Part shown: positions 1-64,000 of the stretch, one piece after another
How positions within the stretch are numbered: the stretch's first letter is position 1
Layout: every line of letters starts with the position of its first letter
Source of the DNA: Octopus vulgaris
Taxonomy: Eukaryota
Reading direction: 5' to 3'
Assembly: GCA_951406725.2 (NCBI GenBank)
Contig: OX597828.1
Location: forward strand, 76,756,001 to 76,820,000
DNA length: 64,000 bases
The notes under the pieces: model-generated
The model's input: the letters and a program-made list of their open reading frames with translations, nothing else
Databases searched by the model: none
Told to the model about the DNA's origin: nothing
Made by a program: the position numbers and the translations under genes

Positions 1-274
1 ACATACAGCAACACGCATATACAGATAGACAGGCAGACAGATTATCTTGTATGTGCCATATTGTGTACAATTGCTACTGTTGAGTTCAGACCTCAATCCA
101 GAGAATTATCATCCAATACGCTTCAAGTGGCATGAAGAATTCTTCCTCTGATGATCTGTTTGTGGTGCAACTTCCAATTGCACTTGCGACATCCAATTTG
201 GAAGAAGCTGTAAATAGCCACAATGGCGAAATGTAAGGAGGGAACAAATATGAACTTGCGTTTGTCATAATTAT

Positions 275-359
<85 letters not shown>

Positions 360-732
360 CAAGATGGTAATTTATTTCCGAGAGCAGAAATGCTTATAGA
401 ACAGCAGAGACAAGATAAAATATCCATATAAAGCGGAAACATTTGTCAATAACCAGCCACGAAACACGACATCCCATCCCTTTCATTATGGGTCAAGTAC
501 TTTAGCAATTAAGCTAAACTGCCCGTTGACATTTTATCCTGTCGCTGATGTTCTATCAACGTTTCTGCGTTTGAAAGTAAATTATTACCTAAATTATTAC
601 ATAACGTGGAATTCCTTGTTTAGGACTAATGTTGCTGTAATTTAGTCCCAGGAAACATCTCCTCCAGCTGGCTACGACACGATCAGTGTATAGGAACCGA
701 TCTAGCACCCTCACTCATCTCAAAACATCATC

Positions 733-773
733 TGTGTATCGCGATTTCTGCGTTATTTCCCTTCATCAGCACA
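733..773 (-). ncRNA. Minimal type I hammerhead ribozyme (Penelope pLTR type), stem II damaged
   Basis: Minus strand reads TGTG-CTGATGA-agggaaataacgca-GAAA-TCGCGA-TA-CACA: stem I TGTG/CACA, canonical core, palindromic stem III ATCGCGAT, AUA cleavage triplet. Confidence 0.7.
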
Positions 774-1043
774 AAATAATTGTTCGGTTAGAGGTGGCGC
801 TGCCAAATTCCCGTTCGAAATATATAGTTTTCAAAGTAACAACTAGTCACTGATATATAAATTAGGAAATTACGAGTTCGTATAGCGAGACGCTGTCTCC
901 TGGGGTGAAATTACAACAAAATGAGTCGTAAACCAAGAACGCCATGTTAATTTGGCAAACAATCTTTACTACAAAGTACTGTTGCCGAATATCTCACGGT
1001 GTGAGATTTAGAAATAGTAATTTTCAAACATTAGTTTGTTTAC

Positions 1044-1123
<80 letters not shown>

Positions 1124-1129
1124 TATATG

Positions 1130-1226
<97 letters not shown>

Positions 1227-1442
1227 TATACATACATACATACATGCATACATATATCTATGAGTGTGTGTGTGTGTGTGCAGGCCTGCGTGTATGGCAA
1301 GACGTGTATATCGCAACCACATAGCTCCGGGTTCAGTCGTACAGTGTAGTATCTTAGGCAAGCGTCTACTACTATATTCTCGGGCCTATAATTCAATGTT
1401 AAGTGGCTTTGCCTGACGGGAAGCTGGAAGAAACCCGTCGAG

Positions 1443-1493
<51 letters not shown>

Positions 1494-1528
1494 GCATGTA
1501 TGTATGCATATATATATATATACACATA

Positions 1529-1955
1529 CAGGTCGTCGTCGACTTCCGACCTTATGCGACTTCCGACCGATCGAATATACAACGATTGGCGCGCCAGCTC
1601 CCGGCATCAATAATAAATAATCCAACTGGAATCTAATGATGTCACCTAACAAACGCTTCCCCTAAAGTGTTATCGATCGCCTTTGTGTTGGATGACTATT
1701 CTTTTAAGGGGACAGCGAGGCAAGTTCGCATTTGTTTATAAGACGACTGCTTGAGACTCTAAAATTCTTGACTAACGCCAGTATAATAGTATAATGCAGA
1801 ATGCTGTGTGTTCTGTGTGTTACTGAGAATGTACCTCAAGAATGTAAAAATATAAAATTAAAGCTATGTAGGCTTGTGGGCCGACATACGACCAAATCGA
1901 CTTACGACCAGTCAGTCGGAACCAAATTGTGGTCGTAAGTTGACGACAACCTTTG
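1529..1955. mobile_element. Tigger/pogo-like MITE
   Basis: TIRs CAGGTCGTCGTCGACTTCCGACC and GGTCGTAAGTTGACGACAACCTTTG, TA flanks, subterminal CGACTT(A/C)CGACC repeats. Confidence 0.75.
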
Positions 1956-1974
1956 TATATATATATATATATAA

Positions 1975-2364
1975 AACTTGGAATGACCAAGTTTAAAAAC
2001 TGCTGGATCCCACTCATAAGGGAATCTTACATTGTGTATAAACTCTATATTTGGAAGGACCCATTTTAAACTCTGTTGGACTTTTGGACTTTATTCATAA
2101 GATATTGGAATATTGCATATATACCATTCTGCCTAAAAAAAATGGATTTACAACTTCAATATCCATACATATCTTACATCTATTTTCTTTCCTCTACCTC
2201 ACTCTCTATTTTGTACCACATCTAAACTAACTATGACTTAATCATCCTCCCACACCCTCTCCGATGAACGGAATTAATTAATAAATATCCTGGAAACAGC
2301 TGTAAGACATATCTATAAATGTTCTAATATCTACACAGCCTTGGTTTTTTATCTCATTACGCAA

Positions 2365-2370
<6 letters not shown>
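1975..2370 (+). mobile_element. Penelope-like pLTR fragment with degenerate hammerhead (about 2256-2308)
   Basis: ctct-CCGATGA-acgga...tcctg-GAAAC-AGCT-GTA-agac (palindromic ACAGCTGT stem III, U4C core change); both ends abut (TA)n. Confidence 0.65.
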
Positions 2371-2411
<41 letters not shown>

Positions 2412-2429
2412 CATATGTATATATATATC

Positions 2430-3010
2430 ACCTCTCTCGTTGCTGACGACTTCCAGAACAATCACAGTTGCTGAGAACTTAGCTATTGAAGTCTTATTCG
2501 GGTCTTTCATTTGGTTTACATTTGGTAAACACGTCTTTCATTTGCTTTATATTTTGGTCCAGGTAGAATTTTTGGTCCAGGTAGATGTTTTTGTCATCGG
2601 AGAAAACTTTTGGTAGTTTATCTTATTTGGAAACCGTTTTTCTCGGATCGAACGAATTTCTCTTGTCACACCCAACATAACCTGATATATCCACCTTACA
2701 TACAAGTTATTTCCGATGATCTTGTATATAACTCTTTTTCATGGTGCATTTTGAAAACATCAGTTTCTTTGTAAAGTCTCTGATTAAGGTTTTGTAATTT
2801 TTATCGATTATTTTTCGTACTTTTTCTACAAAGCTTTCTGTTCTGGTGGTATTCGTAGCCTCTCCATGCATTTTACGTTAAATTGTTGCTAGTCTCTAAA
2901 TCGGCAACTTCCAGGCACTTTTCAAACTTTGAATACGAAGGAAGTGAGATGTGCGTGTATCACTATGCTGCGATTTTAAAGGAATGACGACACTGTGCGA
3001 TTTTCTTTTG
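2430..3010 (-). pseudogene. Decayed Tc1/mariner-superfamily transposase (maT/DD37D-like)
   Basis: Minus-strand pieces KVRKIIDKNYKTLIRDFTKKL, VFSDDKNIYLDQK and AKFSATVIVLEVVSNE resemble FSDEKNF and KFPATVMVLGVVSNEG motifs; stops and frameshifts present. Confidence 0.6.
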
Positions 3011-3121
3011 CTGAGTCAACCTGATACCTGACATCCTTTATCTGAAAAATAAGGCGAACAAAAATAAGCAAGTCAGAAACTTTCAACGAGTTATCCTCAG
3101 AAACCTCACACATCATATGCA

Positions 3122-3178
<57 letters not shown>

Positions 3179-3274
3179 ATATGGAAGATGGGCGTTGTAG
3201 TTCGCTTGAAGACCTGTAAGTACATAAGTACATTAATAAAAGGAATGTGAAACGGAGAAATTCTAAAAATGCAG

Positions 3275-3366
<92 letters not shown>

Positions 3367-3369
3367 TAT

Positions 3370-3399
<30 letters not shown>

Positions 3400-3402
<3 letters not shown>

Positions 3403-3633
3403 TCTTTACTGCCCACAAGGGGCTAAACATAGAAGGGACGAACAAGGACAGACAAAGGGATTAAGTCGATTACATCGACCCCAGTGCGTAACTGGTACTT
3501 AATTTATCGACCCCGAAAGGATGAAAGGCAAAGTCGACCTCGGCGGACTTTGAACCCAGAACACTTAACGGCAGACGAAATACGGCTAAGCATTTCGCCC
3601 GGCGTGCTAACGTTTCTGCCAGCTCGCCGCCCT
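3400..3633 (-). mobile_element. tRNA-derived SINE family B (Meta-domain-like octopus SINE)
   Basis: Reverse complement GGCGGCGAGCTGGCAGAAACGTTAGCACG...GTCGACTTTGCCTTTCATCCTTTCGGGGTCGATAAATTAAGTACCAG...GCCCCTTGTGGGCAGTAAAGAAA; multiple copies in the window. Confidence 0.9.
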
Positions 3634-3634
3634 T

Positions 3635-3670
<36 letters not shown>

Positions 3671-4704
3671 TATATACAGATACATACATATATATTTATA
3701 CATACACATATGCACATATATTTATGTTGTTTGTGTTTGTGTGTGTATGGATGTGTATATAATATATATCTTTGTGTTTGTATATGTACATACATACATA
3801 CATACATACATACATACATACATACACTGCTTCAGGCACCGCTTTAAACAGTTTTACTTATATCAAATCTAAGGCCCTTTAATTTTTTATTTTTAATCTC
3901 GCAAAACAGATGAGAGGAAAATTACGCCTGAAGAAAACGGGAATAATTGATAAGATATTCACATGGCAGCGCTTTTGTTAATGCACCGATTGTACCACGA
4001 CTGGCAAATACGATATATATAAACGACAAGCCTGTACATCTTCCATCAGCCAATTTTTCTGTACAAGTCCGGAGATAGAAATGTTCCCAATAGTTGGAGG
4101 TATTTACGGTAAGAGCGCTGGGATCGATCCTGCTGCGTGGCTGTTGCGGAAATAGATTATTATTTACACACCTGTATTTCATTTTTGTTTGAAAATAGAC
4201 AAGTTCTATAAAAGCGACGGTCCTAGTTCAAATGAAGATTGAAGCAACTAGTTTCGTCTCTAATTAAGGGCCCAAAGATGGCTAACCCCCATTCCCATGC
4301 TGTTGAAGATAAGTATCATGGTTGTTGTTATAGCAAATTTACAAAGAAATAGATTTACACAATATTCATAATGGTAGAAGGTTGAGAGTTAGACATTAAG
4401 AACGAGAGATCTTGTACTGCATGAGAATTAAGAAAATGAGGAAGAATGAAGGAATGGACCGAGGGATGGATGATCGAAAAAGAGTTTTCCAGAAAGAAAC
4501 GTAGCATCAAGAAAATCGAAAAAGTAAATAAAATTTAGGAGAAAATGTAAATAACCGGATAGAAGAAATGATTAAGAATGTGAGAAATATATTTGAAGTG
4601 AAACAGGAAGAGAAGACAATCATTGAGCAAGACATAACGAAAGTGAATAGGTGTAAGCATATGTGTGCTACATAATATATGTTACGTATGTGTGTATACC
4701 TACA

Positions 4705-4877
4705 TACATGCACACATACATACCATACATACAATACATACATACATACATACATACATGAATACATACATACACACACACACATACATACATACATACA
4801 TACACAAACATACATACATACACACATACATACATACACACTCACATACATACATACATACATACATACTTACATAC

Positions 4878-4908
<31 letters not shown>

Positions 4909-5021
4909 CATACATACATACATGAATACATACATACATACATACATGAATACATACATACATACACACATACATACATACACACTCACATACATACACA
5001 CTCACATACATACTTACATAC

Positions 5022-5052
<31 letters not shown>

Positions 5053-5235
5053 CATACATACACACATACATACATACATACACACACATACATACATACA
5101 TACACACACATACATACATACATACACACACATACATACATACACACATGCATACATACATATATGCATGCATACATACATACATACATACATACATACA
5201 TACATACATACACACATACATACATACATACACAC

Positions 5236-5266
<31 letters not shown>

Positions 5267-5267
5267 T

Positions 5268-5298
<31 letters not shown>

Positions 5299-5321
5299 TA
5301 CATACATACATACACACACAC
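4705..5321. repeat. Compound (TACA)n/(CA)n microsatellite
   Basis: Directly visible; explains the HTYI/MYVC ORFs. Confidence 0.95.
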
Positions 5322-5878
5322 GCTACTGTCCTCACAAAATTGAACATTCTCATTGCTGTTAATATTAAAATAAGTTTTTCCTAATACAATAAAAAAAAAA
5401 CTGAAGTATTTATGTTGTTTGACAAAAATCTAAATCTGAAATGAGAAAATCAGGCGGTCTTTTATATTTGTGAATCTACTGCCAATTCCTCCGCAGACAG
5501 ACAAACTGCAGAATTTGTGTCGTGAGGGCAACAGTTAATACGAAACACTAAGTGGCAGAGAACCGTTGTAGAAATGGTCCCTTGTGGAGGCTGGGATAAA
5601 TGCTACTCAGATATGTCTGTCGAAGAATTTAGCGAGGAAAACGCTTAACAACTGAGTTAAACAACAGGAAAGATAACCAATTCTCCTCCGATGAATAACG
5701 GCAAACAGCAACATAAACAAACCAGATTTCTTTGCTGAGATAGAATTTGACCGACGAGGCAAGTGACGAGAAAACTTTATTGAATTGAGAGAAATGCAGC
5801 AGATCATTAGAGTCGACACAAACGTTAAAAGCAGACGATAGATATATGAATAGATAGGTAGACAGACAGACAGAAAGA

Positions 5879-5944
<66 letters not shown>

Positions 5945-5948
<4 letters not shown>

Positions 5949-6070
5949 GAAAAATACAAACTGGGACAAGAACGTAAAAACATTTAGAAGACGATACAAA
6001 AAACACGGACGGGACATTCGAAGCCTTCAATCTTCAGTCAAGAACCGGATCATCCTAGCAATTTCGACTG
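5945..6070 (-). mobile_element. Dispersed repeat fragment (pLTR-like), second copy at about 16476-16597 on +
   Basis: Reverse complement matches ATGATCCGGTTCTTGACTGAAGATTGAAGNCTTCGAATGTCCC...CCCAGTTTGTATTTTT at 16.5 kb; both copies abut (TA)n. Confidence 0.7.
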
Positions 6071-6153
<83 letters not shown>

Positions 6154-6827
6154 TAGATAGATGTAAATATGCACACACTGAACCGATACATGATCATGCC
6201 AGATATTGTGTTGCTCTCAATTTCTTCGTAGTTTGTAGTTTTAATTTGCCATGTATATCAATATATAGCGACGACGATCTATGAGTGTATATCACACACA
6301 CACACACACACATAAACACTAACACACACGCAAACACATTCACGCACACACATCCATACGCATATACGTGGAGAACAAAGACAGGGAGACAGAGAATGTG
6401 TGAGGATGTGGAGCTCACCCAGAAATAGTATAAAAAGACAGAGAAAATATGATGGAAATAGATTATTTAAAACAGAATATGATATTTTGCGTCGATCGGT
6501 TATGAGTTCTCCAATTAGCGACACACACGGTAATGACAGGTTGGGCTAAAAACAGGAGCAACGAACAACAAGAAGCCAATACAAATATAGAAATCCTCAC
6601 AAACACACACACACACACACATACACACTTACACACACGTACACACTTGTATAAATGTATTTCACTAGGTCGATTGTGTGTGTGTGTGTGTGTAGTAGTA
6701 GTAGTAGTAGTAGTATGTAGATTTCTGAATGAAAACAAATAAGGATTGATTATAAAATGCTTAAATGCTAACGAGATCCAGAACTATTCGGAAGATATTT
6801 CATTACGTTTATGTGCACACACAGATA

Positions 6828-6886
<59 letters not shown>

Positions 6887-6980
6887 CACGCAGTCGCTCA
6901 GGCTAATCAGTTGTGTAAATGCAGATTATGCATATGGAGGTATCATTTCTGGGAGTGATCTATCCTAGAGTTTCGAATAA

Positions 6981-7363
6981 TACGAGGGGGCGGGGGATGA
7001 AAAGTTTCTGACTTTGAGTAAAATAAAATACTGGAGGATCAGTTTATTACGATTTATTATGATGCTGCGATGGCCGAGTAGTTAAGGCGTTGGACTCGAA
7101 ATCCAATGTGCGATGCCCTCACAGGTTCGAATCCTGTTCGCAGCGTTAATTATTTTAAATGGTGGTGCCCCAGCATGGCCACGGCTCGTGAGCTGAAACT
7201 AGATGAAATAAAAAGAAAACCATATTCCCCTCTCAGATTCATACATTTATTGCAGCTGTCCCTCAGTTTTTCTAAGCCCCGTATAAGAACTCGGAATGTC
7301 GGTCCTCCAGCCAGGCCTTCCGCGATACCCTTAAAACCAGAAATTTTGCAGCACCCCCACGTA
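6981..7363. mobile_element. Mariner-type MITE interrupted by a tRNA-Ser/SINE-tail insertion
   Basis: Imperfect TIRs TACGAGGGGG...TGAAAAGTTTCTGACTTTGAG and CTTAAAACCAGAAATTTTGCAGCACCCCCACGTA, TA ends. Confidence 0.7.
7064..7145 (+). tRNA. tRNA-Ser(CGA), probably a retroposed or pseudogene copy
   Basis: Acceptor GCTGCGA/TCGCAGC, anticodon arm TTGGA-CT-CGA-AA-TCCAA, T arm ACAGG-TTCGAAT-CCTGT, long variable arm. D-loop GG changed to AG, one variable-arm mismatch, followed by a SINE-type tail. Confidence 0.85.
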
Positions 7364-7664
7364 TAGAAACAACTTTGCATTAAACTAAAGAATTCCTGAA
7401 TATATTTTAGTTAAGTATGTATATTTATTAGCTATTATGGTGAAAAGGTTGAGAGTAACTTCTAAGTTTGTTAAAAGTGAACAAGTTGGAACTTCTAAGA
7501 CATCCTCGGACATTACCGAATAGGAGCACATCGGAAAGCATACGAACTAAACTCTGCATTTACTCGAATTATCTTCAAGAAGATGTGCTACAATTACCAA
7601 ATAGCAAGCGATACCAGCTGTATCTGAAACGTCACGAATCAAGAATTTCTCTAATGTCAACATA

Positions 7665-7840
7665 GGCGCAGGAGTGGCTGGGTGGTAAGTAGGTTGCTTA
7701 CTGACCACATAGTTCTGGGATCAGTCCCACCGCGTTGCACCTTGGGCATGTGTCTTCTACTATAGCCTCCAACCGACCAGAGCCTTGTGAGTGGATTTGG
7801 TAGACAGAAACTAAAAAGAAGCCCGTCGTATATATATGTG

Positions 7841-7887
<47 letters not shown>

Positions 7888-8125
7888 TGGTGTGTATCTG
7901 TGTGTGTGTAAATATTTATGTGTCTGTGTTTATTCCCCCACGTCGCTTGACAACCGATGCTGGTGTGTTTACGTCCCTGTAAGTTAGCGGTTCGGCAAAA
8001 CATACCGATACAATAAGTACTTGCTTACAAAGAATAAGTTCTGGGGCCGATTTGCTCGACTAAAGGGGTGCTCCAGCATGACCGCAGTCACATGACTGAA
8101 AGAAGTAAAAGAGAGTAAGAGAGAG
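7665..8125 (+). mobile_element. tRNA-derived SINE family A (octopus OK/OR-type) with internal (TA)n(TG)n
   Basis: GGCGCAGGAGTGGCTG...GTAAG head, GGATTTGGTAGAC..AAACT body, GGTGCTCCAGCATG..CAGTCA.ATGACTGAAA tail; many copies. Confidence 0.9.
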
Positions 8126-8706
8126 TATGCCATTATAGGAAAATGCTGGTTGACGGACTGATCAGAGCAAAGAAGAAAAACAACAGCCTTGGTCACGTGC
8201 CTCTGCCTTAAAAATCACCACATAAACTTATATAGTATACATATCTTCACACATGTTCTTATATACTCACACATATTACATACTATACATACGTCTGCGC
8301 GTGAGGGGATGGATACTTGATTAACTTTTACGAGGAACTAATTTTAGGAACAGGAAATCAAAGTGGAAGTCTGAGCATAACGCTGAACGGAAAGATTATC
8401 TGGAATCTGTTAATAAAAAAAAAATGTTGTTGTTTTGGTAACATCAGAAAATAATTAAAAATTCACATTTTTTATCAAATTATTTTATCATTTTGTCTAT
8501 CTATCCAACTGTAAACATTTTAACGTTTCGCGTTGAAGTACTTCTCATAGATACAGAGAATGGGGAGGATGGTTAAAGGACAGAAACATAAACGGATTTC
8601 CGAAACAATGTGTGTTTATTTGTTCCATGTCAGACTGAAGTTGGAGGGAGTCAAGAGATCTAAAATGACGCAGGGAGGCAGAGAGGTTTATATATATATA
8701 TATATA

Positions 8707-9091
8707 GGCACAGGAGTGGCTGTGTGGTAAGTAGTTTGCTAACCAACCACATGGTTCCGGGTTCAGTCCCACTGCGTGACATCTTGGGCAAGTGTCTTCT
8801 GCTATAGCCCCGGGCCAACCAATGCCTTGTGAGTGGATTTGGTAGACGGAATCTGAAAGAAGCCTGTCGTATATATGTATATATATATATATGTATGTGT
8901 GTGCGTGTTTGTGTGTCTGTGTTTGTCCCCCTAGCATTGCTGGTGTGTTTACGTCCCCGTCACTTAGCGGTTCGGCAAAAGAGACCGATAGAATAAGTAA
9001 TGGGCTTACAAAGGATTAGTCCCGGGGTCGATTTGCTCGACTAAAGCCGCTGTCAAATGACTGAAACGAGTAAAAGAGTAAAGAGTAAGAG
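8707..9091 (+). mobile_element. SINE family A copy
   Basis: Same head, body and tail as 7665-8125. Confidence 0.9.
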
Positions 9092-9173
9092 TATATATAT
9101 TAGCTAAAACAATGCGAAGCGCATTGTGACCAGCGATGTGTAGCTGATAGACTGGTCGGTCACGGTGATCACG

Positions 9174-9210
<37 letters not shown>

Positions 9211-9400
9211 TAATGTAGAGTGTACGTGTCAAATGTACACACGAAGATGTTTGTTCGTCTATGTAAATTGATATTTGCTTTTTATGAGTTAAAAACTTTC
9301 TTCTGTCTGATTGTCTGCCTGTCTCTCTTCCTTTCACATATATCCACTCATATATACATACATTACCTATCTGTCTATCTATCTCCTCCTCTCTCATTTT

Positions 9401-9432
<32 letters not shown>

Positions 9433-9437
<5 letters not shown>

Positions 9438-10077
9438 AAGTGAGACTTGGACGCTATACACACGCCAAGAGCGTCGCCTAAACATCTTTCCCCTGCGCTG
9501 CCTCTGAAAAATCCTCCGCATCAAATGGCAGAATCATATCCCCAACAAAGATGTCCTCAAGCAAGCAGGAATACCAAGCATGTTTGCACTTCTCACACAA
9601 AGATGTATGAGATGGCTTGGGCATGTTAGCCGTATGAAAGATGGCAGAATCCCCAAGGACATACTCTACGGAGAGCTTGCTAGGAGTACTAGGTCTGTGG
9701 GTAGACCGCTCTTACGTTACAAGGATGTTTGCAAAAGGGACATGAAGGCCTGCAACATCAATATTAGCAATTGGGAAGCAGTTGCCAGCCACCGTGGAGA
9801 TTGTCGACGTACCGTAAAAGAGGAAATACAAAGGAGTGACAGAGAGAGAGAGGAGAAATGGAAAGAAAGGAAGAGACGTAAACAAGAGACTATGGCATTA
9901 CAACCAGCCAGGAACAGTCTTCGCTACATTTGCGGTACCTGCCAGAGGGAGTGTTTGTCCAGGATAGGACTACACTGCCACAGCAGGAAATGTATCAGGA
10001 CATGAAATGTAAAAGCCGGACTAGACTACTTTATGCGCAACTGCATTGTCTCCCGAGACAAAAAGGATGCCAACAAC
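9433..10077 (+). mobile_element. 5'-truncated RTE LINE (RT C-terminus, C2H2 finger and 3' UTR)
   Basis: YGSETWT...RWLGHVSRMKDGRIPKDILYGEL...YICGTCQRECLSRIGLHCH; closely matches 48208-48850; ends GTCTCCCGAGACAAAAAGGATGCCAA; inserted in (TA)n. Confidence 0.93.
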
Positions 10078-10382
10078 ATATATATATATATATATACATT
10101 ACAGATAAAGGGTGAAGTATAACTTAATAAAATCAACAAATTTCACCTAGTAGCACTTCGATATGGAAAAGGACCATATTCGGTAAAAGTTTATATAATT
10201 ATAACAATAAGGGTCTTTACAACAAGTTGCTTGACCACATACCTAAAATTTTAGAAATAGCAGCCAGAGGACTGCTATTTCCTTTTACTACAAAAATATG
10301 TCTCCACAGACAACAATATTTGTAACTCACATGTGGCAAAAAAAAAGAAGAAAAGTAACGAAATCAAACAGTCTCCGGTCAA

Positions 10383-10440
10383 TTATGGACGCATACGTTT
10401 CTGGATTAGAATCAAAGATTCATTTCCTTCATCAACATAA
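10383..10440 (-). ncRNA. Hammerhead ribozyme relic (C3U) in a Penelope-like pLTR (about 10100-10590)
   Basis: Minus strand TTATG-TTGATGA-agga...tcca-GAAAC-GTATGC-GTC-CATAA: 5-bp stem I, GUC triplet, near-palindromic stem III. Confidence 0.7.
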
Positions 10441-10690
10441 TATTACGATAATTAAATCTAGAAATGCTAGGAAATCTTACCTCCTATATTTCCGACCAAG
10501 CGACATCAGAACATACAGAAGCTAATCAGCATATCAACATTTATATAGACAGGTGAATTCGTATTTCACTCCAGAATTTTTACCACGTGAGTCACATGTA
10601 TATATATATATATATGCACACACACACAAACATACATATATATATACATATATATGTATATATATCTATGTATATGTGTATATATATAAA

Positions 10691-10721
<31 letters not shown>

Positions 10722-11089
10722 TTACACACACACACACACATACACACATATATATATATATATATGTGTGTGTGTGTAAAAAGACACTCAAATCATATTT
10801 ACATAAAAATATCTATGTGTGTGTGTGTGTGTGAGTGTGTGCATACACAGACACCCCAGCCGAATGTGCAGAAATATGCATTCACAGAGACATAAACACA
10901 AGCATACATTTCACATATGTCTATATACAGAGGTTTCTCATAGATATGCCTATATATAGAAAGTAAAAGGATATATGTATATATACATACACACACACAC
11001 ACATATATATATATATACACATATACATATATATACACATATATGTATGCATGTTTGTGTATGTGTATGTATCAATATGTATATATGTA

Positions 11090-11146
<57 letters not shown>

Positions 11147-11714
11147 ACATATATATGTGTGTGTGTGTATGCATATATATTTGTATGGACGTATCTGAAT
11201 GCATAAATGTATCTAGGCATGTAGGGGTTACGTATGCGTGTCTACATGTTTACGTACTACTGTCAAATTTTTGAGGAAATATCTGAAATCTGTCAGATAA
11301 ATGCTGTAAATTAGAAAATAAAACGTACACTAGCATATACGCACAAGCATACTCACACTTACATATATACACCAACTAAGACAACGGTATTTCCATTTCC
11401 AACAACAAATATATCAACGGTCGTGAGCGCAATAACAACAAGAACACCAACCTATATGAAAGAATCTAAATATAACCAAGTGTTGAAAATCGTAAAGAAT
11501 TCTAGAATGTTCACAGTGTTGGAAGGGATGCTGGCCTTGGTTCTGGTGATAGGGGTGTTTGTGGTAGTGGGAGGAGGAAAGGATATTTGGTGGGGAGAGG
11601 ATGGTTTGTAAAAGAAAGGAGGAAACGAAAAATGAAACTCAGTGGAATGTTGGAAGAAAGACAGACGGAGATTGGAGAATTAAACGAGGAATGAAATGAA
11701 GAAACACGTATCTA

Positions 11715-12203
<489 letters not shown>

Positions 12204-12625
12204 CGTGTAAACAAGAATGAAAGAAACGGAAGAAAGCCGTCAAGAAAGAAGGGCCGAATACACATTTTCGTTCAAGAACAAAATGCACAAGTGATGTGAT
12301 GAGAAAAAGGAAAGAACAATAAGGAGGAGGAAAAGCAAGGCCAACGAGGAAAGGAAAGGTGGATAGAACCAGAATATTCGGGAGATATCTTTAACGTAAC
12401 GAAGATCAATGTTATCAGCATCGACACCGTTACCACTTCGACAATCGTCAACGACAGATCGTTGAAATGACAAACAATGACATCATTATTGATGTAACCT
12501 CGTCATCATCAGCAAGACCATCTAATACCTTCACTGCACCGCCAAATGAAGACGTCTGATTGCACCACAATTCTTACATGAAGCCAGTTAAAATGTTTAT
12601 ACCTGATATATATATATATATATAT

Positions 12626-12662
<37 letters not shown>

Positions 12663-12690
12663 TAGATATATCAAAAGAGAGAGAGAGAGC

Positions 12691-12840
12691 GGCGTAGCAG
12701 TGTCAGTGTGGTAAGAAGCTTGCTTCCCAACCACATTGTTCCGGGATCAGTGTCACCCCGTGGCATCTTGGGCGAGTGCATCTCGAGCCGACCCAAGCCT
12801 TGTGAGTGGATCTGGTAGACGGAAACTGAAAGAAGCCCGT

Positions 12841-12882
<42 letters not shown>

Positions 12883-13065
12883 AAAAAAGCAACAAGAATG
12901 GATTAAAATCTCGGTACGATCGTTTCGTACGAGGACATCTTTAATAAGCTACAAAAAATGCAGTGAATACAGATGGCTCGTACTCGTCAGCCGAAAAAAC
13001 ATCAGATAATTCCCAAACATCAAAAGGGGTAGATACAAAAGAGGTTGTAAGATTAGCTGCATTGA

Positions 13066-13112
<47 letters not shown>

Positions 13113-13302
13113 GTGTGTATGTATGTATGTATTGGTGTGTTTAAATCCCCGCATCGTAGCGGTCCGACAATAGAGACCGATAGAATAAGTACTGGGCTTA
13201 CAAAGAACAAGTCCTGGGGGCGATTTGTTCGACTAAAGTCGGTGCTCCAGCATGGCCGCAGTTAAATGGCTGAAACAAGTAAAAGAATGAAAGAATGAAA
13301 GA
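12691..13302 (+). mobile_element. SINE family A copy split by a hammerhead-bearing insert (12881-13067) in its internal (TA)n
   Basis: 5' half 12691-12842 and 3' half about 13130-13302 are collinear with intact copies. Confidence 0.85.
12911..12994 (-). ncRNA. Intact minimal type I hammerhead ribozyme
   Basis: TCGG-CTGACGA-GTACGAG(c)CATCT...AGATG(tc)CTCGTAC-GAAAC-GATC-GTA-CCGA: all core nucleotides canonical, stem II of 7+5 bp, palindromic stem III, GUA site. Confidence 0.9.
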
Positions 13303-14375
13303 ACATATATACAATTTTGATTCAATTCAACGAACTTATTTGCTCGCACAAACAATCATACGCTGAGTATCAAAATTTAGATGCAATTTTTTTCTACCCG
13401 ATGTTCAAATACTTTATATAAAGACACTTCCCACAATATTTACGACGGGCAGGTTTGAAGGGAGGTGAGTAAAATATGAATGAGCAACGAATATGCATAA
13501 GTGACAAGTGTCCCCTTTCCGTTCGTGTCACTGTGTTTATGGACCTCATTCAGTTTTATTTCAAGGTTTCTTGCCAATAGAGAAAGAACCGGTTTCTCAC
13601 CTAGATCCAAGTCTCCTTAATTGGAATTTCAACATCAACAACAGGGTATTTTGTATGTATGTATGTATGTATGTATGTATGTACGTATATGTCTCTATGT
13701 ATGCATGCATGTATGTATGTATGTGTGTATGTATTTATGTATGTATGTATGTAGGTAGGTAGGTAGGTAGGTAGGTAGGTAGATAGGTAGGTAGGTAGGT
13801 AGGTAGGTAGGTAGGTAGGTTGGTAGGTTGGTAGTTAAGTATGTATGTATACATAACTTTATATCTACAAAATCTACTTAGAAATATTTGGTTGACCCTG
13901 GACTATAGCAGAAGACACTTGCCCTAGTTTTCCGCGCAGGGAAGGTGTCCCTAACACGACAACTTTGGGAACCATGATTCTTAAGCACACAACTACGCCT
14001 AGTTAATCATGTCAAATACCCCATTCACAACGAATTCTTCAGATTTTACCGTTGTAGCGTATTTAGAAATCAATTTTAAAACAAAACATGAAAAGTAATA
14101 AATCACTTCATCGCAAGTAACCCAGAAAAGTTAACATCTGCACGTTGATTTCGAGGACAATTTGCTTTGTTCTAGCAACGTGTCATTAAGTATTGAATAT
14201 CACAGCATCTCCTTTTATCGTTCATATTTTGAAACTGATGAAACAAAATATGAGATTTTATTGGAGCTTTGCTTCATTCGAACTATTCACGTTTGTATAA
14301 TCACAAACGATATACATAAATACATATATATATATATATATATATATAAAGATACATACATATATATATATAAAG

Positions 14376-14417
<42 letters not shown>

Positions 14418-15583
14418 CTGCACTTGGTTCTAGTGATCAGCGAGTTTTGTTAGTCATACTACAAATTGTATAAGGGGGTGGAGTGGGGTGATGAAGTGTA
14501 TTGGTTAGTAACTAATAACATTTTAATGCCGTATCTTAGTTTCCTACAAACTTTGATGGCTAAGAAGACAAAACAGACACCCTCCGTATATACATACGTG
14601 TGTTGTGTGTGCGTGTGTGTGCTTGCGTGTGTGCGTGTGTGTGTGCGTGTGCGGGTAGGTGTTTGTGTACACATATATATGCATATAAACGTATCGCAAA
14701 ACATGAATAAATAAATAATGGAATTAAATACACCCATAATGCGATTTTCTGAAAATGATAAAAATAAATGTACGCACAAGTTGTTGTTTTGAAGCTGATG
14801 GCATCGTTGTTATTCATGCTTGTTGTTGTTGTTGTTGTTGTTGTTGTTATTATTATTACTGTTGCTTTACACTTATTTATATTTATTTATCTATTTGTTT
14901 TTAATATATTTTTCTCGGCTTTATTTATGTTTAATATAGCAATAAATCTTTGAGAAATAGACAAAAAAAAAGGACAGAAAAATAAAAACAAGAAATATAA
15001 TGAAGAACAAAAATCTATAAAAATATCGTGAAAAATTTTTGTATATTTTGTTTTTATAATCAGTTTTATTGTTTTTTACTGTATATTATGTTATTTTTGA
15101 GTTTAAGCTAAAAAAAAGTTATTTTCGTGGTTGGAGCTGTCAATATGTGTGAGAAACTTCGATACCAACATGGCGTTCTGGCATGACTTGGAGGATTAAC
15201 GGTTTGACAGGAGAATCGGCAGAAACTCTCATCAACAGCAACGGTTAAAATGGCATCGCATTGATTTCAAGAATCATTGACAAATATCTTTAATCTACAT
15301 ACATACGTGTACTTTTTCACACCAATATACCACCAGTTCGATAAAGTAGAATGGCAATAATATTCGGTTATAGAATCTGGAATGTATGTACAGATATGCA
15401 ATACATTAAAATGTAATCTTACCTTCCAAACACACTCACATACACACACATATATACATATATATATATTTATATTTATATATATATTAATGTATATATA
15501 TCTATATATTTATATATATATATATATGTATATATGTATATGTACATTATATATATATATATATATATACACACACAAACATG

Positions 15584-15617
<34 letters not shown>

Positions 15618-16596
15618 CTCACACCCAGAGGAATCGTTTGGTAAAAATCAATGAAGAATCGGAATTTCAATAACTCTGTTTTCTGTGAATGTTTCCACTC
15701 TATGGTTCCTGTTGCTTCGTTAAAACCTGAATCCAAATTTATGACATTTTCCAGAATGCATTATACGAAAATGGCAGTTTAACGTGGTTGGAATGCTGAG
15801 CCCCAATACGTTTAGTAACATGTCATGTATTAGAGACAAGTAGTATATCTATCTACATATGTGTGCGTATATATATACGGTGTATGTACCCTCTCTCTTA
15901 TATGTATGTACACATTTCTCTAAACTTGGTACGATTCTGTCTCTCTCCCCCCTCTCCTACATTTCTTCGCTTTCTTACTTTGCACTTCACTCTGCCCCTG
16001 TCTCTTTTTCTCGCTCTCTCTCTCTCTCTGCTCCTGCTCCTTAATTCCTTGTTCCTCTTTTTCTCTCTCTTCTCCCCCTCCTTAATTCATCTGTTCTTCT
16101 TTTCCACTCTCTTCTCTGACTGACTGACTGACTGACCGACTGTTGGCCATTTGGGGTTTTGCAGCGGTAGCGGTAAAACCAACATTTTTTTCTCTCTGCC
16201 CCAAGGCACATTCCTAACACGCCAGCTCAGTTTAATTCGTCTAGTCGAAAGACGCCTGTTTGTGATGTCCTGTTATTGTTATTTTATTTTTATTATTGTT
16301 TCTACGCATTATTATTGTTTTTACGTATTATTTTTGTATTCATATTCGTGTAACATCGTCCGTTTTTCCGTCCTTGTTTTGTATACATTCGAAGCTTTCT
16401 TCCAAGGAATCTAATGCGCTTAGCTTAGATTTTCCTTTGGGGCTGGCCAGATCGGAGCAATCTCAAGATTAATCAACCGAAATTACGAGAATGATCCGGT
16501 TCTTGACTGAAGATTGAAGACTTCGAATGTCCCATCGTGTATTTTGTATCGTCTCCTAAATGTTTTGTGTTCTTGTCCCAGTTTGTATTTTTATAC

Positions 16597-16661
<65 letters not shown>

Positions 16662-16854
16662 TGTGTGCGTGTGTGTGTGTATATGTATATATATATATAT
16701 ATACATGTATATGTATATATATATATATATGAATATATTTAGAAATATGTAAATATATTGTATACCTTAGAGTTCGTACGCATATATATATATATGTGTG
16801 TGCGTGTGTTAGTTAGTTAGTTAGTTAATTTATGTATTTAATATGCATATGTGT

Positions 16855-17355
16855 ATATAAGAGGTGAGTTACAGAACATTTCAGATTTTTTTTAAAAGGG
16901 AAACGATTATAACTGTCCTATATTATTGTAATTTTTTAATTGTAGATTGAAGGAAACGATACTTTGAAAACATCCTACAAATCGCTGCTCGTCAAATCTG
17001 ACCAGTTTGCAGAATGCAGCTGCGACGGTTAAGACAAATGAAAGCTCGATATGCAATAAAGTTTAGTGTTAAACTGGACAGAAATGATGTCGAAATTTAT
17101 TAAATACTCCAGACCTCTGAAGGATTACCTTGCATGAACCGAGACTCTGGTTTTCGCTTGTACAAGAATCCAGGCAAAGCAAGTCCACCGAGATGACTCC
17201 TCACCACCATCCTTTTTCGACAGCAGTAATAACCACTAAATCCACTGGTTTCGCTCCAGCCGGATGGTTAACGGAGTAATTTGTGGCGAAGAGTTGCGGT
17301 AGTTCAAGAAGAGATTTCGTCGCAAACGTCCAATGCACCAGGACAATGAAAGGTA
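16855..17355 (+). pseudogene. Internally deleted, decayed mariner transposase
   Basis: ARYAIKFSVKLDRNDVE (HTH start), RQSKST, FKKRFRRKRP and HQDN motifs with stops. Confidence 0.65.
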
Positions 17356-17360
17356 ACATA

Positions 17361-17621
17361 GAAAAATAATAAAAAGCGCCCTTTTAAAGCCTAACCAGTC
17401 TCACGGGCCCGGTTTCCCGGTTTCTATGGCGTATATGTTCCCCAGATGGACGGACGCCAGTCCATCGCAGCGTTACTCATTTTTGCCAGCTGAGTGGACT
17501 GGAACAACGTGAAATAAAGTGTCTTGCTCAAGAGCACAACATATCGACCGGTCCAGGAATCGAAACCACAATCTAACGACAATGATGCTGACACCCTAAC
17601 CACTAAGCCACGCGCCTCCAC
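17361..17621 (-). mobile_element. tRNA-derived SINE family C (V-domain-like), 13-bp TSD
   Basis: Reverse complement GGAGGCGCGTGGCTTAGTGGTTAGGGTG...GCGATGGACTGGCGTCC...AGAAACCGGGAAACCGGGCCC; TSD GAAAGGTAACATA at 17348-17360 and 17622-17634. Confidence 0.88.
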
Positions 17622-17920
17622 GAAAGGTAACATACCTGCTAGCTAATGCAGATTGAAAGAGAGTTAATAATATTTCTTCTATAGGTTCAAGAACCGAAAT
17701 TTGGAAAGTGTTGGTAATTTCAAATTTTGACACAAGTTTAACAATTACCTGAGAGGGTCTATTCGAAAACATCGACCTAGGAGATCAAATCAGAACTTAT
17801 TTCATCGAATCCAAAATGATGGAAGAAGAATTAATTTTTGTGGTATATGAAGTCAGAACGTGAAGGTCGAATAGATGCCTATAAACATTTTGCCGGCATA
17901 GTAATGATTCTGCCTAAAAC

Positions 17921-17976
<56 letters not shown>

Positions 17977-17977
<1 letters not shown>

Positions 17978-18306
17978 TACGGAGATGTACTTGCATAGCA
18001 GGTGACCTGATCTGAGATCGTGTGCTGCAACGAAAACAATTGCAGCGTGGAAGGTGTTTATAAGCCATTTAAGAAACACACAAAAGCCGTTAGATTAACT
18101 TCAACATTTAAATTTAATTTGCCAAAATATTTTCGTCGCTTTGAGACCTCGACCTGTTCACTGACATCACGGAATTTTGTCAGTGAACAGGTCACGGTTT
18201 CAAAGCTACGAAAGTATTTTGACGCAAATTAAATTTAAATGTTGAAGTGAATCTAACGGTTTTTGTGTTATTTTAAATGGCTTATAAACACCATCCACGT
18301 TGCAAT
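17977..18306. mobile_element. Inverted pair of Penelope-like pLTRs, each with a G3:C8-variant hammerhead
   Basis: Arms 17977-18166 (-) and 18178-18306 (+) are reverse complements around an 11-bp spacer; same family at 36188-36232 plus 37916-38073. Confidence 0.8.
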
Positions 18307-18496
18307 AATAATAATAATAATAATTTATTCTATAGACACAAGGCTTGAAATTTAGGAGGGAACCAGTTAATTATATTGACCCCAGTGCGTAACTGGTACT
18401 TATATTTTGAATAAAATTGAATGACAAAGTCAACCTCGGCGGAACTTGAACTCAGCACATAAAGATAGACGAAATACCCGGCGTGCTAACCTTTCT

Positions 18497-18721
18497 TATT
18501 TCTTTATTGCTCACAAGGGGTTAAACGTAGAGTGGACAAACAAAGATAGACAAAGGGATTAAGTCGATTACATCGACCCCAGTGCGCAACTGGTACTTAC
18601 TTTATCGACTCCGAAAGGATGAAAGACCAAGTCGACCTCGGCGGAATTTGAACTCAAAACGTAACGGCAGACGAAATACGGCTACGCATTTCGCCCGGTG
18701 TTTCTCCCAGCTCGCCGCCTT
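18497..18721 (-). mobile_element. SINE family B copy adjoining an older family B copy (about 18325-18495)
   Basis: Matches 3400-3633. Confidence 0.88.
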
Positions 18722-21454
18722 CTCATAAAAAGTTATATCATTTCTGCCAGTCCTAAAACGCTGTTTCTAAATTACCAACTTAAACACTATGTTATATTTT
18801 GGCAAACCCTACATTTTAATTTATACCTCCAAAACATAAGAATAAAAACAAGAAAACTGTATTTTCACCCTATATAATTTAAATTAATATTGAGATAAGA
18901 AATTTTTTAAAAATGATGCAAAACCCAAAACAAATCTTTTAAAATCATTACAGATTTAACAAAATATAAAGACAAATAATGAAATAAATGCCAAAACTAG
19001 CTGAACGAGAGAAAACAAAGAAAACGATTGAAGGCGAACAAAAAAAATGTAAGCCTATGGTCACGTGATATTTTCCACGCTTTTGTTCTTTTTCTTTCTC
19101 TTTTTGTGTGTGTCCCGCAGTGAAATATTGGATCTCTATAATAATTTCTTACTTTAGCGAACATAAAAATTGGAAAATAGGAATGACTGAAAAAAAAAAA
19201 AAGAATTATATTTTTAAATATGAGAAAACGGTAAACATTCTGTTAGGTTGTTATTTATAAAATGATGGCTTCAAGTTCTTTAACGGAAGTAACAAAAAAG
19301 AAAAAGGAACAGAAAATAGAAAAAAAAGGGGGAAGGGGATTTTCTGAATATCTCGTTAAAAGCTAATTTATTTAAATTTTCGTTAAGTTAAATTCTGTGT
19401 ACGTTTTCGGTAGAGATAGGCAAAAAAAAGAAAAAGAGAAGAAAAGAAAGGTAGCGAGGGAAGATGAGAAAGAAGAAAATGGTGAAGTACACACAGAACG
19501 GAGCAGATATATATATAGAGAGAGAGATAGCCACAGAGTCAGAAACAGGCACATTGGCATTGACGTACACACATACACACACACGTTTATAAAAAAAGTA
19601 CATACATATATATATATAAAGAGAGAGATATACAGAGAGAGAAAGAGACAGAGAGAGAGAGAACGCGAGTGACAGACAGATACAGTAAAAGAGAAACAAA
19701 GTGTGAGAGATTTCTTGTGGTTATTCTATTTTTACGACCGTAATGATTCGAAATGTAATCTTTTTATTAATAATGATAATCATTTCTACTATAGGCACAC
19801 GGCTTGAAATTTGAGGGAAGGGGTAGGTCATTTACTGAACTGGTACTTACTTTATCGACCCCGAAAGGATGAAAAGCAATGTCGACTCCGCTAGCATTTG
19901 AACTCAAACCCAGATGACAGACGAAATGGCGTTTTGCATTTCGCCCGGTGCGCTAACGATTCTGCCAACTCACCGTTTTAATAATAATATTGACTATCAT
20001 TATAGATATACCCCACCCCAGGAGAACATATTATGCCCAACATTAATATGACAAGGTATGACTTTTCATAGCAGCCATTTGCAATTTTGAACAAACGATC
20101 GAATTAGGTGAATTCTTTCAGACAGCTTCGAAATGATTTTTAACTACAATTTACCTATAAAAAAAAGTTTATTTTCAATCCAATGGATTACCAAATGGTG
20201 AAGATCGTTGTAAACGGAAATAAAATATGTTTTTATTCATCGACTGAAAATAACTGCTTTACAATGACTTTTCCTTACATGGATTTTATACACTGAAACA
20301 TGAAAGCAACTCATAGGTATTGTGTGCGAATAGGTGAACATAATAATGAAATATACATTTTCTCGTATTTAGCAACCAATCAAATCTCGGTAATTAATGA
20401 TGCTTCGATTTGTATGAATATTTTTGCTTTTATTTTGTTACGCTAATACATAACTTCAAAACGTTATTAATAGATGACGGGAAATACAGATGTAATGATT
20501 AAAGATATTTCGACTTCGAATACAATATATTCTAATTCACGTATTGAGTAATTATCTCACCAGTTCTACATGTAAACGTTCTCTATTCCATATATTTATA
20601 TACATATCCACATGCACATAATATATATATAATAGGGGAAATAGGATATAGGGGAGGAAATTAAGAGTTAAGGAGGGAATCAAAATTCAACTTAGAAAGG
20701 ATAACTAAATAATTACAGATTCATTAGCAGCAAGTGTTCGATAATAAATTGGTTTGCTTTAATAGCAATAAAACCTTTCCCATTAATTCTAATTAATTTT
20801 CGCAAAAATGTTATATTTGTATACATTCTTCAAGAGAAATGTTAAAATTATGTTTCTAATTATAATAATAGTAACGATTTGGATAATGATATCAGCGTAA
20901 TAATGTTTATGAGGCAAAAATAAAATCTTCGTGATTAAGTAAATTGATAATAAGAGAAACTATACAAAAATTGATATTTTATAAAACAAATTCCGTGAAT
21001 AGAATTCTCTTCATATGTATGACAATGAAAGCCATCATATACATCTCTGTTCGTGCTTCTTTACACTAAAATATATCGACAAGCACAAAAGAACGAACTC
21101 GCTCTAAATACAAAAATATATATCAACATATACATATATGTGTGTGTGTATACGTGTATATGAGTGTACTTTCTTATATTCATTCATTTGCTTCAATCAT
21201 TTGACTGCGGCCATGCTGGAGCACCGCCTGTAGTCGAGCAAATCAACACCAGGACTTATTCTTTGTAAAGCTACTACTTATTTTATCGGTTCTCTTTTAT
21301 CTGATTTTAAACACATACACACACATACGCGCACACGCACGCACACACACACACACGCACATACATATATATATATATATTTTACTACTTTCAGCTCGAG
21401 AGCTGCGCCACATGTACCATGTTTTTACATATGTAAACACTCACACACAGACAA

Positions 21455-21531
<77 letters not shown>

Positions 21532-21537
21532 CATACG

Positions 21538-21570
<33 letters not shown>

Positions 21571-21880
21571 GGCACCCACACACACTCATAAAAGTAGCGC
21601 ATCGACACACTTGTTAGAGCGTTGGAAGACATGCTTTGTGATATTTCTTCCGAGTTTAATATTTTGATTTGAATTTCCGCAGAACTTTACTTTGTCTCCC
21701 ATGTTTTCCTTCTCTGATGATTGACGTGAGACGCCTTCGCTCAGTATTTCTGATGTCGTGTTTAACTCAGAAACGATTGCGCGTAATTCTTCATCGATAC
21801 GTAGTTTGATGTGGTGTAAATACCTCGGAAAATCAAGGCAGACCGTAATTACAAACTTACTTTTGACACTAACAGTACAA

Positions 21881-21934
<54 letters not shown>

Positions 21935-22272
21935 TATAATAATAATAATAATACTAATAATGATAATAACAATAGCAATGCCTATTATTTGTGATAGTAG
22001 AACTCATTATTTATTCCAGTAGCGTTTCTATCATTTCACTTAATTGGATTAGTAACCTTAGAGTAAAATTCAGGATTTCGCACAACTGGAAATCACAGAT
22101 TAGCTAAATTTCGTTAAATATGAGATATTGTGTTTCTTGGCTTAAACGAGATTAATTCTCATAAGAGCATAGCCAATATGGTTTACGTGTTTGAACACAC
22201 ACACACACGCACATGTACTGCGAGCAAAAATATATAAGCATATATATTTTTGTGTGTGTGAATATATATATA

Positions 22273-22624
22273 CTAGCAGTATCGCCCGGCGCTGCTCGGG
22301 TTTGTTTCGACCCGCTGGAATTGGAATTTTTGAAAAGTAAAAATTTTTTATTATGAAATACACCGAAACGTGGCGACACAGCAGTGAAAAAATCGTAAAA
22401 AATAGGGATTTTCATAGAAAAACGGACCTCTTTGATGTAAATAATTTTTAGTGTTAACATGGTCCGATTTGAATTTCATCTTCTACGGAAGGAAGAGCAA
22501 CCCTTCTTCTATCATACTCTCAATTTTGGTCAACTTGTGCCGCAGGGTCTCGGAGGAGATAATGTTAGTTGAAGGCTACCAAACCTGACGCACACAGACA
22601 ACTTCAGCTTTATATAGAGAGAGA
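22273..22624 (-). mobile_element. Non-autonomous Helitron (Lep1-like architecture)
   Basis: Minus strand starts TC(TC)TATATAAAG and ends in hairpin CCCGAGCAGCGCCGGG followed by CTAG; A|T insertion context. Confidence 0.75.
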
Positions 22625-23679
22625 TAACACACACACATTAATACACATACATACACACACACACACACACGCACAAACATGTATGTATGGATGTATGTAT
22701 GTATATATGTACATCTGTCCACTTCTTGCCATATTTTTATCCTTCACTTCCTACACACACACACACACACTCACACACACAGACACATACACACACACAC
22801 ACACGCACGCACGCGCACACACACACACACACACACACCTTCTTAGCTTACAATTTCTTTCTTTCAACAAGTGACAACTGAAGTACGCTCGCAAATTATA
22901 CTACGAAAACTTAGCGACAGAAAGTAAATTAAAAACCAATTTACCTTTTCTGTTGAGTTATCATAGCAATTCGAACGTCTGTTTTCCTTAAAACCGTCTC
23001 GTTTCTTCAACTGAACTTAGTTCCTATCGTTTCTTAAAGTCCTTTGTGAAATCTAGGAGTGTTTTTTTTTGTTATTTCTCGAGAAAGATTTGTTTCCTCG
23101 ACACTAAAAACTAACGGGAAGTAGACAACAGTCCCAGTATAATTGGTGTAATAGTGTAACTCCTAATGTGAACGGGTAGCATCTACTCACCATATGTCAG
23201 TGAATTGTGTGTGTTTGTTTGCAAATGTGTTCGAATGAGAAAGTGAATTGTGTTTGGCACCTTTTTTACTAATAACAAACACACACGTGTGTGTGTGTGT
23301 GTGTTTGGGTGTTTGTATGTAGTTGTTTGAAACGTTTGTGTTTGTCACTGTCATATATGTATATGTTTGCGTGTCTATGTGTGTAAAGAGAAAGTAGGAG
23401 AAAGTGTGGTAATAGAAGGAGTGAAGCATTTAAAGTGAGAGAGGGAAATCGTATAATATTGAGTTTTCTCGAATGTTTGCTTAATTGGGGGTCAAATTGA
23501 AAGAAATTTATATGCCATGACCCAATCGAATCTACTTCGAAAAATCATAGGTAAATTCCAATTGAAGAAATTCTATATTGTACGATTGTATTAAAAAGAA
23601 ACATAGTCACAGGCAGAGAAAATGTGCCTTTTATCATAAGATATATATATATATATATATAATATATATATATATATAG

Positions 23680-23755
<76 letters not shown>

Positions 23756-23811
23756 GTATGTATATATGTATGTATGTATAGGCGCAGGGGTGTCTGTGTG
23801 GTATGTAGCTG

Positions 23812-24318
23812 TGTATCTACTCATTTCGACCATTCAACGACAATATGAGTTTTCTCAGACAGTTGCACTCAGAATTTCTAAAATAGTATTTTGGATTACT
23901 GGAGGGTGAAAATTGGGAACCAAAACATGTCAGTGAGACATACAAGGAAACGGGAAAACCCGTGGAGGCTCATTAGACCAGAACGAGAGGGAAATAGTGA
24001 AGTCTGGGAGAAATGATAGAAGAAAGAAGAATACGTCCGCTTGTTTAAATGTCCGTGCAGGAAAAGAAAGATGGTTATGCGAGGAAAAGAAAGATGGACG
24101 ATAGTCAGGTGTGAGCAACGAGAGGGAAAGGGAGAGAGGAAAAGTGAAAGAGAGAGGGAGAGAGAGACACACAGATAGAAAAAGGTGAAGAAGGCAGGGA
24201 AGAAAAACAGAATTAAAGAAGTGTGGAAGAAGAAAACAGTATAAAGTAGAGTTTAGCATCACAAAAGTGAAGATAAACTTACTAGGAAATGGATGCGTCA
24301 CGTTCAGTGAAATAAAAC

Positions 24319-24350
<32 letters not shown>

Positions 24351-25325
24351 CGTATATGGGTACGGGATGTCACCAACGTTGCAAATAACATCAAATACGT
24401 AAACAAACGAGGGGGGAAACGTGTAATATACGTAAACAACAAGAAAAATGCAAAAGAGGACATTTTAACACAGAGAAAGAATCTTTCATCAGTTGTCAAC
24501 TGTCTACCTGCTCCTCATTTCGAGCATTCGTCGACAATGCTCGAAATGAGGAGTAGATGGACAGCCAAAACAAATGAAAGATCCTTTCTCTATGTTAATT
24601 TGTCCTGTTTTCCATTTCTTTCTCGTTATTTACGTATATTTCTAGTTTTCCCTTCGTTTATATACGTATTCCATGTCATTTGCACCGTTGGTGACGTCCT
24701 GTGCCCATATATTCTTGTGTGTGTACGTTTATCATCGCCTTCGTGATGCGACTCTCTTCTCTATAGTGTTTTCTCATCCATTCTTCTCTAAGTCCATTTT
24801 CAACCGTTTTTTATCTGCCGTTCTCGCTCCCTTTTTCTCTTCTCTCTCCCCTCTCTCTTTCTCTTTTCCTCTCACTTTTTCTCTCTCGTTGCTCACACGT
24901 GACCATCGTCCATATTTCTTTTCCTGCACGAACATCTAATCGAGAGGACGTGTTTTTCTGTCCCTTTTCTATCTTTTTTTCTGTAATAAAAAAACGTTTT
25001 TCTCAGTCTTCACTATTTTCCTTTTGTTCTGGTCTAATGGCCCTCCAGGTTTGTTCTCTTTCGGTTTCCTTGTTTGTCTCAACTATCATTTTTTGTGCCC
25101 AACTTCGGCCTTCCATAAATCCTAAAATTTTATTTTAGAATTTATGGGAGCCACTGTCTGTGAAGATTCGTATTGTCGTTGAATGCTCGAAATGTGGAGT
25201 AGATAGATAGCCGACAACTGATGAAGGGTCATTTCTCTGCGTTTACTTATATTACTCATTCTTCCCTCGTTCGTTTACGTATTTCATGTTATTTGCACCG
25301 TTGGTGACGCCCTGTATCCATATAT
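23812..25325. mobile_element. Head-to-head inverted dimer of a ~650-750 bp element with direct terminal repeats (pLTR/retrozyme-like)
   Basis: 23812-24529 is a diverged reverse complement of about 24536-25215; 24536-24710 is directly repeated at 25181-25325. Confidence 0.75.
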
Positions 25326-25329
25326 GCAA

Positions 25330-25408
<79 letters not shown>

Positions 25409-25429
25409 TATATATCATATAATATTCAT

Positions 25430-26770
25430 TATTTATTATCTCTGGGCATCGATATACAGGCACACTATGCTCGTAGAGTACAGGCAGCAACAGAATAAAC
25501 AAAAGTTTATCAGGAATCAAATTTAAATAATTAAAAAATGGAGAAAACCTCAGATCAACAAATCAATTGGACCACATCTGTAGCTTATGTGACATAACAA
25601 TTCTTACGGCTGTTTCCGCTTCCGATGTCAGCCAGTGCCTACAAAAGAATTGCAAAAATTGAATTCTTCATCTTCAAAGGATATTCGGACTAGAACATGA
25701 AGTTTCATCAGAGTGAATAAAAAAGAGTCTAAAAAAAGGTGGGAGAGGGAATAGAAAAGACAACACGTCCTAGAGAAGAAGCCTGGGAGCCTAATATATT
25801 AAAATCATACATCTTAGGGCTTCGAAGTCGCTCGGCAGAAGAATGATCTAGCAAAGGCCTAGGGAAGAGAATTTTCGGGTTATTTCTGTATAAAGGCGGG
25901 GACCAAGATGTTTTAAAAGTTTTGAAAAGAAGTTAGAAAAAATAATAAATAAATAAAAGAATGCAAGAAAATTACTGACATGTCTTGAAAGAGAGGTGTA
26001 GTGATGCTATCGTAAAAATCTCTTTCTAATATTTATCCAAAACAATACCGTAGGTTTCTTAAGATAATGTACTTACTGGAATATTACAGAGAACACCACC
26101 TGTTGTCCGCAGTGGAGTACACCGAAGTCAATCCATCTCTACAATTGGTCAATTTTATTTGGACCAAGGGCAAAAGTTAAAACCGTTTCAGTGGACATAT
26201 AAATAAAAAAGAAAAAGAAAAAGAAGTAAAATAAAGGGTGCTGGGGAGAAGACTATAATATAAGCGGTACGAGGCCGCTTATGTCTTTCTGCAACTTCTC
26301 GGCATAACATAAGCAAGAATAAATAAATAGATAAATAGATGAATACAGTCAAACAAATATCCTATAGTTTATTATAGTTAAGGGGAGACAACTAGTACAG
26401 ACTTATACGGACTATAAGAATATATAGAAAAGACCTACAAAAATAATGTTAGGATTTACATCTTAGATAGCAAATAAAAATTCGAATGGTGGTAATAATG
26501 GACAAGCAGGTAAATATATACATGTACCTAAGAAAATTCCCCCTTATAGGTACACGAAAAGGCAAAATCCCCAAACCACTAACACTTGAGCGATTGTGAT
26601 TTAAGACCAAAACGCATGTTAATTAGTAATATGAATATAATTTTCATGTTCAGACAGTTTATGAGGATATTACTAGCATTTCCTAGGAAGAAGTTTTTTT
26701 TCTGGTGTGTGAGCGCTTTCGTTAAACCTTTTCAGACACTTGTGCTCTTAAAGAGGCAGTTGTTATTGTG

Positions 26771-26775
<5 letters not shown>
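25430..26775 (-). mobile_element. Penelope-like element 3' portion (decayed ORF tail plus pLTR with hammerhead at about 25601-25715)
   Basis: Minus strand 26590-26770 resembles the GIY-YIG C-terminal C..CL.EK...KC.HEN region; downstream ct-CTGATGA...GAAAC-AGCC-GTA-ag. Confidence 0.5.
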
Positions 26776-26818
<43 letters not shown>

Positions 26819-26866
26819 AAACAAGTCAAGATAGAAAATGCTAAAATAATTTTATAAAGAACATTT

Positions 26867-26904
26867 CAGTACCGGTTTCAGTCATTTTGATACCTTTTCA
26901 ACTG
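26867..26904 (-). ncRNA. Minimal hammerhead with U3:A8 core
   Basis: CAG-TTGAAAA-ggtatcaaaatgact-GAAAC-CG-GTA-CTG; palindromic ACCGGT stem III; sits in a short insert (about 26815-27030) between (TA)n tracts. Confidence 0.6.
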
Positions 26905-27027
26905 TAACGATTAAATAATTAAATTTAGAAAAATTAAAAGAAAAATTTTTTTAAAAGAAAATTTGTATATTGTTCAAATATAAGTGGCATTTTCCTTGTT
27001 TCTGCCTTTCTCTGTCTCTCTTGTTTA

Positions 27028-27728
<701 letters not shown>

Positions 27729-28340
27729 TATCAATGTACAAAACGTAATGCTTGCCATGCACTGATACAACTTCCAGTTGAACGAATTCCATTTTCATCT
27801 GACCTCTGCAATATGCGTAAATATTGGAGTATAAATATCATCGCATTTTTTTTTACAAGAAAAAGCAAAAAAAAAATGATGTTTGGAACATACAGTATTT
27901 TCTGCTCGCTAGAAATCTTGGCACATCCGTCACCACCAAATAGCGATTCTAAACGAATCACAAAACGGAATTCACTTCAACACGCCATTACATGCTCAAA
28001 TCGTTTCTCGTGAATTCTAACAAAAACTCCATTGACGTACGGACTATGATGAATGGGACATGGCTGAGAACCTTATAACGTGAAGCTTCCATTCTCGGTC
28101 GTCATCCGTTATACCTTTCTGACGAAACCTTTTAAATATGGACTTCTAAGAAGTATTAATGTATTGCGTATATAGCAACTTATATGTATATACGCGGTTG
28201 GTTGATTGTATGTGTGTAAGAACATATGAGTGTTGAACAAAATGTGTTTGTTATATTGAACATAATAGGAAAATAGCTTGTGACACTTTCCAGTGAAATA
28301 ATACCCACATAAAACATACACACAGACTTACATACATATG

Positions 28341-28395
<55 letters not shown>

Positions 28396-28663
28396 GCACA
28401 CATAAAGATGGCGGATCGACTGGGATGGGCGATATTGATTCTAGAGCTACGCAAAAGGTATATGCAAATAGTTACGAGAAAATATAAAACAAACATTAAA
28501 GACAAACAGCAAAAAGACAAGCAACAAATGTACAAGATCAATAAAATTATACAATTAATAGTCATCGGTTTTCCGTTTTGTTTTTTGTATGTTTTCTTTT
28601 TTTTTTTTCGGATGGTATTCCGCTAATCTGTGATTGCGCTGATTACCACAGGTTTATCATTAA

Positions 28664-28829
28664 GATGCAGGCGTGGCTGTGTGGTAAGACTCTTACTTCA
28701 CAACCACATGGTTCCGGGTTCAGTCCCACTGTGTGGCACCTTGAGCAGGTGACTTCTGCTATAGCCTCGGGCCGACCAATGTCTCATGTGTGGATTTGGT
28801 AGAGGGGAACTGGAAGAAGCCCACCGCTA

Positions 28830-28881
<52 letters not shown>

Positions 28882-29095
28882 GTGTGTTTGTGTGTGTTGG
28901 CCCCCGCCATCGCTTGACAAGAGATACTGGTGTGTTTAGCATTTCGGCAAAAGACACCGATAGAGTAAGTACTAGTCTTACAAAGAATATATCCTGGAGT
29001 CGATTACTTCTACTACAAACGCTTTAAGGTGGTGCTCCAGCATGGGCGCAGTCAAATGTAGGTAAGACGTTAAAGACTAAACGAATAGAAGAATA
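28664..29095 (+). mobile_element. SINE family A copy
   Basis: Matches 7665-8125. Confidence 0.85.
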
Positions 29096-29139
29096 ACGAA
29101 TGACCGCTGGAGCTATATATAATGGTATTGTCATCATAA

Positions 29140-29367
29140 GGCGAGCTGGCAGAAACGTTAGCACGTCGGGCGAAATGCTCAGCAGTATTTCGTCTGTCGC
29201 TACGTTGTGAGTTCAAATTACGCCGAGGTCGACTTTGCCTTTCATCCTTTCGGGCTCGATAAATTAAGTACCAATTACGCACTGGGGTCGATATAATCGA
29301 CTTAATACCTATGTCTGTCCTTGTTTGTCCCCTCTGTGTTTAGCCCCTTGTGGGTAGTAAAGAAATA
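29140..29367 (+). mobile_element. SINE family B copy with 16-bp TSD
   Basis: TSD GGTATTGTCATCATAA at 29124-29139 and 29368-29383. Confidence 0.92.
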
Positions 29368-29534
29368 GGTATTGTCATCATAAAGCCCAGATAAGTTTCC
29401 AAGAATCTCTCAAAGCGATGCATTCAAAAATGGTACAAACCACGGATGCAGCTTGACAAATCAAAAGATCATCACATCTGAGGCTATGCGTTATTCATAG
29501 CAAATATTTATAGCAATTATTATGACCGCGTTTG

Positions 29535-30000
29535 GGCCAATGAAATGGTGGAGAGGCCACTAGTATTTTGGGACACTGTCATAATCTCCAATGATTCTTG
29601 ATTTGCTGTATTTTCTTATTTCTTTACTGGCCACAAGGGGTTAAACATAGAGGGGACAAACAAGGACAGACAAACGGATTAAGTCGATTACATCGACCCC
29701 AGTACGTAACTGGTACTCAATATATCGACCCCGAAAAGATGAAAGGCAAAATCAACCTCGGCCGAATTTGAACTCAGAACGTAACGGCAGACGAAATACC
29801 GCTAAGCATTATGCCCAGCGTGCTAACGTTTCTGCCAGCTCACCGCCTTATTTGCTGGATTTTCTGACAGTAGTCGATTTTTGGTCTTGAGACTCTGTGA
29901 TCAAGAATTTGATGTGAAATTATTGCGGCCAATAATGAAACCTGGCAGCTATTCTGTGATGGTATGGAGAGCAATTTGGAGCAATGGTCGCTCAGAGACT
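29535..30000 (+). pseudogene. Tc1 transposase fragment, paralog of 31575-32660, interrupted by a SINE
   Basis: EMVERPLVFWDTVII...EFDVKLLRPIMKPGSYSVMVWRAIWSNGRSE; DNA similarity to 31995-32155. Confidence 0.8.
29617..29849 (-). mobile_element. SINE family B copy with 16-bp TSD (1 mismatch)
   Basis: ATTTGCTG(T/G)ATTTTCT at 29601-29616 and 29850-29865. Confidence 0.92.
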
Positions 30001-30395
30001 AAAACATGGCCCCGGCTAAGACTAAAATATGGTCAGAAATTAAGAAAATAAAAAGTGTCGCTACAGGGTATGAAGACCATCCAGAATCGGTCATAGGAGA
30101 AAAGCTATCAGTATTCTGCAGTTTTCTAGCCTATACAGACCAGACAATTCAATCAAACAAACCATATATGATCTGGGATAGGAGAGACGTCGAAGCCCAT
30201 ATGGTCTTTCAGTTGAATGTTACATATGTCCTGTACGTATCGATGAGGGTATCTTCGATCGTGGAAACATTTTTAAATGTCACTATGCGTAGTGATTCAT
30301 TCATACTGATATTTTAATAAATCGCACACACGCGAACACAGACACACAAACACGCACACTCAGACAGACACACAAACACGCACACACACACACAC

Positions 30396-30775
30396 TGTTC
30401 TTTATTTGTTTTAGTCATCTTGCAGTCATTCCTGGCCTTGTAGAATTCTTGTCAAACGGCACGACCCCAATTCTTGTATTTTCAAACCTGGTACTTATTC
30501 TACCGATCTTTTTTCTCCAACAGCTACGTCACGGGAGCGTAAACACACCAACATCGGTTGTCAAGCGGTACTGGAGACAGACACGTATGCGTATACAACA
30601 CGCATAGACTCACATGCACATACACGGTGGGTTTCTTTCACTTTCAGTCTACCAAACCCATTCAAAAACGTTCGATCACCACCTGGGTAGACTAGAAGCC
30701 ACCGAGGTGCTGTGCAGTGGGACTAAACTCGAACCCTGTTCGTAGGAAGCGAACTTCTTAACATACAGACACATG
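30396..30775 (-). mobile_element. Diverged SINE family A copy
   Basis: Reverse-complement motifs GGTACTTATTCT, GTAAACACACCAACATCGGTTGTCAAGCG, TTTCAGTCTACCAAA. Confidence 0.75.
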
Positions 30776-30962
30776 TACATATTTTATGATATATAAGCTG
30801 AACATCTTAAAAATGAAGGGTCTAAAAAATTACCCGGGGCCATATCCTTGTCGCGCCTCTCGTAAGCCAACCTTATTTCCCCAACTTGAATATGTGCTAC
30901 TAAAATCAGGCTACGTGTAATATGCTTGTGCGTCTTTTAAGCCATCAAATACGGTGTATATA

Positions 30963-31153
<191 letters not shown>

Positions 31154-31167
31154 ATTTTTTTTCTTTA

Positions 31168-31403
31168 TGCGCCCTTTACAAGCCTAGCCAGTCTCATGGG
31201 CCCGGTTTCCCGGTTTCTATGGCGTATGTATTCTCCCCCCCAGTCCATAGCAGCGTTACTCATTCTTGCCAGGTGAGTGTACTGGAGCAGCGGGAAATGA
31301 AGTGTTTTGCTTAAGAACACAACGAGTCGCCCGGTCCAGGAATCGTAACCACAATCTTACGATCATAATGCTGAGACCCTAACTACTAAGCCACGTGCCT
31401 CCA
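31168..31403 (-). mobile_element. SINE family C copy
   Basis: Matches 17361-17621. Confidence 0.87.
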
Positions 31404-31444
31404 TATATATATATATATATATGGACGCACAAACACACACACAC

Positions 31445-31488
<44 letters not shown>

Positions 31489-31574
31489 GGCAGAAGTAAA
31501 TAAACACTCCATAAAACATCGTTTTATGTTTATTCTAACTTGTAAAGGTTTATAATTTTTCTTAATTGACATTT

Positions 31575-32660
31575 TTATATTTCAGGTGCTATATGTGATT
31601 GCTTAATCCTGCTATGTACAAAAAAAACATTGGAACTGTCTGAAGTTCAAAGAGGCCATATTTTGGATCAATCTGAAGGTGTACATAGCGTAAAATCGCA
31701 GAAAACCTTGGGATCCCGCTTACTACAGTTAATAGGATAATAATGTAAATCACCAGAAGGAGCCCACGTTACCACACACAAGTTGACCAGAGCCCTCTGA
31801 GAGGATCTTTCTCTTCGTTAATAGAAGTGTACAGGATAATCCACGTTTCAAGGTCTCTGACATAGCAGAAAAGTTAGTATCAATCCAAGAACAGCTGTCA
31901 GGTATCTCCACAAACTTGGTTACTATGGCAGAGCAGCAAGAAAGAAGCCACTTCTTTGACCAACCAATATCAAGCAGAGAAAAGATTGGGCTTGTGAGAT
32001 GGTGGAGAGGCCACTAGCATTTTGGGACACTGTCATATTCTCTGATGAGTCCAGATTTGCTGAATTTGATGTGAAAAGATTGCAGCCAACAATGAAACAT
32101 TGTAGATATTCTGAGATGATCTGGGGAGCATTTTCGAGCAATTGTCACTCAGAGCTGGTGAAGTGTGAAGGAAATACAAACTCGGATATATATATATATA
32201 TATATATGTCCATATTGCGGAAAGAACTCCTCCTTCCAAATTTCTCAAGTGGTGAAATGGTTAAAGAAGACTCTTCATTTATAGAAGATGGGGCTCCTTG
32301 TCACACGGCTAAAATGACCCAAGATTTGGTGGAAAGGATTGGCATTATAAAGCTTTCACGGCCAAGTCAGTCACCAGATATGAACCCTATTGAACACCTC
32401 AGGGACATAATGGACAGGACAATTCATAAAAAGAACAAGAAAGCATCTTCAAAACAAGATCTTTTGAGATTACTAAATAAGACTTGGCAAGAAAATCCTG
32501 AAGAGAATATTCGTCATCTGATCAGTAAAATGCCCAATAGGGTCCTTGCATTGAAAAAATGTAAAGGACAGGTCTAATGAACACTAAATATTCACATTAT
32601 AAAAATTAATAAATAATTTGTATGCATAATTTTAGATTTAAATAATTTTTATTATAAGAG
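31575..32660 (+). pseudogene. Tc1-like DD34E transposase pseudogene (largest open piece 31999-32577)
   Basis: VIFSDESRF, then D(34)E in FIEDGAPCH...SPDMNPIEH; upstream YYGRAARKKPLL*; internal deletion and (TA)n expansion. Confidence 0.9.
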
Positions 32661-32689
32661 CATCTATTTACATCTGTCATATGTGTGTG

Positions 32690-32730
<41 letters not shown>

Positions 32731-33182
32731 GATATAGGATCAAATTTTTTTCGGGAAAACATTATATCAATGGCCAGCATGTCAAAAAATGCCTTTAAAG
32801 GTAAAATTTATACATAATTTACGAGATAAGGGCAGAAGAAAAATTCTGGTTATCGACAATTTTTTGCTTCGGCGTATCTGGCATTAGAATTTTTCTTCTG
32901 CCCTTATCTTGTGTATGTATATATATATACTTTAATTAAAGCAGGAACAACAGAGTGAAGAGAGCGAGAGAGAGAAAGAGAGGGAGAGAGAGAAAGAGAA
33001 GGGGAGAGAGAGAGAATTCCTTCTTGGACATTATTGTTTCCGTTGCCAGAAAGGAGAATCTGCGAATATGGAATCCTGCTAATTTCAGATTTAAAATAAA
33101 TGTTATTCTCTCTACCTAACAATATCGAGGGATTATGTTTCGCTTAATTGCAGTTCACACCATCGTCTCTTCCCCCCCTCTC

Positions 33183-33230
<48 letters not shown>

Positions 33231-33515
33231 AGTTCCTTCTCTGTGTGAGCGTGTGGGCGTGTGGGCGTATTAGAATACGCAAATACGAACGCCTTGTCGA
33301 GTTTGTTTAGGAGTGTGTGTATATGTGTGTGGGTGTGCATGTGTGTGTGTGTATGTCTGTAGGTGTGTGCATGCATGCGTGTGAGCATGCATGCGTGTAT
33401 GCGTGTGTGTCACTGTATTTATCTGAGGAAGAAAGAGAATCTGGTGTGAGAGGGAAACAAATGAAGCGACTGAGCGTAATGCAAAGATTATAAGCGAAAC
33501 GAAAATGATGTAAGT

Positions 33516-33564
<49 letters not shown>

Positions 33565-33687
33565 TGTGTGTGTGTGTGTGCGTGTGTGTGTGTGTCTGTG
33601 TGCATCTGTGTGTGTCTGTGTGTGTGCGTGCGCGTGTATATGTGTATACTTTTCCTTGTTTCAGTCATTTGACTCCGGCCATGCTTG

Positions 33688-33728
<41 letters not shown>

Positions 33729-35127
33729 CATACATATATATACAAGATAAGAAAATGGAGAAATACATCTAAATCAAATATCAATTACCAGATAATACTC
33801 AATCACATACTTTATTAAACCACCACATAAGAGACTGTAGGGTTAAATATAAAAAAGCAGAACAAATCAGTGTACATAAAGGAACGTACATAAAAAGTGT
33901 ACATAAAAGAGTAATGTTGTATAATAAGTAGAATATATAAAAAAGAGAATATAAATATAAGTAAATATAAATATGAGTACAAACCCCTATCTCAATTTGT
34001 ATATATATATATATAATTATGTACATCAACAACACAACACAAAAACAATAAGCAAATAACTAGAATAACTATACCAGAGGAGAAGGAATTAAGAATCGTA
34101 CGTGGACATTTACTAGAAATTAGAGCCAAAATAGACTTTGCCTTTTAATGCCAATTTTCCATGGAGATATCAAACTGAGATTCCTTAATAGCGCCGGAGT
34201 TGGTCCTCGATTGCTTTTAGAAAAACCAGGAATATGAAATATTGTTTCGCGTAGATTGCTTCACTTGCCATTTGTGTACGTCGTACATTGACTAGTTTTG
34301 GTTTTCTAGGAATTTTTTTTTTTTGGTTTAGTTTTTATTGCCATGTTTTGGTCGCTCTTCCTTATTTCAAAAAGTATATCTGAGATTTCATGGAATCTGT
34401 GCGGTCACGTTGAACTGATGGCGGCGTTTACAGCACAGCACAGAACGTGCACACACGCATGCACGTATTGGGAAAAGCAAAAAACGCATGATGCACAGAT
34501 ATGCATGTACGTGTGTGTGTGCGCGGGTCTGTGTATGTTGTGTGCGCGCGTGCATGTGTGTGTGTGCGCGTGTGTGTGTGTGCGTGTGTGTATGCGTGTG
34601 TGTATGTGTGTGCAAGTGTGCGTGTGTGTACGCGGGTCTTTTCGTGTGTGCGCGAGCGCGTGTATTTGCGTGCGCTCGTGTGTGTGCGCGCGCGTGCATG
34701 TGCGTATATTTGTGTGCACGCGCGTGCACATGCGCTGGCTTATCTGTGAGGTGCGAATATTGCTTTGCAATCCAACAGTTCCGAGCCTGTCTCGGTGCGT
34801 GGCACCTTGGGCTCGTGGTTTGCACCAAACCCGTATGGCCCCGGGGCTGACCAAACACTTATGAATCAATATGGTAGGCGGACACTAAAAGAAGCCTGTC
34901 GTATATATGTGTGTGTGCGTGTTTATATGTCTGTGTGTGTGTGTGCATATGTGCAGGTGTGGGTGTGTAGTAAGAAATTTATTTCTCAATCACCTGGTCC
35001 TGAGTTCTGTCCCACTGTGTAGAACCTTGGACAATTTCCTTATAGTGGAGTCTCATCCCGACTGAAGACTTGTGAGTGGTTTAAAAGGATCCCGTCGCAT
35101 ATATGTGCGTACATGTATGCGTATATA

Positions 35128-35490
35128 GGCGCTGGGGTGGCTATGTGGTAAGAAGCTTCCTTCCCAATCTCATGGTTCCGGCTTCAGTCCCACTGCGTGG
35201 CAATATGGCCAAGTGCCTTCTTCTATGATCTGCGGTCAACCAAAGCCTTATCAGTGAATTTAGTGAACGGAAACTGAAAGAATCCCTTCGTGTGTATATA
35301 TATATATTTATATATATATATATATATATACATACGCATATGTGTGTGTGTGCGTTTGCGTGTGTGTGTATATATTTGTGTGTCTGTGTCTGTACCTCCC
35401 CCCCCCCACCGACATCGCTCGACAACAGACGCCGGCGTATTTAGGTCCCAGTAAGGTAGCGCCTCGCCCACCAGTTACCTACCGGGTTTC
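35128..35490 (+). mobile_element. SINE family A copy, with further partial copies at about 34770-35100
   Basis: Head GGCGCTGGGGTGGCTATGTGGTAAGAAGCTT and body match family A. Confidence 0.8.
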
Positions 35491-36122
35491 AAAAGGCTAA
35501 AATTTCCCAATCTTTTCTCTGATGTTTCCTGCATCCGTTGAATTTTACTGAAATGATAGACTCATAAATACCATCCTACCGCCAGAAAACCCCTCATTGC
35601 AGAGACAACAGTTACACAACGTTATTTCTGAAGAAACTTCCACGCATTCCAAAAAGCTAAAAGCGAAACATTGGGATGTGTAGCTTTTAGAAAGTGGTGA
35701 GGTGATGGGTAAAATTCTTAATGCTTCGTACACTCGGATTTTTCTCCATGGATTACCAAGAATAAAAGTTTGAAAACAAATGACAAATGAACTTGGTGTA
35801 GAGAGGAAAAAATTGAAATATTGAGAACGTGCTTTGTGAGTGAAATCCTAATTTCCTGTATCGCAAACATGGGAATCGGAAGAAATTTAGAACAAAAAAA
35901 GAAATTGGGGGACAGAAATGTTACTTCGGACATGCTAGAAAGAAGAGGTAAAGAAGACGATGTCTGAGAAAACTTCCTTTAAGTTTATATCGAAGATCAG
36001 GTTCTTAAATACATCACAAACACAAATTACACAAATAGAAAAAAGATCATTTCAACTGGATTTGAGCTGGAAATTTGCGACTGCAAGAAATAACATAATT
36101 CGCACAGAACACGTATCTATTG

Positions 36123-36163
<41 letters not shown>

Positions 36164-36232
36164 CAAAAATCTATGCTGCACGGATCTTTGTCAGTGAACA
36201 GGTCGCGGATTTTAGCGACGAAAATATTTTGA

Positions 36233-37915
36233 GGGCGTCGGTTGTTATTTTTGAACGCTCGTGAAATTGTGTAAAACAGAACAAAAAGTAAGTTAGAAAA
36301 TTGTTGTTGTTGAATTTTGTTGTACGTTTGTTGATACGGTTTCGTGTTATACTGTTTCTGCTCTGGCGGCCGTTGTCTTTCTGTGTGAGACAGACAAGAG
36401 GATATGGACGACCCCTCTCTGATGGAAGAGTCGGAGGAGGAATGGTTGTTCGAGACCTTGTCGGAGGCACCGACTCTGAGGACGAGGTGACTGGCGCTGT
36501 GAATAATATTAAAACCGGGAAGACGTACGCTGAAGCTGCAAAAAAGAAGACGACGGAGGAAAAGGAGAAAAACATAGAAAAATTACCAGGTTTTCAAGCT
36601 TACATAACTAAAGCAGGTGGGGAGGTAAAACTACTTCCGCCAGAGAAACGAGAAGAATGGTTTATGAAGAGGATTATAAAATACCGGACATATGGAAAAG
36701 ATAACAGGAAAGTAGAAATAATAAAAATGGAAGATATTGAGGAGGCGCTGAGAAGAGAGAAGGAAGAAATCCCATTCATGACGAGAGGAAACGAGTTCGG
36801 AACTATAAGAGTGCAGTTCGAAAGCAAAAATATAGCAAGGAAAATGGCAACAAAGACAATAAAAACTGAAAAAGTAATATTGTTACCCTCCTACATGAAC
36901 CAAAGAATAAATAGAATAAGAGTTGAAGGGATACCCCCCCACATAGAGGGTGAATGGGTTGTCGCGGCGATTATAAAAGATGTGGAAGAAGAGACGGACA
37001 TTTTACAAGCGACCGTAAAAAATGAAGGTTTACGTGGCAAAACGCTAGAAATGAGCGTTCAAGCAGAGGAGGGTGCACTGGAGAAGATGGCGGACAGCAT
37101 AATTTTAGGGAATATAGTAATGAGAGTGTGGGTGGAGGTCAGAGCACCAAGGTGCTATAAGTGTGGCCTGAGGGGCCACATAAGAGCCTACTGCCCTCCC
37201 CCACAAAAGGAAACAGTGATCCAGGAAGAGGAGGAGACGGAGCCGGAAAAAGTTGAGGAGGAAGAATCTGAGGAGGAGAAGGAGGCCCAAACTGAGTGGG
37301 AAGACGTAAGGAAAAAAAGAAAAAGAAGGAAAGTGAACTTTATCGAACCCCAATCCACCCCAACACCACCCGCACCCTCTGAGCCCCATCCTTCCCCTGC
37401 AAGCTATGATCCCACCCACTCCCCGCCTACAAGAAAACCTAAAAACGCAGACATACAGAGTAAACAAGAGCCCAAGTCCCATTTTTTATGTTTTGTAAAA
37501 AAAAAGGAAGACAATGAGAACTCAACAAGAGTCTTTGGTAAAGAAGCATGGTATGAAGAAGAAGATGGGAGTTATTTGGTGGTGGAAGGGGAAGTAATGG
37601 ACACAAGGAAGATGTGTGTAAATGAGGGCGTAAAAGCGATTGAGATGGAATTTTCGAATGAGAAGATAAAAGAGTATGAAAGGATATTTGAGAAAGTGAT
37701 AAGAAAAGAGGGACTTTTGGTTGGAGATGATAGGTGACGAAGGGTTTGTGAAGGACAGGTAAGTGGTGCTGGCGGATGGGGCCGTCAGCATCGCTTTCAT
37801 ATTATCACTTATCATTCTAAAAATTCATTCTCCATACTATTAATTATAATGTTCTATGTCCCCAATGTTTTGTGGTGTCCCCTCTGTGTCGCCCCTAGTG
37901 GGTAATAAAGAAAGA
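36233..37915 (+). mobile_element. ORF1-only (HAL1-like) non-LTR retroelement of L1/Tx1 type, 13-bp TSD
   Basis: TSD GAAAATATTTTGA at 36220-36232 and 37916-37928; single ORF; ~180-bp 3' UTR ending TGTCCCCTCTGTGTCGCCCCTAGTGGGTAATAAAGAAAGA. Confidence 0.85.
36442..37737 (+). CDS. Gag-like LINE ORF1 protein (~431 aa): RRM-like region, CCHC zinc knuckle, acidic/basic tract, Pro-rich linker, C-terminal domain
   Basis: First in-frame ATG at 36442; CYKCGLRGHIRAYC = CX2CX4HX4C; KTYAEAAKK and IRVEGIPPHI motifs typical of L1/Tx1 ORF1; KKRKRRK NLS-like. Confidence 0.85.
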   Translation: MVVRDLVGGTDSEDEVTGAVNNIKTGKTYAEAAKKKTTEEKEKNIEKLPGFQAYITKAGGEVKLLPPEKREEWFMKRIIKYRTYGKDNRKVEIIKMEDIEEALRREKEEIPFMTRGNEFGTIRVQFESKNIARKMATKTIKTEKVILLPSYMNQRINRIRVEGIPPHIEGEWVVAAIIKDVEEETDILQATVKNEGLRGKTLEMSVQAEEGALEKMADSIILGNIVMRVWVEVRAPRCYKCGLRGHIRAYCPPPQKETVIQEEEETEPEKVEEEESEEEKEAQTEWEDVRKKRKRRKVNFIEPQSTPTPPAPSEPHPSPASYDPTHSPPTRKPKNADIQSKQEPKSHFLCFVKKKEDNENSTRVFGKEAWYEEEDGSYLVVEGEVMDTRKMCVNEGVKAIEMEFSNEKIKEYERIFEKVIRKEGLLVGDDR

Positions 37916-40699
37916 GAAAATATTTTGACAAATTATACTTAAATGTTGAAGTGAATCGAACAGCTTTTGTGTGTTTCTTAAATGGCTTACAAACACCTTC
38001 CACGCTGCAATTGTTTTCGTTTCAGCACGCGATCTCAGATCAAATCACTTGCTATGCGAGTACATCTCCGTAACATATATATATATATATATATCAAACG
38101 ACGAGTGTGCATGTGTGAAATAGTGTGACCTAATCGATAATGTGTTAGCCACATGTCGTAATTCGATACATAGACGAGTCGATGCTTTTCGTCTTTAAGC
38201 CCCCCCCCCCCAAATAACTCATTTCACTCCGAACCTGAACATTTAACCGAGAATGAAAAATGGCGGAGCAGTTCTGCCGTTATAGCAGTTCATGTTTGAT
38301 AGATCCAGAAAATTTGTCAATGAGTGACTACACAGACCTCAAAAATAACTAGTACAATCTACCAGTCGCTACTTGGTTGCGAGAGATTGATTGTTTATAA
38401 AATGATGTCCATTGGGTGAACTCGATTGCTTGATACATACTTTCTGTATCGCGCAAGATAAGATTGATATGAGCGAGGTTTGAACGCGGAATGATGTACG
38501 TTCAAAACTGAATATTTTACGCCGTGTTGTGTAAACACAATAACTTTCAGCCATTTCAAGTGATCTCGAGATTACTCCAACTAAGAGAAATATTAGCACT
38601 GGCTTCACACAAAATGGAAACTTAATTCCCAGATAGAGGTTTGTGTCGGGCTCAATTATGTTGAATTTTCACTAATGATAACAGATTTATATTCATCCTG
38701 CTGAGATTTATCCGATAGATTTTAGAGTGTCATATTGTACAACACGGCTTGTCATGTCAGTTCCCTCTTTATGGCCCTATAAGTACTTATCTGTAAGTTA
38801 TGTACCAGTAAAATATTGGGGAAAATTAACTAATCAAGACTGATTAAGTATTCAACTAATTATTGTTTCGGCCTTAAATTATATGGCATGGTGCAATCTC
38901 TTTCGGTGAATTGGTTAGCGTGTTCGTTTAGACACAGGTTTTGGCTAGAAAGACATCAGGCTGGATTTAGTTCATGCGTTCGATCTCATTTGCTGTAAAC
39001 CCCTGAGGGACTCGACGTTTATCATCTTCAGTTGAGTGCGTCACTTTCTCCAAGTCGAAATAAAATATCCATTTATTTCTATGGAAATTTGAATCTATTT
39101 CAGATTTAATCTATTTAAAGGATTCGAATTGATTTCATTGCAGAATAGAATCATCAATTATTTTGAAAATGGATAAAATCAGATCTATTTGTGGAATTGA
39201 TTAAGTTACAAGACTGGACAATAAAGAGAGTTTGTTGCGTGTAAGTCGTAAGAATGTGTCCCGCTTCCAATTGCGCCATCAATGTGTCCACGAAGAAACG
39301 TGTATAAGTATGACCACGAGAAAATTTTGATGAAATATAAAATGGAATTGATTCGGCTTTTATGTTAGATTTAATTTATGTCTTTATTTCCTGTATCAAC
39401 CTTAGGCATCTGATAGCTGTCAGCTTGGATATTCATTCCAATGTTTCTGGAAATTTAACTGAATCAGAGAGAATTCTTACTCAGATATTGTCACTAGTGT
39501 GTAGCAAAATTAACAGTTTTAACTTAAATCTGGTGACATTATAGATAAAGTTTGCAGACTTGCTATTATTATTAAAAGTATATTTGGTTGCCAATTACTG
39601 TGCTATGCTTTTACTGTTGTTACTTCTATCTACTTTTAATTCCACTTCCATTTCAGATTCCAGTTTCCAGTTCTGTTACTCTGCACACAACTTTTAACAT
39701 ATTTTATTACCGTTGTGAGAAGTTTTGTCTATCAGAACGAGGCAGCGCCAAAACACTGCCAGTGAGATTTTAATCGAATCACAGAATCATTAGCCTAAAT
39801 ATAACACAGTCCCATACTCGACAAAGAGGTACACAACGTTTTATTCTAATGGATTCTCGGCGGTTCATTGAGTAGACTTCAGTCTTTACACGCACATATC
39901 CGCCGGCATATCTCTATCTCTTTCTACCCATATCTGCATATCTACTTACATGTATGCATATATATATCTGCTTGCGTATATGTACGCAAGGTGCCGACCG
40001 GAGTAAAGCTAGATGAGGTTAACTCATCACGACCAAGAGTCATCATTCTCTGTATGCACCCATTGCAGTAGCAGCAGATCAATGCAGATATCAGAGTTGC
40101 TTCTGCTCCATATCTCTGTGCCCTTTTACCTGAGTAAAATATGTGAGAATCTTAAAGTTGGAGCTGCAGTAGTGCATCGAGAGAGATGCAGTTATGATCG
40201 GCTGTTTCGCAAGCATTATTGTCTCTGTAGCTGAAATTAGCTGGAAAGAAACTGAAAGATTTTCACATGTGTTTATATTTTGTGGCATTGGATCTATGAC
40301 TATGCTCTGTATATGGCCTGCTGTAGTGATGTAGAAATTATTGTTTTGTGGCATTTGTAGTTCGTATATATTTATTGCAGAGAAAATCGAGGCTCATGCA
40401 AAGGCTAACCAAATACATGATTAATAATAGTTTAAAAAACTATTTTGGTTGTTTCTTTGTTTGGTCACTTATGTTTTCTGAATATTTTCTTCATTTGTGC
40501 TCTCTATATTCTTTGTACACAGAAATCTTAAAAAAGTTTTGTAAGTAATTTCAAATAATTCTTTCGTGTGTTTCGGGTGTATTATATGTTACGGGTTACT
40601 GAATATCATTCTTGGTTCTATGGAATATTGTTTCATGTAGCTAGAGGGAAGGAACCGTGTGTGCTTTGCTAAATGCATATGTCATTGGTATATAAGCAG

Positions 40700-40870
40700 T
40701 AGTGAATTTGCCGTCTTTACGTTCTGAGTTCAAATTCCGCCGAGATCGACTTCTGTCTTTCATCCTTTCGAGGTCGATAAAATAAGTTAGAATTAAACAC
40801 TGGAATTAATTTAATCGACCTATGCTCCTTGCCCGAACCTGCAGGCCTTGTGCCAAAATTTGAAACCAGT
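40700..40870 (+). mobile_element. SINE family B-related partial copy
   Basis: TTACGTTCTGAGTTCAAATTCCGCCGAGATCGAC...CTTTCATCCTTTCGAGGTCGATAAAATAAG. Confidence 0.8.
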
Positions 40871-41402
40871 ATTTTTCTCTGTGTTAATAGCGCCACCTGG
40901 CCTGTGATGGCGCTCTTAGCAAATAAACTATGATAAACACAAACGCATTACATTTGAAATACAACATAGATTTTGTGGCACCCTGGGTTCTAGGATTATT
41001 CATTTTTCCGAAACAACGGGTGTCGCCTCTGAATTAAATACAAAATAAAATGAAATACGGGTACCTATAACTTAGTATAAAATATATAAGTTTACTAATA
41101 CTGCACCGTGGAGGGTACTGTAGAACAAGACTACCCAATAAAATGATCTGGCAGCGGCGGGAATTTGAAGTTCCCACTTGTAAATAGTGTAGGTTATAAG
41201 AGGCTCCGGTCCATCAGTATCCGGAAAGATGGGGTTGTGCCTGCATTTCCAATATAAGAATCACTATCACTATTATAAACAGCAACCGAATGCCGTAAAT
41301 TTACAGACACCAATAGTTTTATTTTCGGGACAAAATTTTTAACCTTTGTTACAAAGATAGAGAATTATAATTAATTAAGGAAGCCCATTGTTTGATTGAT
41401 AG

Positions 41403-41535
41403 TGGAGGCATGTGGCTTAGTGGTTAGGGTGATGGACTCATGATCGTAAGATTGTGGTTTCGATTCCTTGATCGGGCGAGTCACTGTTTCCGAGAAAGAC
41501 ATTTCATTTCATGTTGCTCTGGTGTATTCAGCCAG
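41403..41535 (+). mobile_element. SINE family C 5' half, duplicated with its flank at 42901-43130
   Basis: GGAGGCATGTGGCTTAGTGGTTAGGGTG head. Confidence 0.85.
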
Positions 41536-41987
41536 TATATTGAACGTTTTGAAACTAGCGCTGTTATTAGAATTACTCTTGTTTCTTCTACAACTACTAA
41601 CACTGCTATTTTATTGGAATCAGCTGAATTGCGATTGTCTAGAACATTCTTCACTGCTCTGTCTGAAATATTATGGACGCTACTAGTCCTCCCATGTCGC
41701 CATTGAAAAGCCGTAATAAGCCAATATTCGATATTTAACTATTTTTTAACGATACGGTAAAACCGTCTGAATACTTCGTGTTAAAACCGTCCTTTGAGAG
41801 TGAAAAACTACGTTCTTAGTTTTACAGCCACGTTTCAGTTTTCTACTCAAAGCATATCAAAATTCACTAAACACACACACACTTCACATTTGACAGATTT
41901 CCAAATCTATACCTTCGCTAAGTACTACGTAATGGATACTACTACTACTACTACTATTAATAATAATAATAATAATAATAATACCAT

Positions 41988-42029
<42 letters not shown>

Positions 42030-42900
42030 CACACCACCGCTACTACTACTACAACAACAACACATGAAACGCATTGGTGCAGAGTTAACATTTCCAAATT
42101 CATAAATGCCCTTCAGAATTGTTTAAAAATACTCAGTAGACCAATTCTGTCTCTATTTATTGTCAATTTATGTTTCTGCAATCCAACACTGTTAAACGCA
42201 TTATGGAATTAATTTTACGATACTTAAGTATAGTTGTTAATGCATTCGACATTTAACAATGTACACAACCTTTGGCCAACATACTTAATTACGAATTTAA
42301 TTACTCTATATGTAATTTCTGTTACCCTTTCTATTAATTCTACTTTCAGAGAAAGGCTTTGAATAGGCGTAGTGGTTAGACCTCTGCACAGACTATCGTG
42401 CGGTATTCGTTTCTATTCTCTGGTCTCGAATTTTACCAAGGTCAACTTTAACTACTAAGGTTTGGAGTTTGATAAATAAGGTGCCAGTCTAATACTAGAC
42501 ATCATCATCATCATCATCATCATGATCATCATCATGATGGTGATGATGATGATGATGATGATAATTCGAAAGGATTGCACTAGAAATATTGTATGAATTG
42601 TGTTAAGGGACTCGTGACTGACGTATACATTCAGCCACTGAAATATTAATTTCACAAGCCGAAATTCAGTCCATGGAATACTTGAACGCTCATCGTCGAT
42701 ATCGATGGAGAACGTAGCGTCAATTTCGCTTTGTTTTTCGGACAAATTCATACAACATATCATAAGAATCCTTATCACTATTATAACCTGCAACCGATTG
42801 CCCTAAGTTTACGGATACCAACAATTTTATATTCGGGACAAAATTTTTAACCTTCGTTACAAAAACAAAGAATTAGGGAAGCCCATTGTTTGATTGATAG

Positions 42901-43130
42901 TGGAGGCATGTGGCTTAGTGGTTAGGGTGTTGGACTCATGATCGTAAGATTGTGGTTTCGATTCTTTGACCGGGCGATTCGCTGTGTTTCTGAAGAAGAC
43001 ATTTCATTTCATGTTGCTCGGGTGTATTCAGCCGGCAAAAATGAGTAATCGTGTGACGGGCCGGTTTGCCGCCCAGATGGGGAATATGTATGCCACAAAA
43101 ACCCATAAGCTGCCCCTGTAAGTCTGTACG
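42901..43130 (+). mobile_element. SINE family C copy
   Basis: Head plus GGCAAAAATGAGTAA...CCCAGATGGGGAATATGTATGCCA body. Confidence 0.85.
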
Positions 43131-44603
43131 ACACAGGAAGGCTGTATATTGTTTTTGTATTTTAGTGGTACTGTATTTTATCGGCGTGAGAAAAGATAAA
43201 AGACAATGTGGTGGTTAGCAGGATTCAATCTTAATAATTTAAATTTCGAAAGTAAAACCCGCAGCACGTTTTATCCGTCAGTCACCCGATCGAGACACTC
43301 GAAATGTTAACCGTCTTACGTAATAATTAATAAAACAGGCAGAGGGAATACATCTTATGAGATGGAGACATACAGTTTATTAAATCATTGAATCATCTTC
43401 AAAATTTCACTGATATTAAATCAACGACGGAAATATGACAGGCGAAATCAACATGGCTGCAACTGGAAACCAGAGTGTGAAAGAAACAAGGAATATTTCA
43501 AATGTGGTTATTCGTCATTCTAACCAAACCGCTGCTACACCATACCTTCATTTATCTTCTACTTGTTTCACTGTGCGGCCTTGCTGGGGCAAGCCCTTAA
43601 AGGGTTTAGTCGAATCAATCGATCCTACTACTTCTATATATATAGGCTGAACGTGACAGAGGCTGGACGTGTTCTTCGCTAATCTGCCCTATCAGCAGCT
43701 AACCCAGCAGGGCAACTGAAAAAACAACTGTAAAAAACTGGAAGATCTACTATTTTCTGTGAGTAATTTGAATTTCCCTCAAAATAAGTTAAGGAACTTA
43801 CATATCTACAGCTTTGGACATACAAACGAACACCTAACAAAAAATTTATAAACATAAATATCCCCCAATTTTGTGTGAATATTTTGTCGTCCCCTCTTCC
43901 TTGACTATCAACTAAATGCACGATAAAAAATTTAAAAAATTATGGAAGTAAGCACCTACTAATATATACATGTATGCATATATATATATATATATATAAT
44001 GCACAACTACAAAAACTGTAAACCACAGCAAACCTTTTATAAATAAAATAAAAATTCCAAAAGGAAAAGAAATTCTCCCAAAGACTGGAATATTTACAAT
44101 TCCCTGTAAATATTTTAAATCTCCCTCAAAATAAAATAAAATAAGTTAGGAAACTTACATACCTACAGCTATCGAACACACAAACGGTCAGCTTAAAATA
44201 TGAAAAAAGAAATCTTTAATATCTACAACTAATGTGCATTGCAAAAGTCTTATTGTATTCTCCAAATAGACAGACAAATGAACATCTCAAGAATACTTAA
44301 ACACTTGAATATATAACCCAAATACGTAAACACAACTTTTACAACTCTTATTGCAACAACACAATTGAATTCAGAAATTTTTAAAAATCATCGACGTGAA
44401 TATCAGATAATATGTGTGTGTATGTATACATATGCATATGTATGTATGTGTGTATATATATATTATTATTATTTTCCTACCATTAATTGCAAATACAAGC
44501 TGAATTGCTTTTCAAGGCAGCGCTCCCAAAGGGTCCTTTGTCTCTGTGGCTGACCTCGCCACCATCTGCTGAATCTATTTATAGATTACCTCTTGCTAAC
44601 CAA

Positions 44604-44606
44604 CTA

Positions 44607-44647
<41 letters not shown>

Positions 44648-44654
44648 ACCACTT

Positions 44655-44701
<47 letters not shown>

Positions 44702-44940
44702 ACACCTACTGCTACTGCTACTACTGCTGCTGCTACCACTGCTGCCGCTGTCACTACTACTGCTACTATTGCTACCACTGTTGCTGCTGCTACTGCTGCC
44801 CCTGCCACCGCCGCTTCTGCTGCTACTACTGCTACTGTTGCTGTTGCCATTACTACTGCTGTTACCACTGCCTCTGCAACTGCTGATAGTGATATTGCTG
44901 CTGCTGCTACTACAACTGCTGCTGCTGCTGATGATGATGA
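44604..44940. repeat. Compound (CTA)n/(CTG)n trinucleotide tract
   Basis: Directly visible. Confidence 0.95.
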
Positions 44941-45570
44941 ATATTAGTGGTTGAAAATAAATATATAAAACAAACGTAGAAAAAGAATGAAAAATCTAAA
45001 AATAATTTAACATTACTTGAAAAGGTAGTGGGTAGCGAACTTCTTCACTACTTCAGGGACACGAGTTCTGGGCTGACAGTACCCGGTATGGGCCCCTATC
45101 CAGGGTTACGGAAAGGAGACAACCTTCAAAGAAATCCGGAGTGGTGCCCCGAAGGCGGTTTAGTGTTCAACTCGACACTCTTCCGGCAGCTCCTGCAACC
45201 AAGCTGGTGCCAGACGTAATGCTCTGAACTCCTTTGGACTACATCAGCAAGGTCGAGAGAGGAATCCTGACGATTGGGCTACCCAGGACTTTCTTATTTC
45301 TAGCCCAGGCCTGCGCAAAACTGGAGAGGACTCTTCAGTGCTGCTGTAAAAAAGCTGCAGAAAAAACACGGAAGGTAACAGCCACGAGTGATAAGTCCAT
45401 TCAGATTGGCGTAAAATATGGGCGCTACGGGTTACCTCTGACGGTGGGAAGGACCTCCGTGTCCTATTGGTTAGCTACTGCCCACCTCAAGCTGGGCAGC
45501 CCCCAGTTAATAAGGTGCCGATCCGCCACAGGCCGCCTGCTTCATTGGGTGCTTGGAGCTAAGAGTATGA

Positions 45571-48500
45571 CTTGAAAAGCGGCCTGCAACCTCTGCACCA
45601 AGCAAACAGCTAAAAGACAAGAAACCACCCGTCCTGCGGTTGGCAAGCTGGAATGTGAGGACCATGTGCCCTGGAATATCTGATGATCTACTCAGGGTTG
45701 AAGACACAAGGAAAACGGCCATCATTGACCGTGAACTAAAGAGACTTAACGTAGACATTGCTGGGCTACAGGAGACAAGACTTCCCTCAAACAGCAAACT
45801 CAAAGAACAGTATTTCACCTTCTTTTGGCAGGGAAGCGATACAGAAGAACCTCGTCAGCATGGCGTTGGCTTTGCAGTGAGAAACTCATTACTCTCCTCA
45901 ATATAACCACCATCAGGAGGCACTGAGCGTATCCTCTCACTGCGCCTCTCGACTTCTTCTGGCACAGTACATCTACTCATCATCTATTCTCCCACTCTCT
46001 ACAGCTCAGAGGAGACCAAGGACCAGTTCTACAAAGATCTCAACTGTGTCATTAAAAATATGCCAACAATTGAAAACATCTACCTTCTAGGGGATTTTAA
46101 CGCTGGCGTGGGATCTGACCATGATTCGTGGCCCATTTGTGTTGGACACTTTGGTATTGGCAACATGAATGACAATGGTCAGAGACTACTTGAATTTTGC
46201 ACATACCATAACCTGTGCATCACAAACACATTCTTTGCCCACAAGCCATCCCACAAGGCATCTTGGATACATCCAAGATCTCACCACTGGCATCAGCTGG
46301 ATCTCATCATTATACGGAGATCATTTCTGAATTCTGTTCAACTGACCCGCAGTTACCACAGCGCGGATTGTGACACAGATCACTCACTAATTAGAAGTAG
46401 GGTGAGGATTCTGCCTAAAAAAGTCCATCGCTCCAAGAAAGTGGGCCAGAACCTCGAACCCTACACTGCGAAAATGTTTTGCTGCTTCTATCAAGGTTGC
46501 CCTCAGTAGCTGCCGAACCTCCTCTGCTGAAAGTAGGTGGAATTATATCAGGGAAGCTTTGTATACCACATCAATAGATACTTTCGGCATGAGAGAAAGG
46601 CAAAACCCAGATTGGTTCAATGCTGGGCTCTCAGAGCTGGAGCCAGTTATCGAAGCAAAGCGTGCAGCTCTGATGCAACACAAGAGTGATTCTTCTACAA
46701 AGTCACTCGAAGAACTCAGAAAGGCAAGAAATAAAACCCAACTGACAGCCAGACGCTGTGCAAATAGGTATTGGCAGGAAATCTGTCAGAGCATCCAGTC
46801 AGCTGCTGACAGGGGCGACACCCGTGGGATGTATGCCGGTTTGAAGAAGGCCCTCGGTCAATCCGCAACCAAGTCAGCCCCTCTGAAATCAACTACTGGA
46901 GATCTCATCAGGGATCAAAGCAAGCAAATGGATAGATGGGTGGAGCACTACCAGGATCTCTACTCACGGGAGACTACAGTAGCTGAGGCTGCAATCGAGA
47001 GTGTCAAGATCTGGCCAGTGAAGTGCGAACTTGACAATCCGCCATCTATAGCAGAGCTCACCAGGGCTATTGACTCCCTAGCAAGTAACAAGGCTCCGGG
47101 AAAAGGCGGCATCCCCTCAGAGATCATCAAAGCCGGCAAAAACACCATCTTGCTTCAGCACCTTCATGAGCTTCTGTGTCAGTGCTGGGAAGAGGGTACA
47201 GTCCCTCAGGATATGCGAGATGCTAACATCATTACGCTTTACAAAAACAAAGGTGACCGTGGTGATTGTAACAATTACCGTGGTATATCTCTTCTAAGCA
47301 CTGTTAGAAAGACCTTTGCTCGCGTTATCCTGACTAGGCTACAACTACTTGTTTCTCGTATCTATCCGGAATCGCAGTGTGGCTTTAGAAGAAGCAGATC
47401 AACTATTGACGTGATATTCTCCATACGCCAACTTCAGGAGAAGTCCAGAGAGCAGAAAATGCCATTATATATGGCCTTCATTGATCTGACAAAGGCCTTT
47501 GACTCGGTAAGTAGAAAAGGCCTCTTCATCCTGCTCTAAAAAATCGGATGTCCACCAAAGCTGCTGAGGATCATCAAGTCTTTCCATTATGATATGCAAG
47601 GCACCATACAGCACAATGGTTCAACATCAGCAGCCTTCCAAATAAAAAACGGGGTAAAGCAAGGTTGTGTCCTCGCTCCTACATTATTTGGCATCTTCTT
47701 CTCGCTCTTACTCTCACATGCCTTTCAGACATCAGATGATGGAGTGTTTCTGCACATTAGAAGTGACAGGAAATTGCTCAATCTCTCGCGCCTGCGTGCC
47801 AAGACCAAAATCAGAAGCGTCGTGATCAAGGAGATGCTATTTGCTGATGATGCCGCTCTGGTATCATACACAGAAGAAGCCCTCCAAAGGCTCATTAACT
47901 GTTTTGAGCAAGCATGTAACGACTTTGGCTTAGCCATCAGCCTTAAAAAGACCAACATCATGGGTCAGGCTACATCGGACATCCCAAACATACATATTGG
48001 AGACCACAGATTACAGGAGGTGGAGAAGTTTACCTATCTTGGCTCTACCATCACCTACAACCTATCCCTTGACGCTGAGCTCAATATACGCATTGGCAAG
48101 GCAGCTGTTGCGATGGCACAACTCTCCAAACGGGCATGGGACAACAATAAGCTGACCAAGACCACGAAAATGAAGATCTACCAGGCATGTGTACTTAGCA
48201 CTCTACTGTATGGAAGTGAGACTTGGACGCCATACACACGCCAAGAGCGTCGCCTAAACATCTTTCACCTACGCTGCCTCCGGAAAAATCCTCCGCATCA
48301 AATGGCAGAATCATGTCCCCAACAAAGATGTCCTCAAGCAAGCAGGAATACCAAGCTTGTTTGCACTCCTCACACAAAGACGTATGAGATGGCTTGGGCA
48401 TGTTAGCCGTATGAAAGATGGCAGAATCCCCAAGAACATACTCTACGGAGAGCTTGCTAGGGGTACTAGGTCTGTGGGAAGACCGTTCTTACGTTACAAG

Positions 48501-48780
48501 GATGTTTGCAAAAGGGACATGAAGGCCTGAAACATCTATATTAGCAATTGGGAAGCAGTTGCCAGCCACCGTGGAGATTGGCGACGTACCGTAAAAGAGG
48601 GAATGCAAAGGAGTGACAGAGAGAGAGAGAGAAGAAATGGAAAGACAAGAAAAAACGTCAACAAGAAACTATGACATTACAATCAGCCAAGAACAGTCTT
48701 CGCTACATTTGCGGCACCTGCCAGAGGGAGTGTTTGTCCAGGATAGGACTACACAGCCACAGCAGATGTATCAGGACATG
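45571..48780 (+). pseudogene. RTE ORF: APE endonuclease, reverse transcriptase and C2H2 finger, disabled
   Basis: ASWNVRT, GLQETR, LGDFNA, DCDTDH (APE); NYRGISLLS, QCGFR, FIDLTKAFDSV, GVKQGCVLAP, FADD (RT); YICGTCQREC. Stops at 45904, 47537 and 48528; frameshifts near 46450-46510 and 48285. Confidence 0.95.
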
Positions 48781-49013
48781 AAATGTAAAAGCCGGACTAG
48801 ACTATTTTATGCTCAACTGCATTGTCTCCCGAGACAAAAAGGATGCCAACCAAAGGATGCCAACTACTTCTTTCCAAGGCTGGTACTTATTCTGTCGGTC
48901 TTTTGCGAAGCTGCAATGTTATGGGTGTGTAAACAAACCAGCAGCGGTGCCGATGCGTGGATGGTGAACAGAAAGACGCACGCATATACACAAGTATATA
49001 TATATATATACAT

Positions 49014-49088
<75 letters not shown>

Positions 49089-49099
49089 TTTGCAAAGGT

Positions 49100-49385
49100 C
49101 CTTTTCTATGTTGAACCGCGTCAGGGCAGGTGGAGCCGTGAGAGCGGGAAGGTGCTATTGAGAGATACGTAGAAGAAATATATCAAGTGCTCTAGCATCT
49201 CCCCACGCACCTGGTAGGAGAAGGTCCTGCGCTGCGATGAAGGTCACCGATCGCTAAAGCCCTTGATTCCAGCCATTGAAGAGAAAACACGAAAGAGCAC
49301 ACGAGTGGCATCACTTGTTTGTTGCATCAGGTACCTTCGCTTGCATTAGATGTCATCGCTGTTGCACATCAAGAGCCAGCTTGTG
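49100..49385 (+). mobile_element. Old fragment of a different RTE-like LINE C-terminus inside the SINE microsatellite
   Basis: GKVLLRDT*KKYIKCSSISPRTW...SGTFACIRCHRCCTSRASL resembles the RTE C-terminus and zinc finger. Confidence 0.5.
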
Positions 49386-50924
49386 TGTGTGCACAAACAC
49401 ACACACACAGGACGAGATTCTTTCAATTTCCGCCTACGAAATCCACTCACAAGTCTTTGGCTGATCCGCTCTATAAGAGAAAGCTCTTTTCACACAAGCT
49501 ACCGCTCAGAGGTACTGAACACATGGCTATATCATCAGAAAGTAAGCTTCTTACTGCAGAGCCGCGCTTCCCACACTGATCTATATTTGATTTTTTGTGT
49601 ACAAGTGCAAGTAAGCGCTTAGCAGTTCAATAAATAACTGCCAGTAATTTACTGGAAGTTAAATGCTCGGAACGATTTTAGCCCAAGGAATTATGAAAGG
49701 CAAAGTCAAACGTAGGGGTCGGATTCGAATGGGAAACTTATAAATAGTTTAAGAAATATTACACCATCCACCATTTTGTATAACGTGCCATTTCACTGAA
49801 ATTTTCGCGGTGTTAAATGACAATTAATAACGCTGCTAATTCTTTTCTGAGTGTAAGACACTGATTTCGTTTCGTTGCTCATCTCATCAAATTATGTATC
49901 TGCTAAAGTTTGTATGATCAACCTTAACATTTCTCTGGAACAATAAACTGATAATGATTATACGACGGTTATCGTTGCCACCATCTTGTTTCTTATACGC
50001 AACAATCATTAATGAGTGAATTCGCTAATGAACTATTCTGCTTAACTATGAAAAGTAAATTGTAAAATCAGCTAAATATGTTTAAAATATATATAAACAA
50101 AACATAACGTTGTTTAACAAACAAAACTATCATTGAAAATGCAGTACAAATAGAGTCAACATTGATAAACCGAACATTAAATTTATGATGTAAAAATATA
50201 TGGAAAACATATTTGAAAAATACGGAAAGATATCAACAAAAACATGAGAGAAAAATATATTAAAACCGATTAATAATAAAGCAAAATAAAGTTTTAAAAA
50301 ATAAGAAGAACAATAAATCAGCAAAAACAACGTGAAAATAAAAATTTGCTACAAACAGTAAAACAACAATAAAAAAGGTAAAAACGATAGAAAATAAAAA
50401 CGTACAGAAAAGGTAAACAAAATAGGAGACAGTTGGTGGGTGGGGTGGGGTGCGTGTGCGTGTATGTGCGTGTGTGTGTGTGAGCGTGTTGTTTCCGTGT
50501 GTATGTATACGTGTGGGTATAGGTGTGTGTATGTGAGTGAATGCACGTGTCAGGGTGTATGATTTTCTATGTAGATTATTGTGCCTATGTCTATCAGTGT
50601 GTGTGTGTGTGCGTGTGTGTGTGTGTATGTGCGTGTACGAGTGTTTGTGACAGTATGTACCTGTATCAGCGTAAATGTGTGAGAGATAGAAAGAGACAGA
50701 CAGACAGACAGACAGACAGAGAAAGAGAGAGAGAGAGAGAGAAAGAGAGAAAGAGAGAAGGAGAGAGAAAGAGAGAAGGAGAGAGAAAGAGAGAAGGAGA
50801 GAGAAAGAGCGAGAGACTGAATGTGTGTTAGAAACCGGAATCATGGGAGAACAACAACCATCACCGTCATGTAAACAATAACATGTGTATTGTTATCATT
50901 TTAATAACTGGTACAGCAACAACG

Positions 50925-50971
50925 ACATCATTGATAATACAACAAAAATAACAACAACAACTACTACTGCC

Positions 50972-51027
<56 letters not shown>

Positions 51028-51183
51028 TGATGATGATGATGCTGATGAGGATGATGATGATAACAACAACAACAACAACAATAATAATAGTAATAATAGT
51101 AATAATAATAATGATGATAATAATAATAATAATAATAATGATAATAATAATAATAATGATAATAATGAGAATAATGATGATGC

Positions 51184-51214
<31 letters not shown>

Positions 51215-51795
51215 AACAACAACAACAACAACAATAATAGTAATAATAGTAATAATATTAATAATAATAATGATGATAATAATAATAATAATAATAATGA
51301 TAATAATAATAATAATAATAATGATGATGATAATAATAATAATAATAATGATAATAATAATAATAATAATGATGATGATGATAATAATAATAATAATAAT
51401 GATAATAATAATAATAATGATAATAATGAGAATAATGATGATAATATGATGATGATATGATGATGATGATAATAATAATGACAACAACAATAATAGTAAT
51501 AATAATAATAATAATAATGATGATAATAATAATAATAATAATAATATAATAATAATAATAATAATGATGATGATGATAATAATAATAATAATAATGAATA
51601 ATAATAATAATAATAATGATGATGATGATAATAATAATAATAATAATGATAATAATAATAATAATAATGATAATAATGAGAATAATGATGATGCTGATGA
51701 TGATGATGATGATGATGATGATAACAACAACAACAACAACAATAATAGTAATAATAGTAATAATAATAATGATGATAATAATAATAATAATAATG
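50925..51795. repeat. Compound (AAT)/(GAT)/(AAC) microsatellite with a higher-order repeat
   Basis: Directly visible; recurring GAGAATAATGATGATGCTGATGAT...AACAACAACAATAATAGTAATAATAGT module. Confidence 0.92.
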
Positions 51796-52380
51796 TGATA
51801 TTGATATTAGTAATCAGTGTTGCTGCTATCTCCGTTGTAATCATTGGCGTTGTTGTCATCGTTGAATGTCATCAACAACTTAATCTTCTTCGCCATAGCC
51901 GACATAATAATTAACTTTTAAATCGAATAATAACTAACGAGTTATAAATGTGATCGTGTGTGCGTGTGCGTGTCTGTGTATGTATGTATATATGTAGATA
52001 TGTATGTATGTGTGTGTGTGTGAGTGTGTGTGAAACTAATTTTGTGTGTATGTGCGCGCTTGTGTTTGGATAGTTTTTTTTTTACTCAATTTTCTCTCCA
52101 GTACAGAGAACTAGGGCATCACGAGGAGAACGGGATTCGATCCTTGGAATTTAGACATCAACTGAACAGACATGACGTACGTACGTACCTATGTATGTGT
52201 GTGTGTATATATGTATGCCAGGTATGTGTATACAACTGCAGCATATTAGCTACGCATACATATAATCATGTATATGCGGATGTATGTGTGAATTTATGTA
52301 TGTTTGGCAAATGCATCCCTGTAAGTATATAAGCAATTAAATTGTACCCATGCTTCCATATACACATATGTATGTATATA

Positions 52381-52962
<582 letters not shown>

Positions 52963-53585
52963 GGGAGGGAGAGAGAGATGGATAGATACATACATATATA
53001 CATATATACATACATAAAAACATACATATGTATGTATAATGCATGCGTATATATTATGTATATTATTCCATCGCAGCAAGAAGTTTGTTTAGCTTTGCAT
53101 CAATAGTGAGAATTCAGTTGTTTACCAAGTTCCTTGCATAGAATAGAACGGCGCCAAAACGTGGAACCATTTTCACCCTGACTCGTTAATGGGGCGCTTT
53201 TCTTATGTTTTACAACTGCCAAAGTTAACTGTGTAAAGAAAAGGAATGGAATATGTAAGCAGTAAGGTGAATGTAGTTAAACTTGTAAAATGTCATTGAA
53301 ACTTGTGTTCTCGCCGTTGTAATATGATGTAACATAAGTTGTAATTGTCTACCTGTGTACATAACAGTTACAACGACAGGTTTGAGGTGACATATATGCA
53401 TACACACCCACCCAAACACAAACATACACACATACGCACACACAACAAAGTCAAGATAGAAATACGTGCATACACACACACACACACACACACACACATG
53501 CGTGCACATAAATAATTTCACAGATCAGCTTGAGCATGCAGTCTCTTCAAATATGATAGGCAGACAGATAGACTGGCAGGCAGTC

Positions 53586-53665
<80 letters not shown>

Positions 53666-53666
53666 G

Positions 53667-53736
<70 letters not shown>

Positions 53737-53786
53737 CAGACAAAGATTGAGATTAGATAAATAAGTAAATTGATTGATAAATAGAT

Positions 53787-53827
<41 letters not shown>

Positions 53828-53870
53828 AAGACATAGAAACAGAGACAGACAGACACACAGACAGACTGTG

Positions 53871-53923
<53 letters not shown>

Positions 53924-56900
53924 AATAGTGGAGGGACGGTGGGATATATATATTGAACGAGCATACATGAGTGGTAACCCGAAGGTTCTCTGCCGAAGGA
54001 AAAGAAGGGCTCGAAACCTCTCGGGAGTCGCTTCCCCTCCTGAATAAACATCGATCCCAACATTTCGAATATGGATTCAAAACGTAAGAGCAGACGAAAT
54101 ACCGCTAAGCATTCAGTTGTATTTTATGTGTAGTATTTTGTGATACCATTTTAACTGGCTTTAATATTAAGGTCCAAGCACTTTTCAATTCGACTTCCGT
54201 TTGTACAGAGAATATTCTTGACATCGGAGAGTTTAATTACCTTGGCATGAAGATATAACAAAAAAAGATTTCCTCTCGTCTTGGAAACGTGAACGGAATC
54301 AAGATCTTGAATTGTTAAGTCACACACAGAGATAACAATGAGATCATTCTTTGACTATCTTTGCGTCAATCATTCATTTTAACTTTGGTTTTTGAAAGAC
54401 TAATGAGAGGAAAACTCAAAGATATTTCTCAAGTGATGTCTCATTGCATTTATCTCGAGACTTCAACGAACAATACAAGATCGTTCGGCATCTGGACTCT
54501 TCCGTTGCGTTTTCCCACGTTTGTTTTTTCTTAATTATCCCCAGCGACAACTACTATATTAATTCGATCACTTCTGTTTTCCAGTGTCTGACAACGGATT
54601 AATCGACTGCCAAACTCTATCCTACATCAACAAATACGACTGTTTCTTTAAAATTTAGTTTGTCAAAACCTGACGTTTACATATAAAAATATGCGTATGG
54701 ATTATACATGCACACAAGCGCCTAAACGCACACGCGTGCACACATTTGTACACACATTACACACATTTGTATACACATTACACACATTTGTATACACATT
54801 ACACACACACACACACACGAGATATTTTCTCACAATTTCGCGGTTATAATTTTGTATTCCTGATATGCAACGTGGCGTCAGTATTATTGATAGAAATAGA
54901 GAGAGACAGACAGACAGATATATTAAGGGAGAGAAATAGAGAGAGAGAGAGAAGGAGGGAGGTGAAAAGCTGTACAAATGCCACTTATTTTCCTTTTCCT
55001 TCACCCTGTCATTAATGTAATATACTGGTAATGTCTCACTTGTATGAATTACATATCTCTGACACTGTGGTACATATAATAATGTATTTGAAAATATACT
55101 GAGCTCTTCGAAAATGGATTGGTTCAATCTTGGCATCTCACATTCTCTACAGTTATTAATGATTACACATTTCTTTGTGATGTGTTTCTTGCCAATTCCT
55201 GCTATCAATAATTCTGGCTGATACAAATATATCAACGACTTTTTAGTTCAAATGTTACAGTCATAAATATGTACTAAAAACTATTATTACGCTCTATTAC
55301 CTTTTATTTAGAATTGGTCACCTAATAATATTCACCTGTTGTGTCTGATCTTTCCGTTCTTACAATCCTATAATGAATCACATTCCAGCCGTGACCATCC
55401 CGCCTATTATTCACAGAGTTTTATACAGACAACATTATATAATGTATTCTTCAATGCCGTTGTTTTGCTTAAAGCTAGTTTGATCCAATGAGACATGATC
55501 AAAGGCCCTCCAAACGTGACAATCCAATATATATCTGAATGTAGCATATTTAGTGATAAACTATGCTCGCCTTCGTAAAAACAACAGCCCAATAATCTTT
55601 AAAATCCCACATCTATCTTCTTAAATGCACAAGGAGACAATAGAAAGTATAGTAGCAGAAATGTTAAGAGACGGTGAGATGACGACTGCAGCGCTGTTGG
55701 TCAAATACAAACTCGGTCAAAAGTAGCAACGCAACAATCGCAACATCTGACCGCATTTTCACCTTCTTTATTATATCGACCTACCTTAAACCCATTTTCT
55801 ATTTTTCTTCACTGTTCCTTCTTCCACCCAACATATTTTTGCTCCATCTTTCTTATATTCCTCTCCTTTTAATCCGACAGCGGTACTATTCTTCCTTCAA
55901 CCATAATTTATGTGAAGTCCTATTTAGGAGTTCTTTCATCCTTGGCCATATCCACATATTTACCTCACCATCGGAAACAATTCCCTTCATAGCCAAACAT
56001 TACAATCCTTCGCAGTCTATATTCTACGCTAACGAACAATTTTTAGGTATCTCTAAAAGACATCATATACACCCTTAAATGACACCTTTCTAATCTATTG
56101 CTCATCGATGACATAAAACCTCAAATGTCTTAACTTTTCGATTGAATCTACAGAAGCTTTCATGAAACCAAGGCTTATCTGTAACTCCCCACCCCTTACC
56201 AGGAAACATGAACCTAATTTTCCAAATCAAATCTTGAAATCTTGAAATTATCCCTTAACAGACTTGCTAACCACTGGTGCTGCGTTTTGGAATGCCTTCT
56301 CCAAATAAACCGTAGATTTCAATAAATTAAAACATTTTTACTTACATCGTACAGTACATAATTGAATTTCTTCTTTTACATGAAAATTCACACCTTTGAT
56401 GCACCTGAATTATCCCCGCTTAAATTTACTCGTACGACCCAATGCTAATTCCTACTATTCTGCAATTTAAATTATTCTTCTCAGCAAATGTTATGCGTTT
56501 CTTGAAAATTCTACAATGCTTTGCTATTGTTAAGCTGATCGGCAATAATACTAGCGCTAGCGTTTATACTAATATTATCGCTACCATTAGCATCAGGTGC
56601 ATCTGTTCCCCTATTGACAGCATTACAAACTAACTTTCACAACTCACTATTTATAGCCTCCATTTCTAACTACGCCAACCAATGATCAGCTATTCTCAGT
56701 TCGGTGCATTTTATATCTGGGCATTATTGTTTCCGTATCGATCCATTGATTACCTTTATAACGACTTTGAAGTATCGTCGGGTAACATTTAAATTTATTT
56801 ACTTTCGTTATCTTCTTTGGATCGATATCGCCACCGTTACACTGTCCACCTTTATACTACCGAATCTTGCCAAGGCAGATGGCGATCCATAACAATAACC

Positions 56901-57169
56901 GTAGTTTTCTGGTCGTAAACGAATGTGACCTACTAAAGAACCTAACATAATGTGACCTACTAAAGAGTTCCTTTGATAATATATTTATTGTGGAAGTACT
57001 TTCAGCATTGTCATTTTTCACTATCGTTATTTCTATGTGCATTCGAGGCACAACCGAGCGGAGCTCTGACCCGAGACTGCAAGCGTTTTTTTTTTTGTTT
57101 TAGTTGCATGTTTATATTTTATTTTAATTATTACTTTTATATCTCACCTCTTTTTGTTTTTTCACTTTC

Positions 57170-57366
57170 TCTTTTACTAGTTTCAGAGATTGGACTGAGG
57201 TCATGTTCGATTTATACCTTTCAGTGTTTATTTGAACAAATCGATTCCAGTACATATATTTTTTTAAAATTTGGTACATATTCTATTGGTCTCTGAAAAC
57301 CGTTAATTTACAGGAACGAAATCAAACTGAAACCCATTGTCAAGCGGCGTTGGGCAAGAATCACAG

Positions 57367-57434
<68 letters not shown>

Positions 57435-57610
57435 CACACACACACACATTACGATGGGTTCTTTCAGTTTCAGTCTACCAAATTCACTCACATGACTTTA
57501 GAAGGACAGGGGTATTATTAGAAGTCATTTCTGCAGAGCCATACGGTGAGACTGAACCCAGGAACGCATAGTTGAGAAGCAAGTTTCTTAACCACACAAT
57601 TACGCATGCG
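57170..57610 (-). mobile_element. Diverged SINE family A copy with internal (CA)n
   Basis: Reverse-complement motifs TTGTCAAGCGG, TTCTTTCAGTTTCAGTCTACCAAATTCACTCACA, AGCAAGTTTCTTAACCACACA. Confidence 0.75.
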
Positions 57611-58480
57611 CTTTTCTTTTAAGTCGTCCACAAATGTAACTTAGAGATTTGATTACTTTCGAATGCTTTTGTGTCTGGTTGTCTGTTACGAGATTTTTAT
57701 AATTTGGATAATTTCTCAATTTCTGGTAGCGATAGATTATTGCTTTATAAGGCTAATACATCTATTAGAATGTTCTTCGTTTCGTAGTTGATGCTGACAA
57801 CAATATCTGGCCAGCTAAGCTTCATCTCTCCATATTCAGAGGAAGGCTGTGTGGTAAGTAGCTTGCTTGCCAGCCACATGGTTACGGGTTCAGTCCCACT
57901 GCGTGGCACCTTGGGCAAGTGTTTTCTACTATAGCCTCGACCATACCGGATGAAAACTAGCCATATGAGAGCCATTACACTGGAATTGGATTCACACTAA
58001 CCAACAGGCAGTAGTCTATTGACATTTATCTGTAATCCAATACTTAATGCACTCGCCCATCTCACAAACCTCAGCACGAAGTCTTAATTCACTGCCCTGT
58101 TTGACATCCTATACTTGTCCTTTATGGTTTTACCGAAGTCAGCTCTGCTGCATCTGTTCCAGAGATGTCTCTGTTTAAATACGATTCTTTCTTTATCAGT
58201 CTTAGGGTGAAATCGCACAGTTTAGTGGTTAGCGTATAGCACTTAACGAAACGCATGATCGTGTTTCGATTCCCGGGCCGAGTGGTGAATACTATTCTGG
58301 GGCAAAGCTGCAGTTCAGTCATCTGCAAATGAGTAACTCCTCGATGGCCTGAAATTCTGCTCTGGAAGAATATAGGGACCTTGGTCACTTTATACACCAG
58401 AAAAACAATGGAAGTAGCCTTACGGATCCGAGGAGACAATGCTTTTCTTTTAGTCTCAGTGATTCTATAAAAGGATCGCA

Positions 58481-58895
58481 GGCACAGATATGACTTTGTG
58501 GCAAGTAGCTTGCTTATCAACCATATGGTTCCGGGTTCAGTCCCACTGCGTGGCACCCTGAGCAAGTGTCTCCACGTATAGCCCCGGTCCAACCAAAGGC
58601 TTGTGAGTGGATTTGGTAGACGGAAATTGAAAGAAGCCTGTCATCCATGTATGCATGTGTGTGTATGTATATGCGTGAGTGTATGTGTGTGTGTGTGTGT
58701 GTATTTGTCTCCCACCACCGTTTGACGACCGCAGTTGGTTTGTTTACGTACTCGTAACTTATCGAAGCGACCGATAGAATAAATACCGGGATTAAAATTG
58801 TTAGTCCTGGGGTCGATTCATTCGACTAAAAATCTTCAAAGCGGTACTCCAGCGTGGCCGCACTCAAATGACTGTAACACGTAAAAGCTAAAAAG
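58481..58895 (+). mobile_element. SINE family A copy, with a partial copy at about 57843-57945
   Basis: Matches family A head to tail. Confidence 0.87.
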
Positions 58896-59811
58896 ACGCT
58901 GCCCTTTTGTCGCCATAAAAGCGAGAAGAAAAAATCTCTACTTTATAATAACTATTTGATTATTCAGGAAATTCTAGCTTTCATTTGCTTGTTTCTTGTT
59001 TTTCACGAGGGATTTTACCCTTTATAGACTTGGTGCTTATTGCCTAAAGCTTATGTATTACGAAATCTCATTGATCATAGAGGAAGTAGCGACACGCAGC
59101 AGAGAAAGTAAAGAATTGCATTAGAGGAAAAAAAATGATAAAATATCAAAAATAAACGAATGAAGTTAGTGGAAAATATAATGTAAAGCAGAAAAATAGG
59201 GGAAAAAAGTAATAAAACGTATCAAATGTTCTAAAAAAATAGAAATAATAATAATTACGTAAAAAAAGTATTTGCAAGAAAAATATAATTAGAAAACAAT
59301 GGAATACGATATTAAGGAGAATACTGATTAGTTTTAAAATTAACTCAGACAACAAAATGGAATGTATGGAGTTTTAACATTCGACTCCCTTTTAATTAAA
59401 TAGTTTGAACAACGCTATTTCAAGAATACTAAAGAAACACAAATGAAAATTGCATATGGAAAATCGAGACTGGATGCGGGGAGGGGTTGAGATAGACAGG
59501 GATAGAGAGAAAGTGAAAGTGAAAGTGGAACAGATAGAGAGGAGGCGAACGAGAGAGACAAAGATATGTATGTATATATATATATAGAGAGAGAGAGGGA
59601 GGGGAGAGAGAGAGGGTGAAAGAGAAAGAAAAAGAGATAAAAAGAGCGAGAAAGAAGAAAGCGCGTAAACAGAGAAGCTGATAGGAAATTTTCAGATTAA
59701 CAAATTTCTTGCTCATTTTATGTATTTATTTATAAATTATGCAGTTTTATTTCTTCTTTTTTAGTCTTCTTTTTGTGTCAAGGTTTACATTAAGGATGGC
59801 TTATTGGTGAG

Positions 59812-59871
<60 letters not shown>

Positions 59872-59876
59872 TTATT

Positions 59877-60095
59877 AAGGAGGCAAGCAGGCAGAATCGT
59901 TAGAATATCGGACAAAATGCTAAGCGGCATTTCTCCCAGCATTTTACGTTCTGTGTTCAAACTTTGGTGAGGTAGACTTTGCCTTTCAACCAATCAGGCT
60001 CGATAAAATAAGCATCATTTCAGCTCTGGAGCAGATATATTCGAGAAGACCCCTGCCTCCAAAATTTTCAGACCTTGTGAATATAGCAGAAAGAA
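59877..60095 (+). mobile_element. Diverged SINE family B copy
   Basis: AAGGAGGCAAGCAGGCAGAATCGTTAG...GTAGACTTTGCCTTTCA...TCGATAAAATAAG. Confidence 0.75.
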
Positions 60096-60170
60096 TTATT
60101 ATGACCATTAAATTGGGAAATTTTCAAATTATCCGACAAAATGCCTAGCATATTTGTGTTGCCTCATTAC

Positions 60171-60321
60171 CAAGGGCGTACTGAAGGTGGAGCAAGCAGG
60201 GCACATGCCTTGAGCGTCACTTTGATAGGGGTGCAATTTTGGCCAAGATCATTTTCTAATTAAGCTATTAAAAAAAATTTGGGTTGTCGAGGGGGCGCCA
60301 TTTACCCTAGCTACACCCCAG
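60171..60321. mobile_element. hAT-like MITE with 8-bp TSD, inserted in a family B SINE relic
   Basis: TSD CTCATTAC at 60163-60170 and 60322-60329; imperfect TIRs CAAGGGCGTACTGAAGG and CCCTAGCTACACCCCAG. Confidence 0.8.
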
Positions 60322-60509
60322 CTCATTACGTTCGGAGTTCAAATATTGATTAACTTTGCCTTTCACTCTGCAGAGATCGACAAAATAAAGTATCCATCAA
60401 TTATTTCGGTCAATGTAATCGACGTGTCCCTTTCCCCAAAGTCGCTGGCCTTGTTCTAAAAATTAGAAACAGTTAGTTTTGTAGTTATATGCATTGTTAT
60501 TGGAATTTG

Positions 60510-60567
<58 letters not shown>

Positions 60568-60579
60568 CATTAATATTAT

Positions 60580-62090
60580 TATCAGCTGCAACGGAGGTAG
60601 TTGTGGAAGCCCCGTCTCTGTGATGTGTTTTCCTTTCCTTAGTGTACTATTAGTTTGCTTTATCTAGTTACTAAATCGTCCAGGACTATTAGAAAAGGTC
60701 TTTCCTTTTGTAGCCTACTCTACGAAGTGAAACTCCGAAGAGGAAGAATTTTCTGTTTCTGATATTAGCGTCCAACACGCAAACTTGTTTTCCCATTGTC
60801 GCCCTTACCAAGCTGGCCAGAGAGTGGAAAATGTGGTGCAGAGAAATTTTGTTTGGGAAATTGCGGTTTGAAGTCACCGACTTCTCATACATCATAGTGT
60901 CAGTGGTGAACAAGACCAAAACGTGCGACAGACAGGTCAGCACATCAAGAGAATAGAAGGAAAAGTTATATTCACAATAGCGCAACAGCTCCCAGGCCAA
61001 ACACAGAAAGAAAAACACAAGTATACAGATTATATTGTTAAAGGGCCATAAACTAGAGTAAGATGAACTCTGCTTGAAAGGCGTCAGGGATGGGCGGCAT
61101 CGTTAAATGTAGCACCCTCTTCGGTTGCACGGTTGTATAGGTTTAGCTTTTTACTCGGGAACTCTGGCTCAGATGTTCTCCGCCGTCAACAATTTACCGT
61201 TACTTACCTGGGAAAGGTAGTGTTCAGCGTAGAAATTGCCAACATTACACCAGAATAAGACTTCTGATGAGTATTGAACTGTGATGCATTGAAATACCCC
61301 TGTCCCTAACTTAGAAACATAAAAATGAGGTTGGATGGGCTACAAAGCAATAGTAACAAAAATATTCATGGTTCACTAGGTATAGATGTGGTAAGCATCA
61401 GTGAGACATGAATTTCGAAGCATGAACTTTCACGCCCAATAACGATGGCTGTGAGATGTGCACATTTCTAGATCGATAAAGATCGAGAAATAGATTCACT
61501 GTATAGAACAACCTTCGTGAATTCAAACACTGACGGTGCAGGACTTTTCCAGCAGCGAAGGTCGTACCTTCAGACCAGAAGCCATTCACGCTCAACTATC
61601 GTCTAGAGGTGTTCCTAGAAACTTAACACTTTTTCATGCTCGAGGGTTTGTGGAGCACCATCTTCTACGTACCTTTAAACTAAGCGATGTTACTTGGAAA
61701 GATATGCGCAGACACATTGCATCCTGAGTTGATTCATCCACGACCAAATCCACCTGATCCAATGCACCATACTCTGTGCCTCGACTCCTGGCATATCCAG
61801 AGATACAAGGAATGCACCCACTTCGGCAGGATCGGAAAAAAGTTTTCACAATCTATGAAATCACGGCGAAGGAGTAGCTTTCGGTCGTTCTAGAAGCTAT
61901 ATTTGAGTGTATGTGTCGTCCATCGCCTTGCTGGTTTCCCTGGCTCCGCGTGTCCAGATGTTTCCATAATCGGTAAATATGACCCTTATACAGAACCTGT
62001 ACAACTGAGGAGAACTATGGAGCGATAGTTTCGCTGATATTCCCTATCGCAGTTGTTATAAAGCAACGTCAAATTCGATCTTTTCCACAG
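60580..62090 (-). pseudogene. Heavily decayed LINE ORF2 C-terminal region (possibly Tx1/L1)
   Basis: Non-repetitive, higher-GC block with broken minus-strand frames (NIWTRGARE...LDMPG, FFLCLAWE) ending at an (AAT)n tail; motif similarity is weak. Confidence 0.35.
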
Positions 62091-62382
62091 CCAAGCTATC
62101 GCCCCGCCTTTAAATAATAAAATCGTATACGTATATTACATACACATATATCCACTACATCATAAGCATACATATGCATTCGTAGACATATAAGTACATG
62201 CGCGTGCATACACACACACATACACGCGCATACGTATGTAAATATATGTGAGAATTCCTATAAATCACGGAATGTTCTGAATGCATCTATGAATGTCTGA
62301 ATGTATACACACACATGTATGTATCTATAAATACTTATATATATACATATAAACATATATATATTTATATATGTGTGTATAC

Positions 62383-62503
<121 letters not shown>

Positions 62504-62970
62504 CATACATACATACATACTTACATACATACATAGAGACATAATCAAGCGCCAGTACAAAAATACACACTTTTACACGTCCGTATATATACCTACCTAC
62601 CTGCCTACCTACCTACATACACAATTGTATGATTTGTGGAAGAAAACCAAGCAGCCATTGTTACATTAGATCCCATTTAAGATTTGCCATTCAATTTAAA
62701 ATTAGACAAAGATTAATCTTGCTAATTATCAATTTTCTCGCTGATGAGACATAATGAAGAATTTTCTATTTTAGATTCACCTCTGCTACTCTTAGTTGTC
62801 ATGGCACGCTAACTTTCCTGCTAGCATCAGCAGCGGCAATGGCAGAAGACATACGTTTAAATAAATGATGCATACAGCCAAATTCACTGAAACACATAAT
62901 ATACTCGCATGCACACACATATAAGATGGTACATAGATATACATATTCATATATATTCATATATATTCAT

Positions 62971-63009
<39 letters not shown>

Positions 63010-64000
63010 TAGATAGATAACGAGCCAGAAAGAGAAAGATTCGGAATGCTTAGATTTGACAGATACATACACTGATATCAGGAAACCATATCACAGATAC
63101 ACGCTCATGTGTGTGAGGGAATAGATATATACACATACATACCCATCCACCAGGGACATGAAAGCCTTCCCTTCTCTCTTTCTCTCTCTATCATACTTAC
63201 CCTCTCTCCTTAACTATATGTGTATATACACACAATACACACCTACACACGTGCACATGCATATGTAAATATAAATGTTATTCAATCCCGCTTATGTGCG
63301 TATTTATACAAACGCATTCACGATAGATATGCACGCCTCGCACGTATATACACAGACGTTTTATATACACGCACTTCTGTGTATGTGTTTATATAAATGT
63401 GTGATTGTATATAAATGCATGCATATACACATGTCTATATATGTGAGCGCATGTGCTCACATATATAGAGGTGTGTGTGTGTATGTGTGTGCGCGCGCGT
63501 GTGTGCGTGTGTGTGTTTGTGCATTCACGTGTTTAGCTGAATTCCATTTCGTTATGAACCGTGGGAATGTTGCCGCAATCCTTAACGAATTGAAATTACA
63601 TATAATTATTGCATGAAGCCTTTCATAAGTAATTGTCTGGATAAGATAAAGCCATGTGTACTCCTTAAGTAAAACCCATGGAACTCAACAAAGAGAGAGA
63701 GAGAGAGAGAGAGAAAGTGTGTATGTCCATCGTCTGCCGATGGCCACGGTCAGTAATACGTGAGTGATTCGCCTTCCGCTACAGTTTTCTCTTATATCGT
63801 ACTATGGACTTCGATGTGTAACCCGATCTAGTTATATTTAACCCTTTCGTGATATCTTAGCCATAGATCTTCTGTGATATTTTTTACCACAAACCCCCAG
63901 CCCTGTTCTTTGGTGGCGTGATTCAAATTCTATAGAATGGTGGGATCCCAGCTCCCCTCTTTCTCATCGACAATATTCATGATCTGCTTCATCAATCTAC

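Follow-up and report, generated by a model that had tools for sequence, protein, structure and literature searches.

Does a hammerhead motif whose core reads GTGAACA, with G3 and C8 where the ribozyme consensus (CUGANGA) has C3 and G8, represent a few damaged copies or the natural state of a repeat family, and could such a motif still cut itself? The question is raised by a stretch of 64,000 nt of the Octopus vulgaris genome (contig OX597828.1, positions 76,756,001 to 76,820,000; hereafter the window), for which a preliminary description had listed three copies with this core. All three are indeed present, at 18161-18155 on the minus strand and at 18183-18189 and 36194-36200 on the plus strand; they do not count as three independent cases, because a single inverted-repeat insertion accounts for two of them, the motifs at 18120-18166 and 18178-18224 being its arms. 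Here, I show that the swapped G3:C8 core is real and is the fixed state of its family. The feature is best described as a minimal hammerhead of the Penelope type, of putative activity, in which the 3:8 pair is inverted and fixed so across an animal repeat family of high copy number.

Copy A (17978..18166, minus strand), truncated on its 5' side at stem I, is a solo pseudo-LTR of a Penelope-like element with a tail of about 60 nt (17978..18037, minus strand), the latter bounded by the two points at which the 3' ends of the family are fixed. Its best 40 genomic matches are 94-100% identical to it, and it shares 91% identity with copies that are linked to an open reading frame (ORF). The hammerhead motif, as read from the sequence, spans 18120..18166 (minus strand): stem I pairs 18166-18162 with 18124-18120, the core has G3 at 18161, C8 at 18156, A9 at 18155 and an extra G at 18154, and GAAA (18134-18131) runs into the palindromic helix III (18131-18126) and U17 (18125). 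By hammerhead numbering, the cut would be expected between 18125 and 18124. The motif sits in the pseudo-LTR, the predicted cut site being 56 nt upstream of the start codon of the element's ORF, the first 30 codons of which (17979..18068, minus strand) belong to copy A and continue in frame into the Penelope-like ORF of locus L128. Copy B (18167..18306, plus strand), the inverted partner of A, has no tail and carries the motif 18178..18224 (core 18183-18189). Together they form the arms of a single inverted repeat (18039-18306) embedded in an (AAT)n microsatellite, which occupies 17921..17977 (plus strand) at the insertion site and resumes after copy B from about 18303. Beside the pair lies another short dispersed repeat, with copies at 18357-18700 and 19838-19950.

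Copy C is split. Its 5' part (36173..36232, plus strand) contains the core at 36194-36200 and an intact stem II, the 3' arm of stem I being cut off by an unrelated insert of 1,683 bp (36233..37915, plus strand) just past the predicted cut site; its 3' part (37916..38073, plus strand) holds the duplicated target, the missing stem I arm, the remaining pseudo-LTR and the tail, and shares 96% identity with the L128 copy that is linked to the ORF. A 13-bp duplication flanks the insert (36220-36232 and 37916-37928), and the segment 36161-36171 resembles what would be left of an inverted copy. Copy C was considered as the head of a LINE and rejected as such, the ORF belonging to a later insert with target duplication. 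That insert encodes a 481-codon ORF1/gag-like frame (36292-37737, plus strand) with a weak zinc knuckle match (PF00098, E 0.096, below cut-off). The same 1.7-kb ORF1/gag-like element, devoid of reverse transcriptase (RT), occupies the identical hammerhead position in three of 24 distinct places (window 36233-37915, L183 and L192/L197); since flanks and loop II subfamilies differ among the three, a target preference is suggested. Further copies are located elsewhere, several of them in tandem. The window copies, then, are solo terminal repeats from two insertion events, B and C being damaged.

Their helices are less well kept than first described. The family does read TGTCA/TGACA in stem I, as had been stated, and an exact match is absent from the window, where the minus copy has TGGCA, the 18178 copy TGACG and the 36189 copy a split 3' arm. 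Stem II comprises 5 bp and is intact only in the 36189 copy among those of the window: the damage reported for the 18178 copy is confirmed, with two mismatches, and the minus copy has one mismatch as well. The helix III palindrome is retained in copy A, while the 18178 copy has one A-to-G change, and motif B is probably misfolded, its hammerhead stems being lost in the predicted fold. The UUU cleavage triplet had been called unusual, which does not hold: U17 is found in 24 of the 56 Penelope-type motifs of Fig. S3 in PMC4209133, and the Crassostrea gigas motif there is UUU.

The window also includes a broken LINE with AP endonuclease and RT domains (45571-48406, plus strand; a related 3' fragment at 9508-10005), a DDE_3 transposase fragment (31960-32577, plus strand), a tRNA gene with a CGA anticodon and a long variable arm (7064-7145, plus strand, 64.4 bits), and a near-perfect palindrome of 138 nt (52442-52579), to which a plant miRNA model matches, though only below threshold.

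Within the window alone, the statistics of the swapped core are weak: a loose pattern of core plus GAAA gives three matches with 0.96 expected, a number reached in 5 of 100 shuffles, and a 16-mer allowing three mismatches, whose three matches are exact, is equalled by 2 of 100 shuffles. The matter is settled by genome-wide counts. The genome searched, of 2.8 Gb in 227 contigs, is matched at 100% over 70 residues by a protein named for Octopus vulgaris. Searching it with 20 letters that include the swapped core yields 5,777 exact matches, against none for the reversed control and none for the canonical core within identical flanks, which confirms GTGAACA as the consensus state that had been proposed for checking. 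When positions 3 and 8 are left free, 5,345 matches are obtained; among the first 100, which all lie on contig C1, there are 93 G:C, seven differing at one position and no C:G. Along the same line, contigs from four runs with four organism labels show no variant at a frequency of at least 5% at position 3 or 8, and the sites at which subfamilies commonly differ lie in loop II, in the distal part of stem I, at a stem I site that tolerates a wobble and at one stem II CpG, with none in the core boxes. A census of loci, biased in that many were chosen by their core, counts 66 of 74 with GTGAACA and none canonical. Apart from G3 and C8, which stand in place of C3 and G8, all other core bases are kept (U4, G5, A6 and A9; G12, A13 and A14; A15.1-U16.1; H17), as is G10.1-C11.1; the ORF-linked copy has a 7-bp stem I and a 5-bp stem II. 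One nucleotide, a G, is inserted between A9 and G10.1, a feature that the preliminary description had overlooked together with the Penelope-like pseudo-LTR context.

The identity of the carrier emerges from the sequences adjoining the repeat. Two of the first 60 loci had common sequence 5' of it, and a pattern drawn from this shared stretch has 517 genomic matches; four of 30 loci with the pattern agree over about 1.5 kb upstream, where an ORF encodes a YVDD RT motif and a GIY-YIG domain (PF01541, 23.1 bits versus a cut-off of 22.6). The RT is recognised from the YVDD motif and 128 homologues, the Pfam match being that to GIY-YIG alone. A single ORF with RT and C-terminal GIY-YIG is present in L092, L126 (1,025 aa open, with an inverted copy upstream) and L130, and in L128 the pseudo-LTR leads without a break into the ORF, with a second, tandem copy about 4.95 kb further downstream. 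Fifteen of 30 loci have a partner copy on the opposite strand, a count preferred to the alternative of 32 of 57 loci with both orientations, which may include low-complexity matches. As to the 3' ends, 87 of 93 copies stop at either of two points 61 nt apart (31 at end 1, 56 at end 2, which is the farther one, and 6 elsewhere), thereby defining an optional tail within the ORF start; such a tail signature is known for Penelope-like elements (PMC11167929, PMC8557442). The joined ORF, the tail end points and the tandem and opposite-strand partners together identify the repeat as the pseudo-LTR and tail of an EN+ Penelope-like element, which by its motifs (CX3CXXC linker, microsatellite targets) appears Neptune-like. 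Of 81 5' ends, 44 lie at -2 to +1 of an acceptor-like AG, some 20 nt before the core, and not at the cut site. Directly 5' of the point where most solo copies start there is a branch-point and acceptor-like sequence (L128:8298-8322; 517 genomic copies), neither a donor nor a spliced read having been found, and it is plausible that the AG marks an intron end. An apparent tandem at C2:171.24 Mb (L091) was discarded as a 3.45-kb local duplication with no ORF, and a search of viral contigs matched 15 stretches, none of them related.

Whether the swap is compensatory can be judged from relatives, namely a sister family of the same genome (58% identity), metagenome loci (8 of 14, those having downstream sequence) and a second Penelope-like family in L093. 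A descriptor leaving positions 3 and 8 unconstrained was applied to the region 3' of each ORF in 11 elements, with 40 shuffles for the swapped-core family and 100 for each of the others. In seven of the 11, the best match in this untranslated region was equalled by none or one of the shuffles; L141 gave a weak match, reached by 7 of 100 shuffles, and the remaining three (L138, L142 and the second L093 family) had no motif above shuffles. The last-named family (L093:927-3700) does contain, outside the descriptor, a hammerhead-like stretch near 3512-3540, with U3 and G8, a 2-bp stem II and a palindromic helix III.

Among the eight motifs, the 3:8 pair is C:G in five, U:A in two (L136 and L137) and G:C in one, and never unpaired. 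Stem II covaries too, four of its five pairs changing on both sides, and sliding the partners lowers pairing from 100% to 14-56%, a control biased towards the proposed pairing, for the structure was derived from the same sequences. The alignment omits L138, L142 and the second L093 family, and L141 and L137 are misaligned in stem II, so that only their 3:8 columns count. In the RT tree (11 rows, midpoint root, deeper forks open), the swapped family joins its C:G sister (100/100) and then the C:G element L135 (84/90), while the two U:A cases stand in separate parts. Because these nearest relatives are C:G, the G:C state is most simply derived from C:G, and the ancestor of the swapped family was presumably C3:G8; because C:G or U:A occupies the corresponding site in related elements, the motif is regarded as homologous to canonical hammerheads. 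That both letters have changed in three motifs, and one letter alone in none, favours selection on the 3:8 pair, in a small sample of eight related sequences with only three changed pairs, and the swap would accordingly appear compensatory. The earlier statement that C3G and G8C had changed together is thus borne out insofar as both bases are swapped and the pair is kept; their simultaneity can be surmised from the end states, which alone are visible.

Other parts of the core have moved in this clade. The sister family (L179:6294-6349, minus strand; ORF of 1,312 codons open) is a C3:G8 hammerhead with A9C fixed: out of 3,730 matches, 92 of the first 100 have C at position 9 together with C3, and only three of the first 100 have a fully canonical core. 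Among metagenome Penelope-like loci, L134:4963-5019 carries the core variant U15.1:A16.1, which elsewhere leaves low activity (PMC3088659), L136:2487-2540 combines U3:A8 with A9C, L137:3422-3469 has U3:A8, and the weak match L141:2348-2391 has G5A and G15.1:C16.1. Such changes (A9C, U15.1:A16.1, G5A) may indicate that selection on catalysis is relaxed in the clade.

What, then, could the octopus motif do? For the copy linked to the ORF, the predicted fold contains both stem I (7 bp) and stem II (5 bp), along with a G3-U17 wobble (p 0.67; p 0.74 in copy A), and a 3-17 pair is described as an inactive trap (PMC3884650). Helix III is a 6-nt palindrome, with a predicted duplex energy of only -0.2 kcal/mol; the double-hammerhead dimer is predicted at -28.8 kcal/mol, two trapped monomers at -30.8 and the best dimer at -32.7, which places the double-hammerhead fold 2-4 kcal/mol above the alternatives. 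According to the same source, where the data are not shown, G3:C8 is less active with C17 than with G17 (PMC3884650). U17 is common to five of the eight motifs, the nearest relatives included, and this background may have permitted the swap, because G3 would lock the cut site with C17 and gives only a wobble with U17. From published work, metazoan Penelope motifs cleave poorly even when canonical, and do so only in dimeric form or once helix III is extended (PMC4209133), and the hammerhead of an Anolis element cuts only with protein present (PMC11167929). In that element, a single C3G or G8C change abolishes cutting and the double mutant partly restores it (PMC11167929; also PMC8495972); the partial rescue by the engineered double swap, as cited in the preliminary description, is borne out by a Penelope-like hammerhead. 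Insertion in vitro still proceeds when the core is mutated (PMC11167929).

The reading towards which I lean, as a fairly probable one, is that of a minimal type I hammerhead, G3:C8 throughout the family, capable of weak self-cleavage, probably as a dimer only and aided by protein, for the processing of precursors. Two pseudo-LTR motifs would dimerize and the element's protein would assist a weak self-cleavage that would fall after U17 and process long precursor transcripts. The solo copies, thousands in number, comprise the entire motif and some 20 nt 5' of it; the RNA from which they were made was hence likely uncut, and their insertion probably does not require cleavage. A bolder version, which I entertain as a serious possibility rather short of probable, holds that an active natural G3:C8 hammerhead became fixed in a high-copy retrotransposon whose clade samples three 3:8 states as well as A9C and U15.1:A16.1, the protein or the inserted G compensating for the changes.

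Were the resemblance to a hammerhead fortuitous, the repeat might be a SINE or a tandem retrozyme with no homologue of the ribozyme in it. The Rfam search would agree with this, for no hammerhead match was returned at E up to 10 (in the window, none among the best 150 of 196); however, the canonical motif of the relative L135 is missed too, which makes the missing match uninformative. The repeat and a Penelope-like ORF are contiguous on the DNA, canonical motifs stand at the same place in its relatives and there is no tandem array of the repeat unit within the window, so that chance resemblance is very improbable and is largely refuted. Neutral drift of a dead motif, in which two independent substitutions happened to yield G and C before amplification, seems improbable, if somewhat less so. 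In its favour, about one third of double changes would yield a complementary pair by chance, the high copy number reflects one master lineage rather than selection, and the path from C:G to G:C requires two transversions via a non-pairing state; yet it would have to account for three double changes against zero single ones among eight motifs, and for common subfamily variants that avoid the core boxes.

The main rival to weak cleavage, in my view an unlikely one nonetheless, is a genuine descendant of hammerheads that has lost its cutting and whose fold is kept as a structural signal for the element's protein, for the adjacent acceptor-like splicing or for translation of the ORF. It would fit with the predicted G3-U17 wobble and weak helix III, with the core defects fixed in successful relatives, with copies that include the uncut motif and mostly begin at the AG site instead of the cut site, and with the dispensability of cutting for insertion in vitro (PMC11167929). 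It is harder to reconcile with the retention of nine catalysis-relevant unpaired or non-canonical core bases while the flanks have become unlike those of the sister family, and with the 3:8 pair being described for the active fold (PMC8495972). Weak, assisted self-cleavage is the reading carried forward here.

A key element of the active hammerhead fold is its C3:G8 pair, the inversion of which is fixed in the thousands of copies described here. Placed beside the C:G/A9C sister, the G3:C8 family offers a natural series in which to ask whether the hammerheads of Penelope-like elements must cut at all (PMC8557442, PMC11167929). As had been anticipated, descriptors built on CUGANGA miss the variant (PMC8557442 screened with ^cuganga), and fixed-core descriptors in general undercount the ribozymes of these elements; if G3:C8 is active, hammerheads reported absent from some Penelope-like clades could simply be hidden by such descriptors.

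No published report of a natural G3:C8 core was found, although Lunse, Weinberg and Breaker (2017), on Penelope hammerhead variants, could contain one; in the supplement of PMC8557442, which lists octopus Naiads, two of 30 GTGAACA places were inspected, neither being in a hammerhead context. Natural U3:A8 hammerheads have been published (PMC3088659; Schistosoma Cercyon elements, PMC4209133) and are likewise a natural 3:8 covariation; they keep a pyrimidine at 3 and a purine at 8 through two transitions, whereas the octopus G3:C8 inverts them through two transversions. A laboratory counterpart is the engineered C3G/G8C mutant of the Anolis Poseidon element (PAc, PMC11167929), with the same swap, the same element class and a partial rescue, and with a tail inside the ORF start as well; the swap of PAc was made in the laboratory, that of the octopus family is natural, the ORF starts at stem II in PAc versus 56 nt past the cut site in the octopus, and the tail measures about 60 nt versus the 30-40 described (PMC11167929).

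With the minimal hammerheads of Penelope-like elements at large (PMC4209133), the octopus motif shares the pseudo-LTR location, the extra nucleotide at 9/10.1, G10.1-C11.1, the palindromic helix III, the frequent U17, the prevalence of solo copies and the opposite-strand pairs; it differs in the inserted base, a G as opposed to H in the consensus given there, and in the 3:8 pair itself, G3:C8 occurring in none of the 56 motifs of Fig. S3. Neptune-clade elements (PMC8557442) share the C-terminal GIY-YIG, the CX3CXXC linker and the insertion into (TA)n/(AAT)n, a likeness that on the octopus side is one of motifs alone. Lastly, non-LTR retrozymes (bioRxiv 10.64898/2026.07.22.740005) are likewise short, non-coding hammerhead repeats derived from Penelope-like pseudo-LTRs; they are defined by head-to-tail hammerhead arrays, of which the window has none, while the octopus copies are dispersed or inverted and end at pseudo-LTR or tail boundaries.

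What the first reader, a model, noticed from the sequence alone, without database searches (positions are those of the whole stretch)
36233..37915. ORF1-only retroelement sharing its 3' tail with a SINE family: a three-tier retrotransposition system
A clean 13-bp TSD bounds a 1.68-kb unit made of a 5' UTR, an uninterrupted ~431-aa gag-like ORF and a ~180-bp 3' UTR, with no endonuclease or RT. It was therefore probably retroposed in this form using an RT in trans. Its last ~40 nt (TGTCCCCTCTGTGTCGCCCCTAGTGGGTAATAAAGAAA) match the family B SINE tail (TGTCCCCTCTGTGTTTAGCCCCTTGTGGGTAGTAAAGAAA, 29325-29365), and the TSD lengths are similar (13 vs 16 bp). Inference: an unseen autonomous L1/Tx1-type LINE drives both a protein-coding HAL1-like parasite that supplies its own RNP protein and a Meta-domain SINE. 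It is the longest uninterrupted ORF in the window.
Basis: partly seen in the sequence, partly recalled or inferred. Interest (0 to 1): 0.85.

Follow-up and report, generated by a model that had tools for sequence, protein, structure and literature searches.

The report
Octopus ORF1-only parasitic retrotransposon family
This 1.7-kb jumping gene, likely from an octopus genome, carries one predicted RNA-binding protein and no copying enzyme, recurs as a family in related species, and ends in the same tail as a short repeat family, so both likely borrow the enzyme of one still-unseen LINE retrotransposon: a new case of a known kind of genomic parasite.

Summary
A 13-bp target-site duplication bounds a 1683-bp unit with one 431-aa ORF and no endonuclease or RT. 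Empty sites carry the target once, in the window and in 4 of 4 laid runs. The protein is predicted as two RRM-like domains plus one CCHC knuckle, a type I LINE ORF1. All 16 species-named relatives are octopod. Contigs about 97%, 86% and 77% alike run from ORF1 into the same 3' UTR with no room for ORF2. So this is a family, not a one-off deletion; the coding differences listed lean synonymous (15 of 26). The last 38 nt match four SINE copies and belong to the UTR in other copies. The autonomous LINE was not found. An L1/Tx1-type origin rests on remote ORF1 homology to pseudoscorpion EN-RT elements. The 'Meta-domain' label for the SINE is not supported. It is a new, probably independent member of the HeT-A/HAL1/Ag-Sponge class.

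The parts
36220..36232 (+). 5' copy of the 13-bp target-site duplication
   Evidence: Exact repeat at 37916-37928; empty sites hold the target once
36233..36441 (+). 5' UTR (209 nt); likely holds an internal Pol II promoter (inferred, untested)
   Evidence: Between TSD and ORF; family contigs in runs X1, X3 and X9 begin at about 36235 (table 3, from_end values)
36404..36490 (+). 28-codon upstream ORF in another frame, overlapping the ORF1 start; meaning unresolved
36442..37737 (+). ORF1, 431 aa: predicted RRM-like domains at about aa 68-154 and 152-235, one CCHC knuckle at aa 238-251, then acidic, basic and Pro-rich low-complexity stretches and a low-confidence C-terminal part
   Evidence: relatives
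37738..37915 (+). 3' UTR (178 nt); the part from 37751 on is shared with diverged subfamilies
   Evidence: tables 2, 5 and 8
37876..37913 (+). 38-nt tail shared with the SINE family; ends in AAAGAAA, not poly(A); a 4-bp hairpin is predicted but is no better than shuffles
37916..37928 (+). 3' copy of the target-site duplication
36165..38074 (.). Very high-copy unclassified host repeat, split by the insertion
   Evidence: Flank depth is hundreds to thousands of times that of the ORF body in X1, X3 and X4 (table 2); uninterrupted copies at 17977-18306
29140..29368 (+). SINE family B copy with A-box- and B-box-like head, shared tail and a 16-bp TSD (29124-29139, 29369-29384)
   Evidence: box motifs read by eye against a recalled consensus
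29617..29851 (-). SINE family B copy with shared tail and a 16-bp TSD (one mismatch)
3399..3628 (-). SINE family B copy with shared tail, inside (TA)n
18497..18716 (-). SINE family B copy with shared tail
17977..18306 (.). Two uninterrupted, inverted copies of the host repeat: empty-site controls with a single target

Best explanation
It is a full-length copy of a multi-copy retrotransposon family that encodes only a LINE ORF1 protein and is likely copied by the endonuclease-reverse transcriptase of an autonomous, probably L1/Tx1-type LINE that would recognise the same 3' tail in this element and in the tRNA-type SINE family B. Shown: the TSD and empty site, the ORF1-only layout in several subfamilies, the shared tail, and a synonymous bias in the ORF. 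Predicted: the RRM-RRM-CCHC fold. Inferred steps: (1) the ancestor lost ORF2 by internal deletion and kept the 5' UTR, ORF1 and 3' end; (2) the RNA is made from an internal promoter; (3) its own ORF1p coats the RNA in cis, or mixes with the LINE's ORF1p, which is why the frame stays under selection in master copies; (4) ORF2p in trans binds the last ~40 nt, nicks AT-rich DNA and primes reverse transcription, possibly helped by a GAAA match between tail and target; (5) the SINE picked up the same tail and rides the same enzyme. Rough odds: ORF1-only family 0.9; shared driver with the SINE 0.75; driver of L1/Tx1 type 0.6.
For: Empty site: joints 36208->37916 skipping 1707 in 4 of 4 runs (9, 7, 6 and 2 contigs, table 5) and two window copies. 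Family: 30 of 30 bins covered in 4 of 4 runs from 3 organism labels; contigs start at about 36235 in 3 runs. No ORF2: X3 record 15 (3 differences) and X9 records 30 (16) and 31 (54) bridge the stop into the UTR. X9 record 27 (61 differences in 271 nt) has at most 577 nt between knuckle and record end; a single-contig joint into 37751 with the same depth (283.7) is taken to be this record. Tail joined to UTR in other copies: X1 record 8, X9 record 32. Constraint: 15 of 26 listed ORF differences are synonymous against 26% expected, P = 0.0006; both listed ORF indels are 3 nt, all 10 listed UTR indels 1-2 nt (table 4). Fold. ORF1 profile hits 24 of 100 proteins from the pseudoscorpion LINE search, none when reversed. 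Shared length and identity fit published SINE-LINE tails (35-61 bp, 72-95%; PMC11481361 passage).
Against: No autonomous LINE with this tail was found; no whole genome was held. The link to L1/Tx1 is remote (23-25% identity; RRM-only profile best E 5e-5) and from another phylum. Type I ORF1s occur in many clades and move between them (PMC4120745 passages). The tail is not poly(A), unlike mammalian L1 and HAL1. The tail hairpin is not significant (element z -0.65; present in 2 of 4 SINE copies). The synonymous test used only the 26 ORF rows among 40 shown of 512. No laid contig spans the whole element, and 24,028 pieces were not shown. This copy carries a private change at a nearly invariant glycine (aa 233), so its own protein may be impaired.
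Confidence: 0.7

Rival explanations
1. Same ORF1-only family and same shared tail, but the driver is a LINE of another clade (CR1, L2, Nimb/I or Dong-R4). The element took its tail from that LINE or from the SINE by template switch, so ORF1 and driver have separate origins.
For: Only ~38 of 178 UTR bases match the SINE. A non-poly(A) tail suits stringent LINEs (PMC4176376 passages). ORF1 types shuffle between clades. CR1 and Dong-R4 are listed as recently active in O. vulgaris (PMC13282606 Table 1).
Against: One knuckle rather than the three tabulated for most CR1, L2 and Jockey type I ORF1s. The only EN-RT-linked homologues found are L1-like. L1-Tx1 is also listed as recently active there (13 families). 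The window's other LINE (EN-RT at 46060-48406) ends in a different tail.
Confidence: 0.2
2. A one-off internally deleted copy of an ordinary two-ORF LINE.
For: Only one copy lies in the window, and no contig spans the whole unit.
Against: Contigs of three divergence levels, from at least two organism labels, keep the same short ORF1-to-UTR spacing (X3 record 15; X9 records 27, 30, 31).
Confidence: 0.04
3. The tail is a separate, 5'-truncated SINE insertion at the end of the element.
For: The matching part is short and the SINE is abundant.
Against: No second TSD around the tail; the single TSD encloses the whole unit. Other copies have UTR and tail contiguous, then leave into other flanks (X1 record 8, X9 record 32). 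The element lacks the 2-nt insertion seen in the SINE tail (table 4, 37890).
Confidence: 0.03
4. A processed retrocopy of a domesticated ORF1-derived host gene (ZCCHC3-like), or a remnant of a non-autonomous LTR element.
For: Feature search places it near ZCCHC3-like clusters (score 0.89-0.90, lead only); the ORF is intact.
Against: No poly(A). Many diverged subfamilies instead of one parent gene. No terminal direct repeats and no capsid fold among the listed matches. A 13-bp TSD is longer than the 4-6 bp recalled for LTR elements.
Confidence: 0.03

Closest known systems
ORF1-present bipartite non-autonomous LINEs: HAL1 (from L1), HeT-A (from Jockey), Ag-Sponge (from CR1); PMC5786205 passage, PMC5753468 passage
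   Same: 5' part, ORF1 and 3' part of a LINE without ORF2; ORF1 kept; needs an RT in trans.
   Different: Mollusc host. Type I ORF1 with one knuckle, not the coiled-coil type of mammalian L1 (types per PMC4120745). Interspersed rather than telomeric like HeT-A. Non-poly(A) tail shared with a tRNA-type SINE. Likely an independent origin.
L1/Tx1-type LINE ORF1 (pseudoscorpion Cordylochernes EN-RT elements; Tx1 clade as described in PMC4494074 passages)
   Same: RRM-RRM-CCHC followed by a Pro-rich tail. Insertion into another repeat resembles the target preferences reported for Tx1, but n = 1 here.
   Different: No endonuclease or RT; only 23-25% identity; RT clade of the octopus driver unknown.
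Stringent SINE-LINE pairs sharing a 3' tail (PMC4176376; PMC11481361)
   Same: A shared terminal stretch of about 38 nt at 78-88% identity; similar TSD lengths (13, 16, 16 bp).
   Different: The partner seen here is a protein-coding non-autonomous element; the LINE itself is unseen; stem-loop support is weak.
ZCCHC3-like proteins (Pfam RBD_ZCCHC3_1st and 2nd)
   Same: Two RNA-binding domains plus CCHC by feature search.
   Different: No Pfam match to those families in the query or among the families listed for its alignment; this is a mobile multi-copy family.

Membership tests
ORF1-only non-autonomous LINE (HAL1/HeT-A/Sponge class) | Encodes a LINE ORF1 protein | tested here: met
   Predicted tandem RRM-like domains plus CCHC; profile homology to ORF1 upstream of EN-RT
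ORF1-only non-autonomous LINE (HAL1/HeT-A/Sponge class) | No ORF2 between ORF1 and 3' UTR, in more than one copy | tested here: met
   Window copy; contigs X3 record 15 and X9 records 27, 30, 31
ORF1-only non-autonomous LINE (HAL1/HeT-A/Sponge class) | Inserted as a unit with TSD, no LTR or TIR | tested here: met
   TSD shown for this copy only
ORF1-only non-autonomous LINE (HAL1/HeT-A/Sponge class) | 5' and 3' ends homologous to an autonomous LINE partner | not testable with these tools
   No genome held; no octopus LINE locus could be fetched
ORF1-only non-autonomous LINE (HAL1/HeT-A/Sponge class) | ORF1 under purifying selection | tested here: met
   15 of 26 listed differences synonymous, P = 0.0006; a partial list, not a dN/dS estimate
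HAL1 proper (mammalian half-L1) | Derived from mammalian L1: coiled-coil/RRM/CTD ORF1 and poly(A) end | tested here: not met
   Two RRM-like domains plus CCHC; ends in AAAGAAAGA. It works like HAL1 but is not one.
L1/Tx1 clade | RT phylogeny of the autonomous partner | not testable with these tools
   Partner not found; no RT in the element
L1/Tx1 clade | ORF1 homologous to ORF1 of L1-like EN-RT elements | tested here: inconclusive
   Remote hits; the hosts' ORF2 matches human L1 ORF2p at E 1e-29 against R2 at 1e-12, but no hit to a CR1, L2 or RTE enzyme was available for contrast
MetaSINE (for SINE family B) | 66-bp Meta-domain directly after the tRNA head (PMC4824008 section 9) | tested here: inconclusive
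   No resemblance by eye to two bivalve MetaSINE alignments in the supplement. A 17-nt motif from them hit 0 of the SINE copies; 4 window hits against 3.2 by chance. The paper's Fig. 2 consensus could not be seen. Leans to not met.
tRNA-derived SINE (for family B) | [quoted passage not shown] | tested here: inconclusive
   About 230 bp, TSDs and box-like motifs by eye; ARAGORN and Rfam report no tRNA match over these copies
Stringent-type tail | Conserved 3' stem-loop needed for RT recognition | tested here: inconclusive
   4-bp hairpin predicted in the element and 2 of 4 SINE copies, not better than shuffles

The most novel reading that the evidence does not exclude
The whole octopod radiation of these ORF1 proteins (dozens of lineages under 55% identity, in three Octopus species and Argonauta) consists of ORF1-only elements that have outlived their parent LINE. 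They now pair with an unrelated LINE by having captured its tail: a 'split LINE' in which one family supplies the RNP protein and another the enzyme, and whose ORF1p could also serve the SINE.
Probability: 0.15. Interest if true: 0.75.

Novelty: new member of a known kind. Interest (0 to 1): 0.45.

Why it matters
ORF1-only LINE derivatives are listed from only three clades in the review passage read. An independent, long-lived and apparently abundant case in octopods gives a natural test of why ORF1p is kept when the RT comes in trans. The tail shared with a major SINE family is a ready probe for that SINE's unknown driver. The family also likely explains many 'uncharacterized' Octopus gene models that are ORF1 fragments, which matters for annotation and for claims about novel octopus genes.

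Tried and rejected
No whole genome was held, so copies could not be counted directly. Viral contigs gave no relative and no tail match. The metagenome scan returned 3 loci, all unrelated LTR gag-pol matched through the knuckle alone. No RNA holder was listed among the runs; this says nothing on expression. 149 of the 150 listed homologues were scanned with Pfam and none showed RT or endonuclease; most are short fragments and ORF2 is a separate frame, so this is weak and not counted as evidence. The search meant to find octopus ORF2 proteins was filled by pseudoscorpion copies, 99 of 100. Peptides read from the loose ends before 37751 matched no stored C-terminus, so whether those ends are ORF1 or ORF2 ends is open. 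A C-terminal domain profile from six relatives did not match this protein. Rfam found only microsatellite noise in 29000-38500. The window's EN-RT LINE at 46060-48406 was rejected as driver because its 3' end differs. Depth values were not turned into copy numbers. Four look-ups of earlier findings were empty. Bao and Jurka 2010 was not held. Seven paper searches listed no title or abstract on an octopus ORF1-only element; Repbase, Dfam and the O. vulgaris repeat library were not searchable, so it may already be catalogued there.

Full report
Observation. The unit 36233-37915 is bounded by GAAAATATTTTGA at 36220-36232 and 37916-37928, found nowhere else in the window. By chance, 4 of 20,000 random pairs of 60-nt windows share a complex 13-mer. 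It holds a 209-nt 5' UTR, an ORF of 431 aa at 36442-37737 and a 178-nt 3' UTR. The frame is the longest stop-free frame in the window (481 codons, next 377). Pfam finds only a weak zinc knuckle. Bases 37876-37913 match the ends of four full SINE copies (29140+, 3628-, 29851-, 18716-) at 78-88%, and 0 of 1000 shuffled UTRs reached any of the four scores.

The TSD is real. The element splits a very high-copy repeat. Two uninterrupted copies of that repeat at 17977-18306 carry the target once. In 4 of 4 laid runs, contigs join left flank to right flank, skipping 1707 bases (9, 7, 6 and 2 contigs, table 5), and loose ends behind 36232 continue with right-flank letters in X1 and X3 (table 7).

It is a family and it lacks ORF2. 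20 of 24 listed runs, under four organism labels, hold part of the element. I laid 4 of them, from labels A, A, B and D. All 30 bins are covered in each, by several different contigs per site. Contigs in X1, X3 and X9 begin at about 36235, the TSD-defined 5' end. The stop codon is bridged into the UTR by X3 record 15 (3 differences in 128 nt) and X9 records 30 (16 in 484) and 31 (54 in 399). X9 record 27 is 77% alike in the ORF core and has only 577 nt beyond 37204 (orientation read from records 4 and 11; 383 nt under the other reading). A single-contig joint into 37751 shares its depth of 283.7, so I take it as the same record. Either way there is no room for a 3-kb ORF2. That diverged subfamily is 15 to 30 times deeper in X9 than the near-identical one, and depth peaks at the knuckle, the Pro-rich piece and the UTR in all four runs; depth is not a copy number. 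UTR and tail are contiguous in other copies (X1 record 8, X9 record 32), and the element's tail lacks the SINE's 2-nt insertion, so the tail is not a separate SINE insertion. Limits: no contig spans the unit, and 24,028 pieces were not shown.

The frame is constrained. Of 40 differences shown (of 512), 26 lie in the ORF; 15 are synonymous against 26% expected with transition weighting, P = 0.0006. Of 12 indels shown (of 96), the two in the ORF are 3 nt and the ten in the UTR 1-2 nt. The closest contigs differ from this copy by 2-4%. This copy has a private change at a glycine nearly invariant in relatives (aa 233), so it may itself be decaying.

The protein. The model is confident over aa 41-250. 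It matches tandem-RRM proteins (Foldseek E about 1e-5); VIA gives RRM Z 8.4 (rmsd 2.5, 78 aligned) for aa 68-154 and Z 6.5-7.3 to RRM and ACT-like folds for aa 152-235. With the knuckle at 238-251 this is a type I ORF1 as defined in PMC4120745 (passages). phmmer finds 323 representatives, 58 at E 1e-10 or better. Of 30 looked up, 16 carry a species name: 15 Octopus and 1 Argonauta; the best true hit is O. sinensis at 53%. The window is therefore likely an octopus genome (inference). The profile reaches ORF1 regions upstream of endonuclease and RT in pseudoscorpion gene models (2 hits; 24 of 100, none when reversed). Their ORF2 is closest to human L1 ORF2p among solved structures. This makes an L1/Tx1-type ancestry likely but not shown, because type I ORF1s occur in several clades and move between them.

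The SINE. Family B is about 230 bp with A- and B-box-like motifs (by eye, recalled consensus) and 16-bp TSDs in two copies. MetaSINEs carry their 66-bp domain right after the head (PMC4824008 section 9). The bivalve examples in its supplement (part 1 of 4; search hits) do not resemble family B by eye, and a motif from them hits no SINE copy. The figure with the Meta consensus could not be seen, so this is not a formal exclusion. Octopus SINEs OR1 and OR2 are cited as CORE-SINEs (passages); I could not compare sequences.

Mechanism. Shown: unit insertion with TSD, ORF1-only layout across subfamilies, shared tail. Inferred: an ancestor lost ORF2 by internal deletion; the RNA is coated by its own ORF1p, alone or mixed with the LINE's (the role proposed for this class in PMC5786205, passage); an ORF2p in trans binds the last ~40 nt and primes at an AT-rich nick. 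Tail recognition of this kind is demonstrated for zebrafish L2 elements (PMC4176376, abstract and passages), and bivalve SINE-LINE tails share 35-61 bp at 72-95% (PMC11481361, passage), the range seen here. Against: the predicted 4-bp hairpin is no better than shuffles and the driver is unseen. The window's own EN-RT LINE ends differently. O. vulgaris has recently active L1-Tx1, CR1, RTE and Dong-R4 families (PMC13282606, part 1 of 3 and passages), so candidates exist.

Comparison and novelty. It works like HAL1, HeT-A and Ag-Sponge and meets the testable features of that class. It is not HAL1 proper, since ORF1 type and 3' end differ. L1 with HAL1 and Alu already forms a three-tier set (PMC5753468 passages), so the concept is known. 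New here are a mollusc instance, a single-knuckle type I ORF1, and a sequence-specific tail shared with a tRNA-type SINE. Seven searches listed nothing on an octopus ORF1-only element, and the two octopus TE papers showed no such passage (PMC9115989; PMC13282606). Their supplements and repeat libraries, Repbase and Dfam were not seen and may hold it. PMC4494074 and PMC11203168 were seen as passages only.

Verdict. Real and well supported as an ORF1-only non-autonomous retrotransposon family; shared driver likely; driver clade open; Meta label unsupported. New member of a known kind, interest 0.45.

Noticed in passing
window 17977-18306 and 36165-38074: Unclassified host repeat of very high depth; two copies sit head to head as an inverted pair centred near 18167, and copies end next to (TA)n or (TTA)n.
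   Followed up: partly
window 46060-48700 (+) and 9580-10100 (+): Broken EN-RT LINE with a C-terminal C2H2-like motif, plus a 3' fragment of the same family; likely RTE clade (recalled motifs). Its tail differs from the element's.
   Followed up: partly
window 31999-32577 (+): DDE_3 (Tc1/mariner-type) transposase fragment.
   Followed up: no
window 7063-7146 (+): ARAGORN tRNA-Ser(CGA) call; may be the head of another SINE family.
   Followed up: no
window 36404-36490 (+): 28-codon upstream ORF with a strong start context overlaps the ORF1 start in another frame; whether other copies share it is unknown.
   Followed up: partly
proteins P0006, P0011, P0014, P0022, P0051, P0080: Distant relatives appear to share an unnamed ~85-aa C-terminal domain; a profile of it also hits P0116, P0045 and P0136 but not this element's protein.
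   Followed up: partly
proteins P0031, P0058, P0085, P0117: Gene models fuse pieces of this ORF1 to LDL-receptor, Helitron helicase, C2H2 zinc-finger and WD40 domains; likely annotation chimeras, though exonisation is not excluded.
   Followed up: no
window 29140-29367 and 29617-29844: Two SINE family B copies lie inverted 249 nt apart, 88% complementary.
   Followed up: no
window 18370-18716 (-): A full SINE B copy runs directly into a second, partial and more diverged copy.
   Followed up: no
clusters of P0010, P0017, P0051: Distant relatives lie on contigs of 1.7-2.2 kb, the size expected of ORF1-only units; not proof, since such contigs are often short.
   Followed up: no
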